Positions 1 to 64,000 of a stretch of 64,000 bases of DNA are shown in pieces. The stretch spans positions 61,003-125,002 of the forward strand of contig CAVXSF010000009.1 of assembly GCA_963764345.1 (NCBI GenBank). The letters run 5' to 3'. The stretch's first letter is position 1. Each line of letters starts with the position of its first letter. A model generated the notes under the pieces. It saw only the letters and a program-made list of their open reading frames with translations, was not told the origin of the DNA and made no database searches. Source of the stretch: an uncultured Bacteroidales bacterium (GTDB lineage: Bacteria > Bacteroidota > Bacteroidia > Bacteroidales > GCA-2748055). Both the position numbers and the translations under genes were made by a program.

Positions 1-1
1 G

Positions 2-439
2 AACATGCTCGTCTTTTTCTCTTTCGGCATCCATGTGGAGAGTATTTTTAAAGGTCTTGAGGCCAGTCATCTGCTTTTTTCCGCTCCGCTTACCTACGTC
101 ATTTTATATTTCGGTGGCATGATCATAGCAACCCTCTCTACCTTTTTCAAACACAAGGATGATCCGAATTATGCTTCGGTAGGGGCTTCGGGTGCGGTGT
201 CAGCGGTCCTGTTCACGAGTATATTTTTTTCGCCCCTCGACAAGATCCTGTTTTATGGAGTTATCCCCATGCCCGGTTTTGTCTTTGGTATTCTGTATCT
301 TGTATATTCAACCTTTATGGGACGGTCGGGTCGTGGTAACGTCAATCACGATGCCCATCTCTGGGGTGCAATATTCGGATTTATTTTCCCCCTTTTCATA
401 CAGCCGTCCCTGCTTCAGCAATTCATAAGCCAGTTTTAG
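2..439 (+). CDS. Rhomboid family intramembrane serine protease (5' partial)
   Basis: Hydrophobic helices, catalytic GASG motif and NHDAHLWGA His motif; frame open to the window edge. Confidence 0.9.
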   Translation, partial: NMLVFFSFGIHVESIFKGLEASHLLFSAPLTYVILYFGGMIIATLSTFFKHKDDPNYASVGASGAVSAVLFTSIFFSPLDKILFYGVIPMPGFVFGILYLVYSTFMGRSGRGNVNHDAHLWGAIFGFIFPLFIQPSLLQQFISQF

Positions 440-440
440 G

Positions 441-926
441 ATGAACAAAGCTGTTTTTTTCGACCGTGATGGTGTCATCAACAATGAGGAAGGTCTGTAT
501 TATATATACCGGCCTGAGGATTTCAGGTTTAATCCGGGCATTAAGTCTGTCCTGAAAACGCTCGGGGACCGCGGGTATCTTTTGATCCTTATAACCAACC
601 AGGGAGGGATTTCAAAAGGATTGTACACGAGGGAGGATGCTGCGCACATTCACCTTCGTATGGCTGAAGAACTGGGCCGTGACGGCATTCATTTCAGCGA
701 GGTATATATGTGCCCGCATCACCCCGATGTGGAGAACTGCCTTTGCCGTAAGCCGAAAACCCTTTTATTTGAGAAGGCTTTGTCCCGCTTTAACATTGAC
801 ATCCTTTCTTCCTGGTTTGTGGGAGACCGGGAAACCGATATCGAAGCCGGCCGGAAAGTGGGTTTAAGGACAATTTTGGTGGAGCCGAATCAGGATATGC
901 GTTTTCTGGCAGACAGGATTATCTGA
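441..926 (+). CDS. gmhB: D-glycero-D-manno-heptose 1,7-bisphosphate phosphatase (HAD IIIA)
   Basis: FFDRDGVIN, TNQGGI, CPHHP..CLCRKP zinc loop and GDRETD motifs. Confidence 0.88.
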   Translation: MNKAVFFDRDGVINNEEGLYYIYRPEDFRFNPGIKSVLKTLGDRGYLLILITNQGGISKGLYTREDAAHIHLRMAEELGRDGIHFSEVYMCPHHPDVENCLCRKPKTLLFEKALSRFNIDILSSWFVGDRETDIEAGRKVGLRTILVEPNQDMRFLADRII

Positions 927-946
927 ACAGGGAGGATTCCGGCCGG

Positions 947-1534
947 TCAGTTCATTCCGGGATTTTCCGGAAAGTTGGCCCACACCTGGTATTTGTTATT
1001 CATCCGTTTCAGAACATCATTCCAGAAACTGGTCTTATCCGATTCCATAATCAGGGTTGGGTCCAGTTCGCCTACCAACCAGGCATTCTCATCGAGCTCT
1101 CCTTTGAGCTGGTTTGGCGCCCATCCCGAATAACCAAGGAAAAACCGAACCTGCCGGCTTGTCACGTCACCTGAGTTGATCAATGATTTTAGCTTATCAA
1201 AGTCACCTCCCCAGTATATATTTTCAAATACGTGAACACTTTCAGGAATGAGTTCGCCAAGAGTATGAATAAAATGCACGGTATTTGTATTCACCGGCCC
1301 GCCAATCGAGATACCGGTTTCTATTGAAGGAAAATCCTGGATTACATCCTGGATATGCAGATCCACCGGTTTATTTAAAACGAAGCCCACTGATCCTTCA
1401 TCCGAGTGTTCCGTAAGCAGGACAACCGATCTTTTAAAATAGGTATCACTCAGGAAAGGTTCTGAGATCAAAACCCTTCCGGGGCTGGCCAATTTATCGT
1501 TTTTTATCTTAAAGAAATCGATGTTAAGGCTCAT
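947..1534 (-). CDS. YqgE/AlgH (DUF179) family protein
   Basis: F.RSVVLL.EH, GFVLNKP, GGPV, FLGYSGW.P.QL..E motifs. Confidence 0.9.
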   Translation of the reverse strand: MSLNIDFFKIKNDKLASPGRVLISEPFLSDTYFKRSVVLLTEHSDEGSVGFVLNKPVDLHIQDVIQDFPSIETGISIGGPVNTNTVHFIHTLGELIPESVHVFENIYWGGDFDKLKSLINSGDVTSRQVRFFLGYSGWAPNQLKGELDENAWLVGELDPTLIMESDKTSFWNDVLKRMNNKYQVWANFPENPGMN

Positions 1535-1789
1535 TGAAATCGTGTTTAACGATCCGAACTAATTTCTACTAATATAAAACGTGTATTTTCAAAATATGGT
1601 CTATGAGGATAACTTTTTGACAAAAAGGTAAATAATGTAGTTATTCTGAATTATTTTACTGACCTACATAAAAGACAGCTTAAAGCATGATGAAGTTGCA
1701 CCAGTTCGACGATGAATCCATAATATACTGTAATACAACCGATTATACATCAAGGATAAAATGCATAAGGCCGCCGGGCAATTTTCAGC

Positions 1790-4243
1790 TTAAAACAAGG
1801 ACGGGAATTTCCGGGGATCGGATTCCCTCATCAGTTCATATACGGTTTCGAAGACATCTTCTGCATTGGGATTGGAAAAATAATCGCCGTCGGTGCTATA
1901 AGCAGGCCGGTGTTCTTTGGCCGAAATGGTCCTGGGACCGGCATCCAGGAAAGAATAACCGCCCTGTTCTTCCAGGACTTTTTGCATCATATAGGCGGAT
2001 GCGCCGCCAGGCACGTCCTCATCGAAGAATACAACCCTGTTGGTCTTTTTCAGCGATTCCACGATACTCTGACGGATATCGAAAGGCAGCAAAGTCTGAA
2101 CATCGATCAGCTCAACGCTGATATCAAATTCCTCCAGTTGTTTTACTGCCGTCTCAGCGATCCTCACGCAACTTCCGTAAGTAACCAGCGTCAGGTCTGT
2201 GCCCGGATGGAGTATTTCGGGAATTCCCAGTGGTATTTTGAACTCTCCAATGTTATCAGGCAGTATTTCCTTAAGCCGGTAACCGTTAAGGGGTTCGATG
2301 ACCAGAGCCGGATCGTCGGCTTCCAGGAGTGTGTTATAGAATCCTGCAGCACGTGTCATATCCCGGGGAACGCACACAAAAATTCCACGAAATGAGTTAA
2401 TCACCATACTGAGAGGTGAGCCGGAATGCCAGATGCCTTCAAGGCGGTGTCCGCGCGTGCGGATGATCAGCGGGGCAGCCTGTCCGCCGCATGTACGGTA
2501 GTGAAGCGTTGCCAGGTCGTCGCTTACCGTCTGAAGACCGTATAAAAGGTAATCGAAGTACTGAATTTCAGCGATAGGCCTGAGTCCCCGTAAGGCAAGT
2601 CCGATACCCTGTCCTATGATAGTGGTTTCCCTGATGCCTGTATCCGTAACCCTGAGTTCACCATATTTTTCCTGCAGACCTTCCAGCCCTTTGTTGACAT
2701 CGCCGATTTTACCGGTATCCTCCCCAAAAGTCAGCAGGAGAGGATATTTTGCAAAAAGGTAATCAAAATTCTTCTGAAGGATCTCCCGTGCATTCAGGAC
2801 AGGTGATTGCTCCGTCCATACAGGTTCAACAGCTGTAACGCGGAGAGCGGAGCGGCTTGATTCATTGTAAAGATGCGAGCTGTAGTTCCGGATGTTCGCC
2901 TGATCATAATCCCGCAGCCAGTCTCCGATATCTTTTTGAAGATGCTGCCGTACCGGGCAGTCGGCACAGATTTGCCGGAGAATCCGGCGGGCAGTACTCA
3001 TCACATCCCTTCGGATCGGGTTGGCAATCCTCTTAAGGTCGTTGGTGAGTGAGGCAATCTTGTCAAAATGATCATTCCGGCAATGGCAGGAACGGTTATT
3101 TATGATCGCCAGAAATTTCTCTCTCTCGTCGCGGATGGCAGTCGTATAATTTTTCCATGCTTTTCGTTGGGCCTGACGGGCTTCCTCTTCTGCTTCCTGT
3201 TCGATCCTGTCCAGCATGGCAGCCACCTCGATATGATTTTCCAGTATCCACTGTCTCATTTTTACAAGGGGGTCATTGTCTTTCTCCCATTCCAGCCGCT
3301 CTTCAGGCTTATACCGTTCCTGTGATCCGGAAGTGGAATGCCCCAGGGGCTGGACCATCTCATCAATATGAAAAACCACCGGCACATGCTCCTTCCTGCA
3401 CCTGGATATCCCCTCGTTAAATATCCGGATCAGCCCGGCATAATCCCAGCCGTGACCATAATATAAAAGGATGCCGTTGGTGTGGTCCTCCTTGACAAAG
3501 CCCCGGAGAGCTTCAGAAATGCTGGCTTTAACGGTCTGGAAATCCCTGGTGACAGAAATACCATAACCATCATCCCAAACGGCAATCGCCACAGGGATCT
3601 GCAATACAGCTGCCGCATTCACCGTTTCGAAAAAATGTCCTTCCGTCGTGCCGGCATCCCCAATCGTTCCAAACGCCACCTCATTTCCCCCATGAGAAAG
3701 ATCGGTGTAATCACGCAGTGCCGGATTCTCCCTGAATAGTTTTGATGCATAACCAAGGCCTACCAGTTTGGGCATCTGACCTGCCACCGGCGAAAGATCG
3801 GCGGCGGTATTTTTCATCTCTGAAAGCTTTTTCCAGCTTCCGTCAGGATTCAGGGACCGGCTGGCAAAGTGATTATTAAAAGACCGTCCTCCGTTGGAGG
3901 GATTATATTCAAGATCAGTATCACCGTATATCTGGGCGAAAAATTCCACGGTATCCGACATGCCCGTTGCCATGAGAAAGGTCTGGTCGCGGTAATATCC
4001 CGATCTCCAGTCCCCCGCCCTGAAATTCTTCGCCAGGGCAATCTGGGCAATCTCCTTACCATCCCCGAATATCCCAAATTTGGCTTTACCAGACAGAACC
4101 TCTTTCCTTGCAATCAAGCTGCATTGGCGACTTAAATGCGCCAGCCTGTAATCGGCTAAAACCTCCTCCCTGAATTCCTGAAAACTAATTTCCTGCTCCT
4201 GTCCTGTCACGTATAAGGGATGGATATCTGTAGGCTGCGGCAT
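1790..4243 (-). CDS. 2-oxoacid (branched-chain type) dehydrogenase E1, fused alpha/beta subunits
   Basis: YYRD, TPP-binding GDAG..EG, GHSTS in the alpha part; GED, DTGIRE, AEIQ, HS, DVQTL.P in the beta part. Confidence 0.88.
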   Translation of the reverse strand: MPQPTDIHPLYVTGQEQEISFQEFREEVLADYRLAHLSRQCSLIARKEVLSGKAKFGIFGDGKEIAQIALAKNFRAGDWRSGYYRDQTFLMATGMSDTVEFFAQIYGDTDLEYNPSNGGRSFNNHFASRSLNPDGSWKKLSEMKNTAADLSPVAGQMPKLVGLGYASKLFRENPALRDYTDLSHGGNEVAFGTIGDAGTTEGHFFETVNAAAVLQIPVAIAVWDDGYGISVTRDFQTVKASISEALRGFVKEDHTNGILLYYGHGWDYAGLIRIFNEGISRCRKEHVPVVFHIDEMVQPLGHSTSGSQERYKPEERLEWEKDNDPLVKMRQWILENHIEVAAMLDRIEQEAEEEARQAQRKAWKNYTTAIRDEREKFLAIINNRSCHCRNDHFDKIASLTNDLKRIANPIRRDVMSTARRILRQICADCPVRQHLQKDIGDWLRDYDQANIRNYSSHLYNESSRSALRVTAVEPVWTEQSPVLNAREILQKNFDYLFAKYPLLLTFGEDTGKIGDVNKGLEGLQEKYGELRVTDTGIRETTIIGQGIGLALRGLRPIAEIQYFDYLLYGLQTVSDDLATLHYRTCGGQAAPLIIRTRGHRLEGIWHSGSPLSMVINSFRGIFVCVPRDMTRAAGFYNTLLEADDPALVIEPLNGYRLKEILPDNIGEFKIPLGIPEILHPGTDLTLVTYGSCVRIAETAVKQLEEFDISVELIDVQTLLPFDIRQSIVESLKKTNRVVFFDEDVPGGASAYMMQKVLEEQGGYSFLDAGPRTISAKEHRPAYSTDGDYFSNPNAEDVFETVYELMRESDPRKFPSLF

Positions 4244-4327
4244 AAATATCTAATTTTACATGAAAATCAGGCAATAATAAATGAGTCTGATGGTTTAAAA
4301 GACATTGAAATATCTTAATAAATCTGT

Positions 4328-4335
4328 AATTTTGT
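4328..4335 (+). promoter_or_regulatory. Candidate Bacteroidota sigma-A -7 element (TAATTTTG)
   Basis: Matches TAnnTTTG about 45 nt upstream of the small ORF at 4379. Confidence 0.45.
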
Positions 4336-4378
4336 CGACAATTAGACAGACAAATTTTAACTTCAAATTGTTCAAGCA

Positions 4379-4612
4379 TTGATTAAGATTTTGTTATTAT
4401 CTGTAGTGCTTTTAAGCATTTCCATGATAGGCCTGGCATTTAATATCCTGTTCAGGAAAAACGGGAGATTCCCTGCGTATGAGATCGGTCGTAACAAAGA
4501 CATGAAGAAGCTCGGGATTACCTGTGTGAAACATGAAGAATATAAATGCTTTAAAAACCTCCGGAATACGGATTGCGCCGGATGTGAAAGCATATTCGGG
4601 AATGATGAGTAA
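4379..4612 (+). CDS. Small single-TM Cys-rich protein (TTG start)
   Basis: N-terminal TM helix, then KNGRFP...KKLGITC and further Cys including CAGC; resembles the neighbouring ORF. Confidence 0.7.
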   Translation: MIKILLLSVVLLSISMIGLAFNILFRKNGRFPAYEIGRNKDMKKLGITCVKHEEYKCFKNLRNTDCAGCESIFGNDE

Positions 4613-4658
4613 ACATTTCCGGAACGTAGTTGTTTGATGAGCAAAGGAGGATGTCATC

Positions 4659-4856
4659 ATGTTAAAAGTTCTAATACTTGCCATACTGTTAATGCTTCTG
4701 GCTTTTGCTGCCATGTCGGTCAGACTAATATTCGACCGTAAAGCGGAATTCAGGGGAGGCAGTTGTGCCGCTTCATCACCTGAACTTAAAAAGCAGGGGA
4801 TCAGTTGTGGTTGCGGTGAAAGTTGTTATACCGATCAGGAGGAACCGGCGGCCTGA
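4659..4856 (+). CDS. Small single-TM Cys-rich protein, NqrM (DUF539)-like
   Basis: TM helix followed by GGSC...GISCGCGESC; AAGGAGG upstream; abuts apbE. Confidence 0.72.
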   Translation: MLKVLILAILLMLLAFAAMSVRLIFDRKAEFRGGSCAASSPELKKQGISCGCGESCYTDQEEPAA

Positions 4857-4870
4857 GTCTGTTCAGCTGA

Positions 4871-5884
4871 TTATTCCTCTTTGATGATCAGCGATTTGAA
4901 TCCTTTCGTATAATACTCCTTATAATTTCCTTTATCATCATTGTAGATAAGATACGCCTCAAGTTCCGGGTGTTCCTTCAGCAGAGTTTTACTTTTCTCC
5001 AGGCCAAGAACCATGCAGGCAGTAGCATAGGCGTCAGCCGTAATACAGTCATCAGCAACGACAGATGCACTTAGCAGCCGCCTCATCACGGGGTATCCTG
5101 TTTTCGGATCAATGGAATGGGCATATTTGACTCCATTCTTTTCGTAAAATTTCCTGTAGTTACCACTTGTAGCCAGCGCCCTGTTCTCGATGCGGACAAT
5201 AGCCTGCAGGTCGGAACCGGGGATCATGTTCCCAAAGTCGGGACGGTCAATCCCGATCTTCCATATTTCATCCCTGGGATTGAGTCCTTTGGTTCTCAGC
5301 TCCCCACCGATTTCAACCATATAGTTCTTAACGCCATGCTCCTCAAGAAAACGGGTAGCTACATCGACCGAGTAACCCTGGGCAAGTGCATTGTCGTCAA
5401 TGGTTACGTGCGGGTCAGATTTTATGAGCCGGTCACCTTCAATACGGATCTTATCCATTCCCACATACTGAAGTAAACTATCGATCATACTGCTGTCAAC
5501 TTCTGCCTTAGGTCCCGGGCCAAAACCCCAGGCATTTACCAGGGGCATGACGGTAATATCGAAGGCCCCGTCAGAAGCCTGGTAAACCGCCTTTGCAACA
5601 TCATATACTTCCCTGAATTTCGCATCCACGATCAAATCCTCATTCCGGTTTATTTTTGATATCAGAGAATTAGGAATATAAGTGGAGAGTGAAAGATCAA
5701 AGCTGTGCAGAAGGGAATCGATCTCTGGTTGAAAATTGATCGAATCCTTCACGCCATAGGTAATATGGTAACTTGTCCCCTGGGTGAAGCCCGTAATTTT
5801 AAAATAGGTAAGGTTACCTGATGGCCGGCATGATGCAAGGAAAAGCATGATCAGGAGTAAAACCCCCGGGATTTTGGTTTTCAT
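4871..5884 (-). CDS. apbE: FAD:protein FMN transferase ApbE (lipoprotein)
   Basis: LASC lipobox, GAFDIT..PLV.AWGFG, A.GY.VD, EIGGE, ATSGNY, H.IDP.TG, ADA.AT; directly downstream of nqrF. Confidence 0.95.
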   Translation of the reverse strand: MKTKIPGVLLLIMLFLASCRPSGNLTYFKITGFTQGTSYHITYGVKDSINFQPEIDSLLHSFDLSLSTYIPNSLISKINRNEDLIVDAKFREVYDVAKAVYQASDGAFDITVMPLVNAWGFGPGPKAEVDSSMIDSLLQYVGMDKIRIEGDRLIKSDPHVTIDDNALAQGYSVDVATRFLEEHGVKNYMVEIGGELRTKGLNPRDEIWKIGIDRPDFGNMIPGSDLQAIVRIENRALATSGNYRKFYEKNGVKYAHSIDPKTGYPVMRRLLSASVVADDCITADAYATACMVLGLEKSKTLLKEHPELEAYLIYNDDKGNYKEYYTKGFKSLIIKEE

Positions 5885-6078
5885 TTCAGTATCATTTTAA
5901 TGTTTTCCGGTCATGACCAGGTATGAACCGGCAAATGCAGGGCAGGGCTATGTGAGATGGCCTAAACGATCATGTCAAACGTGATGCATATTTACATGTT
6001 GTATAAGGGCCGGACAAATAATCCTTTATGCTAAGAGATAAACAGACTCATAAAAGGTTCAGGGTTTATCGTCCTGTA

Positions 6079-7332
6079 TTATCCTCCAAAATCGTCATAA
6101 TCGACCATTTCATCAGGAACACCCAAATCGTAGAGCATTTTCATGACGGCATCGTTCATCATGGGCGGACCGCAGAGGTAGAATTCGATATCTTCGGGTT
6201 CCTCATGTTTGCTGAGGTATTCATCGTAAACCACCTGGTGGATAAAACCTTTATACCCATTCCAGTTATCTTCCGGCAGGGGCTCCGAGAGAGCGATATT
6301 GAACTTGAAGTTAGGAAATTGCTTTTCAATTTTCCTGAATTCGTCTTCATAGAAGATTTCCCTTTTAGATCTGGCCCCGTACCAGTAACTTACTTTCCTG
6401 TTGGTTTTAAGGGTATGGAAAAGGTGAAAGATATGTGAACGCAGAGGTGCCATTCCAGCGCCACCCCCGATATAAACCATTTCGCGGTCGGTATCCTTGA
6501 TAAAGAATTCACCATAGGGTCCGGATATGGTCACTTTATCTCCCGGTTTTCTTGAGAAAATATAAGATGAACATATCCCGGGGTTGACCTTCTTGAACTG
6601 GCCCTTTGCCCTGTCCCAGGGTGGCGTGGCAATACGGATGTTCAGCATGATGATGTTTCCTTCAGCCGGGTGGTTGGCCATAGAATAAGCCCTGAACGTT
6701 TCCTCAGGGTTCTTCATTCTAAGATCCCACATATTGAACTTATCCCATTCATCCCTGAACTGTTCCTCAACGATCATATCCCTGAAGTCGACATCTATTT
6801 TCGGTACGTCGATCTGGATATAACCTCCCGACTTAAATTCAAGGTGTTCCCCTTCGGGCAACTTCACTTTGAATTCCTTGATAAAGGTTGCTACGTTTCT
6901 GTTGGAGACCACTTCACATTCCCATTTCCGGATACCCATGACCTCTTCGGGTACCCTGATGGACATATCGTTCCGTACCTTAACCTGGCAACCCAGACGC
7001 CAGTTGTCCTGTTGTTCTTTCCTGGTAAAGAAACCGGTTTCAGTGGGCAGAATTGAGCCTCCGCCTTCAATCACCTGGCATTTACACATACCGCAGGTAC
7101 CGCCACCACCACAGGCAGAAGGCAGAAAAACGTCCTGACCGGACAGTGTGCTCAGTACGGTATTCCCGGGTGAGACGGTAAATACTTTATCATTGACTTT
7201 AAGGGTTACCTCACCCTGAGGGCTTAATTTGGCCTTAGCAACCATGAGGATCAGCACCAGCAGGAGGATGATCCCCAGGAAAAATGCTATACTGATCAAT
7301 ACTATTCCTAATTCTGATGTAAGAAGAACCAT
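6079..7332 (-). CDS. nqrF: Na+-NQR subunit F
   Basis: [12 protein letters not shown] 2Fe-2S motif, [20 protein letters not shown]-terminal DDFGG. Confidence 0.97.
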
Positions 7333-7357
7333 TTTCTTTACAATTCCTTATTTAACA

Positions 7358-7975
7358 CTAAAGTTTTATTCCCATAAAGCTCATAAAAGCAATACCCATC
7401 AATCCGGTGATGATAAACGTAATGCCCAAACCCCGCAATGGTGCAGGGACATTGGAGTACCGTATTTTCTCCCGGATAGCTGCAATACTGATAATAGCCA
7501 GAAACCAACCAACGCCTGAGCCCAGGCCAAAAGCGGTAGCTTCGGCAATATTGGCATATTCCCTTTCCTGCATGAAAAGTGAACCGCCGAGGATAGCGCA
7601 GTTTACGGCAATCAGTGGAAGAAAGATCCCAAGTGTCGAGTATAACGCCGGACTGAATTTCTCGATGATCATTTCAACAAGCTGAGTCATCGACGCGATA
7701 ACTGCGATGAACATGATAAAGCTAAGAAAGCTGAGATCGACATCTGCCAGTTTGGGGCTGAGCCAGGTAAGTGCTCCGGTTTTCAGAAGGTAATTCTGTA
7801 GAATATAATCCACCGGAACGGTAAAACCCAGAACGAAAACAACGGCAATGCCGAGGCCTGCAGATGTTTTTACCGTTTTTGATACAGCAAGGTATGAACA
7901 CATACCAAGGAAGTATGCAAAAATCATGTTGTCGATAAAAACACTCTTCACAAATATATTAATCAGGTTTTCCAT
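7358..7975 (-). CDS. nqrE: Na+-NQR subunit E
   Basis: [34 protein letters not shown]. Confidence 0.97.
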
Positions 7976-7990
7976 TTTTCAATCCGTTAT

Positions 7991-8635
7991 TTATTTGTCC
8001 TCTATTAAATGTCTGTTACGTCCTCTCTGGATCCAGATAATGATTCCCACCGTAACCAGCGCCATCGGGGGAAGGATCATCAATCCGTTGTTTGAGTATC
8101 CGGCATCATACCATGACTGGGGAATAACCTTCATGCCCCAGAAAGTACCGGAGCCAAGAAGTTCCCTGAAAAAAGACACGATGACGAGGATAAGGCCGTA
8201 ACCGGCGGCGTTCCCGATTCCATCGAGAAACGATGGCCACGGCTTATTACCCATGGCGAAGGCTTCCAGTCGGCCCATCAGGATACAGTTCGTAATGATT
8301 AATCCGACAAATACGGAAAGTTGCTTACTGACATCATAGGCATAAGCCTGTAAAAATTCATCGACCAGGATAACCATGGTGGCAATTACCACAAGCTGGA
8401 CAATAATCCTAATACGCGGAGGGATTAACTTCCTGAGCATGGATATGACAACGTTGGAGACTGCCAGTACGGCCATTACCGAAACAGCCATAACAACGGA
8501 ATTCTCCATTTTAACGGTGATGGCAAGTGCCGAACATATACCCAGAACCTGCACGGTGATGGGATTGCTTGTTCCCAGGGGTTCTGTAAGCAGCTTAATA
8601 TTTTTTGTTGAAAATAAAGGTTCTCTGTCGCTCAT
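7991..8635 (-). CDS. nqrD: Na+-NQR subunit D
   Basis: NPITVQVLGICSALA, GLIITNCILMGR.EAFA. Confidence 0.97.
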   Translation of the reverse strand: MSDREPLFSTKNIKLLTEPLGTSNPITVQVLGICSALAITVKMENSVVMAVSVMAVLAVSNVVISMLRKLIPPRIRIIVQLVVIATMVILVDEFLQAYAYDVSKQLSVFVGLIITNCILMGRLEAFAMGNKPWPSFLDGIGNAAGYGLILVIVSFFRELLGSGTFWGMKVIPQSWYDAGYSNNGLMILPPMALVTVGIIIWIQRGRNRHLIEDK

Positions 8636-9378
8636 TTCTGACCTCCTTCTTTCATTTGTTTCTTCATGTAGTTCACATAAGGGTTTATACTGTCCAGGAG
8701 CATCTTCTGAAGACCCTTACTGGTGATGGTACCACCGGAAACCGCATCGACACCATGGGGATTATCGGGTGAAGTGCCGCCTTTGACCACTTCAATGGAC
8801 ACAAAATCACCGGCCTCATTGAATAGCTTTTTACCTTTAAATTCCTTCTGGAACCAAAGTTCGGAAATTTCTGCACCAAGCCCGGGAGTTTCTTTCTCAT
8901 TGGCGAAAACAGTACCGTATATGGTATTATAGTCTTCATTTAAAGCCACATACCCCCATATCGGCCCCCACAAGCCTTTACCACGCACCGGAATGATATA
9001 CTTTTTCTCACCTTCAGGCGTGGTGTAAATAAACAGGGGAAGATTTCTCTGATCCGGGGCTTTCTCGTATTCCGCCTTCAGATTTTTGGTTATATCAAAG
9101 GCATCATGGCCCTCTACCACATCCCCCTTCGAGTTCACAACAATACTGCTGGTGATATATTTCTTAAACAGCCCTTCGATAAATGTGTCCTTATTTTCCG
9201 CTTCTTTAACCCCCTCGGTCATATTCACCGACTGAAGAATACCCTGCTTGATTTCGACTTCCACGTTTCTTTCCTGCGCAGGTTTAAGTTCTTCAGAAAC
9301 AAATGAAAGAAGCGCGGCAACGATAATCACCAGTATTGAAGCGAAACTGAATATGTAAAAATTACTAAACTTCTTCAT
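8632..9378 (-). CDS. nqrC: Na+-NQR subunit C
   Basis: G.GLWGPIWG, ETPGLGAEI, flavinylation motif DAVSGGTITS. Confidence 0.96.
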   Translation of the reverse strand: MKKFSNFYIFSFASILVIIVAALLSFVSEELKPAQERNVEVEIKQGILQSVNMTEGVKEAENKDTFIEGLFKKYITSSIVVNSKGDVVEGHDAFDITKNLKAEYEKAPDQRNLPLFIYTTPEGEKKYIIPVRGKGLWGPIWGYVALNEDYNTIYGTVFANEKETPGLGAEISELWFQKEFKGKKLFNEAGDFVSIEVVKGGTSPDNPHGVDAVSGGTITSKGLQKMLLDSINPYVNYMKKQMKEGGQK

Positions 9379-9388
9379 TTTATACTGT

Positions 9389-10567
9389 TTACGCTGTTAC
9401 TTTAACTCTCTTTAATCTTTGTTTGATATTTGCTTCAATCACGTAATGATCGATGAGCGGGGCAAATACATTCATCAGCAGAATGGCCAGCATCACACCT
9501 TCCGGATATGCCGGATTCAAAACCCTGATCAGGATGGCAAGAACGCCAATCAGGAAGCCGTAAATCCATTTGCCTTTGGCAGTCTGTGTGGCAGTAACCG
9601 GATCGGTGGCCATATAAACCGCACCGAAGGCAAAGCCACCCAGCATAAGTTGTTCGTACCACGGAACAGCCATAAATGTATTCACCGCCAGTACATTCAA
9701 TAATAATCCCATGGCAGCACCCCCGGCAAATACGGAGAGGATAATTTTCCAGCTGCCCACACCGGTATAAATCAGGATGACCGCACCGATGAGAATGGCA
9801 ATCGTGGAAGTTTCACCGAATGAACCCGGGATAGTGCCGGAGAACATATCCCATAGATGATAGGGATGGCCTATCCCGTTCACAAATTCTTTTGCGCCGG
9901 CAGCAGCCTGACCGAGGATCGTTGATCCGGAAAATCCGTCGACGATGTGCTGTCCGCTTTTCAAACCCGAAATCCAGACTTGGTCACCCGACATTTGCGA
10001 AGGATAGGCGAAGAACAGGAATGCCCTGGCAGTAAGGGCCGGATTCAGAACATTCATGCCTGTTCCCCCGAAAACCTCCTTCCCGATGATCACCGCAAAT
10101 GCAGTAGAAACGGCTACCATCCATAACGGAACGTCGATGGGCATAATGAGCGGGATCAACATTCCGGTCACCAGGAATCCCTCGTTAACGTCATGTCCGC
10201 GCATCTGTGCAAAAATGAATTCGATACCCAGACCAACGACATAAGAGACGATAATCATGGGTAATATCTTAAGAAATCCGTAAAAGAATGTCGTCCAGAA
10301 ATCCATCGGGGTACCGGAAGCCAGAAAATGCTGGTATCCGGTGTTCCACATGCCGAAGAGTAATGGCGGTATCATGGCCAGCACGACAACGGACATAGCT
10401 CTTTTCATATCATTGTTGTCACGGATATGCGCCCCGGCCGTTGTAACCTTGTTGGGTACGTAAAGAAAAGTCTCAAAGGCATCAAAAGTGGAATGAAGCT
10501 TTTCATACTTCCCTCCTTTCTCAAAATGAGGCTTAATCTTATCAATAGCTTTTCTTAAACCTTTCAT
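9389..10567 (-). CDS. nqrB: Na+-NQR subunit B
   Basis: HIRD, KEVFGGTG.N..NPAL, flavinylation motif DGFSGST, MATDPV, YPEG.M; ATG at 10567 chosen as start. Confidence 0.96.
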   Translation of the reverse strand: MKGLRKAIDKIKPHFEKGGKYEKLHSTFDAFETFLYVPNKVTTAGAHIRDNNDMKRAMSVVVLAMIPPLLFGMWNTGYQHFLASGTPMDFWTTFFYGFLKILPMIIVSYVVGLGIEFIFAQMRGHDVNEGFLVTGMLIPLIMPIDVPLWMVAVSTAFAVIIGKEVFGGTGMNVLNPALTARAFLFFAYPSQMSGDQVWISGLKSGQHIVDGFSGSTILGQAAAGAKEFVNGIGHPYHLWDMFSGTIPGSFGETSTIAILIGAVILIYTGVGSWKIILSVFAGGAAMGLLLNVLAVNTFMAVPWYEQLMLGGFAFGAVYMATDPVTATQTAKGKWIYGFLIGVLAILIRVLNPAYPEGVMLAILLMNVFAPLIDHYVIEANIKQRLKRVKVTA

Positions 10568-10597
10568 AATATTATAATACACCAATTTAAACGAATA

Positions 10598-11950
10598 CTA
10601 TTCAGTTTCTTTTCTCATTACATCGAGACCGTGCCGTATGATCTGTTGAACTTCGGTTTTTGACGTACACACAAATTCACAAAGTGCAAAATCCTCTTCC
10701 GATACTTCGTAGATGCCAAGTCTTTCCATCAGCTCCACATCTTCCACCAGTATTGCCTTGATCAGATGTACCGGGTAAATGTCCATGGGAAAGACTTTCT
10801 CATATTCACCGGTCATCACATAGGCTCTTCTTCCACCATGCAGGTTAGTGTCCATTTTGTAGCTGCGGCCCGGTGTCATCCATGAGAAGAAGGATCTTGA
10901 AACACTGAATTTATTAAATCCGGGTAAAGCCCAGCCGAGAAATTCGAAATGGTCACCTTCCGGGATCACCGTGACCTGGTTATCATAGTATCCCAGATAA
11001 CCCGACTTTAATATTTTGGTGCCGGTGAGAACATTACCGCTGATATATCGCAGGTTCCCTCCGGTAACATTGTCTTTTACAAGCGGAGCAATGGAAGCCC
11101 CCCTGATCACCTTATAATAAACGGGCTTATTCACTTCTGAACCTGCGAGTGCTATAATGGTTGAATTGTCGACTTTCCCGTCCATAAAGAGTTTACCGAT
11201 GGAAATGACATCCTGTGGTCTGATATACCAGACAATATCTCCTTTATTAACCGGTGCAATGTGATGAATCTGGATTCCGGGATTTCCTGCAGGATGAGGC
11301 CCCTTGAAAAAGTGCATCTCCACCCCCCTGGCCTCACTAAACGTCCTGGTTGCAGGATAATCGGCGCTGACGGAGAGATGGATCTTTCCGTCAGTCAACC
11401 TGGATAATACATCCACCCCTTTTTGAAATTCCAGCTGGAAATCCTTAAGGATAAAATCAATATCCGGGGCCAGAGGTGCACTGTCGAAACCTGAAATAAA
11501 AATATCCCTGGGTGTTTTTTCAGGATTGGCAATGACAGAAAACGGCCGCTGGCGAACGAGTGTCCACATCCCGCTTTCCAGCAATACATCAATAATCTGT
11601 TCCCTTGTCAAATTCGCCGGATCCCCAACTTTGTATTCCAGGTACTCATCTTTTTCAGCAGCATCAACCACCACTTCAAGAATTTTTCTGCGCTCACCAC
11701 GGGTCACCGCACTAACGGTTCCTGAAACGGGTGAGGTAAACTTGATTTGGGGATTTCTCTTATCAAAAAACAGCGGTGTGCCAACATTGACTTTATCACC
11801 TGGTTTGACGTTGAGTTTGGGCAGGATGCCGACAAAATCCGTGGGCTTAAGTGCATAGGACGAAGATCTGTCCACCTTCATGTAAATTTTATCAGCTTTT
11901 CCTTCAAGATTAATATCCAGACCTTTCCTGATCCTGATAATTTCTGACAT
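10598..11950 (-). CDS. nqrA: Na+-NQR subunit A
   Basis: IRKGLDI.L.G, SPVSG.V, GPHPAGN, ISGNVL.G, EEDFALCEFVCTSK. Confidence 0.96.
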   Translation of the reverse strand: MSEIIRIRKGLDINLEGKADKIYMKVDRSSSYALKPTDFVGILPKLNVKPGDKVNVGTPLFFDKRNPQIKFTSPVSGTVSAVTRGERRKILEVVVDAAEKDEYLEYKVGDPANLTREQIIDVLLESGMWTLVRQRPFSVIANPEKTPRDIFISGFDSAPLAPDIDFILKDFQLEFQKGVDVLSRLTDGKIHLSVSADYPATRTFSEARGVEMHFFKGPHPAGNPGIQIHHIAPVNKGDIVWYIRPQDVISIGKLFMDGKVDNSTIIALAGSEVNKPVYYKVIRGASIAPLVKDNVTGGNLRYISGNVLTGTKILKSGYLGYYDNQVTVIPEGDHFEFLGWALPGFNKFSVSRSFFSWMTPGRSYKMDTNLHGGRRAYVMTGEYEKVFPMDIYPVHLIKAILVEDVELMERLGIYEVSEEDFALCEFVCTSKTEVQQIIRHGLDVMRKETE

Positions 11951-11981
11951 TTTAAGAATAGTGTTATTTAAAAAACTTGGA

Positions 11982-11989
11982 CAAAAATA
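11982..11989 (-). promoter_or_regulatory. Candidate sigma-A -7 element for the nqr operon (TATTTTTG)
   Basis: TAnnTTTG match about 30 nt upstream of nqrA in an AT-rich spacer. Confidence 0.45.
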
Positions 11990-12151
11990 ATTATTTTTAC
12001 TTTTTATCTCCTGAAAATTTAAAAAAACAGCTTTAAAAATCTATAATTATATATTTATTGATATTTGCTTCTCAGATTTTTCAAAATTAACTATTAAAAA
12101 CATAATCAGGAAAATGGCGTTAACTTATTAATTCATGTAAATAACAACCAT

Positions 12152-13468
12152 ATGTGCAGGACTGTTCATACAATAACAACCGTATTTCTCATCCTGCTTT
12201 TAAGCAGCAGAGTGGCCAATGCAGTGCTTCCCGCAGACTTCGGCGACTCGCCGATTGTGCCGGGTGTCTTTAAAAGTAATATCAAAACGGTGAATATTCA
12301 TCGTGAAGGATGGAATCTCAGCTATCCGGTCATCGATCTCAACGGCCCGGTTAAGCTCATACTGAGTTTTGACGATCTTTCTTCTGAAATCAAGAATTAC
12401 TATTACCGGATCGTCCTCTGTAATGCAGACTGGACGCCGTCTTCACTGAACGAGAATGAGTATCTTGAGGGCTATCTTCAGAATCAGATTTCTGATTATG
12501 AGCACTCATTTAATACCTATTTCAATTATATCCACTACAGCCTGAAACTTCCGAATAACGATGTGGGGTTCAAAGTATCAGGAAATTACGCCATTATATT
12601 ATATTCGGATTATAATGAAGATGACACCGTTTTCATCAAGCGGTTTTTTGTGGCTGAGAAATTCGTTGATGTGAATGCCTCGATCCAGAGACCTTCGCTG
12701 TCTGTTTTCCGCGATGTAGGTCAGGAAGTCGATTTTACAGTCAGTTACGGTTCTTTCCCTATCAGGGATCCGTACAGTGAAGTAAAAATAACCATTCTTC
12801 AGAATGGACGGTGGGATAATGCAAACACCGGTCTCAAACCCTTTTACGACCGGGATGGCGTCCTCGATTATGATTATAACACGCAAAACGTTTTCTTGGG
12901 AGGGAACGAATTCAGGTGGTTTGACATGAAAAGCTTCCGGTATCAGTCTCCTTATATTAAAGATGTCGAATTCAAACAGGGCCACTTTTACGTTGACCTC
13001 TTTCCCGATCCGTTAAGAGGCGGAAAAATGTATTTTTATGAACAGGACCTGAACGGGAGATATTATATCGAAGTGCAGGAAGAAAACGATAACGACACGG
13101 ATGCCGACTATGCGTATGTCAACTTCACACTTCCCATGGATCAGCTTCCCGACAGCAGCAGCGTTTATGTAATGGGAGACCTCACCAACTGGATCTATGA
13201 TGACCAGAATAAAATGACCTACAATGCCGATTCATCAGCATATAAACTTACACTTTTGCTCAAGCAGGGCTATTATAATTATGAATACGGGGTAAAGAAG
13301 AAAGGAGCCGATACCGTCGATATCGACCTTACCGAGGGGAATCATTACGAAACGGAAAATGATTATATCATCCTGGTTTATTTCCATAGCACCACTTCTC
13401 GGCATGAGAGACTTATCGGATACCAGATTGCCAATTCGCTGAACCAGGACAAAGACAGAAATCGATAA
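12152..13468 (+). CDS. DUF5103-domain protein (T9SS plug-like)
   Basis: Signal peptide; L.FDDL, HC/LCNADW, SFNT...Y.HY, GGNEFR.FD, LKQGYYNY, EGN.YETEN.Y as recalled for DUF5103. Confidence 0.8.
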   Translation: MCRTVHTITTVFLILLLSSRVANAVLPADFGDSPIVPGVFKSNIKTVNIHREGWNLSYPVIDLNGPVKLILSFDDLSSEIKNYYYRIVLCNADWTPSSLNENEYLEGYLQNQISDYEHSFNTYFNYIHYSLKLPNNDVGFKVSGNYAIILYSDYNEDDTVFIKRFFVAEKFVDVNASIQRPSLSVFRDVGQEVDFTVSYGSFPIRDPYSEVKITILQNGRWDNANTGLKPFYDRDGVLDYDYNTQNVFLGGNEFRWFDMKSFRYQSPYIKDVEFKQGHFYVDLFPDPLRGGKMYFYEQDLNGRYYIEVQEENDNDTDADYAYVNFTLPMDQLPDSSSVYVMGDLTNWIYDDQNKMTYNADSSAYKLTLLLKQGYYNYEYGVKKKGADTVDIDLTEGNHYETENDYIILVYFHSTTSRHERLIGYQIANSLNQDKDRNR

Positions 13469-13612
13469 CATTGGCCTTTGCCTTAAAAACCCGGAGCCTG
13501 CCTGAATTTACATTCAATTAAACTGCCGCCGGCCATGATGCGGATTCATATTCATGGACCATCCGCAGTATTCAGAAACCTCCGTTCCGGGAAACCTTAG
13601 GCGACATATTGC

Positions 13613-14167
13613 CTACAGACCTATTTCGTCACTGATGGTTCTCATGGCATCGACCGATATCTGGATGAATTCATCGAGAGGAATGCCTATATTTTCACAC
13701 TCCATAATATTTTCCCGTTTTACGGAGGCGGCAAAGGCTTTTTCAGTCATCCTTTTTTTTACCGATTTATATTTTATCGTGGCAATCTTCCTTTCAGGAT
13801 AAACCAGCGTCGTAGCATAGATCAAACCGGTGATCGTCTCGCCTGCGGCAAGAGCATGCTGAAACTCGGTGGTCCGGTCCCTGCCTGTGGCTTCTTCATT
13901 GTGCATGCTTACCGCATCGATAATGTCCTCACCGATACCATTCTGTCGCAGGATATCCACGGAAACGACTCCGTGTGTTTTGGGATCGGCATGGGTTATT
14001 TCCACATCGATATCATGGAGTAATCCGGCAAGTCCGAATTTCTCCACATCCCGGCCGAGACGTTTTGCCACAGCCCTTAATACCACTTCAGAAGAAAGTG
14101 AATGTACGATCATCTTATCACTTTTCACGTACTGTTTAAGCAAAGAAAGAGCTTCTTCCCTGTTCAT
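13613..14167 (-). CDS. HD (HDIG) domain metal-dependent phosphohydrolase
   Basis: H...GLLHDID...HG...HN, K.FAASV.RE.I..CE..G. Confidence 0.85.
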   Translation of the reverse strand: MNREEALSLLKQYVKSDKMIVHSLSSEVVLRAVAKRLGRDVEKFGLAGLLHDIDVEITHADPKTHGVVSVDILRQNGIGEDIIDAVSMHNEEATGRDRTTEFQHALAAGETITGLIYATTLVYPERKIATIKYKSVKKRMTEKAFAASVKRENIMECENIGIPLDEFIQISVDAMRTISDEIGL

Positions 14168-14308
14168 CTTTTTTTAGCCGAAAATAGTAATTTTTTCTGA
14201 CTGGACGCTTGAATGAAATTCATCATTACTGAAAAAACCAAGGTGTACAGGATTTTCCGAAAATATCCGAAAAATGATTAATTTTACCCCTCGAAAATAT
14301 CAAAAACC

Positions 14309-14524
14309 ATGACCATAAAAAAGGAAACTTCCATCGAGGATTTAGTAAATGCATTGCCCGCTGCCGTAAAATATCTGTCGGAAAAAGGCATTACATGTAT
14401 CGATTGTGGCGAACCTGTCTGGGGAACCCTGGAAGAAGCAGCTGTTGAAAAAGGATTTGAGCCAGAGGATATTGAAAGTTTTGTCAGGGATCTTAACAGG
14501 CTTAAGGATCAGTTTGATAAATGA
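14309..14524 (+). CDS. DUF1858-like small CxxC protein
   Basis: I.K...I.DLV...P.....L...GI.CIDCG....TLEEAA...G pattern. Confidence 0.75.
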   Translation: MTIKKETSIEDLVNALPAAVKYLSEKGITCIDCGEPVWGTLEEAAVEKGFEPEDIESFVRDLNRLKDQFDK

Positions 14525-14654
14525 TACATTCCGGCATCCATATCTTACTTTTCCGGTGAATACAGAAATAGACAAGAAACTAATTTCCTTCCTGTCCTCT
14601 GCCAGCGAAACGAATTACTTCAGATGACTGACAAACGCGGGGGAGATGATCATA

Positions 14655-16466
14655 TCAGCTGCCGGGAATAAAGGGGAAACCCTGGAATATGAATATCATG
14701 ATCCCAACCACCACGATAACCAGCAGAGTAAAGCCGAGCAATGGCTGATTGTGATCCTTACGATTCATCTCATCTGCCACCTGCGTCCAGAAGGAGGGCT
14801 TGCCGTCCTCTTTCAACCCGTATAAAGCAAAAAAGACATTCCCCAGGTAGCTAAGGATAACGGCAATCACCAGGCCTCCAAACAAAGCCATCCAGATGAT
14901 GGTGAAAAAGAAGGCAATGGGAAGTTGCACAATCCTGCTTTTCAGATCCTTAATCTTTAATGAAATTTTTTCAAGTTCCGCCGTTCGTTTGCTTTTCCAG
15001 GTTCCGAACTCGGCCTTCCTGTTCCTGACCCTGTTTTTCAGGCTCTCATTTACGGCCAGTTGCTGAGGATCCGTGGCATTCTTCAGCTTTTCAATTTCAG
15101 CGTTGAGTGAATCCTGATCCCGGAGATACAACTTCTCCAGCCGGTTCATCTCATCCAGCCCTTTCTGATAGTTCAGCTGAAGAGATTTCCTTCTCTGGTC
15201 GAGGGTCTTGATATTTGTGAAATCGCCGAAGACATTACCCGGAAAGTTCTTGTAATAGTTCAGCCGTTCCACCTGATTATCCATTTCCAGCCTCTGAATA
15301 CCTCCCAAAGTCAAAGCGGCATGATGAATCCTGGCAATATGGGCATCGAGTATCACATTCTTCACATTCAGGGTGATATAAATCGCAAGACCCACAACAA
15401 TTGCAGGTATAACGGCGAGAATGGCACCGAAAAATCCAGCCGGGACCAGGGCTAATAGATAACGCAGGAATTTTCTTCCGATCACCCCAAGGAATTTAAT
15501 ACTGCCGGGAATACGGGTATTGAAATCTTTGTCATGAACCATGTGAGGAGGCATCATGAGGGAGGCAAACAATAGTATTACGAGAACAAATAAAAGGATA
15601 AGCGATACAAATGTATTTATATTGATAGAAATCCCGAGGAGCGAAAATCCCGAACCCGGAATCCAGCCGAGCATATCGAGTACGATCTCGATGATGATAC
15701 CGGCAAGCATTATGGTTATATAGGAAAGGACGGCCCGTAGCGCATTAAAACCACTGTTGAACCTGGATTTTACTTCACTGAAGCCGGTATTCCATCGTTT
15801 TTCAAACCGCATCGACGATATCTCGCCAAAAGCCCAGATCACAGGCAATACCGAGAATACCATACCGAAGGCGCCGATAACCGGTGATCCGATAAGAATG
15901 CCTGTGCCATAAAAAAGCAACAGAATGAATACCGACCATACGGCTCCCCGTAACGAAACTCTGTAAAAATTTGCATTAACGCTCATCCCCACATTCCGGT
16001 ATGTTATCCGGTAAATCCACCAGGGCCATTGGATGCCATAATGAAGGATCATCTTGTAGAGGAACACCAGGGGTGGTATGAAAAGTTTCAGGAACCAGAT
16101 GAAAGCATGAATGATCCAGAAAAGGATGGTTTTGATGAGCAGCAGAATATCGATAAAAATGATGAAGAGCACAAAAATCCCGTTGAGTATCCATACCACA
16201 AGATCGTAAAGAAAACCGAAAAGCATCAGGATCCATCTGAACAGCAACCAGAATCCACCTCTGGCTTCGAGATACTGATCGCTTTTTGCCATGCCGAAAA
16301 GGTAGGCAGGCTTTTCCCCGGTAATCGTAAAATGGAGATAGGACAGGACAAGAAAACTGAATGCCAGGGCGGGATATAAAGGAATAACTTTTAAAAGAAG
16401 AAACATTACAAAAGCCGAAAGCACGAGAGCGATCAGCTTCTTAATGTAGATGGAAACCTTGTCCAT
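14655..16466 (-). CDS. Hypothetical polytopic membrane protein with soluble coiled-coil domain
   Basis: 603-aa ORF with many hydrophobic segments and a ~130-aa charged helical insert near the C-terminus. Confidence 0.75.
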   Translation of the reverse strand: MDKVSIYIKKLIALVLSAFVMFLLLKVIPLYPALAFSFLVLSYLHFTITGEKPAYLFGMAKSDQYLEARGGFWLLFRWILMLFGFLYDLVVWILNGIFVLFIIFIDILLLIKTILFWIIHAFIWFLKLFIPPLVFLYKMILHYGIQWPWWIYRITYRNVGMSVNANFYRVSLRGAVWSVFILLLFYGTGILIGSPVIGAFGMVFSVLPVIWAFGEISSMRFEKRWNTGFSEVKSRFNSGFNALRAVLSYITIMLAGIIIEIVLDMLGWIPGSGFSLLGISININTFVSLILLFVLVILLFASLMMPPHMVHDKDFNTRIPGSIKFLGVIGRKFLRYLLALVPAGFFGAILAVIPAIVVGLAIYITLNVKNVILDAHIARIHHAALTLGGIQRLEMDNQVERLNYYKNFPGNVFGDFTNIKTLDQRRKSLQLNYQKGLDEMNRLEKLYLRDQDSLNAEIEKLKNATDPQQLAVNESLKNRVRNRKAEFGTWKSKRTAELEKISLKIKDLKSRIVQLPIAFFFTIIWMALFGGLVIAVILSYLGNVFFALYGLKEDGKPSFWTQVADEMNRKDHNQPLLGFTLLVIVVVGIMIFIFQGFPFIPGS

Positions 16467-16648
16467 ATAGGGAAATTTTGTGGTCTGTATTTAAAAACAA
16501 GTTTATGGATTTTTTTTGTAAAATCCTATCCTCAACCACCAATGGGGTTTACAGCCTGATCCCCTCCCGGCAGGTCTATATTCATTGAAGATCCTTACGC
16601 TGAACACTTGACGATTCTTCAGCGGCAAAATATTATCACCCGCTATTT

Positions 16649-17614
16649 TTAGTGATATCGGCCTTCAAGCAGGTAATGCTTCACATAATCAGGAACACCC
16701 TCAGCCAGCGGCCTGAACCTTCCGGTGTACCCTGTGTCACGGAGTTTTGTCATCACGGCCTGCGTAAAATACTGGTATGTATCACGGATATCCTCAGGGG
16801 TATCGATATATTCAATTACCGGCTCCCTTCCCATGGCTTTGAAGGTCTGGGTTACCAGCTCATTAAAAGTTTCCGCCTGACCTGTGCCCAGGTTATAGAT
16901 CCCGGAAGCCTTTCTGTTCAGCATAAAATAGTACATGACATCAACGACATCTTTCACATAAATAAAGTCGCGCAATTGTTCGCCGTCCTGGAAGTCAGGA
17001 CGATGGGACCGGAAAAGTTTCATCTTTCCCGTCAGGCTGATCTGTCGAAAAGCATGCAATACAACCGATGCCATTCTGCCTTTGTGGTATTCATTCGGGC
17101 CATAGACATTGAAGAATTTCAGCCCTGCCCAGAAAGAGGGCCCGCGATCCTGTTTTAGCACCCACTTGTCGAATTCATTTTTTGATCTTCCATAAGGATT
17201 CAGGGGTTGAAGTTCGGGAATGACGGAATGATCATCCACATAGCCTTTCTCCCCGGCACCATAAGTGGCTGCCGAAGAGGCATATACCAGAGGAATGCCG
17301 AATTCAGTACATTGTTTCCAGACGTCTACGGAATAATCCAGGTTGAGTTCCCTGAATACCTCCCAGTTGAATTCAGTGGTATCGGTACGGGCTCCAAGGT
17401 GAAATACAAACTGCACCCCGGCCTGATTTTCCCTTAGCCAGGCAATGAAGTCACGCCGGTCAACTTTTTGAGTGAATACCTTGTTTTCGTAATTCGGCCG
17501 TTTAGCATCCCTGCTGAAATCATCGACAAGGATGATATCCCTGTAATTTTCCGCATTCAGCCTGGCAAGAAGATTACTGCCAATGAATCCGGCTGCTCCT
17601 GTAATGACGATCAT
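16649..17614 (-). CDS. hldD: ADP-L-glycero-D-manno-heptose 6-epimerase
   Basis: TGAAGFIGSN, YASSAATYG, PLNPYG.SK, FNVYGPNEYHKGRMAS, RDFIYV.D, YQYFT.A. Confidence 0.94.
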   Translation of the reverse strand: MIVITGAAGFIGSNLLARLNAENYRDIILVDDFSRDAKRPNYENKVFTQKVDRRDFIAWLRENQAGVQFVFHLGARTDTTEFNWEVFRELNLDYSVDVWKQCTEFGIPLVYASSAATYGAGEKGYVDDHSVIPELQPLNPYGRSKNEFDKWVLKQDRGPSFWAGLKFFNVYGPNEYHKGRMASVVLHAFRQISLTGKMKLFRSHRPDFQDGEQLRDFIYVKDVVDVMYYFMLNRKASGIYNLGTGQAETFNELVTQTFKAMGREPVIEYIDTPEDIRDTYQYFTQAVMTKLRDTGYTGRFRPLAEGVPDYVKHYLLEGRYH

Positions 17615-17680
17615 TTGTATAGTTAAGTTAATGAGTGCTGCCCGGTCTTCCATTCCCGGATCTATAGTTTTCCGGTTCAG

Positions 17681-18511
17681 CTAGACAAAAAAGGCGTTAT
17701 TTTTATAATCGAAAAGTCCTTTTTCTTTCCCTTTTTCAAACAGAAAGGTGATGGCTTTCCTCCCTTTATCACCGAGCTGTACCGAATAATCATTCACATA
17801 CAGATCAATATGTTTCCGGATAACTTCTCCGGTGAGATCCTGGGCATGTTTTTTAACAAACTTTTCCGACGCTGTGGGGTTGGCCATCGCAAATTCAACA
17901 CTTGCCCGCATAAGCCTGTCTGCCAGATGAATAATATCAGGCTTTAACTCACGCTTAATGATGATTCCTCCGAGGGGTACGGGAACCTTAAACCGTTCTT
18001 CCCAGGTTTCTCCAAGGTCGGCCACTTTTCTGAGCCCCTTTTTCTGATAAGTAAACCTCGTTTCATGAATGATCAGCCCGGCATCTACTTCGTTACTCAG
18101 AATGGCTTCTTCGATATCGGAAAACAGGTATTCCGATTTTTCTTTTACCGGGGGAAACAGAATTTCAAGGAGGTAGTTGGCTGTGGTATGAATACCAGGA
18201 ATGGCCATATGCACATCGCATATTTCATCCGGAAATATTTTCCGTCTGCTGATGATCAGCGGGCCATTCTGATAGCCTACTGCACTTCCGGCGTTCAGGA
18301 TCAGAAACTTGTCTGAGACAGCCGGATAAGCGGCAAAGCTAATTTTAGACATATCCAGTTCACCTTCCAAAATCATCAGGTTCAGCTGTTCTATATCAGC
18401 CATGATCACATCGATCTCCAGACCCCCGGTGTCAAGTCTTCCGTTCACGAGGGCGTCAAACATAAATGTATCATTGGGGCAGGTTGAAAAACCAAGCCGG
18501 ATCTTATCCAT
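17681..18511 (-). CDS. mqnD: 1,4-dihydroxy-6-naphthoate synthase (futalosine pathway)
   Basis: GFSTCPNDTF.F, DIE.LN, AIPG..TTA, G.IIHE.RFTY, PLGG, HI.LYVN. Confidence 0.93.
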   Translation of the reverse strand: MDKIRLGFSTCPNDTFMFDALVNGRLDTGGLEIDVIMADIEQLNLMILEGELDMSKISFAAYPAVSDKFLILNAGSAVGYQNGPLIISRRKIFPDEICDVHMAIPGIHTTANYLLEILFPPVKEKSEYLFSDIEEAILSNEVDAGLIIHETRFTYQKKGLRKVADLGETWEERFKVPVPLGGIIIKRELKPDIIHLADRLMRASVEFAMANPTASEKFVKKHAQDLTGEVIRKHIDLYVNDYSVQLGDKGRKAITFLFEKGKEKGLFDYKNNAFFV

Positions 18512-19188
18512 GAAGTTCTGTTATTAAACGTTCCAGTTGTCTGGCCATACGGGTCAATGCCATATTTATTTCCCAATGGTCACGGTTCCTTGGTTCCACC
18601 AGGTTCGAAACCGTTCTCAACTGCACAAAATTAAGATTTTGTTGCTTGCAAACATAAAAAAAAGCAGCTCCTTCCATGCTTTCGACATCCGGATCATATC
18701 TTTCCCGCATTGCCTGTATTGAATCAACGGTACCGGATACTGTATTCAGGGTAATGCCTTTTACGGCTGTGATCTCCTGAAGGCAATCAACGGCAGGCCC
18801 CGGATTGTCGTCCATCCACCCCGCCATCCAGGAATCAGCCGGAGGATACAAACCCAGCGTACCTGCCGGTAGAAAACCTTCAGGACTCCCGGCGCCCAGA
18901 TCAGCGAAACGGTCCTGTTCCACCCTCAGCGTTGTACCCGAAGTGTACACCGACCGGTAAGAACCACAGATGCCGGAAAGAATGGCAAGATCATATTTAG
19001 TGGAGGTAAGACGCTGTGAAAGCCGAAAGATCATGGCAGGAGTCCCGGCGCCCGGGACGAGGAAATCCGTCATTACATGTACCCCAAAATGCCCGGGAAA
19101 GTTGCGGGTTTAAACTTTTTAGGTGTGGAAATGTTTTGCTGATACCTGAATATTCGGAAGCTGAAGGGATGACAATAAGTATCTTCAT
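18504..19188 (-). CDS. mqnB: Futalosine hydrolase (nucleoside phosphorylase fold); +1 frameshift near 19080-19095
   Basis: 5' ORF MKILIV...E joins 3' ORF with G.G, GICG, TLNTVSG, ESMEGAAF, R.VSN.VE.R...W; overlaps mqnD. Confidence 0.85.
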
Positions 19189-19432
19189 ACCGGTAAAAGT
19201 AAAGTCATGTTAACGGAACATAAAATTATATTACAGCAAAATGCAACCACCGGTCTGATGGATAGGACATAATGCAGTGTAATTCATATCTTTATTGAAA
19301 ATCAGTCAAAAATAACACTAAAAACGCTTAATTTGTAAAAGAATTACGGGGTATTCATCCCTGACCGGTTCATTTCGGCGAAAATCCTGCCGGAATCCTG
19401 TCAGCGGGTTCCCGGTTAAACAAAACGATGTT

Positions 19433-19846
19433 ATGATATTCATCACCCGGAGGGAACGGTTCAGCGCCGCGCACCGGCTTTATAATAAAGACTGGTCCGA
19501 CAGCAAAAATTTTGAAGTATATGGAGCCTGCTCAAATCCGAACTGGCACGGCCATAATTATATTCTTAAGATAACTGTAAAAGGCGAAATAAACCCTGAG
19601 ATCGGCTATCTTTGTGACCTCAAAATTCTGAGCGGGATGATCAGGGAAGCTGTAATAGATAAACTTGACCATAAAAATATCAACCTCGAGGTGGATTTCA
19701 TGCAGGGGAAAAAAGTTTCAACCGAAAATCTGGCTGTAGGAATCTGGGAACAACTTGATCCCCTGATCCGGAAGATGAATATTGAACTTCATTCTGTATA
19801 CCTGGAGGAAACGGAAAATAATTTTGTTGAATATTTCGGTAATTAG
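19433..19846 (+). CDS. queD: 6-carboxytetrahydropterin / 6-pyruvoyltetrahydropterin synthase
   Basis: FSAAHRL, C.NPN.HGHNY, LDHKN.N, STENLA, ET.NN. Confidence 0.88.
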   Translation: MIFITRRERFSAAHRLYNKDWSDSKNFEVYGACSNPNWHGHNYILKITVKGEINPEIGYLCDLKILSGMIREAVIDKLDHKNINLEVDFMQGKKVSTENLAVGIWEQLDPLIRKMNIELHSVYLEETENNFVEYFGN

Positions 19847-19855
19847 AGGCGTTAT

Positions 19856-20495
19856 ATGGATATAGAAAAGAAAAACCAAGGACCTGAACGGTGAAAATGG
19901 CTACCAGCGTGTTGACCGGTATGATGAGGAACAAACCGGCAGGCTGAGTGAAAACTACAGAAGCATCCTCGAGATTATCGGCGAGGATCTTTCCCGTGAC
20001 GGCCTGCTAAAAACCCCGGAACGTGTTGCCAAAGCCATGCAATTCCTCACCAATGGCTACGGGATTGACCCGGCTGAGATTCTCAAATCGGCCATGTTCA
20101 AGGAAGATTACCAGCAAATGGTGATCGTGAAAGACATTGAAGTGTACTCACTTTGTGAACATCATTTGCTGCCGTTTTTCGGCAAGGCCCACATAGCATA
20201 CATACCGAACGGTTACATTACCGGACTCAGTAAAATTGCCCGGATTACGGAAGCTTTCTCCCGGCGTCTCCAGGTACAGGAGCGGCTTACCGTTCAGATC
20301 CGGGACTGTATTCAGGAAACCCTGAACCCGTTAGGTGTGGCCGTGGTTATCGAAGCCAGACATCTGTGCATGATTATGCGTGGAATTCAGAAGCAGAATT
20401 CCATCACCACTACCTCAGCGTTTACCGGGGAGTTCCTCGATAATGCGAGAACAAGAGAGGAATTTATACACCTCATTGGTTCGCACCTGATTTAG
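19856..20495 (+). CDS. folE: GTP cyclohydrolase I; +1 frameshift in the A-rich run near 19865-19878
   Basis: [16 protein letters not shown] upstream of the listed ORF, then [26 protein letters not shown]; ATG 19856 is out of frame by one base. Confidence 0.93.
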
Positions 20496-20610
20496 CTTTC
20501 AATTAGCATATTCTCAACCTGCCGTGCTTTCGATTTATACAAAGTTTACAATGAAAAGTTAGTTTTTAATACATATCTCACTATTTTTGTCAAATATTTC
20601 ACAACGATTT

Positions 20611-21486
20611 ATGAACGCATATGTTTTTCCCGGTCAGGGAGCCCAGTTCGTAGGAATGGGAAAGGATCTTTATGACAGCAACGAGACTGCCAGGGCATTT
20701 TTCGACAAGGCTGATGATATCCTTGGTTTCCGTATCACGAAGCTGATGTTCGAAGGGACAGATGAGGATCTTCGTCAGACCCGTGTGACCCAGCCTGCCA
20801 TCTTTCTTCATTCGGTTATCCTGGCTATGACCCTGGGTACCGCTTTTCATCCTGACATGGTTGCCGGGCATTCCCTTGGTGAATTTTCAGCCCTCGTAGC
20901 TAACGGGGCATTGAGTTTTGAAGACGGGTTGAAGCTCGTGTCTAAAAGAGCCCTTGCCATGCAGAAAGCCTGTGAGAAAGAACCGTCAACCATGGCTGCC
21001 ATTCTCGGACTCGAAGATGCAGTAGTTGAAGAGGTCTGTTCCTCCATCGATGAAATAGTAGTACCGGCCAATTACAACAGTCCGGGGCAAATCGTGATTT
21101 CAGGCTCGCTGAAAGGCATCGATCTGGCTGTTGAAAAACTGACCGAAAAGGGAGCGAAAAGAGCCATAAAGCTTTCTGTTGGAGGAGCTTTTCATTCTCC
21201 CCTTATGGAACCCGCAAAAGTTGAGCTGGCCGCAGCCATTCATTCCACCCCCTTCTCAGTACCTGTTTGTCCTGTATATCAGAATGTCAACGCCAGACCT
21301 TCCACAGATCCGGATATCATCAGGAAGAACCTTGTTGACCAGCTGACATCACCTGTAAGATGGACACAGACCGTCATGAACATGATCAGTGACGGGGCAA
21401 CTTCATTCACCGAATCAGGGCCGGGAAATGTATTGCAGGGTCTGATCAAAAAGATCGATCGTACCATGACGACTATGAGTGCATGA
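20611..21486 (+). CDS. fabD: Malonyl-CoA-ACP transacylase
   Basis: FPGQGAQ, TQPAI, GHSLGE, GAFHSPLM, QL.SPVRW, GPG.VL.GL. Confidence 0.96.
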   Translation: MNAYVFPGQGAQFVGMGKDLYDSNETARAFFDKADDILGFRITKLMFEGTDEDLRQTRVTQPAIFLHSVILAMTLGTAFHPDMVAGHSLGEFSALVANGALSFEDGLKLVSKRALAMQKACEKEPSTMAAILGLEDAVVEEVCSSIDEIVVPANYNSPGQIVISGSLKGIDLAVEKLTEKGAKRAIKLSVGGAFHSPLMEPAKVELAAAIHSTPFSVPVCPVYQNVNARPSTDPDIIRKNLVDQLTSPVRWTQTVMNMISDGATSFTESGPGNVLQGLIKKIDRTMTTMSA

Positions 21487-21511
21487 ACATGCGCCCTGTA
21501 GTTTGCGTGTC

Positions 21512-21536
21512 AGGGGCTTTAGAGCCCTTTTTTTTT
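21512..21536 (+). terminator. Intrinsic terminator between fabD and thrA
   Basis: AGGGGCT-TTAG-AGCCCTT hairpin followed by a T run, 19 nt before the thrA ATG. Confidence 0.75.
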
Positions 21537-21555
21537 AACCAGTAATTCGCTGTTT

Positions 21556-23982
21556 ATGAAAGTTCTAAAATTCGGAGGCTCATCGGTTGGCTCACCTGAA
21601 GCCATTCTGAAGGTGAAAAAGATCGTGGAATCACAGGAAAGACCATGTCTGGTTGTCGTCTCTGCTTTCAAAGGCGTCACAGATCAGATCATCATGATCA
21701 GCGAGATGGCCCGTGCCCGGAATGAAGAATACGCCCGCGAAATTGAGGATATCCGGGTCCGTCATCATGAAGTGGTCGAGAAACTGATCAGTGGGAAAAA
21801 GAGAGAAATCGTCGATTCATACGTCAACCACCTGCTGAATGAATTCAAAGACCTCTTGTATGGCATTTTCCTGGTTGGTGACCTCACTCCTAAAACGCGC
21901 GACCACCTGCTGAGTTTCGGCGAAAGGCTTTCGTCCTTTATAATTACCAATGTTCTCGAATCAGCTACCTGTGTGGATATGCGTCACTTTATCAGAACCG
22001 ACAGCAATTTCGGCAGTGCGCAGGTCGATTTTGAGGTGACTAACCATACCATCCGGGAGATGATGCTGACCCAGAGCGGAATTACGGTGGTACCCGGATT
22101 TATCGCTGCCAATGAAACCGGTGATATCACAACCCTCGGGCGCGGGGGCTCAGATTATACAGCAGCCATCATCGCCGGCGCTGCTGATGCTGAAGTCCTG
22201 GAAATATGGACCGACGTGGATGGATTCATGACCGCTGATCCGCGGAAAGTCAGCAAGGCCTACGTTATTGAAAAGCTCAGCTATTCAGAAGCCCTCGAAC
22301 TTTCTCACTTTGGGGCCAAGGTTTTGTATACTCCCACCCTTCACCCCGCCTATCAGAAGAATATCCCGATATGGATCAAAAATACCTTTAATACGGATTC
22401 GCCGGGCACACTGATCTCCAGTGAAGGCGGCAACTCCACGGAAAGTCCCATCAAAGGAATCTCTTCCATCGACAGGATAGACCTGGTTACCCTTCAGGGC
22501 AGCGGACTTCCCGGTGTAACCGGAATCTCAATGCGCCTGTTTTCCGCCCTGGCCCGCAAAGATGTCAATATCATCCTAATCACCCAGGCATCATCGGAAT
22601 ATTCCATCAGCTTTGCCATCTCTCCGGAAGATACCCCGAGGGCCCTGGACTCACTCAGGCAGGAATTTCACCTCGAAGTGGAAATCAAAAATATCATTGA
22701 GATCTCCGTTGAAAAAGAATTGTCCATCATTGCTATTGTGGGGGAGAAGATGAGAAATACTCCCGGGATATCGGCCAACCTTTTTACCTCCCTGGGAAGG
22801 AACGGTATATCCGTTATTGCCACTGCCCAGGGATCATCTGAGCTGAACATATCGGTGGTTATCAGAAAGGATCTGCTGAAGAAGGCACTGAATGTCATTC
22901 ACGAGGGATTTTTCCTCTCCCATTACAAGGAACTGCATCTTTACCTTGTAGGAACAGGAAATGTTGGTCGTGACCTGCTTTCACAGATCCAGGCCCAGCA
23001 GGAGTATCTCATGAAGGAACATAACCTGAAAATTAATGTGACGGGTATTGCCAATTCGCGAAAGATGATCATCGACGGTGAAGGAATTGACCTGTCCGAT
23101 TATCAGCAAAAACTCAGCGAAGGCACCAAAATGGAACTCTGTGATTTCATCGCCACGATCGGTGAACTGAACCTGAGAAACCCCGTCTTCATAGACTGTA
23201 CGGCCAGCAATGATGTAGCCGGTCTGTACGGTCACCTTTTTGATCATTACGTGTCCGTTGTCACAGCGAATAAAATAGCCTGCTCGTCATCTTACGCTAC
23301 CTATCGTGAGCTGAAACAGAATGCCAGGAAAAAAGGGGTCCGGTTCATTTTTGAGACCAATGTCGGGGCCGGGCTTCCCATCATCAACACCATCAACGAT
23401 CTGATCAGGAGCGGCGACCGTATCCTGGCTCTCGAAGCCGTCCTTTCCGGCACACTGAACTTCATCTTCAACACTCTCAGCAGCGAGGTGCCACTGAGCC
23501 GGGCGGTTGAACTCGCACGTGAAAAAGGTTTCTCGGAACCTGACCCGAGAATCGACCTCAGCGGAACCGATGTCATGCGTAAACTACTCATCCTGTCGAG
23601 AGAATCGGGGTATACCCTGGAAGAATCCCAGATCGAGATGAAGCGCTTCCTACCTGATTCATGTTTTGCCGGGAATATTGAAGATTTCTGGGAAGAGATC
23701 CGGAAACTGGATGATTCTTTTGAAGCATCCCGGAAGAAGCTGGAGGCAAATGGTAAACGATGGCGATTTGTAGCGATCCTGGAAAACGGAAAAGGACGGG
23801 TTGAACTTCTCGAAGTAGACAAGTCTCATCCGGCTTTTGAACTGGCCGACAGTAATAATATTATCCTCATCACTACGGAGCGCTACCATGAACAGCCCAT
23901 GGTGATCCGGGGTTATGGCGCCGGTGCTGCCGTTACGGCTGCCGGCGTATTTGCTGATATCATACGCGTGGCCAACCTTTAA
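21556..23982 (+). CDS. thrA: Bifunctional aspartokinase / homoserine dehydrogenase
   Basis: KFGGSS, TLGRGGSD, two ACT domains, G.GNVG, ETNVGAGLP, EPDPR.DLSG.D, GAGA.VTA.GV. Confidence 0.97.
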   Translation: MKVLKFGGSSVGSPEAILKVKKIVESQERPCLVVVSAFKGVTDQIIMISEMARARNEEYAREIEDIRVRHHEVVEKLISGKKREIVDSYVNHLLNEFKDLLYGIFLVGDLTPKTRDHLLSFGERLSSFIITNVLESATCVDMRHFIRTDSNFGSAQVDFEVTNHTIREMMLTQSGITVVPGFIAANETGDITTLGRGGSDYTAAIIAGAADAEVLEIWTDVDGFMTADPRKVSKAYVIEKLSYSEALELSHFGAKVLYTPTLHPAYQKNIPIWIKNTFNTDSPGTLISSEGGNSTESPIKGISSIDRIDLVTLQGSGLPGVTGISMRLFSALARKDVNIILITQASSEYSISFAISPEDTPRALDSLRQEFHLEVEIKNIIEISVEKELSIIAIVGEKMRNTPGISANLFTSLGRNGISVIATAQGSSELNISVVIRKDLLKKALNVIHEGFFLSHYKELHLYLVGTGNVGRDLLSQIQAQQEYLMKEHNLKINVTGIANSRKMIIDGEGIDLSDYQQKLSEGTKMELCDFIATIGELNLRNPVFIDCTASNDVAGLYGHLFDHYVSVVTANKIACSSSYATYRELKQNARKKGVRFIFETNVGAGLPIINTINDLIRSGDRILALEAVLSGTLNFIFNTLSSEVPLSRAVELAREKGFSEPDPRIDLSGTDVMRKLLILSRESGYTLEESQIEMKRFLPDSCFAGNIEDFWEEIRKLDDSFEASRKKLEANGKRWRFVAILENGKGRVELLEVDKSHPAFELADSNNIILITTERYHEQPMVIRGYGAGAAVTAAGVFADIIRVANL

Positions 23983-23991
23983 ACTTGTCTT

Positions 23992-24663
23992 ATGATACAG
24001 AGCGTCATATTTGATATGGACGGATTGTTGATCGATACCGAACCCTTCTGGCAGGAAACGGAAAAAATGGTATTTGGGAAACGTGGCATTACCATCACCC
24101 CTGAGATGCAGCGGGCGACACTCGGACTGCGTACTGACGAACAGATCCGTTACTGGTACAACCGCTATCCATGGCCTGATCCCGACTTTAAAAGCATGGA
24201 AAATGAGTATGATGATCTGGTCCTGGGATTTTTTAAAGACGGCGCTAAACTAATGGAGGGAGCTGAATATATCCTCAACCTGTTTTCTTCCAGCGGACTT
24301 AAAATGGCTCTTGCCTCATCTTCATCCATGCTGCTGATCGATACTTTTGTCGACCGCTTCCACCTGAGGAAATATTTCGATCTGCTGTATTCTGCTGAGC
24401 ATGAAGATCATGGCAAACCGCATCCGGCTGTGTACTTGTCCACCGCTGCCCTTCTCAGTACGCATCCCTCAAGGTGCCTGGCCTTTGAGGATTCCCTGAT
24501 CGGGCTTATTGCCGCCAGGGCAGCAATGATGCAGGTGGTGGCTGTGCCCGACGACGATCACTTCGATGACCCGGGATATGGACTGGCTCACATCAAGCTA
24601 AAGAACCTGCTCGAATTTGATCTTACTCTCTTAGATGTCCTTGACGGACTATACGATAAATAA
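23992..24663 (+). CDS. HAD family phosphatase (HxpB/YniC-like)
   Basis: FDMDGLLIDTEP.W, ASSS, GKPHPAVY, AFEDS..G. Confidence 0.88.
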   Translation: MIQSVIFDMDGLLIDTEPFWQETEKMVFGKRGITITPEMQRATLGLRTDEQIRYWYNRYPWPDPDFKSMENEYDDLVLGFFKDGAKLMEGAEYILNLFSSSGLKMALASSSSMLLIDTFVDRFHLRKYFDLLYSAEHEDHGKPHPAVYLSTAALLSTHPSRCLAFEDSLIGLIAARAAMMQVVAVPDDDHFDDPGYGLAHIKLKNLLEFDLTLLDVLDGLYDK

Positions 24664-24670
24664 CTGACCT

Positions 24671-25600
24671 ATGAAAAAATCTGTGCGGGTATTCGCTCCC
24701 GCTACCATCTCAAATGTTGGCCCGGGTTTCGACCTGATGGGTTTTGCGATTGATCAGCCGGGCGATATCCTGCGTGTGGAGGAGAATGATTCAGGGAAAA
24801 TCAACATAATAAATCAGGCCGGATGCTGCCTGCCCACCGATCCGGAAAAAAATGTAGCTTCCGTGGCTGTGAGAGCACTTCTTGATGATCTCCACTCCAG
24901 TAAAGGCTTTGACCTGGTCTTCGAACAGAAAATCAATCCCGGCTCTGGCATCGGCTCGAGTGCGGCAAGCTGTGCCGCAGCAGTATTCGGCGTCAATGAA
25001 CTTCTTGGACGGCCTCTGAGCATCTATGAGCTCATCCCTCCTGCCTTGAAGGGTGAATTCATCGCAAGTGGAAGTATTCATGCCGACAATATCGCTCCTG
25101 CCCTGCTGGGCGGTTTTGTCCTGATCAGGGATTACGACCCGATCGATGTGATCAGTCTGAAAGCTCCTGAATCTCTGGTTTGTACAGTAGTACACCCCGA
25201 CATTGAGATAAAAACATCGGAAAGCCGGCGCCTGATCCCTACAGAAATGCCCCTGAGAAAAACCCTGCAGCAGTGTGGAAATATCGCAGGACTGATAGCT
25301 GGTATCACCACTTCCGATTATAAGCTTATCGGCAGGTCACTCGAAGATGTTATTGCAGAACCTGTGCGGGCCTGCCAGATACCCGGATACGCCGACCTGA
25401 AAAAGAAGGTCATCGACGCCGGTGCCCTGGGAGCCAATATTTCCGGCTCAGGGCCCTCTGTATTTGCTTTCAGCCAGGACTTCACTCTGGCCAACAAGCT
25501 GGCCGGTCTGATGCATGCCTTTTTTAATGAGCTGAATATCAGTAACCGGACCTATGTCTCACTGATTTCACCATACGGAACCCGTCTTCTGGATTCCTGA
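24671..25600 (+). CDS. thrB: Homoserine kinase
   Basis: PAT.SNVGPGFD, PGSGIGSSAAS, HADN..PA, SGSGPS. Confidence 0.95.
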   Translation: MKKSVRVFAPATISNVGPGFDLMGFAIDQPGDILRVEENDSGKINIINQAGCCLPTDPEKNVASVAVRALLDDLHSSKGFDLVFEQKINPGSGIGSSAASCAAAVFGVNELLGRPLSIYELIPPALKGEFIASGSIHADNIAPALLGGFVLIRDYDPIDVISLKAPESLVCTVVHPDIEIKTSESRRLIPTEMPLRKTLQQCGNIAGLIAGITTSDYKLIGRSLEDVIAEPVRACQIPGYADLKKKVIDAGALGANISGSGPSVFAFSQDFTLANKLAGLMHAFFNELNISNRTYVSLISPYGTRLLDS

Positions 25601-25637
25601 TAAAAAATAAGTCTGACCGAAAAGAAAAAGATCCGGC

Positions 25638-26942
25638 ATGAAATATTACAGTACATACGACCGAAATCTGAAAGTCGGGCTGCAGGAAGCAGTCTTCAAG
25701 GGACTCGCCAGGGACGGCGGATTGTATATGCCTGAAGCCCTACCCCATGTACCCGGGAAATTTCTGGAGCAGATCGACGGTCATGATCTTCAGGATATCG
25801 CTGTATTCCTGAGCAAGCTTCTCTTCGGTGAAGATATTGACGAAACAGATCTCGTGGAGATAGCCTCCGGTGCTGTGAATTTTACCACACCACTGGTACA
25901 GGTATCAGAAAAAATCAGTACCCTCGAACTGTTCCACGGACCTACCCTGGCCTTTAAGGATATCGGAGCACGGTTCATGGCCCGGATGCTCGGATATTTC
26001 ACACGAGACTACGACCGTGAAATTCATGTCCTTGTCGCCACTTCAGGTGACACCGGCAGCGCTGTGGCAAATGGATTTCTCGGTGTGCACGGCGTCAGGG
26101 TTCATATCCTCTACCCGAAAGGACTGGTAAGCCGTGTACAGGAAAAACAATTCACCACCCTCGGGGAAAACATTACTGCCCTGGAAATTGACGGTAGTTT
26201 CGACGATTGCCAGAAATTGGTAAAGACAGCTTTCTCCGATAAAACACTTCCTGAAAAGCTGACCCTTACTTCGGCCAATTCCATAAACCTGGCAAGGCTT
26301 CTGCCGCAAACATTTTACTATTTCGATGCCTGGCGGCAGCTTACCATGAAAACGAACCTTGTTTTCTGCGTTCCCAGCGGTAATTTCGGCAACCTCACCG
26401 CCGGACTTATTGCAGCAAGGATGGGCCTTCCTGTTTCACACTTCATAGCTGCAACCAACGTCAACGACATTGTCCCGGAATACCTCCGGACCGGAATATT
26501 CAAACCACGGCCATCAGTTGCTACGGTCGCTAACGCCATGGACGTTGGGAATCCTTCAAATTTCGCACGCATCCTTGACCTTTTCGATCATTCCCATTCT
26601 GCCATTGCCGATGCCATCAGCGGCTTTGCCTGTACCGACGACCAGATCAGAGAGACCATAGGGAGAGTAAGAAAAGAAACCGGATATTTACCCGATCCAC
26701 ACGGCGCCTCCGGGTACCTGGCTGCAGAGCATTACCTGGCAAACCACCCCGAAGCCAATATCATCTTCCTCGAAACGGCACATCCTGCCAAATTCATGGA
26801 AACGGTCTCAGAATCAACCGGTGAGAAGATCGCCATGCCTGAAAAACTTAAAAAATTTGAAGACCGGGAAAAGAAGACTATATTGTTGTCACACAAATAT
26901 GAGGATTTCAAAGCTTACCTCATGAGCCTGATCCGGAATTAA
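25638..26942 (+). CDS. thrC: Threonine synthase
   Basis: GLA.DGGLY.P, ELFHGPTLAFKD, ATSGDTG, NSIN.AR, PSGNFG, TAHPAKF. Confidence 0.96.
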   Translation: MKYYSTYDRNLKVGLQEAVFKGLARDGGLYMPEALPHVPGKFLEQIDGHDLQDIAVFLSKLLFGEDIDETDLVEIASGAVNFTTPLVQVSEKISTLELFHGPTLAFKDIGARFMARMLGYFTRDYDREIHVLVATSGDTGSAVANGFLGVHGVRVHILYPKGLVSRVQEKQFTTLGENITALEIDGSFDDCQKLVKTAFSDKTLPEKLTLTSANSINLARLLPQTFYYFDAWRQLTMKTNLVFCVPSGNFGNLTAGLIAARMGLPVSHFIAATNVNDIVPEYLRTGIFKPRPSVATVANAMDVGNPSNFARILDLFDHSHSAIADAISGFACTDDQIRETIGRVRKETGYLPDPHGASGYLAAEHYLANHPEANIIFLETAHPAKFMETVSESTGEKIAMPEKLKKFEDREKKTILLSHKYEDFKAYLMSLIRN

Positions 26943-26953
26943 CCCGCAGAACT

Positions 26954-29401
26954 ATGAAACGAAAATATGTTTACCTTCTTCTGATTTCAATCTTTCTGTT
27001 CCCTGCATGTACAAAACACAGCAGAAATATTACGGACAACAACAGCAGGCTTTGGTATACATACCCAGCTAAGTACTGGAACAGCCAGGCATTGCATATT
27101 GGTAACGGTTATATGGGGGCTACCTTTTTCGGTGGTATTCAGCATGAAGTCATCACTTTTACCGAAGCCAGCATGTGGACAGGCGAACCTGCAGAAGGAG
27201 ATTGGGAAAAGGACGGGGTAAATCCCAAAGCCCGGGAAGTGCTTCCAATTATCCGAAACGCGATAGTAAATGGCAAGACGCACCTGGCCGACAGTCTCGT
27301 TCAAAACGATTTCTTCGGGAAGTCAGATATATTCGGCTATTTTACCAGTATCGGAGAACTGAACCTCGATTTTTTGGGACAGGATGATACGGCCACAAAC
27401 TATGTCCGTGAGCTCGACCTCGCCAATTCACTCGGGAAAATCAGCTATACTTCCGGCGGAGTAACCTACCGGAGGGAATATTTCTGTTCTTACCCCGACC
27501 GGGTGGTCGCCTTAAAGTTCTCTTCGGATAAGCCGGGCAGTATCAGTTTTGACCTTGGCATTCACATTATCCAGGATTCATCTGTTACGGTCATTAACGG
27601 TAACACACTTGAGGTAAAAGGCCTTATCGATGGAAATCATCGGCCGTTTGATGTCCTCCTGACCGTAAAAAATACAGGGGGCTCTGTCGGCATGCATGAT
27701 GGAAAACTTGCCGTTCGCAATGCCGGCTCAGCCGTGATTTATTTCACCGCCGCCACAAATTACAAGATGGCTTATCCTGATTATACCGGCGAGGATCCTG
27801 TTAGTGTAAACCAAAGGATCATGAAAAATGTGATCTCACAGGATTATGAATCCCTGAAAAAGAAACACATCAGTGATTACAAATCCCTGTTTGACAGGGT
27901 TAAGTTACAAATCAGCGGCAACGCCGAAGTAGAAAGTCTGCCGGTAAATGAACGGTATCAGCGTCTTAAAGCCGGAGGGAGCGATCCGGGATATAAGGTA
28001 CTGGCTTTTAATCTTGGCCGGTATATGATCATCAGTTCCTCCAGGCCGGGAACGCTGCCGGCTAACCTCCAGGGAGTCTGGAACAACTTTAAGTCTGCCC
28101 CGTGGGCCGGCAACTACCAGAGCAATATCAATTTGCAGGAGATATACTGGTCATGTGGTCCTGTTAATCTCCCCGAATGCCAGCAGGCGTATATCGACTG
28201 GATTAAAGACCTGGCAGTTCCGGGGCATGAGATTGCACGGCTTTGTTACGGTACCGACGGATGGGTCAGCCATACGACCGGAAACATCTGGGGACATGCT
28301 GCACCAGAGGGAGGCATCAGGTACGGGATGTACGCTGTTGGCGCTGCATGGCACTGTCAACATGTCTGGGAACAGTTTGCCTTTACTCAGGACACAGCCT
28401 ATCTGAGAAAAGAAGCCTATCCCCTGCTCAGGGATGCCTCGGTCTTCTGGCTTGAAAATCTGGTCCCTTTCCATGGATACCTCATCAGTGCTCCTGCCGT
28501 TTCAGCCGAACACGGGGCATTATTGACCAAACACGGGCTGGACCCTGCCTTTCATGATAATCGCAGTCAGGATTACCGGTATAACATTCCGGGAGTCTAC
28601 CAGGATGTTGAGATGATTCACGAGCTCTTTACCAATACGGCACAAGCTGCTTCAATCATGGGAGACCAAACATTTGCAGATTCCCTGCTAAGGGTCAGGG
28701 ATAAGCTTCTTCCCTTAAAAATCGGGAAATACGGTCAGCTTCAGGAGTGGTACGAAGATATCGACAGCCCGGAATGCCATCACAGGCATATAGCCCACCT
28801 GTTTGCCGTTTACCCGGGAACCATGATCTCACCCTCAACTACGCCTGAGCTGGCTAAAGCTGCAGAAACCGCTTTAAATTTCCGCGGCGACGGCCGTTTT
28901 CCGGAACAGGAATCGGTGTCGGGCGGTAACTGGGCCAGGGCTCACCGTATGTGGTGCTGGACCAGGCTCCTGGACGGCGACAGGGCTGATTCGATCATGA
29001 CAGGCCTGCTCACGGAAGAAGGGTTTGAAAATGTGCTGACATTTCAGCATATTGGATACGACTGGGGAAGACCGGAATATTACAATGAAGGAGACAGTAT
29101 TTACTGTCATTTTCAGCTGGATGCTTCCGCCTCCCTGCCGGGCTGTATCGCTGAAATGCTGCTCCAGTCGCAACATGGTGATATACGCCTGTTACCTGCT
29201 CTTCCCGGAGAATTCGGCACAGGTGAAGTCAAAGGACTTAAGGCAAGAGGAAATTATACGGTGAACATAACCTGGAAAAACGGCGAACTCGTCCACGCCG
29301 ACATCATCTGTCCTGAAAAAAGTCCGGTGCCCGCGATCTGGGTTAAAAACAAACCGGTTGACCCGGCTAAGTCTGACAAAATTGAAATAATAAAAATGTA
29401 A
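26954..29401 (+). CDS. Glycoside hydrolase family 95 (alpha-L-fucosidase/galactosidase-like), putative lipoprotein
   Basis: L.IGNG..GA, Y.RELDL, GRY..ISSSR.G..PANLQG.W, NINLQ..YW, HRH..HL, FQLD, EMLLQS, LLPALP, GLKARG. Confidence 0.9.
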   Translation: MKRKYVYLLLISIFLFPACTKHSRNITDNNSRLWYTYPAKYWNSQALHIGNGYMGATFFGGIQHEVITFTEASMWTGEPAEGDWEKDGVNPKAREVLPIIRNAIVNGKTHLADSLVQNDFFGKSDIFGYFTSIGELNLDFLGQDDTATNYVRELDLANSLGKISYTSGGVTYRREYFCSYPDRVVALKFSSDKPGSISFDLGIHIIQDSSVTVINGNTLEVKGLIDGNHRPFDVLLTVKNTGGSVGMHDGKLAVRNAGSAVIYFTAATNYKMAYPDYTGEDPVSVNQRIMKNVISQDYESLKKKHISDYKSLFDRVKLQISGNAEVESLPVNERYQRLKAGGSDPGYKVLAFNLGRYMIISSSRPGTLPANLQGVWNNFKSAPWAGNYQSNINLQEIYWSCGPVNLPECQQAYIDWIKDLAVPGHEIARLCYGTDGWVSHTTGNIWGHAAPEGGIRYGMYAVGAAWHCQHVWEQFAFTQDTAYLRKEAYPLLRDASVFWLENLVPFHGYLISAPAVSAEHGALLTKHGLDPAFHDNRSQDYRYNIPGVYQDVEMIHELFTNTAQAASIMGDQTFADSLLRVRDKLLPLKIGKYGQLQEWYEDIDSPECHHRHIAHLFAVYPGTMISPSTTPELAKAAETALNFRGDGRFPEQESVSGGNWARAHRMWCWTRLLDGDRADSIMTGLLTEEGFENVLTFQHIGYDWGRPEYYNEGDSIYCHFQLDASASLPGCIAEMLLQSQHGDIRLLPALPGEFGTGEVKGLKARGNYTVNITWKNGELVHADIICPEKSPVPAIWVKNKPVDPAKSDKIEIIKM

Positions 29402-29449
29402 CCGGAGATCTGATGTGTCACCAGATTTTCGTAGACAGAAAAGAACACT

Positions 29450-29457
29450 TATTTTTG
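29450..29457 (+). promoter_or_regulatory. Candidate sigma-A -7 element (TATTTTTG)
   Basis: TAnnTTTG match about 30 nt upstream of the esterase ATG. Confidence 0.4.
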
Positions 29458-29485
29458 TATACTTAACAATCTGTTCATTACTATC

Positions 29486-30382
29486 ATGAAAATAACATCA
29501 GTAATATTCGCAGCTACCCTGTTATTGTTTACAGGGATCACATCTGCCAGTGCCCAGGAAACTAAAACCGAAGTAAAAATCGACCCTGCTTACGGGAAAC
29601 TGGAGACCGTGCACAGTGCAGCTATGAACCGGGACCTTCCGGTGTTGGTGTTTCTTCCTTCAGATTACGCCACTAGCGACAACTCCTATCCTGTCATCTA
29701 TTTTCTGCACGGCACCAATAATCAGCCGTTAACTGAGAAAGGGTTGCGAACCCTCTATAACCCGGGATTGAAAATAAAGGAGATGACCGATATTTTTCAT
29801 GTGATCATTGTTACTCCCATCGTTGGCAACAGCTACTATATGGACTCACCAGTAAAACCGGAGAACCGGTTTGCCACGTATGTTGGAAAAGAAGTGCCTG
29901 CTTTTATAGATACGCATTACCGCACTCAGAAGAACCGCGACGGTCGTATCCTGGCCGGCTTCAGCATGGGTGGATATGGAGCCGTAAGCCTGTTGTGCCG
30001 TTATCCCGACGATTTTTCCGTAGCATTGGAACGGTCGGGCGTGCTTAACCTGGCAACTTCAATCGAAGACCTGGACTGGGACAATACGGGTGAGCTTGAT
30101 GATATTTTGGGAAACTACTGGACTAACAGAGAAAATTATCACCTCAACAGCTGCTTCAACCTTATCAATCATATACGCAACCGGAAAGATGTGGCCATTG
30201 TCATGGAGATCGGACGCGACGATTTCCTGTATAAGACCAACTTTGATTTCCATGAACGGCTTGTCAACCTGGGCTTTAAACACATCTATGCTGAGTACCC
30301 GGGTGGCCATTATCTTGACAGCAATGTACTGATGAGCCTGTTCAGCCAGCTACAGTATTTCAGGCCGACAATGAAGAACTGA
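29486..30382 (+). CDS. Secreted alpha/beta-hydrolase esterase (CE1/antigen-85-like)
   Basis: Signal peptide, YPVIYFLHG, nucleophile elbow GFSMGG, G..D, PGGH. Confidence 0.88.
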   Translation: MKITSVIFAATLLLFTGITSASAQETKTEVKIDPAYGKLETVHSAAMNRDLPVLVFLPSDYATSDNSYPVIYFLHGTNNQPLTEKGLRTLYNPGLKIKEMTDIFHVIIVTPIVGNSYYMDSPVKPENRFATYVGKEVPAFIDTHYRTQKNRDGRILAGFSMGGYGAVSLLCRYPDDFSVALERSGVLNLATSIEDLDWDNTGELDDILGNYWTNRENYHLNSCFNLINHIRNRKDVAIVMEIGRDDFLYKTNFDFHERLVNLGFKHIYAEYPGGHYLDSNVLMSLFSQLQYFRPTMKN

Positions 30383-30858
30383 TACAATAAAGGGAACCTG
30401 CGAAGTCAGCGTGAACAATCCCTTACTGATCTTCCCTGAGGGCCAGTGAGCAGAAATTGAAAAGGATTTCCCGGGAATCTGTCAGAAAATGTCAGACTTC
30501 TTTAACACATAATACATTGTTAAACAGGTATTTATAAAGTTTTGCAGCCTTTGCTTCAGTGGGAAAAGCAAACCTGTTGTCCTGCTGAAAAAATGATTTC
30601 CTCATACACAGTCCGTATTTACAATACATCAGAAACACAGATGCAGTACATGATGATCGGGATATAAACCGATCCACGGGATCAATAATTAACCGTTGCG
30701 GGGGATTCCGTGTGGAACACCTTCTTCTGACCATGTAATGAATTATTTGTCAATATTTTGTAAAACATGTACCTTTTTAAAAAAAAACATTTTAAAACAT
30801 GTTTTCAAATATTGAATATTTCTAAATTGCACTAAACCAAAAACATAACCAACCTAAG

Positions 30859-32436
30859 ATGCGAATACTTGTTTTTACAGGATTGGTATTAGTGCTAATC
30901 CTGATATCCTGTAAAAAGGACAAAGACACCGGTACGACTCTGACACCGGATCAAGAGCGCATGCAACAAGCTGTGGTTGATCTCCAGAAGACTTCCTTTG
31001 ATAAATGGGAACAGTGGAACAGTTCTCTCGATTCACTGGCCGCCATGGATTCCCTTCAAAAGATCATTGAGCAGAGTCCTGATGTTGAGTGGGCCTCCAG
31101 AAGCATTCAGGGCATTATGATTCAGTATAAGAGCGGCATCAGGGGTGGAATTTTTCTCAACCCAAGAAGGGAAATGAGCAATTCCCCGGTCATTATGGGA
31201 TTAAGGAAAACGGAAACGACCACGATTCCATTAAAAAGTACCGGCATCATGAACAGGACACCTGCAGAACCGAGAACAGCCATACTCTGTCCACCTTATA
31301 ACCAGTTCAGTTTAGATGTGGATGGTCTCGTTGAGGCAGTCGATGGTTACTATAAAAGGATAGACCTTTGGGAACCTGAATTGTATTATGCCGGAAATGC
31401 CAGCGTAGAAAAATTCACCTTCCTCGAAAATTACGGCGTAGTCGATATTTATACGCATGGTGCAGCCTGGCCCGATGAGGATCATATTGATGAAGTCTAT
31501 ATACTCACAGGGGAAACCGTCAATGATTTCACGTCATCCCGTTATTGGAAGTATATCAATACCGGGGATATTCCGTTGATCTTCGGCTTTTCAAATAACT
31601 ACTATTTTTTAAGCCCTGAATTCATTGTGAAGTATAATAATTTCGAAAAGGACTCGACACTGATATACGGTGGATTTTGTTTCAGCGGGCTCGGTTCATG
31701 GCATACCAAAATATTGGCTGCTAAAGCGGGTGGTTATTTCTGCTATGACTGGTCGGTTATCAGTGACACTTCGGATATGTGGGAAAAAGATATACTGGAC
31801 CATCTGACAGATAAACGGTATGGCGCACCCCTGACCTGTGGTGACTGGTTCTCTGTTACGCCCCTGAATACCTCCTACTTCGATGAAAGCCAGGGCAAAT
31901 TAGTTTCGATAAAGTATTATGGTGATCGGGATTTGGCGCTATGGGAACCCGAAAATACTTACAATTATTTTTCATTTCTCTGGCAGATTAACGGATATTT
32001 CAGCAATGATCCTTCAACCGCGGTGAATTTTGGCGGCAATGTCAAATCAGGACCCGGGGTTATTATTAATAATGTATTCATGTCAACCGACATTGAAGAC
32101 CAGGTTTATTCAGCTACCGGAGAAATCGTTATAGAAAGGAACGGAGAACTCTTCGCCTATTTTAATCCTGAAACGACAGGTATCGACAGTATCATCCTCG
32201 ATTTGCACGAAAGGAGTATATATTACCCTGATCTCGATATGGAGATGAAGATTATCAACATTCCCAGGATCACATATGATGAGTCAATACCTGCTTCAGT
32301 TTATCAACTGGGAGGAACATCTGCCTGCGGGCATATTGTCAGGCTGACTTACAAAACCGGAGAAAATGTCCTGGAGACGTATGAATGTCCGAATGAGTGG
32401 TCCGATGTTATTAAGCTGTCACTAACCAAACTATAA
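30859..32436 (+). CDS. Hypothetical lipoprotein, possible clan CD cysteine-peptidase fold
   Basis: LISC lipobox with KKDKD; VDIYTHG and LIYGGFCFSG segments. Confidence 0.75.
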   Translation: MRILVFTGLVLVLILISCKKDKDTGTTLTPDQERMQQAVVDLQKTSFDKWEQWNSSLDSLAAMDSLQKIIEQSPDVEWASRSIQGIMIQYKSGIRGGIFLNPRREMSNSPVIMGLRKTETTTIPLKSTGIMNRTPAEPRTAILCPPYNQFSLDVDGLVEAVDGYYKRIDLWEPELYYAGNASVEKFTFLENYGVVDIYTHGAAWPDEDHIDEVYILTGETVNDFTSSRYWKYINTGDIPLIFGFSNNYYFLSPEFIVKYNNFEKDSTLIYGGFCFSGLGSWHTKILAAKAGGYFCYDWSVISDTSDMWEKDILDHLTDKRYGAPLTCGDWFSVTPLNTSYFDESQGKLVSIKYYGDRDLALWEPENTYNYFSFLWQINGYFSNDPSTAVNFGGNVKSGPGVIINNVFMSTDIEDQVYSATGEIVIERNGELFAYFNPETTGIDSIILDLHERSIYYPDLDMEMKIINIPRITYDESIPASVYQLGGTSACGHIVRLTYKTGENVLETYECPNEWSDVIKLSLTKL

Positions 32437-32537
32437 CATTCTCCCTTCGAATCATTCTCTGAACCTGTCTTTGAATAAACAGGTCAAATGCAATGCAAGG
32501 CACATCTTCATTCATCACAGATGACAAAGAGAGCTGA

Positions 32538-35500
32538 TCAGGGTTGAATACCGGATGTTCTTTTTATTCTATTCAACGCATACTCCCTGGTCTGGTGCAT
32601 AAATGCCTGTAACCGGATATCCAGGCTGGCATCTTCCTGACCGTCGAAAGCCACATTTTCCCAGGGAATACCATTATGATCGTTCCGGATATCGGTACTA
32701 AGGGAAGCCACCAGGGTTCCGGGCATACACGTGAAGGGCAGGATGTAGACGATACCGTCAACGCCTGATTCCGCCAGCTTCGCGGCCGACCCGACAGCAA
32801 TAACGGGATCACCGTCATAATCCTTGTGAATATATGGTGCACTTTGGCAGATCATCTCTTCCAGTCCGACTTCGGTTCCCGAATCGACCATGTGGAGTAC
32901 TTTTTTCCAGAGAGCGCCGGCAGTATACCGTTGTCCTGCCATCTGCACAGCTGCCTTGACCATTCCTGCCGGGTCTCTTTTCCACCGGCTGTCGCGCTGG
33001 TAACGGTAGGTAGAATAAATCGGCCATTCGCTGAACGGTCCCATGATGGTCTCTGCCCCCAGAGCCTCCAGCTTATCAACGATAAATCCGCTGCAGTAGG
33101 GATTATCGCGCATGAACGTCTCACCCAGGACAGCGATCAGTGGTTTTCTTTTCCCGTTGCTAACCGGGATCTCTGAGAATGCCATTCCGGCCTGTTCAAT
33201 GACCGAGCTTAACTTCCCTGAACCCGATTCAACAGAGCGGATAACCATATCAAGCCAGTATTCATACACCTGGCGTGTCATACCAGGGATCAGTTCATAC
33301 GGCTTTCTTTCCTGTAAAAATTTTTTCAGGATATCGACGGCCACAATACCTTTCCATGCATTGAGCCTGAATTTCCCGGTTTTCCCCGGAACCAGCTCAG
33401 CATATGAGTTATCATTGCTGGGAGTGATGATCTCGACATCGGTAAATCCGAGCCGGTCGAAAAGGATACGATGCAATTTGTTATATTCACCAAAACGGCA
33501 GGGCCCGTTATGATCGGGCATAAAGAAGGCCATCTTCTTCGGATCGGCACCGGGCTCAAGAATCTTTTTGATAAAGCTTCCCGTTGTACATATTAAGGGG
33601 AAACATTCCTGGCCGTTGGTCAGCTTCCTGGCCATCTGAATGTCTTCCGGTCCGGCCATCGGCAGAACCTCCGAATTGATGCCGCAAGACCTTGCTGCGG
33701 CAGCAAGAGCATGAACCGTATCACGTGCATAGGGAAAGTAGAGAACCCTGCCATCGAGTTTTGAAGCGGTATTCTTCCGGATGGTTTTTGAGCTCTGGTA
33801 ATCGCTTTTTACCAGATTATATCCGTCAAGGCTGTCGAGAAAAGCTTCGATCCTGGTAATCAGCCCGGCATCTGCACTATGTTCATCCACCTCGAGGTGA
33901 AGCCACGGTTTGTCGTTCATTTCTTCCCTGACGAAATGGGTGATAAAGGAATCGGGGCCACAACGGAAATTGCCGATATACAGAGCATGCAGATTTTCAT
34001 TCCTGGCAACGATCTTTGCCCCTGCCAGTATTCTCTGTCCGTTAGGCCAGTACATGGAATGGTAATCCTGAAAAACATCTTCCCCGTCCAGCGGGAGATA
34101 GTCGAGTGGAATGGGTATAGTATTTTTACTGATGAGTTTTTCCACCAGGCGTAGGTTCAGTAACGGGTCGGTTGTATTGTAAGGCCGTGCCTAAAAGAAC
34201 CAGGGCCCTCTTGCCGGCAGGTAAGCCGGACATGACTTCCCTCCCCCTCTGTTTAACACGTTCTTCAAATGCGTCCTGAACGACCCGGGCTTTCCTGATG
34301 GCTTTAACCGTGGCTGATCTCGAAATCCCAAAGGTCTCCGAAACAAACCGGCCTAATTCCTCGTGGATCACACGGCTCCCATACCTGAAATGGAGGGCCG
34401 GCATCAGGAATTTCTTACGGTCCTGTTCATCCTTGAATGCTGCCTTCACCATAAAAGGATAAGTCTGGATCCATGGACAGTTGGGATTGTTTGTGGGATT
34501 ATCGTCTTTGCCTTTCGTATTCACGATGAAAGGCATAAAGATGTAGTCGGCATTTTTCCTGAGCAGATCCAGGACATGACCATGAGCCAGTTCCACGGGC
34601 AGGCAGGTTTCAGATACCATAACCTCAATGGAATTTTTTACCAGTTTCTGATCGGAAGGACCGGAGAGCAGGACCCTGAATCCAAGTTCCCTGAAAAAGG
34701 TATTCCAGAAAGGAAATTCCTGGTAGAAAAGCATCAGCGAACGGGGAATGCCAATAGTCACTTTGTCACCGGCAGGCTCTTCGGAATAGTCTCCCAGCAG
34801 GAAGGAAAGTCTTTCTTCAAAATAATTGGGAATATCTTTGCCCTGCCCTTTCCGTTCCTCCTTTTCATATTTCTCGCACCTGCCCCCGTAATACAGGGCT
34901 TTTTTCTCCCCTTCAATCCTCACCCTCTGGATTTCACAATCATTTGTACACTCGCGGCAGGTAAAATTGTCGACTTTATATGAAGCAGTGCTCAGGTGAA
35001 ATCCCCTGAAACGGGTTTTCTCATTTTTGGCCAGGGCATTCCTGGCCAGGATAGCTGCACCAATAGCGCCTGTGACATCAAAATGCGGCGGGATGATCAT
35101 GGGTTTGCCCGTAACCTTCTCGAAGGCAGCTACCACCGACAGGTTATTCGTAACGCCGCCCTGGAAGAAGATACGTTCACCGATTTTTTTATCTCCGACC
35201 ACTTTCTGCAGGTAATTCTGAACGATTGAATAAGCGAGGCCTCCAACCAGGTCGGATTTCTCCATACCCTTCTGCTGTTGGGCATTTAGGTCCGATTCCA
35301 TAAATACAGTGCATCTGTCGCCCAACTGTACCGGATGTCCGGATGAAAGGGCCACATCACCGAATTCGCCGGTAATGCTGATACCAAGCTTCTCCGCCTG
35401 TTCCTCGAGAAAGGAGCCGGTGCCGGCAGCACAAACCTTATTCATTTCAAAGTCGACGATGACACCATGTTTTATGCTGATGTATTTCGAATCCTGGCCT

Positions 35501-36765
35501 CCGATCTCAAAGATGGTGTCGACTGTCGGGTCGTAAGCAATAGCAGCCGTGGCCTGTGCCGTGATCTCATTTCGTATCGTGTCGGCGCCGATGAAATCGC
35601 CGGTCAGGTAACGACCCGATCCGGTGGTACCGGCGGAACATACGGTTATTCTTTCCCCCACTTCTTCATAAATCTCACGAAGGCCGCGCTGAATGGCTTC
35701 TATCGGCCGGCTGGCTGTGGGAAGGTAACGCCGGGCCACCACATTATTGTCCTTGTCGATCAGAACCACGTTGGTGCTCAGTGAGCCTACATCGATCCCA
35801 AGTGAGACATCTGTCTTTTGACCCGACCCGGGCAATTTTACGGTTTCTTTAGAATACAGGGCTTTGGACCTGGTCAGTTTTTCGTGGTAAAGCCCTTCGG
35901 TTCTGGGATTCTGCAGATAGGCCTCCAGCTCTTTGATTCCATGGAAACTTTCCAGGTTTTTATTCTCTTTGAGTGTATGGAGCAGCGCTCCGATAGCCCC
36001 CATGGAAGCGTGCCATTGCGGGATGATCAGTTCGCCGTCCGAAAGTCCGAAGACTTCCGTAAAGGCTCTTACCATCCCCTTGTTGGCAGCCACCCCTCCC
36101 TGAAAAATAAAGGGGGCTGAAAAGATTTTACCCCTGCCCAGAGTACTTTTGAAATTCCTGGCCACCGCAAAGCAAAGACCGGCGACAATATCATGCAGCG
36201 GAGTGGCAATCTGCTGAAGATGGATCATATCGCTTTTTGCAAAGACGCTGCAACGGCCGGCAATCCTCGGTGGCTTTTCTGACCTGAGCGCCAGCTCTCC
36301 GAACTCATCCTCAATGGATACACCGATCCGCTTAGCCTGCTGATCAAGAAAAGAACCGGTTCCTGCAGCACATAAACTATTCAGGGAAAAATCGGAAAGC
36401 CTTGAGTGCCCGTTCATTTTCGCTTTCTCCATGAAGATAAGCTTCGAATCCTCCCCACCCATCTCGATGATGGTCCTTACTTCAGGGTAATATTCGGCAA
36501 CAGATCCCGACTGGGCGATGATCTCATTGACAAAAGCGCCGCCGGTCAGCTTTGAAGCCTGAAGACCTCCGCTGCCGGTATAAGCCACCACCCCGATATT
36601 TTCGATACCGTATTCCTTAATGACGGATGAAAGAATATCATGCAAAACATGAAAAGGCCGTCCTTTGCACCATGTGTAGCGGTTCTCCAGGATCGTGCCG
36701 CCTTCATCCATGAGGATCGTGTTAACTGAAATTGAGCCAATATCGAGGCTGACATTGATCTTCAT
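32538..36765 (-). CDS. ~1400-aa acyl-CoA dehydratase-activator/reductase fusion (two ASKHA ATPase plus DUF2229-type domains; PlsAR/Ger-like); +1 frameshift near 34188
   Basis: Two repeats of D.GS...TGSG...E..AQ...E.GG.DSK...CAAGTGSFL...RC.VF; later C.P, CP..Q, GRPY, F.CGPD, E.DEH, GPCRFG.Y, PFTCMP; removing one base restores LGRPYNTTDPLLNLRLVEKL. Confidence 0.88.
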
Positions 36766-37194
36766 ACCGGAGAAATTTTAGTTGCATAAAACATAGAAAA
36801 ATCATCAATCTGTCAAATACGAAAAAACTATCCACCCGATAATCAAAAAATTCTCCTGCTCCAGGCTAGTATCTTGCTGAATATCCCGATCTAATATATT
36901 TATAATCCTTATCAATGTCAATTTTTTGAGGCAATATCGTCTTTTGCCGGTTCGATGCTTAGTACTGTCATGTAAAGCTATTTGCGAAAATACGATTGAA
37001 AAAATGTTGCCCCCGAATTGAACAATTTACCTGCGATGGACTTTTATTTACATTAAATATGCATTCACCAGTTGCATTTTGTGTGATAACACCAAAAAAC
37101 ACTACCGCTCCTTTTTTAGTGTAAACCAATGAAGATTAAAAATTAATGGGAAAATTTAATGCGTCAGGCTTGTTAACCCGGAAGGTACGTTGAA

Positions 37195-37518
37195 TTGAAA
37201 ACCAGGCCATTCAATATTATTCTGCTGACATTTTTCCACCTGCTGGTTTTTACTTACAGTGTAACGGTAAAAATCACCCATCATCATGCACTTCCGGTAA
37301 ATAAAGAATTACATGAATCTTTGGTCCCTGTATTTAAAACTCAGAAAAGCCCATGCCTGATTTGTAAATTTGAGTTCGTTCCTTTCTTTATTGATGCATT
37401 ACCCGACTTCAGCCAGCCCTGTAAACAACCGGCTGCAACATTCCGGCTTCCTGTATACCAATATCATAACAATACCCGACATTCCTGCTCAAACAGGGCT
37501 CCTCCCGAAATGATATGA
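37195..37518 (+). CDS. DUF2946-like leader protein with HHH, CxxC and C-terminal RAPP (TTG start)
   Basis: N-terminal hydrophobic segment, THHH, CLIC, Pro-rich linker, ends NRAPPEMI; 73 nt upstream of a TBDT. Confidence 0.75.
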   Translation: MKTRPFNIILLTFFHLLVFTYSVTVKITHHHALPVNKELHESLVPVFKTQKSPCLICKFEFVPFFIDALPDFSQPCKQPAATFRLPVYQYHNNTRHSCSNRAPPEMI

Positions 37519-37591
37519 CCCGGGCTTTAATACATGATCATTCCTGTCTAGCCGTCGCTCAGTTGCAAAACTTCATCAAATCATTTCAGTT

Positions 37592-40015
37592 ATGAATTTG
37601 AGAATACTACTACTTATTATTCTGATATCCTCTTTCACACGGGGATTGGAAGCATCAGCCATGGCATCTTTGAAAGGAAAAATAACCGATAAATCAAACA
37701 GTAATGCGATTCCCTTTGCAACGGTTTATTTTCCCGACCAAAAAATCGGCACTACTTCAGATATAAACGGAAATTATACTATCGATCATCTGCCAGCCAG
37801 CAAAATCCTGGTACAGGTCAGTTGTCTTGGATACCGGACCATTGTGGAAACTTTGGATCTTTCTCAAACCACCACCAGGAATTTTATCATGGAATACACG
37901 GCCACAGAGATGAATGAGGTGGTCGTCACGGGACTTTCAAAAGCTGCCGAACAAAAAAGAACCCCTACCCCCATCACCATTGTGCCCTCCTCTGTTCTGC
38001 TGCAGGAATCCTCAACAAATATTATCGATGCCATTGCCCGGCAGCCTGGCATTTCGCAGGTTACCACAGGCCCCGGGATTTCAAAACCGGTTATCCGTGG
38101 GCTCGGTTATAACCGGGTGGTTGTGGTTGCCGACGGTATCAGGCAGGAAGGCCAGCAATGGGGAGATGAGCATGGCATTGAAATCGATGAGTCAACCGTC
38201 AGCAGGGTTGAAATACTGAAAGGCCCTGCAAGCCTGGCTTATGGGTCCGATGCTCTGGCCGGAGTCGTTAACCTGATTTCGGCTCCAAGTCCGACTGAGG
38301 GTAATATAAAAGGACAGGTTATCAGTAACTACCAGTCGAACAACGGTCTGATGGCATACTCTGCCGACCTGGCCGGCAACCTGAAAGGCTTTACCTGGAA
38401 CTTCCGTTACAGTAATAAAATGGCTCATGCCTATAAAAATAAATATGACGGTTATGTTTATAATTCGGGTTTCAGGGAACAGGCCGGCTATGGCATGATC
38501 GGCATTAACAGGGCATGGGGGTATTCTCATCTGATCGTCACGGCTTATCATTTAATGCCGGGAATTATTGAAGGTGAGAGAGACAGTCTTACCGGAGAGT
38601 TTGTCAAGCCGGTTGTTGCCGATAATAATTTAGTGTCTGACGTACCAGCCACTAACAGTGATTTTAAATCGTATATGCCCGGTGTGCCTTATCAGAATGT
38701 CAATCATTACAAAGCAATATGGATGAATGATATCATGACCGGTAACGGTAGCCTGAAAACGACACTCGGTTTTCAGCAGAACCGGAGGAAAGAATACGGA
38801 GATATCCTGAATCCCGACCAGTATGGATTATATTTCCTGCTGAATACACTGAATTATGACTTCCGCTACAATCTCCCTGAATTCAGCAATTTTACCTTGT
38901 CTTTCGGGGTTAACGGGATGGGGCAGGAATCATACAACAAGGGATCAGAATTCCTGGTTCCTTCGTATAACCTCTTCGACTTTGGAATATTTTCCATCAT
39001 TAAGAAGAACCTCGGCCGTTTTGATATAAGTGGTGGATTGCGTTTTGATAACCGGTCTGAGAATGGAAAGGGATTATACCTTGATGCCAACGGTCAAAAG
39101 ACAAACCGGGAGGCCGCCGGAGCGGCTACTAAGTTCAATCCTTTTACTTCAGATTTTTCCGGCCTTTCCGGTAGTATTGGCGCCACGTGGCAAATCAGCA
39201 AGGCATTTTATTCAAAACTGAATTTTTCAAAAGGATTCAGGGCTCCGAATATTGCTGAACTTGGTGCAAATGGTGTACATGAAGGAACCCAGCGGTATGA
39301 AATCGGTGATCCGAATCTGAAGTCAGAAAGCAGCCTGCAAACCGATTATGCCCTCGGTTTGGAAAGTGAACATATTTCAGCAGAGATGGATCTTTTTGCT
39401 AACAATATTCAGAACTATATCTTTGCGCGAAGACTGGATGCTATGGATGGCGGAGATTCCATTTCCGACGGCATGAGAACCTACAAATTTGTGTCGGGCC
39501 ATGCCCTGCTTTCAGGCGGTGAAATCAGAATCGATGTTCACCCTCACCCGCTCGACTGGATTCATTTTGAAAATTCATTCTCATTGGTGCAAGCCATCCA
39601 ACCGGGATTACCTGATTCAGTAAAATACCTGCCGCTGATTCCGCCGCCCCGCTATCAATCCGAACTGAAATTTGAAGCAAAAAATATCCGGAATGTCCTG
39701 AAGAATGTCTATTTTTCTGTTGGCTTAAGTCATTATTTCCGGCAGGACAGGTTCTATTCAGCCTTTAATACCGAGACTGCAACACCGGCTTATACGCTTT
39801 TAAGACTTGGAGCAGGAACAGAATTCGAGCATAACCACAGAACCGTTTGTTCTCTCTTCTTCACCGTTGACAATCTCGCCGACGTGGCCTATCAAAGTCA
39901 TCTCAGCCGGTTGAAATATGTCGGATATAATTACAAAACAGGAAGGGAAGGAGTATTTAACATGGGACGAAACATCAGCCTCAAAGTGATCATTCCGATT
40001 GATTATAAACCCTGA
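37592..40015 (+). CDS. TonB-dependent receptor, probably for a metal or metallophore
   Basis: Signal peptide, carboxypeptidase-regulatory-like N-domain, EVVVT TonB box, plug KPVIRG...VEILKGPASLAYG; His motifs WGDEHG, GVHEG, HPHP. Confidence 0.92.
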   Translation: MNLRILLLIILISSFTRGLEASAMASLKGKITDKSNSNAIPFATVYFPDQKIGTTSDINGNYTIDHLPASKILVQVSCLGYRTIVETLDLSQTTTRNFIMEYTATEMNEVVVTGLSKAAEQKRTPTPITIVPSSVLLQESSTNIIDAIARQPGISQVTTGPGISKPVIRGLGYNRVVVVADGIRQEGQQWGDEHGIEIDESTVSRVEILKGPASLAYGSDALAGVVNLISAPSPTEGNIKGQVISNYQSNNGLMAYSADLAGNLKGFTWNFRYSNKMAHAYKNKYDGYVYNSGFREQAGYGMIGINRAWGYSHLIVTAYHLMPGIIEGERDSLTGEFVKPVVADNNLVSDVPATNSDFKSYMPGVPYQNVNHYKAIWMNDIMTGNGSLKTTLGFQQNRRKEYGDILNPDQYGLYFLLNTLNYDFRYNLPEFSNFTLSFGVNGMGQESYNKGSEFLVPSYNLFDFGIFSIIKKNLGRFDISGGLRFDNRSENGKGLYLDANGQKTNREAAGAATKFNPFTSDFSGLSGSIGATWQISKAFYSKLNFSKGFRAPNIAELGANGVHEGTQRYEIGDPNLKSESSLQTDYALGLESEHISAEMDLFANNIQNYIFARRLDAMDGGDSISDGMRTYKFVSGHALLSGGEIRIDVHPHPLDWIHFENSFSLVQAIQPGLPDSVKYLPLIPPPRYQSELKFEAKNIRNVLKNVYFSVGLSHYFRQDRFYSAFNTETATPAYTLLRLGAGTEFEHNHRTVCSLFFTVDNLADVAYQSHLSRLKYVGYNYKTGREGVFNMGRNISLKVIIPIDYKP

Positions 40016-40020
40016 TACCG

Positions 40021-40144
40021 GCAGGAAGGAGAAGCAGGAGGAAAAATGGCGATTTACAGATTTGAAAGATTATTAATTATGATCCCCGTATACGATGTTC
40101 TTATATTCGCCGGTTTTTTCTATTCGCCTTCTTCTCCCTCCTGT
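40021..40144. repeat. Long imperfect inverted repeat between convergent TBDT and gdhA
   Basis: GCAGGAAGGAGAAG...GAAAAATGGCGA (40021-40052) versus TCGCCGGTTTTTTC...CTTCTCCCTCCTGT (40107-40144). Confidence 0.6.
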
Positions 40145-40145
40145 T

Positions 40146-41483
40146 TCAATACAGTCCCTGATCCAGCATCGAATTGGCGACTTTCAGGAAGCCTGCTATG
40201 TTGGCACCTCTGACATAATCGATATAGCCATTTTCACGCTTACCATATTTCACACAATTCAGGTGAATATTGGTCATGATATGATGCAGCCTTGAATCGA
40301 CCTCATCGCGATGCCAGTTGATCTTCATGGAATTCTGAGCCATCTCGAGTCCCGAGGTGGCAACTCCGCCGGCATTGGATGCTTTCCCGGGCGCAAAAAG
40401 GATCTCTTTATCCTGCAGAAACTCAATGGCTTCGGGTGTACATGGCATGTTTGCCCCTTCGGTAACGCAAAGGCAGCCGTTCTTCACAAGCATTTCGGCA
40501 TCCTCCTTATTCAGCTCATTCTGCGTAGCACACGGAAGAGCAATGTCACACTGCACTTCCCATGGGTGTTTTCCCTGAACAAATTCCACACCTTCATATT
40601 CGTATGCATAGGGTTTAACGATGTCTTCATTAGTAGCTCTCAGTTCAAGCATGTAGTCTATCTTCTCGCCCGAAACACCATCACGGTCGTGTATATAACC
40701 ATCGGGGCCTGAAAGGGTAATGACCTTGCCGCCGAGCTCGGTAACTTTTTTAGCTGCACCCCAGGCAACGTTGCCAAAGCCCGAGATGGCTACTTTTTTG
40801 CCTTTAAAGCTCTCCCCGCTTGTTTTGAGCATTTCCTGAGCAAAATAAACCACGCCGAAACCTGTTGCTTCCGGGCGGACCAAAGAACCTCCCCAGTTGA
40901 GTCCTTTACCGGTAAGAACACCGGTATTCTCACGGGCAAGCTTGCGATACATCCCATAGAGATACCCGATTTCACGACCTCCCACTCCGATATCCCCTGC
41001 AGGAACATCCGTATCCGGGCCTATCAGATGCCAGAGTTCAAGCATGAACGACTGGCAAAACCTCATGATCTCACGGTTCGATTTACCTTTGGGGTCAAAA
41101 TCGGAACCACCTTTGGCTCCTCCCATAGGCAGAGAGGTCAGACTGTTTTTGAAAATCTGCTCGAAGCCAAGAAATTTCAAAATGCTGAGATTCACACTAG
41201 GGTGAAACCGCAGTCCTCCCTTGTAGGGCCCGATGGCATTATTGAACTGAATCCTGTATCCCCTGTTCACATGTATTTTACCTTCATCATCCTCCCACGG
41301 CACTTTAAACATCAGAACACGGTCGGGTTCGACCAGTCTCTCAATGATCTTTGCCGATTCAAACTGGGGGTTCTCATTATAAATTTCTTCGATCGATTCC
41401 AACACTTCCCTAACTGCCTGATGATATTCAACCTCTCCGGCTGTCTTTTTGATGAGGTCGTTCATAAAAATATCTACGTTCAT
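40146..41483 (-). CDS. gdhA: Glutamate dehydrogenase (NAD(P)-dependent, GdhA type)
   Basis: GPYKGGLRFHPSV, MGGAKGGSDF, DVPAGDIGVG, RPEATG, GFGNV, PCATQNE, PGKA.NAGGV. Confidence 0.96.
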   Translation of the reverse strand: MNVDIFMNDLIKKTAGEVEYHQAVREVLESIEEIYNENPQFESAKIIERLVEPDRVLMFKVPWEDDEGKIHVNRGYRIQFNNAIGPYKGGLRFHPSVNLSILKFLGFEQIFKNSLTSLPMGGAKGGSDFDPKGKSNREIMRFCQSFMLELWHLIGPDTDVPAGDIGVGGREIGYLYGMYRKLARENTGVLTGKGLNWGGSLVRPEATGFGVVYFAQEMLKTSGESFKGKKVAISGFGNVAWGAAKKVTELGGKVITLSGPDGYIHDRDGVSGEKIDYMLELRATNEDIVKPYAYEYEGVEFVQGKHPWEVQCDIALPCATQNELNKEDAEMLVKNGCLCVTEGANMPCTPEAIEFLQDKEILFAPGKASNAGGVATSGLEMAQNSMKINWHRDEVDSRLHHIMTNIHLNCVKYGKRENGYIDYVRGANIAGFLKVANSMLDQGLY

Positions 41484-41921
41484 AGCAGCAATATTTTAAA
41501 GATTTTTAATGGGTTATGACTATCCTGACACTTCCAGGAAAGATTTGTAAATTTGACCGTAAAAGCCATGATTTCCAAATTTTACAGCTTAATAATAATA
41601 TGATTTTAAGCATGTTAAAAAGATGACATTCCTCATTATTTTAAAATGGAAATTTCTTGAAAAAACCATTCCGGACATAAATTTCAATCTCAGGTATATT
41701 CCTAAAGTCTTGATTATTAATAAAGAAGAATCAACCCAGGAAGTGTTTCGTCCCTGAGCCGTGATGTCTGTTCCACTTCCACAGAAGGGAACCGTGCACC
41801 AGAGTATGTCAAGGTTGCGGTGCAGCCCGAAAAACCTTCATGGAAAACATGAACTCTGCCTGATGTTTGGAAGTCGCCGGTTGTCCCGCAACAGTCACAG
41901 TGGACTTTGCATCATTGTGAT

Positions 41922-44909
41922 TCAGGGTTTGAAAATTACCCCGGTATTGGTCCTTCCGTCAATCATGATCTTCATGGGTGTTTTAAAACGGACATGGCGG
42001 ATGAATTTATCCTCATAGACAGCAGGCTGTGCATCAAGAAAGTCCAGGTCATAAGACCCTTCCTTTATATAGGGATTAATCGTAAAATAACCGACCCCAA
42101 AGGATGTCAGGTTCTGAAAGAAATGTGTTCCCTGGCTGGGGTCAATGCGGTAATTTTCAAGACCTGACTCTACAATGACCCGGGCTTCGGATATCTGCGT
42201 CCATTTTATGGGAATGCCCAGCCACGGATCCTGCGATCCCCACCGCCCCGGTCCGATAAGCACATAGTTGAGGTTTTCTGCTTTCATTTTAGTGTTCAGC
42301 TCTTCCACCTTTATCCCTGCTTCCGTATTTTTCGCCGGATCGAAGGATCCGGGTTTAACATAGATAATATCCTTGATATGGCTAAAGATCCCGTTGCCAA
42401 GGGCTGCCTGAGAAAAGATAATGGTTTTATCCTCCTCCACATCCGTGAGCTTATAATGCAGTGTCTGATCATTGACCACAATGGGCCTGATCTGGAGGAA
42501 ACTGAAGACCTTTGGGGCGCCCTCGGGTACGTTCAGGTTCACCGCAAACTCGATCTCAATGGGAAGGTTCATTTCCTTCTGCCCGATATCCAGAAGGCTC
42601 TGAAGGATTTCGGCGAGTGGAAAGGTCCCATGGTTAAGAATGGGTGAAAAGGTCACCAGTTTCTTGCCTGAATTGAAGGCCCCGTCACGGATGATATTGT
42701 TCTCATAATCGTAAACCGACATAACATGCTTCAGTGTTCCGTCCTTCTCACCTTCATTAATGCGTAGTTTGAAAAGATTTACGGCATCATCGGTGGAAGG
42801 GACGAAGCTCTCGCTTGACAAATCCAGCGAATAAAAATATTTCTGGGTATCCCGCAACATCATCTCAGGTGAGGAAAGCTGAAGGATCTTTTTCGGATAT
42901 TTGGGTGAGAACCGGAGAGCCATGCCCCCGTCAACAATGAATTTCCCAAGGCCAAAGGCAATGCTGGCAATGCCGTCTTCCGCTTTTTCAGGTTTGATGG
43001 GATAGAAATTGATCGAACGGGCTACCCCCGAGAGTGTGGGATAAAACCGGTTTCCGTAGGCCGAACCGCATACTTCCTGCAGGATAATACCCATTTTTTC
43101 TTCATCAATTACATTGGAAGTTGCTGACATATAAGCCTTACTGGATCTGAAGTATACTGAAGCATACACACTTTTAATCGCATTGGTGAGCATTCGTATG
43201 GTCAGGGCATGATCGGATTCGACCACCGGGATCATATAGGTTGAATAGATGCCTGCAAAAGGCTGGTAATGCGAATCCTCCAGTTTGCTCGAAGACCTGA
43301 TGGCAATGGGATTTTTAATGACCGAGATAAAGGCATAAAGATCCTGGTGAAGCCAGCCCGGAAGCTTAGCCCTGATAAAATTCTGAAGGATCTCTTCATC
43401 CGACAGATCAGACAGCCCAATCCGGTAGAGATCGTTTGACTCCATGAACTCATCGAAGATATCGGTACTTAAAACCACGGTACGTGGAATGGTGATGACC
43501 ACATCCTTGTACTTATTGAAGAGGTTATAAGACATGATCACGGAGTTGATGAAAGCCAGTCCGCGCGCTTTACCACCGATGGATCCATCACCGATCCTGG
43601 AGAAGGTCAGGTATTCATCAAAACTGGCTTTGTCAAATTTGGCGATGATACCCCGCCCCTTGCTGATGCGGAAGCTGGAGATGGCTTCATAAATATAGGA
43701 CCTCACCTCATCGAGGTTCTTAAAGTCTTCCTTTTTGATGTATTTAAACAACTGCGCTACAGGGAAAATAGCCCTGGCATTCAGCCATTTAGAAAAATCG
43801 TTACGGGAGGCATGATAGGAAAGAACCTTATCGGGTACCCGTAGGATCAGGTTTTGAAGCGACTGCAGATCTGTGGCCCTGGCAACTTCCACGCCGGTAT
43901 CCGGATCCCGGAACACGAATTCACCGAACGCAAAATTCCGGATGATATAGTTTCTAAGTTCGATGGACAGGGTTTTCGAATATTTGTACAGAAAGCCGGC
44001 ATGAAGGCGGATGGCATACCTTTCATTTCCAATATCTGAAGACTGAAGGAGGAAGGGCATGAAGGGATCCTCGTCCTTCACCAGCTTACACAGTCTTAGT
44101 CCCGCTTTGGTCTTATTATCGCTCCTGTTATTGACCTTAAAGCTGATATCGGAGATAATGCCCAGCAGATTATGTTTATAACTTTGATACATATCCAGAG
44201 CCTCCTCATACGTCTTTGCCAGGAGAACTTTAGGCCTGCCTCTCATTCTAAGCATCTTTTGATGCTCATTGAGGGCTTCCTTCATAAAGTCGCGGGATTG
44301 TTTCAGCACAATTTTGTAGAGAAGTGGCAGGTAAACGGAGGTATACCGGATGGAATCCTCAACCAGAATTATGGTCTGCACCCCAACAACCTCAATATCA
44401 TTGGGGGCGTTCATTTTATCCTCTATCAGCTTGATGATGGCCAGCAGCAGATCTGCGTTACCCAGCCAGCAGAACACATAGTCGATGGCACTCAGATCTT
44501 CGTTCTGCAATTTGAGTGAAACTTCCCGGTTGAAATGGGTAAGAACAACGATGGGAATATCCGGGTAGGTTCCTTTGACGCGTTTGGCCAGTTCAAACGT
44601 GTCAAGATCACCTATATTCAGCATCTCAATGATAAGATCTATGGTCTCACTTTCAAGAATTCTAAAAGCTTCCTTTGCCGAGCCGGCTTTAATGAAACTT
44701 GGCGGATAACGGAGGCTGAGCGAGACATATTCATTAAAGATCTGTTCATCGATCCTGCCGTCTTCTTCAAGCATGAAAAAATCATAATTGCTGCTTATGA
44801 TCAGCACCTTCCGGATCCTCTTTTGCATCAAGCGTTCAAACTCAGTCATACTGAAATCTACCGTTGGGGCATCCAGTCTTCTTCTTTTAATATGGATAGC
44901 TTCACTCAT
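41922..44909 (-). CDS. Receiver-domain / PEP-synthase-PPDK-type ATP-grasp protein (paralog 1)
   Basis: Two receiver-like domains, YH...NDFS.WL helical domain, GGKARG, RSSS.LEDS, FAG.Y, LQEV.G, GLG, EIEFAV, LQIRP, C-terminal GPGRWGS...SQGTHFF. Confidence 0.88.
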   Translation of the reverse strand: MSEAIHIKRRRLDAPTVDFSMTEFERLMQKRIRKVLIISSNYDFFMLEEDGRIDEQIFNEYVSLSLRYPPSFIKAGSAKEAFRILESETIDLIIEMLNIGDLDTFELAKRVKGTYPDIPIVVLTHFNREVSLKLQNEDLSAIDYVFCWLGNADLLLAIIKLIEDKMNAPNDIEVVGVQTIILVEDSIRYTSVYLPLLYKIVLKQSRDFMKEALNEHQKMLRMRGRPKVLLAKTYEEALDMYQSYKHNLLGIISDISFKVNNRSDNKTKAGLRLCKLVKDEDPFMPFLLQSSDIGNERYAIRLHAGFLYKYSKTLSIELRNYIIRNFAFGEFVFRDPDTGVEVARATDLQSLQNLILRVPDKVLSYHASRNDFSKWLNARAIFPVAQLFKYIKKEDFKNLDEVRSYIYEAISSFRISKGRGIIAKFDKASFDEYLTFSRIGDGSIGGKARGLAFINSVIMSYNLFNKYKDVVITIPRTVVLSTDIFDEFMESNDLYRIGLSDLSDEEILQNFIRAKLPGWLHQDLYAFISVIKNPIAIRSSSKLEDSHYQPFAGIYSTYMIPVVESDHALTIRMLTNAIKSVYASVYFRSSKAYMSATSNVIDEEKMGIILQEVCGSAYGNRFYPTLSGVARSINFYPIKPEKAEDGIASIAFGLGKFIVDGGMALRFSPKYPKKILQLSSPEMMLRDTQKYFYSLDLSSESFVPSTDDAVNLFKLRINEGEKDGTLKHVMSVYDYENNIIRDGAFNSGKKLVTFSPILNHGTFPLAEILQSLLDIGQKEMNLPIEIEFAVNLNVPEGAPKVFSFLQIRPIVVNDQTLHYKLTDVEEDKTIIFSQAALGNGIFSHIKDIIYVKPGSFDPAKNTEAGIKVEELNTKMKAENLNYVLIGPGRWGSQDPWLGIPIKWTQISEARVIVESGLENYRIDPSQGTHFFQNLTSFGVGYFTINPYIKEGSYDLDFLDAQPAVYEDKFIRHVRFKTPMKIMIDGRTNTGVIFKP

Positions 44910-44929
44910 GTTTTGTTTCTGCAATGGCG

Positions 44930-47900
44930 TTAGCAATGGTTAGGGTAAATCACCGAAATTCTTCTTTTCCCGTCCATGACCACACAAAGAGGGTCAGGGA
45001 ATCTGACATGTTTTAGGTATTTCGTTTCTTCTATCACCTCCTGTTCTCCGAGAACCTCCCAGTTGATAAAATCTTTGAGGGCATTATACTGAATTGAAAA
45101 ATATCCGACATTCATGGAGGTGACATTATGAAAGAAATGTGAGCCCAGAGAAGCGTCGAGCGGGAAATCCTCGAGGCTGGTTTCAACAATCACTTTTGCA
45201 CCGGAAATCTGGGACCAGTTAACCGGAATCCCAATGAAGGGATCCCTTGTGCCCCAGCGGCCCGGACCAATAAGGATATAACGGCGGCCTTCTATTTTGA
45301 GTTTTTGATTCAGCCCGTTGATTTCTGCAGCAATTTCACGGGTATGCAATTTATCAAAGTTTTCTCTCCTGACGAAGATCACGTCCTGCAGGTCGTCAAT
45401 CCGGCCATTCCCCATGCTGCGTTCTGCATAGATAATGATTTTTTGTTCATCGATCTCTTTCATATTTATTGAATACTCTCCCGTACTGCCGAGAAGAGGC
45501 TTGATCTGAAGAAGGTAGAATGACGGAAGACCATTGCCAGCCGGAGCCAGATCGACCGCATATTCAATTTCCACAGGTGATCCCAGTGCTTCCTTTCCTA
45601 CATCGAGAATAAATTCGATGGTCTGTGCAAGCGGTGCATATTCATATTTCAGTAAATCTGCGAAGTTCATTATCCTTGGGCCGGCTTTATCAAGCCCGGC
45701 CTGAATGCTGTCATTATCCGGATCGTATACCGATGCCAGATGCGCAAGTGTCTTATGTTTCTCTGCGGCGGAAATGTCAAGCCTGATGAGATTAGCTTCA
45801 GGTCCTTCAGAGAGAAGATCAAATTCCGGCCGGTTCATGTCCAGGGCAATGAACTCGACCTGGGAATCCCGGTGCAGGTTTTTAGGTGAATTGACTTCCA
45901 GCAACGGGTATTTGGGCGAAAAACGGTATGCTTTTTCTCCGTTAACCACGTAATGTCCAAGTCCCAGCGCTGCAATGGCAAAACCGTCTTCCGGCTCCAT
46001 GTGGGAAACCGGGTAATAATTGTGTGACTGGGCTGTACCGCTGATATGCGGATAGAAATAGCCATCGTATTCGTTGCCCACGACTTCCTGGATAACCACT
46101 GCCATCTTTTCTTCCTCCAGTTTATAATTGATGGCATCGAAATAGGTGCGCGATTCGTTTGAATAGATGGAGGCATAAACCAGTTTAATGGCATCGGCCA
46201 GCTGGTTGAAGCGGATCCTGGGGTCGGGATGATTATTGGGCAGAAGAAAAGTGTCGAAAATGCCGGAGAAAGGCTGCGTTGTACTGTCTTCAAGCAAGAC
46301 TCGACGACCTGACGGCCAGAGGCCTGTTCAGGGTATTGACCATCGTCTTGAGCATCTTCTCCAGGTGATAGGAGAGTTCGCCCTTCATAAACATCTCCTG
46401 AATTTCAGTATAGGAATAATTCCCGTGGATAACATCCAGCAACTTGTTCCGGTCAATAAAGACATCAAATTCGTCGGTACCGATAATGGAAGTGCGCGGA
46501 GTCCGTATATTGATCCCGGGGATGAGATCGGAAAAATTCAGGTTATAGATCAGGGTAGTTAATAAAAGCCAGACCTCTGCCCTTCCCGCCAAGGGCTCCC
46601 GGGCCCAGGCTGACAATGTTCGATTCATCAAGGAGGGCCGATTCTTCAAAGTTTACGATCTTTCCGGTATTGGATTCATTCCGGTATTTCGTGATGACGT
46701 ATTTCAGATAATTCCTGAACTCCTGCGGTGTTTTAAAATCGGTGACTTTGACAGGATGGAGAAGTTTGGCAATTTTAATCTCACCACGGGCCATCAGCCA
46801 AAGTGAGAAATGGTTGCGTTTGCCATGGTATACCAGCGACTCTATAGGAATGGTTTCGATCTGTTTCTCAAATTCCTTGAGTGATCTGGCTTCCGCGATT
46901 TTTCGTCCTCCCGGGTCACGGTATTCAAAATTGCCGAAACCCAGGTGATGGCTTATGAAGCCTTTGATATCCTGAAGAAGAGTTTCCGAATTCTTGTTGA
47001 TAAAGATGGATTTGAGTTCATAGGCCATCCTTGCATTCTGAATATCCGACGACTGGATAACTGTCGGAAGTCCCCTGAACTGTTCCTTTACCTGCCTGAC
47101 GAGCCTGAACCCTGCCTGGTCGTCGATGACGCCGTTTTTAGAAAATTTCACATCGGTGATCAGGCATAACAAATTATCCCCGTAACGGTTGATGATCTCT
47201 GTGGCTTCTTCGTAGTTTGAAGTAAGAAGAATTTTAGGCCGGGCCCTCAGCCTGAGCACTTTAAAAAGTTCATCGGTAGACACATCATCAATGATCCGTT
47301 TGGTCTGTTCCATTACGTTTCCGTACAACAGCGGCAAATACCTTGAGTAATAAATTTCCGAATCTTCAACCAGAAGGATCACCTTCACCAGGCCGATCTG
47401 AGTGTCGTTTTCCACATTAACCTTGTCCTCAAGCAATTTGACCATGGCGAAAAAGATCTTCGAATCGCCGTTCCAGACAAAGAGTTTATCTATATACTGG
47501 AGGTTGGTTGATTTTTCCCTGAAGCTGGTGACGTCACGCTTGTTATTCAGAAGTGCATAAACCGGGATATAGCCGAAATCCTGGCTTACCAGTTCAGCAA
47601 TCTTTATGGGTGTCCTGAGATCACTCCCGATCATCAGGATCACCAGGTCGAAATGACGTTTGTTCAGCTGTTCCGCCGCTTCGTCGAAGGTAGACACCCC
47701 GGTTACACGAGGCATGGATGTAAGGTTCATCTGGTGATATTCGCCCAGTATATGTTCTGAAAAACGGCCTTCCTTTTCAATGGTAAAAGCATCGTAAAGA
47801 GTTGAAAAAAGCAGGATCTCCTTGACCTTATAAGGCATCAGGTCGTGAAAGATATCCCGGTTTGCATTTTGTTTGTTCAGGAATTTCTGAAGCAGCTTCC

Positions 47901-48400
47901 GGCTGTTAATCCCTTTCCCCGCCTGAAACTCATGGATCTCTGAACGAACCTGATCCTGTTCGAGTGATCGTTTAAGAATTTTACGGGCCTCGACGGTATT
48001 CAGAAAATTATTAAGGATGCTTGCAAGATTATCTATCAGATGGCGCTCTTCCTTCAGGAAACGGGCCTTCGTCGATATCTTTGAAGCTCTTGGTATAAAA
48101 AACTTCAATCTTTCCTTTCCGGTTGTCTATGGTCTGAAATTCCTGGACCTGCCGCCACTCCGTTTCCTTGAAATCCACAGAATAGTATATCCTGCCGGCA
48201 AAACTTATCCTTGCAACGGCAAATTCCGGGTACTGCCACGCTCTGGGAAGAATATGTGCGATCCTCTGCAGCGTTTCCTCTACCGACTTCCCTTCCTTAA
48301 TGATCTGGGTGGTCTGGTTTATGCAGGAAAGCTCCTTCAGCCTCTCACCCTTCTCATCGAGTAACCTCTGTATTTCCTGTTCTGATTTTGGAAATTCCAT
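44930..48400 (-). CDS. GAF-like / receiver / PPDK-type ATP-grasp protein (paralog 2); three +1 frameshifts near 48060, 46557 and 46297
   Basis: Four ORF pieces join into a protein collinear with paralog 1 (GGKGRGLAFIN-TL, AVRSSS-LLEDS, GPGRWGT, SLGSHFF) plus an N-terminal ERLKELSC...WQYP...GPFLKEE domain. Confidence 0.85.
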
Positions 48401-48467
48401 ACCTGTACGATTAGAACAACAGTAAAATTACGCAATTTTGATAGTCCAGGCAATCTGAATGCCATAA

Positions 48468-48510
48468 TTAAAAATCCCCGTTCCTACAGCGAAGCTGTAA
48501 AGAACGGGGA
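48468..48510 (-). terminator. Intrinsic terminator after korB
   Basis: CCCCGTTC-CTACAGC-GAA-GCTGTA-AA-GAACGGGG stem, followed on the minus strand by ATTTTTAA. Confidence 0.7.
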
Positions 48511-48536
48511 AATATTTTGTGAAAGTATACAGCCTC

Positions 48537-49580
48537 TTAGTCCTGATTGTTTATCTCGAACACATTTCCGCTGCGCATAAGCTGATCCATGTTTTGGTAA
48601 GGTGATTTTTCCTTTGCACTTTTAACCAGGTCATACATCAAAGATTCATAAACCGTACTATCAACGGCTCTGATCACGCCCAGAGCAACAGGAAAATCGG
48701 GAAGTGTCAACCTTGAGAGCATGTAATGGGTGGTATCTTCCCAGTCGTGAGAATTATGTACGAGAATATCCTTTTCTGTAATGCCATCCTTACCGATGGT
48801 GACGACTTCAAAACGATTGCATCGCAAAACGAGGCCTTTATCACGATTTTTTCCGAAAATCATAGGCTCACCGTGTTTCAGGTAGAGCTGATGATCGTCC
48901 TTAACATCCTTACCCGTGATCTCCTTATGCACCTCATTATTAAATATGACACAATTCTGCAGCACTTCCACCACCGAAGTACCCTTATGGTTTGAGGCTT
49001 CAATCAGCACTTCCTTCATCATTTTCGGATCGGTATCCACTACCCTGGCAAAAAAAGTTCCCTGGGCGCCCATCACGAGTTCACCCGGCATGAAAGGATT
49101 TTCAATGGTCCCTTCCGGGGATGTCTTGGTGATGCTTCCTTTGGGAGTTGTGGGTGAATATTGCCCTTTCGTCAGACCGTAAATTTTATTATTGAACAGG
49201 ATGATGTTAACATTGATGTTCCTTCTTACAATATGGATGAAATGGTTTCCTCCGATAGCCATCGAGTCACCGTCACCGGTAACAACCCAAACACTCAGGT
49301 CAGGGTTGGATAATTTTATCCCTGAGGCAATGGGAGCCGCTCTTCCGTGCAGACTGTGAAAACCATAGGTATTGATATAATATGGGAAACGGGACGAACA
49401 GCCGATCCCTGAAACAAAGACCACTTTTTCTTTTTCAACGCCGGTTTCGGGCAAGACATTTCTTACGGTGGAAAGTACGGCATGTGCTCCGCATCCGGCA
49501 CACCATTTTACCGGATCATCCAGTTTATAGTCCTGGGCTTCTATCCTGGGCAAAAAATCAGTTTCTGTGCTCATAATCAT
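48537..49580 (-). CDS. korB: 2-oxoacid:ferredoxin oxidoreductase beta subunit
   Basis: WCAGCG, SGIGCSSR, HGRA, GDGD...IGGNH, N.IYGLTKGQ.SPT, Q.C..FN. Confidence 0.93.
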   Translation of the reverse strand: MIMSTETDFLPRIEAQDYKLDDPVKWCAGCGAHAVLSTVRNVLPETGVEKEKVVFVSGIGCSSRFPYYINTYGFHSLHGRAAPIASGIKLSNPDLSVWVVTGDGDSMAIGGNHFIHIVRRNINVNIILFNNKIYGLTKGQYSPTTPKGSITKTSPEGTIENPFMPGELVMGAQGTFFARVVDTDPKMMKEVLIEASNHKGTSVVEVLQNCVIFNNEVHKEITGKDVKDDHQLYLKHGEPMIFGKNRDKGLVLRCNRFEVVTIGKDGITEKDILVHNSHDWEDTTHYMLSRLTLPDFPVALGVIRAVDSTVYESLMYDLVKSAKEKSPYQNMDQLMRSGNVFEINNQD

Positions 49581-51424
49581 GAATTTTCAATAAGTTCTCT
49601 GAATTTTAATTTCAGCTCTGAAATCATAAACGGTAAACCCTGCACTTTGTTATATTGCAGATATTCGTACTTCGGATACTTGGATCTCAGGTAGTTTGCA
49701 AATTGTCCTAGGTTAAGTTCGCAGACCACTCTTTTCTTAAATCCTTTCAGCACGTCACCGGTATTTTCAGGAAGAGGGTTGATATAGTTGAACTGGGCAA
49801 GGCTGATCGATTTTCCTTCTTCCTGCAATTCCTGAACAGCCGTAAAGAGAGCCCCGTAGGTTCCTCCCCAGCCTATAACCAGAAGCTCTCCGGAGGGTTC
49901 TCCAATGATTGCCTGGTGAGGAATATCTTTGGCCACAAGGTCTACCTTTTGCTGCCTTTGTTCCACCATGATCTGGTGGTTCATGGGATCCTGCGAAACT
50001 TCACCTGTCACATCGGCTTTCTCAAGTCCGCCGATTCTGTGGCGAAGTCCCTCCTGACCGGGAACAGCCCACGAACGGGCCAGCGTTTCAGGATCACGCA
50101 GGTAAGGATAGAAATTTGGCTCGTTATCCGCCACTTTCCTGGGGTGGATTTCACGGAGACTTTTCATTTCCGGAATTGGCCAAAGTTCAGAGCCGTTAGC
50201 GAGGTATCCGTCCGAAAGCATGATCACCGGCGTCATGTGTTCCAGTGTCAGCCTGGCGGCTTCGTAAGCAAAATCAAAACAATTGGCCGGAGTACTGGAT
50301 GCAATGACGATGCAGGGGCTCTCCCCGTTCCTGCCATATAAGGCCTGCATCAGGTCACTCTGTTCGGTTTTGGTGGGCAGTCCTGTTGAAGGACCTCCCC
50401 GCTGAACGTTAACGATAACCAGGGGGAGCTCGGTAATAACAGCAAGTCCGATAGCTTCACCCTTGAGAGCCAGGCCTGGACCCGATGTGGAAGTCACGGC
50501 TAACTTTCCGGCATAGGATGCACCGATAGCGGAGCATATCCCGGCAATCTCATCTTCGGCCTGGAAGGTCAAGGCATTCAGGCTTTTTCTGTTAGATAGT
50601 TCCTGCAGGATTTCGGATGCCGGAGTGATGGGATAGGATCCCAGGAACAACCCGCATCCGGATTTTTCCGAGGCGGCAAGAAGACCCCATGCTGTTGCCG
50701 TATTGCCTGAAATATTCCTGAAAAGACCATTTTTGTTCTTTGCCGGATTCACCAGAAACGTGGTGGAGAAAGCTTCGATAGTCTCCGCATAACTGTAACC
50801 TGCCCGTAAAACAGCAGTATTGGCAGCCACCAATTCGGGCTTCTTTTTGAACTTCTGCTTAAGGAAATTTTCCCCGATGGAAAGCTCCCGGTTAAACAAA
50901 AAATACAGGATACCGGCTACAAACTGATTCTTGGTTTTATCGGCCGTTTTGGTGTCGAGCCCGTATTCCTTGATGGTCGACCTTGTCAGCTGAGTGATCG
51001 GTGCTTTTATGAGGTTAAAACCTTCAAGAGTACCGTCATTAAGCGGATCTTCAATATAATCTGCTTTCTTATAATGTTTACTGTCAAAATTATCGATATC
51101 AATAATGATGGTAGCATCGGGTTTGACCCACTTCATGTTCGCTTTAAGAGCAGCAGGATTCATGGCAACCAGGACATCGGCCCTGTCGCCCGGGGTGGTC
51201 ACTTCCTTGTGCCCTATGTGTACCTGGAAACCGGAAACACCTGCAAGGGTTCCTTGCGGGGCACGTATCTCTGACGGATAGTCAGGGAATGTGGAGAGAT
51301 CATTGCCTACAAAGGCAGATGTATCGGAAAACTGACTCCCGGTAAGCTGCATGCCGTCACCAGAGTCCCCTGCAAATTTTACAACAACCTCTTCAAGTTC
51401 AATAATCTTTGTTTTTTTTACCAT
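49577..51424 (-). CDS. korA: 2-oxoacid:ferredoxin oxidoreductase alpha subunit (gamma-alpha fusion)
   Basis: AGDSGDG.Q..G, SYPITPAS, QAEDEI, TSGPG..LK.E, QRGGPSTGLPT. Confidence 0.93.
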   Translation of the reverse strand: MVKKTKIIELEEVVVKFAGDSGDGMQLTGSQFSDTSAFVGNDLSTFPDYPSEIRAPQGTLAGVSGFQVHIGHKEVTTPGDRADVLVAMNPAALKANMKWVKPDATIIIDIDNFDSKHYKKADYIEDPLNDGTLEGFNLIKAPITQLTRSTIKEYGLDTKTADKTKNQFVAGILYFLFNRELSIGENFLKQKFKKKPELVAANTAVLRAGYSYAETIEAFSTTFLVNPAKNKNGLFRNISGNTATAWGLLAASEKSGCGLFLGSYPITPASEILQELSNRKSLNALTFQAEDEIAGICSAIGASYAGKLAVTSTSGPGLALKGEAIGLAVITELPLVIVNVQRGGPSTGLPTKTEQSDLMQALYGRNGESPCIVIASSTPANCFDFAYEAARLTLEHMTPVIMLSDGYLANGSELWPIPEMKSLREIHPRKVADNEPNFYPYLRDPETLARSWAVPGQEGLRHRIGGLEKADVTGEVSQDPMNHQIMVEQRQQKVDLVAKDIPHQAIIGEPSGELLVIGWGGTYGALFTAVQELQEEGKSISLAQFNYINPLPENTGDVLKGFKKRVVCELNLGQFANYLRSKYPKYEYLQYNKVQGLPFMISELKLKFRELIENS

Positions 51425-51768
51425 GACTGGTTGAAAATAATCGGTTAAAAATGTTAAATGCATACGAGGAATCTGAAATCCTTCATATGCATTATCGTAA
51501 TTTTATTCGCAAAAAATTACAGTTTCAGGTCCCATTCAGCCCATCTTTCCTCAACAAAATTAAGCATTTTAAAAATCAGGGTTTTAAATAAGTAACATTT
51601 TCTTAAACATAACAAACTTAGTACATTCATATTAATAATTACAAATTTAAATATATAAATATTATATATTTTTGTAATATTTAATTAAAATTAACAAAAT
51701 GGTCCGGACGCATGGAATATTCAGGTCTCATGCTGAGCGGATTTCCCTTATAAACAGAGGTATTTGAC

Positions 51769-52293
51769 ATGGCACTAATTAAAAGCGTACGCGGCTTCAC
51801 GCCGATCATAGGAAAGAACTGTTATCTTGCAGATAACGCAACGATCATTGGAGATGTTGTGATGGGTGACGATTGTTCGGTATGGTTTAACACGGTGATC
51901 CGCGGAGATGTAAATTCAATACGGATCGGAAACCGTGTTAACATTCAGGATGGTTCTGTTCTGCATACCCTTTACGAAAAATCGGTAATTGAGATCGGCG
52001 ATAATGTCAGCGTCGGACATAACGTGATCATACATGGAGCCAGGGTGGAAGAGAATGTATTGCTCGGCATGGGATCGATAATCCTGGATCATGCGGTCAT
52101 CGGGAAAAATTCAATTATCGCTGCCGGTTCGGTGGTCCTGAGTGAAACCGTTGTTGAACCGGGTAGTATCTATGCCGGAGTTCCGGCTAAAAGAGTGAAG
52201 TCGGTAGACCCGGAGCAAGCCCGTGAGATGATTGAAAAGATTGCAGAAAATTACCTTTTTTATGCGGGGTGGTATAAGGATGAGGAACGGTGA
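51769..52293 (+). CDS. Gamma carbonic anhydrase family hexapeptide protein
   Basis: IIGDV, RGD.N.I.IG...NIQD...H, GH....HG, G.PAK. Confidence 0.92.
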   Translation: MALIKSVRGFTPIIGKNCYLADNATIIGDVVMGDDCSVWFNTVIRGDVNSIRIGNRVNIQDGSVLHTLYEKSVIEIGDNVSVGHNVIIHGARVEENVLLGMGSIILDHAVIGKNSIIAAGSVVLSETVVEPGSIYAGVPAKRVKSVDPEQAREMIEKIAENYLFYAGWYKDEER

Positions 52294-52419
52294 TTGGTAT
52301 GGGTGCAGAGACTGATTCCTCCCTGTCGATGAGTCATTGAGGCAAACATGGATCTTACGGTATATGGAACCCGGGTTGTTCCTCATGGCAGGCGGTCGCC
52401 CTGAACAAAGACTCAGATT

Positions 52420-53235
52420 CTACTGTCTGCTACCAATATCCGTTTTTTCCAGGTTTATTTTCTCTCCGAAAAACATCCTGGCGATCACTTCAAAATAGTC
52501 TGTGCGGTCGGAGACATGGAACTCCCACTGTCCTTTCTGGGAAGTGTTCAGCAGGTGATTCGAGGACAACACTTTTTTCAGTTCTTCGGCCACGATGCGT
52601 GCAGAATCGATCACGTCAACATTGAAATTAAAGAACCGGCTGATCTGGTTCTTGATGATCGGATAATGTGTACAGCCCAGGATCAGGGAATCGATTTCGT
52701 CGAGTTCCGGTTTGGACAAATACGATCTGATGATGGCGTTGCTGATATCATCAAATATAAAACCTTCTTCGATCATAGGCACGAAAAGAGGCGTTGCCAG
52801 GGATGATATTTCGAGAGAAGGGCTGAGTTTTTCAAGTTTTCTGAGGTAAGCACCCGAACCGATGGTGGCCTTGGTTCCGATAATGCCTACGTGTTTCATC
52901 TCACGGTCCTGTGCCACATGGTGAACAACGGGATCGATAACATTCATTACCAAAGCCCGGTCTCCGACATGATCCCTGACTTCTTCAAACGCATTCGATG
53001 AAGCCGAATTACATGCGATAAGGATGACCTTGCAATCTTTCTGCAGCAGAAAATCGGATATATCAAGAGAATACCGGATGATGGTTTCTTTGGATTTATC
53101 CCCGTAAGGAAGGTGGGCTGTATCGCCAAAATAGATCATATTCTCCCCCGGCAGAAGGGTTCTGATTGCTGCTGCCACAGTGAGTCCGCCTACACCTGAG
53201 TCAAATAATCCTATGGCTGATGATGAATTGTTCAT
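52420..53235 (-). CDS. murI: Glutamate racemase
   Basis: FDSGVGGLTV, GDTAH.PYG.KS, IACNSAS, LGCTHYP. Confidence 0.95.
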   Translation of the reverse strand: MNNSSSAIGLFDSGVGGLTVAAAIRTLLPGENMIYFGDTAHLPYGDKSKETIIRYSLDISDFLLQKDCKVILIACNSASSNAFEEVRDHVGDRALVMNVIDPVVHHVAQDREMKHVGIIGTKATIGSGAYLRKLEKLSPSLEISSLATPLFVPMIEEGFIFDDISNAIIRSYLSKPELDEIDSLILGCTHYPIIKNQISRFFNFNVDVIDSARIVAEELKKVLSSNHLLNTSQKGQWEFHVSDRTDYFEVIARMFFGEKINLEKTDIGSRQ

Positions 53236-53244
53236 GGGAAAACC

Positions 53245-53283
53245 AAAAAAGAAGACCATTCTGATTTATCAAAATGGCCTCCC
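53245..53283 (-). terminator. Intrinsic terminator between ompH and murI
   Basis: Minus strand GGAGGCCATTTTGAT-AA-ATCAGAATGGTCTTC followed by TTTTTT. Confidence 0.7.
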
Positions 53284-53303
53284 GTGGTATCATGTATTAT
53301 AAA

Positions 53304-53820
53304 TTATTGTATGCCTAACTTTTCTTTGACCATCGGACCGACATCAATACTCTTATCGGAGGTATAGATCGGGTTTCGTCCGCTGATATCAAAAACATAG
53401 ATCAGGTCCATTTGCTTGGCAACAGCAGGCGATGGCCGTCTGAAGTTTATCCATCACGCCTTCCAGGAGATTACCCTGAAGTGCCTGGAGCTTTTGGTTA
53501 GCCTGGGTCTGAAAATTCTGAAGTCTTTGCTGCATGCTTTGCAATTCGGAATACATGCTTTCAAGGATCAGTGAGTCAAGCGTATTTTGTTGCTCGGCAA
53601 TATCGTTATATTTTTTATTGACTTCCACCTGCATCTTTTCAGTCTGCAGGTCATATTTATTTTTAACCTTATTCAGACTATCGACAGCCTTTTGATATTC
53701 GGGCATCAGGACCACGATATCCTGGGCTGAAATGTGACCGAATTTATAATTCTGTGCATTGATTGCAGATGTGGAAAAAAGAAATCCAACAATAAGAAGA
53801 ACGTTTACCAGTCTTTTCAT
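53304..53820 (-). CDS. skp: OmpH/Skp periplasmic chaperone; +1 frameshift near 53430
   Basis: AQ.YKFGHI...MPEY, Gln-rich coiled coil; shifted frame gives AVAKQMDLIYVFD...IDVGPMVKEKLGIQ. Confidence 0.88.
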
Positions 53821-53858
53821 TATTAAGTATTTAAAAAAATTTGTACAAATGTAATTAA

Positions 53859-54374
53859 TTAATTCTTATATCCTAATTTTTCCAATACTTCATCACTCTT
53901 ATTGTAGCGGGCATTCTCGTAGAGAATTGTAGCCCCCGCAGCGGTATCAAAAATGACAGCATACCCACCTTCGAGAGCGAGTTCTTTTACGGCTTTATAA
54001 ACTTCATCCTGGATAGGCTTGATCAGTTCTTCCCTTTTCTGAAAGATGGTGCCTTCAGGTCCGAAATACTTTTTCTGAAGATCCTTGATTGCCTTTTCCT
54101 TGCTTACAATTTCATCTTCCTTTTTATTTCTCTGCTCTTCAGTCATCAGGACTTTCTCATTCTGAAAACTCTTGTACAGCTTATCCACTTCAGCATACTG
54201 ATCACTGATCTCCTGTTCGTACTCTTTGGAGAGTTTGTCAATCTGATCCTGTGCTGCTTTATATGAAGGTATTCTGTCCAGGATATATTCAGTATCGACA
54301 AAGGCGAATTTTTGAGCAAATCCGGCGCCTGCGAATACAAAGAGGACAAGGAATGGTAATAGGATCTTTTTCAT
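53859..54374 (-). CDS. skp: OmpH/Skp periplasmic chaperone
   Basis: AQKFAFVDTEYIL..IP.Y, FGPEG, L.KPIQD, SDEVL.KLGY. Confidence 0.93.
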   Translation of the reverse strand: MKKILLPFLVLFVFAGAGFAQKFAFVDTEYILDRIPSYKAAQDQIDKLSKEYEQEISDQYAEVDKLYKSFQNEKVLMTEEQRNKKEDEIVSKEKAIKDLQKKYFGPEGTIFQKREELIKPIQDEVYKAVKELALEGGYAVIFDTAAGATILYENARYNKSDEVLEKLGYKN

Positions 54375-54399
54375 GGTTTTAAATATTTATGTTATGACT

Positions 54400-56903
54400 T
54401 TAAAACTGCTGTCCGATGGTAAAATGGAACTGTCCTTTGTTGGCACTCGGTTGTCCGGGAATGACATCAAAGCCGTAGCCCCAGTCGATCCCAAGCAGGC
54501 CGAACATCGGAAGGAAGGCTCTCAGACCAACCCCTGCCGAACGTTTGATCAGGAAAGGGTTAAAGTCGTTGATCGAATACCATGCATTTCCACCTTCCAG
54601 AAATACCAGTCCGAAAATGGTTGCCGAGGGATTCAGTGAGAACGGATACCGCAATTCGATCGTGTATTTATTATAAACATTACCCGATTTGTTTCCGCCC
54701 ACAATTGGTGTGAGACTCCCGTTTTCATACCCTCTCAACCCGATCGTTTCTCTTCCGTAAAGGTTGTATCCGGTAAGTCCGTCACCCCCGACATCAAATC
54801 CTTCGAAGGGAGAAGGACCGATATTTTTATTATAATATCCCAGGTAACCAAAATGTGCACGGGTGTACAATACCAAATTCCCTGCCAAACTCATATACCA
54901 GTCGGCTTTGAATTTCCATTTATGGTATTCTATCCATCGGTACCGCTCCTGATCGGTGATACCAGGCTTACTGTAATCTTTACCGCTGATCAGTGAATAT
55001 GGCGGTGTAACCTGCAGGCTCAGGCTGAAGGATGAACCATTACGGGGATAGATGGGCTGGCTGACAGAGTTCCTTCCGAACGTTGTAGTGAAACTCAGGT
55101 TATGTGATGTACCGTTGGAGAAGAGGAAATAACCGACATAGTCTTTCAGTTTATAGCGCTGATAGCTGAGCTCGTTATACAGGGTAAAGAAATCATCCGG
55201 CCAGTTCAGACGTCTTCCCAATCCGATTGCCGCCCCGGAAATTTTAATATACTGGTCGGGTACATTTTTGTTATCGCTAAGATAACTGTAATAGGAGTTG
55301 TTCATGATGGTATGGAAGAGCGAAACGCGAGAAGGAATTTGGTTTTTTTCCTCCAAACCACGGTTCGATAAAGGACATATTATAGGCCTGGTAGTATTTT
55401 CCATTAGACTGGGCCCGGATAGAAAGTGTTTGTCCGTCACCCGAAGGTACCGGCCGCCACATTTTCCATTTAAAAAAGTTACGGATAGCGAAGTTGGAGA
55501 ACTTCAGACCGACCGTTCCCACGAGCATTCCCATACCCCAGCCACCGGAGACTTCAAGCTGATCGTTGGCTTTTTCCACCAGGGAATACTTCAGGTCGAC
55601 CGTCCCTTCAAGCTGGTTTGGAATCGGTTCCGGATTGATCTGCTCCGGATCGAAATGACCCAGTTGAGCCAGTTCCCTGACAGACCGGATGATGTCTTCC
55701 TTACTGAACAGATCCCCCGGCTTGGTTCTCAACTCACGGCGAACTACATGTTCATTGGTTTTTGTATTCCCTTCGATGATCACCCTGTTGATGGTTGCCT
55801 GTTTGCCTTCACGGATCCTCATTTCAAAGTCGATCGTATCGTGCTGGACGCGGACTTCCACAGGGTCACAGCTGTAGAACAGGTACCCGTGATCGAGGTA
55901 GAGTGAGTTTACGGCATCTTCATCGGTCTGGAGCCGTTTATCGAAAAGCTCCTGATCGAATACATCACCCTTCTTGATACCGAGCACCCGCGACAGGTAC
56001 TCACCCGGATAAATCGTGTTTCCAATCCAGGTAATGTCTCCGAAATAATATTTGTCACCTTCCTCCAGGAAAATATCCAGTCGTATCCGTTTATCCGACA
56101 CCACTGAAATGGAATCCCGGAGGATCTGGGCGTCGCGGTATCCGTTTTTATTGTAAAAATCAATAAGTTTTTCTTTATCTGCGATATAATCATCCTTCAC
56201 AAGTTTCGATGATTTGAAAAAATTCAAATCTCTCCTGTGGGTTTTCTTCATAACCCGCCGCAGGCGCTTATCGGGAAAAACCTGGTTGCCATGAAAAAAG
56301 ATATCGTCAATTTTAACCCGGTCGTTTTTATCCACATCAACATTTAAGTTTCACCATATTCTCTCTCACGGAATCCTGCTTAACATCGATCTTCACTGTG
56401 GTATTCAGGAATCCCTTTTCGACGAAATGATCCTTGACCAGCCGTGTTATAGTATTCAGAAGGTCGTCTGTTACCTGGCTTCCAACCCTTACATCCAGCT
56501 TCTCTTTAAGATCGTCGGATTCCGACTTGTTGACACCGTGGATCACAAAACCCGACATCCGGGGTCTTTCCTTCAGGTAAATATTCAGCCATATCTTCCC
56601 GCCTTCAATTTTAGTGGCATAGAGCTTGACATCGGAGAAAAGACCATGATCCCACAATTTTTTAACCACTTTGGTGACCACATCGCCGGGGACGGTTATT
56701 TTTTCGCCTACCGCCAGGCCCGTAAAGCTGATCAGGGCATCTTTCTGAAGGAATTCGACGCCGGTAATGGTGATTTCAGCGATTTCATATTCTTTGGGTG
56801 ATGAATAATCCATCACCCGAAGGGAATCTATGTTGATATTCTGGGCACCGGCAAGGACAGAGGTTAATAGAGCAAGGAATAGGAGAATATTTCTGCGGAT
56901 CAT
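54400..56903 (-). CDS. bamA: Outer membrane protein assembly factor BamA; +1 frameshifts near 56345 and 55327
   Basis: POTRA repeats (GN.KT.E.V.RRE), barrel with LRGY, ELRYP, G.G.R, C-terminal FHFTIGQQF. Confidence 0.93.
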
Positions 56904-56913
56904 GTGTTTTTAC

Positions 56914-57670
56914 TTAATTAACGGATTCACTTTTTACCTGAGAGCTGATCTTCCCAAAGCGTCTTTCTCTTTTTTGAAAATCAACGATAGCATCAAAAAA
57001 ATCTTTTTTCCGAAAGTCAGGCCAGAGAATGTCTGTAAAATATAATTCAGTATAGGCAATCTGCCACAGGAGAAAATTACTGATTCTGTATTCCCCGCTG
57101 GTGCGGATCAGAAGCTCCGGATCAGGAATATCGGAAGTATACAAATAGTTTACAAATACATCACAGGATAACTCTTCCATGCTTAATTTTTGATTTGCTA
57201 ATATCATCTGCAATTTTCCGCACGGCCTCAAGGATTTCCCACCGGCCGCTGTAACTGAGAGCCAGAATGAGAATCAGTCCTGTATTATGCGAGGTCTCAT
57301 CGATTGCATTTCTCAGTTCTTCAAAAACTTTCGGAGGGAGACTTTTCATGTCGCCGATAGCTTGTAAACGTACATTGTTTTTGTTTAGTGTGTCCATCTC
57401 TCCCCTGATGGTCTGAACCAGCAATGCCATGAGAGCATCAATTTCCTCACGGGGCCGGTTCCAGTTCTCGGTAGAGAATGCATAAAGGGTAAGATATGCT
57501 ATTCCCAGTTCAGCAGCAGCCTCCACGGTCTCTCTCACAGCTACAACTCCGCTCCGGTGGCCGAAAATCCTCTTGTTTCCGTGCTGTTGCGCCCATCTCC
57601 CGTTACCATCCATGATAACAGCAACATGAAGCGGTAGCTTTTCTTTGTTTATGTTTTGTATTGTTGCCAT
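56914..57670 (-). CDS. uppS: Undecaprenyl diphosphate synthase; +1 frameshift near 57190
   Basis: HVAVIMDGNGRWA, YAFSTENW.RP, LSYSGR, LIRTSGE.RISNFLLWQ.AY, RERRFG. Confidence 0.95.
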
Positions 57671-57679
57671 ACTCGTACT

Positions 57680-58367
57680 CTATTCGTAAGTCGGACATTC
57701 AACCCTGTTAAAGATCTTATAGGTAATGAAGACACCTGCAAAGTTATACCAGTCTTTGTTACCGACCAAATAATGCTGATTCTCTGTGCCAATATTTTGC
57801 AACGCCATCGATCCTGTCATTATAGGTTTTCCTGGGCGACCATTCGACACCGGCACTCAAACGCTTGCCTGCATTGAATTTGAAGCCCAACGAAAACGGT
57901 ATGGTAAAGTGACTGCGCGGGTTGATACCTGTGGAGGTATTTGATGACAGGACGATATTATACCCGGGACCACCGGCAACATAAAGTGTATATTTTGTTT
58001 TCCGGTTGGCTGTCTGATAAGGTATAAAATTAAACTCATACATCGCGGCGAGGTCAATATAACTTCCGGAAAAGGAAGCTCCACGGGCAAGTTGATAGGG
58101 ATCGGAAAAATCCTGATCATTTCCCCTGAGCTGATGGTAGATCCCGGATAACCGCACCGCTGTGCGGGGATTGAAATTGTAACGGTATATCGGACCGATC
58201 GCGATTGAAGGAGCGTAGAACTGACGGTTGGTGTTGATATCCCCCATATAGTAGGAAACTCCGGCAAAGATACCGATATCTGATTTACGCTGCGCATCTG
58301 CACGCCGGCCAGGGAAAAAGAACAGGATGATCAGAAGAAACGAAAGCCGGAACGACATTTTCCTCAT
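57680..58367 (-). CDS. DUF6089 / PorG-like outer membrane beta-barrel; +1 frameshift near 57797
   Basis: Signal peptide, G.SYY.GD, YRYN.NPR, EFNF, IPF..G.K; shifted frame gives NKDWYNFAGVFITYKIF...CPTYE; directly upstream of uppS. Confidence 0.8.
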
Positions 58368-58368
58368 T

Positions 58369-59142
58369 TTACCTCCGGCGGTAATAGGGATTCCGCAGCA
58401 TAGGCCTGCCATTCCGGTCCGTCCTGACTTTATAGATGGCACTAAGGATCCCGAAGTAGTATGTGTCCTTATGTTTGGAAAATGCTGAAGTATATCCATC
58501 AATGTAATCCGTTGTTGTAAATCTCCTACCTAATTCTAAACCGAGTGACCATCTGGCATCAATAGAGTATTTAATTCCTGCCCCGACAGGGAAAGCGGCA
58601 CCAAACTTACTAAAATTATCTACAAATCTGGTTTTAAAGTTATCCAGAGGTTTTGGATTGAAAAATACACCACCGACGCCACCGAAAATATAGGCGTAAA
58701 ACTTCGTGTAATTATTGATCATTCCTCTGCGGGTAAACAACGCTGCCGATGAATACCCCCTGGCCTCAGGTATTATGTAGTATTCAAACTGCAAAGTGGG
58801 CTCAAAAATTGTGGAATGAAAGGCAAAATTTCTTGCATCGTTCCGTGAATTCAGGTCATTGCCTGCAACAGTCCCAAATATCATATTAAATTTAACCGCC
58901 ATATTGCCGGTCAGTTTGTATCGCAGACCCAGGTCGATGGCCGGACGGGTATATTGCAACTGGATATCCCTAAAGCCCAACAGATTGTTTTTATCGGATG
59001 TACCTCCGATATCTCCGAAAAAATTAGAGGTCCCTGCTCCGAAAATGGCTTCATATCTTCTCAGTTTCCATCGTTGTGCCTGGGTAACACCAGGGAGAAT
59101 AACGAGTAAAACAAGAAGTACTATTGCCCGTGCATTATTCAT
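58369..59142 (-). CDS. DUF6089 / PorG-like outer membrane beta-barrel (paralog)
   Basis: Signal peptide, G.SNFFGDIGG, RN..F.S.I.E, P.G.G.KY, TDYIDG, D.YYF. Confidence 0.8.
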   Translation of the reverse strand: MNNARAIVLLVLLVILPGVTQAQRWKLRRYEAIFGAGTSNFFGDIGGTSDKNNLLGFRDIQLQYTRPAIDLGLRYKLTGNMAVKFNMIFGTVAGNDLNSRNDARNFAFHSTIFEPTLQFEYYIIPEARGYSSAALFTRRGMINNYTKFYAYIFGGVGGVFFNPKPLDNFKTRFVDNFSKFGAAFPVGAGIKYSIDARWSLGLELGRRFTTTDYIDGYTSAFSKHKDTYYFGILSAIYKVRTDRNGRPMLRNPYYRRR

Positions 59143-59164
59143 GTATCTACTAATAAATGAATTA

Positions 59165-59172
59165 CAAATGTA
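59165..59172 (-). promoter_or_regulatory. Candidate sigma-A -7 element (TACATTTG) for the DUF6089-uppS-bamA operon
   Basis: TAnnTTTG match about 22 nt upstream of ATG 59142; the same octamer occurs at 53846-53853 before the second ompH. Confidence 0.45.
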
Positions 59173-59294
59173 AAAATTAATCTGAAAAAACACCTCATTT
59201 GAAGGATATTCCCTTCAATTTTTATCCGTTGAAGAATATACGGAATATTTTTATCAAGGATTGGTTTAAACGAACTTTTTTCCCTGTGCGATTC

Positions 59295-59333
59295 AAAAAA
59301 GAAAAAAAGGCCGCCCTTTTCAGGCAGCCTTTT
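59295..59333 (-). terminator. Intrinsic terminator after the T9SS cargo gene
   Basis: Minus strand AAAAGGCTGCC-TGAAAAG-GGCGGCCTTTT followed by TTTCTTTTTT. Confidence 0.78.
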
Positions 59334-59356
59334 CAGTATTCAGTCACTGATCAGAT

Positions 59357-62300
59357 CTATTGTTTTATAAACCTGAACACTTCTGTTTTCCCTGCCGATT
59401 CCACGGTTACAAAGTAGACACCGTTCGCCAGGTCAGAGGTATGAAGCATGATTCTGGTATCATCCATCCTGGTTCTCCTGACCACAGATCCCTGGACATT
59501 CCTGATGGTGAGTTCAGCGTTGGTGAACTCGGGGAATTCAACGATCATGTAATCGGTAACCGGATTGGGATAGTATTTCAGGCCGGGATTATTCACGTCC
59601 TCAACAAGGGTACGCACGTTAATGACGGAAATGGTAATCTCGTCGTAAACGCCTGAATTGTCCTTAGCCGTAGCCCTGATCTTAACAGTTCCGTTCTGGC
59701 TCGTAGGCTGTCAACAGTTAGGTTAAGTGAAGCGGACAGAAAGGCATGTGCAGAATTCTCAACAATTTTCACATCGGCTACCGGATAGAAAGCATCGTCA
59801 GGAGTGTAGGAATAGGTCAGTTTCTCACGTCCCTTGATGCCATCGATAGTCGTATTACCATCGGTGGTCGTCAGGCTGAGGCTCTCAACCTTCCTGTACT
59901 CGAACTGACCGAGTTCAGGCATTGGATCCCAGGTTTTTGCACCTGCCTTGAAAGAGATAAACACTGCACTGCACTTCGGTACCTTGATCAGCATGCCGTC
60001 GGTGATCGTCGTATCCTTTTCGGAAACAGTTGCATCAGCCGAATTGTAAGAGGCTCCGGTTACGATAACCATCCTGCCATTCGAAATCGTCCCGATATCA
60101 TCGGGAAGGTCAAGGCTGACGATATAATCGTGCTCGAAATCACGGCTGAACAAAACAACACCATACTGATCATCATTATTATAGGCGTGAATTCCTACAC
60201 TCGGAAGATTGATGTCATTGCCATTGTCATTTTGAATCATGTCGACAGACTGGAAATCGGTCTTCAGCACCACACCTTTTCCTGCGAGTTGGTTATAGTA
60301 TTGTACCATATAGTAAAGCGGGCGCTTGTTCAGCGTGATCTGGTTATCGAGCAGACGCCACTGACCGCCTTCGAGAGCGAATACATCGGGAACCGTAACA
60401 CCGTTCTCGAGAACCGAAGCATAATAATCGGCGAAGGACACAGCCTGGCCAAGCGTACCATGATAGGCATCCTGTGTCAGGTTTCCTTCATACATGTACA
60501 TGGGTACCTTGCGGCTCATATTCTTGAACATATCCTTGATAGATATTGCTAAGCCCGTCAAGATTCTGCTTAAACACTGCATAGGAGTTCTTGTGATAGT
60601 CGAGCTGTGATTCTCCCGGATCAATAGCCGGATCATAATTCAGGTTACCGCCAAGATAACCACTGATATCCAGCATATCCATTTCTCCGTCATCACCTTT
60701 GAACAGCGATTCGTGCAGGCCGTAATTATCAGCCGGACTTCTTCCGCTGAAACTGACAAACATTTTATCAGGATTGAAATAGGGAGAAGCCTTGAGCTGC
60801 TCGGTGGTCATTTTACGTGCCCACAGAGCGTAATTAATATAATCCTTGGTTTCGCTGCCAAAGGCATCGGCACCATGTGCGCTGAATCCCCATACTTCAT
60901 TACCCATTTCAATGATAATGCCATTCAGGGTTTTGTCGAAAGGTTGTGTATACCCTTCTGCAATCCTCATATCACCGTACGTCGTGCCTGCAGGTCCTGC
61001 CAGGTATTCCATAAATTTGGAAAAGGTTCGCAGGATCTTTCTTCCAGTCGGTAGCGGAATTTACACCGCAGGTAAGCTGTACATATCCTCCGTAAAGCGA
61101 ACTCAGGTAAGCAAAGTCACCCAGGGTCATCTTGTTTTTCTGATAAGCACCTACCGAAAGGTTGAAATCTTCTGAGTTGGCACCGATGCCTCCCCAGCGG
61201 ATCCCTGCAGGCTGAAGATCGTCAAGGATCTGCATACCAACCTTGGTGAATTTGCTGCCCGGATTATACCATTCTTTAACATGCAGCTGGATGTCATCGA
61301 GGTAGACTACGCCAAGCTTGTTAAATCCGAATTCGATATTCCAGCTTTGTGATGCATCCAGGATGCCCGGGAATTCAACTTCGTATTCCTTCCACTCATT
61401 GGTGAGTGTAACGGATCCGGTATAGGCATTTACCACACCACCGATATCACGGTATACCCTGAGATTGAATGCACCGCCGTCGTAACCCGTTCCGGCTTTG
61501 GCTGCAAAACGGAGCAGGTAATGATATGTCGGAGACATGACAATACCGGCTGTACAACGGAACCAGTCGCCTGGACCCACTTCCATGCGGGCCGATTTCT
61601 TACCCTGGTATACATCCGTGGTCTCTGCATAGAAGGTAACACCACCTGATTTTGTTTTCCCGACATTTGCCAGGTCGGTGGCCGTTGCATTATCCTTATA
61701 GGAAGGATCCTCAAAGCTGTTGTACGATACCTTGTTCGAAAGGAAAATGGAATTCATACCGTAATCCCCTTCAATTGCAAATCCGGTAGCCTTCGCCACA
61801 GGGTCGAATGTCACGGTTGCCTTTCCAACATAAGCATCCTCATTCGGATCGTCCCAGGCGAAGGCGTTGGTCGTCTGAGATACTGCAGAGCTGAGAGGTG
61901 ACTCATTCAGTGCGGCATCCAGAGCGCTGACCTGTATGGAATAGCCTGTACTCTGATCCAGCTCATGGATCTTATAGGAAGTACCGATGATCGCACCGTC
62001 GTTAACTTTTTCTCCGTTAACATAAACATTATATCCGAAAACCTCGGTTTCTGCATCCGTGGCAGCATCCCATGACAGGCTGATACTGAATGTGGTTGCC
62101 TCTGTAACCGCAAGGTTTTCAGGCGTTGTCGGAGGATTGTCATCACTTCCCCATGTGGTGAAGCTGAGGATATTCGAAGGCATGGAGAAATTCTGCAGGG
62201 CATCCTGCGCCAACACAAATACATCATATTTGGTATCCGGATCGAGTCCTTCAATCAGCAGTGATGTGCCGGTCAGAAGTTCCTGGTTATAAAGTTTACC

Positions 62301-64000
62301 ATTGACGTAAACATTATAACCTTTCACCTTCATATTATCGGTAGCAGCATCCCATTCAACGAGAGCCTTTGTGGAACCCTTGGCATTGATGCGAAGGTTG
62401 GCGGCAGGCTGGGGTGCTTCCAAATCAAGCTGGGTGAACAGGTAGGGTGTGCCAATGATCACTTTACTGCTCAGCCCTGGATAGATCCACTCCAGCGTCA
62501 GGAAATAATCGTTGACGATTTCCTTATGGAAAGCCTCAAAGTAATAGGCCTGGCCGGCTTCAAGATGGATGAATGCGGAAGCCTGTCCGGTACGGGCGGT
62601 ATCGTATCAACGGGAAGACCATCCCTTGTACTGTTTGTACTCAGGAAGAACGCTCCTTCACCTTCGCCTTCAGTGGTGGAGTAAAATTTATAATCACCCG
62701 TCACCGGTGCGATTATATAACCCCACATTTTACCCCAGAAGAAGTCTTCTTTACATAGATCGTGCACATCCGCTGCTTTGCAATATTACCGGATAGCCAT
62801 CTTTAAAGACCGGATCCTGCTTGTACGGGAAATTCTGCCAATGGGCAACCTGTGTAGCTCCGTAATAGCATCCGAAGGTATTGTATGTTCCCAACGGAAT
62901 GTCGAAGGTAATTTCGAACGCAGGATTTCCTGCGGCCTTGTCAACTTCATCGAGGCAGCTTAGTGTGAGCGAAGCGTTCCCGGTGAGTCCCTCATCGCGG
63001 AAATATACAAGTGCATAGGTATCTCCGGCATGATAAACAATGGAGTCAACCAAAATCATGTCGGGAGAGTTATTCACATAGTCGAAGAAAATATTCTGTT
63101 CTACGTCAGCATCCCCGTCATCAACGTTGGGAATGATCACAATATGTTCAGTGCCCTGACCAACATTGATATGGTTAAAACCGGGCATTCCGAAGGTAGC
63201 TACGTCATTGACCCCCGGGGTAGCATCACGGAATTCGGCCATGAACTGAATCGTATCGGCATCTTCTTCATCTGAATAAACCATGCCATGGTCATCTTTA
63301 ACGATTACGGTAATCATGGCCGGGCCGTTTGAAGAAGCAGTATAATTTACTGTGGCTGTTGATGAAGTGCCATCGTAATCTACGGATATGTCGCCATCGG
63401 CAATAACAGCCTGGTTACTGCTGGTAGCGGTGATCGTCATATTCTCGTCACGTTCCGGGTTACCGTCCGTTATCCCGCTGAGATTAACGGTCTGGACACC
63501 ATCGCTGATATATGCCCAGTGTGGGGTCGTTACCGGATCTACGGTTGGACTCTGGTTTGGATACGCATCGATACCGGTTCTGAAATCATCGATCCTTACA
63601 TCGGTGCGGACCTGGTTAATGGTACGGTCAACGCCCATGATCAGGTATTTAACCTGGAATGGATTGACACTTTTCCAGTCGGCAGAGAAATCCCAGATCG
63701 CTTCATGGAATTGTCCGTCAGCCGGTACAGGGATGAACTTCGAGTTTGTCGACATGCTGAAATTACCATCACTCAGCGGTGCATTGACATCCTGGAGTTT
63801 GGCTTCGAATCTTGTCAGCGCCTCTGCACTCTTCACCCTGAAGCGAACGTAAGGTTTAACCAATCCCAGGTTAAGATCTTCCGGGAATGTAAACTGAATA
63901 TAATCGTTTACACTGGCATTCTTGGTGACCACCATATTTTCGTCGGTGGCATCCCGGCTGATCGTGAAAATATTTCCGGTGCCGGAATTGTTCCAGTTGC
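59357..64000 (-). CDS. Large T9SS-secreted multidomain glycoside hydrolase (cadherin/Ig-like, PA14, 2x FN3, CBM-like, GH51-like, Ig-like, CTD); 5' end probably outside the window; about five frameshifts
   Basis: C-terminal YPNPV...G.Y.V...FIK sorting domain; WDAATDN..V.GYNVY FN3 pair; GYIIAPVTGDYKF...LEAGQAYYFE PA14; P.GIRWGG, MEYL.G...T.YG.MR...G..QPF, EMGNEVWG. Confidence 0.82.

Follow-up and report, generated by a model that had tools for sequence, protein, structure and literature searches.

A candidate CruR-like ribosome-arrest leader upstream of a haem-receptor/ZnuD-type TonB-dependent transporter in Bacteroidota

We analyzed a 64,000-nucleotide stretch of an uncultured Bacteroidales genome (the window), in which a 107-aa open reading frame (ORF) directly precedes a gene for a TonB-dependent transporter (TBDT). 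In our preferred reading, to which we give a probability of about 0.68, this ORF is a CruR/CutF-type (DUF2946) regulatory leader from a divergent Bacteroidota branch, and a ribosome stalled on it unmasks the start of the TBDT gene. The first-pass annotation had described a metal-sensing arrest leader of Bacteroidota in front of an importer. This reading is supported by the analysis below, in which each in silico check capable of refuting it turned out in its favor, with the stalling, secretion coupling and metal sensing that it entails being deduced from sequence features.

The leader ORF and its motifs

The hydrophobic segment, HHH, CLIC and RAPP three residues from the stop codon are all present in the 107-aa ORF as first described, as is the 73-nt spacing to a TBDT that carries WGDEHG, GVHEG and HPHP. 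The features of the leader and of the intergenic region are as follows.

37195..37518, + strand: leader ORF, 107 aa, TTG start; putative divergent DUF2946/CruR-like arrest leader (20 small homologues; alignment A2; synteny with the TBDT)
37213..37269, + strand: N-terminal hydrophobic segment, residues 7-25, NIILLTFFHLLVFTYSVTV; likely signal anchor (sequence reading)
37279..37287, + strand: HHH, residues 29-31, with H29 and H31 invariant in the subfamily (alignment A2)
37354..37365, + strand: CLIC (CxxC), residues 54-57, with C54 and C57 invariant and 43 residues from C57 to R101 (alignment A2)
37495..37506, + strand: RAPP codons AGG GCT CCT CCC, residues 101-104; presumed site of stalling, the Pro103 codon occupying the P site (motif; site assignment after CruR)
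37507..37518, + strand: tail codons E-M-I and TGA stop; predicted 5' arm of a masking helix (duplex -11.2 kcal/mol, z -2.9)
37519..37591, + strand: intergenic region, 73 nt, between leader stop and TBDT ATG; C 0.27, G 0.15
37576..37587, + strand: predicted 3' arm of the masking helix, with 4 nt between its end and the TBDT ATG (base-pair prediction)

TTG is the sole start candidate of the leader, since an in-frame TAA lies at 37174-37176. The likely anchor is preceded by K2 and R4, and its 19 hydrophobic residues are followed directly by the invariant K26. In alignment A2 (21 sequences), residues L11, K26, H29, H31, C54, C57, E60, R101, P103 and P104 are invariant. The placement of the RAPP codons in the ribosomal P and A sites is borrowed from toeprinting of CruR, which, in the available part of the report, arrests in vitro at RAPP with its two Pro codons in these sites (PMC12992588). 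The "Pro-rich linker" of the first-pass annotation proved to be a weak feature, given that 11 of the 107 residues are Pro and none of these is conserved outside RAPP.

Conservation of the leader-TBDT pair

A word-index protein search with the leader as query returned no matches, and the leader is absent as a predicted protein from a set of 5.8 billion proteins. An exhaustive phmmer search was required, and it recovered 20 small homologues, all with the same invariant residues, which were aligned in A2. P0121 is the homologue nearest to the window leader. Two of the 22 phmmer matches were kept out of this alignment, namely the long proteins P0122 (2034 aa) and P0123 (566 aa), with eight matched stretches each; P0123 is a tandem repeat, unlike the leader in kind.

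We then considered 74 related TBDT loci from Bacteroidota with enough upstream DNA and scored each for a small upstream ORF with R[AG]PP within 8 residues of its stop codon. Directly upstream of the TBDT orthologue, a small ORF ending in R[AG]PP plus 2-7 residues was found at 63 of the 74 loci, while the same ending occurred in only one of the 3444 further ORFs (60 aa or longer) that these loci contain; the remaining 11 loci had no such leader. A hydrophobic segment was present in 62 of the 63 locus leaders, as scored by a simple hydrophobicity rule. Among the loci fetched, the module occurs in Bacteroidales, Prevotella, Chitinophagaceae, Saprospiraceae and Chryseobacterium, with a leader-to-TBDT gap of 16-267 nt (median 89). 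The expectation that the leader would be conserved upstream of TBDT orthologues was thus borne out, with RAPP or RGPP and the Cys retained.

These data bear on the simplest objection, that the leader is a chance open frame in the 5' untranslated region. Its TTG start, its lack of a family match and its absence from gene calls in the large protein set would all fit such a frame, but the 20 small homologues, the count of 63/74 loci against 1/3444 controls and the fixed spacing described below refute it, and we regard this explanation as having a negligible chance of being correct.

The conserved unit is the pair of leader and TBDT. Genes beyond this pair were scanned across the loci for a clue to the ligand, and no general conserved neighbor emerged. 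Individual loci have scattered neighbors that point in diverse directions: ferritin (locus L001), FeoAB (L006), a Fur-family gene (L007), lysyl oxidase (L021-L023) and MerC (L080).

A fixed Cys-to-RAPP distance and the relationship to DUF2946

Across the leader family, the stretch between the Cys motif and RAPP is variable in sequence and fixed in length. In a set of 84 leaders gathered either by the R[AG]PP-ending criterion or by homology, every member has 2-7 residues after R[AG]PP, and 83 have a Cys 46-47 residues ahead of the Arg. Of the 65 leaders with a complete CxxC, 51 have 43 residues between this motif and R[AG]PP, 13 have 44 and a single one has 88. The other 19 of the 84 leaders are without CxxC, and all 19 retain its first Cys, 46-47 residues before the Arg. 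In CruR/DUF2946 proteins, CXXC and RAPP are reported to lie 45 residues apart, with a variation of no more than 1-2 residues (PMC9426467); the 43 residues in the window lie at the edge of this published tolerance and are just as tightly fixed within their own family.

The window leader itself has no Pfam or NCBIfam match at E<=1, including to the DUF2946 model PF11162. That model matches 17 of 63 related leaders at E<=1, and its gathering score of 23.7 bits is reached by two of them (L033, 23.9; L040, 24.0). In an hhalign comparison, the window subfamily (A2) and the Prevotella-type subfamily (A3) align over their full length with 96.5% probability (E 8.7e-10), and DUF2946 is the nearest named Atlas cluster. 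The window leader, below the Pfam threshold itself, thus appears to be tied to DUF2946 indirectly, through the A2-A3 alignment and the nearest Atlas cluster. The kinship with CruR-type DUF2946 leaders proposed in the first-pass annotation therefore held up, on the basis of the fixed Cys-RAPP distance, the relatives that reach or approach the Pfam model and the profile comparison. The HYC_CC_PP family of NCBIfam, considered as a possible home of these leaders, did not appear among the matches.

The conserved anchor, His pair and Cys pair would also fit a stable, membrane-anchored protein that binds a metal or haem as an accessory, either a chaperone or a periplasmic relay, with RAPP merely slowing synthesis or serving as a structural C-terminal motif; CutF was originally conjectured to be a copper chaperone (PMC9426467, citing Ozturk 2021). 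However, a Cys-to-RAPP stretch that is fixed in length but not in sequence fits a ruler better than a fold, and the tail codons of the leader are constrained at the RNA level (see below). Moreover, according to the part of a recent survey that was available, bacterial proteomes avoid RAPP and RGPP, and small upstream ORFs show an enrichment of these motifs at their C termini (PMC12992588). We therefore consider an accessory protein very unlikely.

Complementarity between the leader tail and the TBDT start region

A structure near the TBDT start had also been envisaged, and folding predicts one in which the nucleotides immediately preceding the TBDT start are paired with the tail and stop codons of the leader. 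In three folding windows, the pair probabilities between 37507-37518 and 37576-37587 were 0.81-1.0 for an 8-bp core and 0.53-0.72 for the pairs formed by the stop codon. Not only in the window but family-wide, the codons that follow PP, together with the stop codon, show complementarity to the sequence that immediately precedes the TBDT start codon. When 24 nt from the first Pro codon were paired with TBDT positions -24..+9, the mean duplex energy was -9.06 kcal/mol at true loci compared with -5.33 kcal/mol for mismatched loci, and the true mean was attained in none of 10000 permutations. Duplexes of -10 kcal/mol or lower were found at 25 of the 63 loci, compared with 6.3% of mismatched pairs. 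Of 31 offsets tested, only -6, 0 and +6 gave peaks of complementarity.

The minimum free energy (MFE) structure contains the helix at 41 of 63 loci compared with 380 of 1260 shuffles, a high background of 30%, and at 28 of the 34 loci with a gap shorter than 100 nt. It lacks the helix at the other 22 of the 63 loci, which include the close relatives L001, L006, L008 and L053. The fold of the whole region at the window locus is no more stable than that of shuffled sequences (z -0.22; 82 of 200 shuffles did as well). The predicted structure is of the SecM-secA and CutF-cutO type, in that an mRNA helix would cover the region where translation of the TBDT starts and one of its arms would fall within the footprint of a ribosome stalled on the leader.

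Complementarity of this kind also bears on a CruR-like sensor with a different output, in which the stalled ribosome shields a rut site from Rho, ligand-driven release leads to Rho termination before the TBDT, and the helix is secondary or additional. Rho-dependent output is the model for CruR (PMC9426467), and the gaps in the family, at 16-267 nt, are long like those of CruR homologues. The C/G ratio is 1.43 in the leader 3' halves and 1.28 in the intergenic regions, compared with 0.85-1.04 inside the TBDT genes (64 loci), and the C-rich, G-poor composition at the window locus (C 0.27-0.28, G 0.15) is compatible with such an output. Yet a Rho mechanism needs no position-specific complementarity between tail and start, which is strongly non-random here, and the tail, with its Pro, Ser and Leu codons, may account for part of the C-richness. 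We judge a Rho-based output to be unlikely.

An intrinsic terminator was rejected as a general output, since a loose rule of hairpin plus T-run is satisfied at 12 of 64 loci, the window locus not being one of them. A scan for sigma-70-type promoters and terminators gave the same counts as shuffles and left the gap empty. The Bacteroidota -7 motif TAnnTTTG has no exact copy on the + strand of 36766-37194, and its count in the window equals chance. An Rfam scan of 36700-37700 gave no match in the intergenic gap; a match to PhrS on the minus strand was below threshold and was dismissed.

The downstream TBDT resembles ZnuD and haem receptors

The features of the transporter are as follows.

37592..40015, + strand: TonB-dependent transporter, 807 aa, haem-receptor/ZnuD clade (profile, PDB and fold searches)
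38159..38176, + strand: plug-apex motif WGDEHG, residues 190-195 (alignment to ZnuD and ShuA/ChuA)
39236..39319, + strand: putative haem-receptor-type boxes FRAP (residues 549-552), H563 and DPNL (573-576) (alignment)
39539..39550, + strand: HPHP, residues 650-653 (invariant in the 32 closest homologues)

The TBDT consists of CarboxypepD_reg, Plug and beta-barrel domains. Its best PDB relative by sequence is ZnuD of Neisseria meningitidis (4rdr, E 2.7e-20), and ZnuD also occupies Foldseek ranks 1-4, while OprC appears from rank 8 only; the AlphaFold2 model behind this search (mean pLDDT 63.7, plug <50) served coarse fold ranking only. The closest TBDT relatives, P0002 and P0003, show 70% identity. 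Of 77 full-length TBDTs from the loci, 72 have WGDEHG, and R550, P552, H563 and L576 are invariant in 32 TBDT homologues. GVHEG lies at residues 561-565. HPHP is missing from ZnuD, which has KPTP in its place, and from the Prevotella-type orthologues.

The zinc ligands of ZnuD are Asp99, His100, Glu340 and His499 (PMC6288298). Three of these four positions align with the TBDT, with E193-H194 matching Asp99-His100 and H563 matching His499, in a comparison that covered these positions and in which the offset of 14 between chain and mature ZnuD numbering is deduced from two concordant positions. H563 also aligns with His420 of ChuA, and D192, two residues before H194, aligns with the plug His86 of ShuA/ChuA. 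In the part of the literature consulted, haem receptors are characterized by a plug-apex His and by a further His that lies between a FRAP and an NPNL box (PMC12094164). The TBDT has FRAP, then 10 residues, a His and DPNL, and so carries putative haem boxes; together with ZnuD, the haem receptors ShuA/ChuA, HemR and HmuR are its closest known counterparts. The list of metals put forward in the first-pass annotation (Cu, Zn, Ni, Co) was accordingly too narrow in leaving out haem/iron, which these boxes make a serious candidate.

The TBDT differs from ZnuD and the haem receptors in having an extra N-terminal CarboxypepD_reg domain and in scoring far below the NCBIfam cut-offs: 96 bits compared with 950 for ZnuD (NF038289), 154.6 and 155 compared with 316.85 and 323.75 for the haem families TIGR01785 and TIGR01786, and 35.5 compared with 472.45 for the OprC/NosA copper receptor (TIGR01778). 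No HmuY-type partner gene was seen among the neighbors scanned. The available part of a paper on Riemerella ZntR (PMC11960050) offered no way of mapping its receptors onto this TBDT family.

Proposed mechanism

Translation initiation in Bacteroidota generally uses no Shine-Dalgarno sequence and needs open RNA, and there is no Shine-Dalgarno sequence to hide, unlike in CutF-cutO. In the unmasking mechanism that we favor, the nascent leader would be targeted to the membrane by its N-terminal anchor, and the ribosome would arrest with the first Pro codon of RAPP in its P site. The arrested ribosome would cover the next ~15 nt, which form the 5' arm of the helix, so that the TBDT initiation region would be single-stranded and the importer translated. 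The invariant pairs of His and Cys in the nascent chain might then bind a ligand, either a metal ion or haem; the resulting folding or tension would tug at the arrest motif and release the stall, after which the ribosome would terminate, the helix would re-form and the importer would be off. We propose that the ligand turns expression off because the downstream gene encodes an importer, as in CruR-BfrG. The leader most likely switches the importer in response to a metal or haem, as CruR does, with both the direction of the switch and the identity of the ligand only inferred.

As a tentative and rather doubtful extension of this mechanism, the Bacteroidota leaders may sense zinc or haem/iron instead of copper through a Cys2His2-type site in the nascent chain, made up of the invariant His pair at the membrane face and the Cys (pair) 46-47 residues from the arrest Arg. 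Folding of this site would free the stall, and the importer would be gated purely by RNA opening at its start codon. Laboratory force experiments with zinc fingers and SecM reportedly provide an artificial counterpart to such ligand-driven release.

Comparison with known arrest leaders

The closest likeness is to CruR (Bp2923, DUF2946) and BfrG of Bordetella pertussis, where, as in the window, the unit begins with a small gene that contains CxxC (PMC9426467), ends with RAPP three residues before its stop codon, has a fixed CxxC-RAPP distance (45 in CruR compared with 43 in the window) and is followed by a long untranslated gap and a TonB-dependent transporter. The N-terminal export signal of CruR has a likely counterpart in the anchor of the window leader. 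In CruR, the export signal is dispensable and the output is Rho-dependent termination rather than unmasking (PMC9426467). The window leader differs in coming from Bacteroidota, while Roy et al. list Proteobacteria plus a few Planctomycetes, Firmicutes and Deinococcus, and in lying under the Pfam threshold with an extra invariant H-x-H right behind the anchor. Its likely output is unmasking of the start region, and its TBDT is of the haem/ZnuD type, for which copper is not established as the ligand.

CutF (DUF2946), which precedes cutO in Rhodobacter capsulatus, is closer in output. Much as proposed for the window leader, and as described in the available part of the preprint, its nascent chain is exported, carries a Cys motif and stalls the ribosome at a Pro-rich C-terminal site; this opens an mRNA stem by which the initiation region of the following gene is concealed (bioRxiv 10.1101/2025.02.05.636593; see also PMC9973294 for CutF-cutO). 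According to the same text, CutF has CXXXC and PPP instead, and EF-P matters (bioRxiv 10.1101/2025.02.05.636593). In that system, copper triggers the stall and switches on a detoxifying oxidase, whereas the gene downstream of the window leader encodes an importer, for which the opposite polarity would be expected.

ApdA/ApdP and SecM, arrest peptides of the export pathway (RAPP/RAGP), have RAPP near the C terminus, as the leader does, together with an N-terminal localization signal comparable to its likely anchor and, in the portions of the reports consulted, force-sensitive arrest as a general principle (PMC7897499, PMC10951233, PMC10987492). One of these reports includes RAPP-like arrest peptides of Bacteroidales and Flavobacteriales that stalled in a PURE translation system with B. 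subtilis ribosomes (PMC10987492). These peptides differ, as far as the same portions go, in being Sec/YidC monitors that precede sec or yidC genes; the window leader has metal-type ligands and stands before the gene of a nutrient importer.

If our reading is correct, CruR-type nascent-chain sensing would be widespread in Bacteroidota and not mostly proteobacterial as first mapped, with the module coupled to importers of the haem/ZnuD clade, a family that is itself widely conserved. It would also provide a testable handle on post-transcriptional control of metal or haem uptake in Bacteroidota of gut, rumen and soil, for which the strict Cys-to-RAPP ruler and the tail-to-start helix make concrete mutagenesis predictions. 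Gene callers and Pfam overlook such leaders, and the window ORF is in neither.

The pair in the window joins a known class, since the dataset of a 2025 survey (EMBO J, PMC12992588) already lists such upstream ORFs (uORFs) from Bacteroidota. The part of this survey available to us contains no Bacteroidota family analysis, ruler, DUF2946 link or RNA helix, and three motif strings of the window subfamily were not found in the part of its supplement text that was searched (PMC12992588). The accessible text counts 5450 RAPP uORFs before genes annotated "TonB-dependent receptor" compared with 722 AAPP uORFs, an enrichment (PMC12992588). In the source data of its Figure 4, Bacteroidota genomes are flagged TonB_related = 1, and among the rows consulted are a leader from Chitinophaga pinensis, which matches that of our locus L059 in type, and the Bacteroides thetaiotaomicron leader BT_RS02460 (PMC12992588).

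The RAPP leader and its transporter gene in the window

The leader and the TonB-dependent transporter (TBDT) gene directly downstream of it have the following features:

37195-37518, + strand: leader ORF, MKTRPFNIILLTFFHLLVFTYSVTVKITHHHALPVNKELHESLVPVFKTQKSPCLICKFEFVPFFIDALPDFSQPCKQPAATFRLPVYQYHNNTRHSCSNRAPPEMI (sequence read)
Leader residues 29-31, + strand: HHH (sequence read)
Leader residues 54-57, + strand: CLIC (sequence read)
Leader residues 101-104, + strand: RAPP, followed by three residues and TGA (sequence read)
37592-40015, + strand: TBDT of 807 residues, starting 73 nt past the leader, with CarboxypepD_reg, Plug and barrel domains

The TTG at 37195 is the sole candidate start 5' of the hydrophobic segment, with an in-frame TAA at 37174-37176. 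The first-pass annotation's account of the 107-residue ORF, of its HHH, CLIC and RAPP motifs and of the 73-nt gap was confirmed, and the WGDEHG, GVHEG and HPHP motifs that it had listed are present in the TBDT. Its weakest part was the "Pro-rich linker", since 11 of the 107 leader residues are proline and none outside RAPP is conserved in an alignment of the window leader with 20 small homologues (A2). The window leader matched no Pfam or NCBIfam model at E ≤ 1, and it was absent among the predicted proteins of a large word-indexed set. In the divergent intergenic region ~75 nt 5' of the leader start lies an inverted repeat, ACACCAAAAAA (12 nt) TTTTTTAGTGT (37089-37122; 11-nt arms, 91% complementary), a candidate operator or small hairpin.

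The leader is conserved upstream of TBDT orthologues

An exhaustive phmmer search with the leader returned 22 matches at E ≤ 0.001, 20 of which were proteins of 103-123 residues. A2 leaves out the two long matches, each aligned over eight stretches; one of them, P0123, is a tandem-repeat protein. Throughout A2, residues L11, K26, H29, H31, C54, C57, E60, R101, P103 and P104 are invariant, and R(A/G)PP lies 2-4 residues from the C-terminal end in every sequence.

Relatives of the TBDT number in the thousands at ~60% identity in Bacteroidota. Using an alignment of 32 TBDT relatives, we retrieved loci from species-representative genomes and took the best 80 of at least 602 matching stretches (L001-L080), 74 of which had sufficient upstream DNA. 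A same-strand ORF with R[AG]PP no more than 8 residues from its stop lay directly upstream of the TBDT in 63 of these 74 loci, compared with 1 of the 3444 other ORFs of at least 60 residues in the same best-80 loci. The 63 leader loci came from Bacteroidales, Prevotella, Muribaculaceae, Dysgonomonas, Saprospiraceae, Chitinophagaceae, Chryseobacterium and others. Leader and RAPP are conserved upstream of TBDT orthologues among these best matches; the leader is a real, strongly conserved feature that the first-pass annotation read correctly, and it extends the CruR-type class with a new member from a different phylum.

An R[AG]PP leader was not found in 11 of the 74 loci among the best 80 of at least 602. 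One of these, L022, carries a frameshifted leader remnant spread over three frames (3521-3914; HHCQLCDF in one, FLRG... in another), attributable to decay of the leader or to an assembly error. Two others have related upstream ORFs of ~175 residues (L049:521-1051 and L065:3165-3689) that end in ...SKPPKLA and ...VPPPKIFFS, respectively, and match nothing in Pfam or NCBIfam; they may represent another Pro-ending leader type. The remaining eight of these best-80 loci have unrelated upstream genes or nothing comparable. Under the start-picking rule applied, 27 of the 63 best-80 locus leaders have TTG or GTG as their start codon and seven more lack a usable start, with the leaders of the window, L008, L016, L017, L042, L044 and others among such cases. 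Non-ATG starts combined with small size may explain why gene callers often miss these leaders.

A fixed Cys-to-RAPP distance and a probable relationship to DUF2946

We compared the spacing between the Cys motif and RAPP in 84 leaders, namely the 63 locus leaders (from the best 80 of at least 602) and the 21 sequences of A2. CxxC precedes R[AG]PP in 65 of the 84; 51 of these leaders have 43 residues between the second Cys and the Arg, 13 have 44 and one has 88. The 19 leaders lacking CxxC, mostly from Chitinophagaceae, each retain one Cys, 46 or 47 residues N-terminal to the Arg, at the position of the first Cys of CxxC. The sequence of the intervening stretch is not conserved in A2. The Bacteroidota leaders follow the same kind of spacing rule as CruR/DUF2946, two residues shorter.

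Pfam DUF2946 (PF11162) matched 17 of the 63 locus leaders from the best 80 of at least 602 loci at E ≤ 1, in most cases along the full model. Its gathering score of 23.7 bits was reached by two, both from Prevotella (L033, 23.9; L040, 24.0). A profile-profile comparison aligned A2 over its full length with 13 Prevotella-type leaders (96.5% probability, E 8.7e-10). The nearest ESM Atlas clusters were unnamed Bacteroidota proteins of 105-108 residues, and the nearest named cluster was DUF2946 (score 0.95, the family being annotated on 36% of members), which we use as a lead only. On the basis of these matches, we treat the window leader as a probable divergent DUF2946 relative beyond the reach of the Pfam model, while by the curated score it is not a member. 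Eight of the 63 leaders (L001, L005, L006, L011, L019, L043, L053 and L078; best E 1.3e-5; partly full-length) weakly matched NCBIfam NF047702, the "LIC10965 family" of Leptospira, with scores well short of its cut-off. This Leptospira family may be a spirochaete equivalent of these leaders.

DUF2946 proteins have been reported mostly from Proteobacteria, with a few in Planctomycetes, Firmicutes and Deinococcus (Roy et al. 2022, PMC9426467). Excerpts of the Figure 4 source data of PMC12992588 mark the three Bacteroidota reference genomes looked up as TonB_related = 1 and include an L059-type leader from Chitinophaga pinensis; three motif strings of the window subfamily were not found in the part of these data searched. 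The same data list BT_RS02460 of Bacteroides thetaiotaomicron, a 118-residue RAPP leader with several His motifs and no Cys that precedes a TonB-dependent receptor, indicating that RAPP leaders before TBDTs are of more than one type in Bacteroidota. A full-text literature search yielded no paper describing the Bacteroidota leader family, its ruler or its helix. This kind of leader is known and partly catalogued, and the family-level analysis is new but modest: its contributions are the Cys-to-RAPP spacing rule, an additional pair of invariant His residues, an indirect connection to DUF2946, a conserved helix between leader tail and TBDT start, and the haem/ZnuD character of the importer.

Predicted pairing of the leader tail with the region before the TBDT start

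The gap in the window had no Rfam match and no terminator-like site in a terminator scan, and the fold of the whole region was as stable as its shuffles (z -0.22; 82 of 200 shuffles equally stable). The first-pass annotation had raised a structure hiding the TBDT start, and folding predicted one: GAAAUGAU (37507-37514, the E-M-I codons) pairs with AUCAUUUC (37580-37587), and the stop codon UGA (37516-37518) with UCA (37576-37578), so that the 3' arm ends 4 nt 5' of the TBDT AUG. Across three folding windows, core pairs had probabilities of 0.81-1.0 and the pairs of the stop codon 0.53-0.72. An additional outer 7-bp helix (37464-37470/37589-37595), present in the MFE of a 221-nt fold only, joins leader codons ~35 nt 5' of the presumed stall site to GUUAUGA and covers the TBDT start codon.

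The pairing principle is kept across the family. For each locus, we computed the duplex between the 24 nt from the first Pro codon and TBDT positions -24 to +9. Mean energy was -8.8 kcal/mol at offset 0, -8.2 at -6 and -8.5 at +6, compared with -4.7 to -6.2 at 28 other offsets (-150 to +30), and the best offset was -6, 0 or +6 in 28 of 64 loci (best 80 of at least 602). With L077 excluded because its leader is near-identical to that of L076, true pairs averaged -8.73 versus -5.33 for mismatched loci, a mean reached by 0 of 5000 permutations, and duplexes of -10 or below occurred in 23 of 63 loci versus 6.8% of mismatched pairs. Re-picking seven TBDT starts by a signal-peptide rule gave a mean of -9.06 (0 of 10000 permutations) and 25 of 63 versus 6.3%. 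The arm sequences themselves vary between loci. A cruder test, requiring at least six MFE pairs between the tail and TBDT-start zones, detected the helix in 41 of 63 loci (best 80 of at least 602) versus 380 of 1260 shuffles, and in 28 of 34 loci with gaps under 100 nt; it was not seen in 22 of 63, including the close relatives L001, L006, L008 and L053.

A proposed stall-and-release switch

When the first Pro codon occupies the P site, a ribosome covers roughly the next 15 nt, so one stalled there would cover the 5' arm of the helix. To the conserved gene pair, motif, ruler and helix observed here we add a model patterned on CruR and CutF. In this model, the ribosome would stall at RAPP, and during the stall the TBDT start region would be open and the importer made; ligand binding to His and Cys residues of the nascent chain would release the stall, allowing the helix to form and switching the importer off. 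We chose this ligand-off polarity because the target is an importer, like BfrG. Sections of PMC12992588 report in vitro stalling of CruR at RAPP, where the two Pro codons occupy the P and A sites. The export signal is dispensable in CruR (PMC9426467) and, according to part of a preprint, required in CutF (bioRxiv 10.1101/2025.02.05.636593).

The main rival to unmasking is that the output is Rho-dependent termination, as shown for CruR (PMC9426467). Both the 3' leader halves and the gaps are rich in C and poor in G (C/G 1.43 and 1.28, versus 0.85-1.04 in TBDT genes), which fits a rut site, and termination and helix unmasking could act together.

Candidate ligands of the importer

Assignment of the TBDT as an OprC/NosA-type copper receptor was rejected, as it scored 35 bits where 472 are required. 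Among solved structures, the best relative of the TBDT is the zinc receptor ZnuD (sequence E 2.7e-20), which also took ranks 1-4 in a fold search with a moderate-quality model (mean pLDDT 63.7). E193-H194 align with ZnuD chain residues 113-114 and H563 with residue 513; with a numbering offset of 14, inferred from two concordant positions, these would be Asp99-His100 and His499, three of the four zinc ligands named in excerpts of PMC6288298. The barrel also contains FRAP, ten residues, H563, nine residues and DPNL, which at the sequence level is a haem-receptor box pattern; H563 aligns with ChuA His420, and the ChuA plug His86 with D192 (the roles of ChuA-type His residues and of the YRAP/NPDL boxes are described in part of PMC12094164).

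Genes neighbouring the TBDT are not conserved among the best-80 loci, and their hints diverge. Ferritin, FeoAB and a Fur-family gene adjoin three close relatives. A lysyl-oxidase-domain gene lies 3' of the TBDT on the same strand in the related loci L021 (3276-5549), L023 (6539-8878; its product has a T9SS sorting tail) and L022; lysyl oxidase is a copper enzyme, making these neighbours a possible copper link. Judged from sequence, zinc and haem/iron would rank about equal as ligands, with copper next. A DUF2946 gene heads the Caulobacter czrCBA operon, listed in part of PMC4176598 as an RND system beside the P-type ATPase gene zntA, indicating that the DUF2946 family is not tied to copper alone. 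In L080, a MerC-family membrane protein with a His/Cys-rich C terminus (3479-3967) is encoded 24 nt upstream of a leaderless TBDT orthologue, and by eye L066 has a similar minus-strand ORF upstream of its TBDT.
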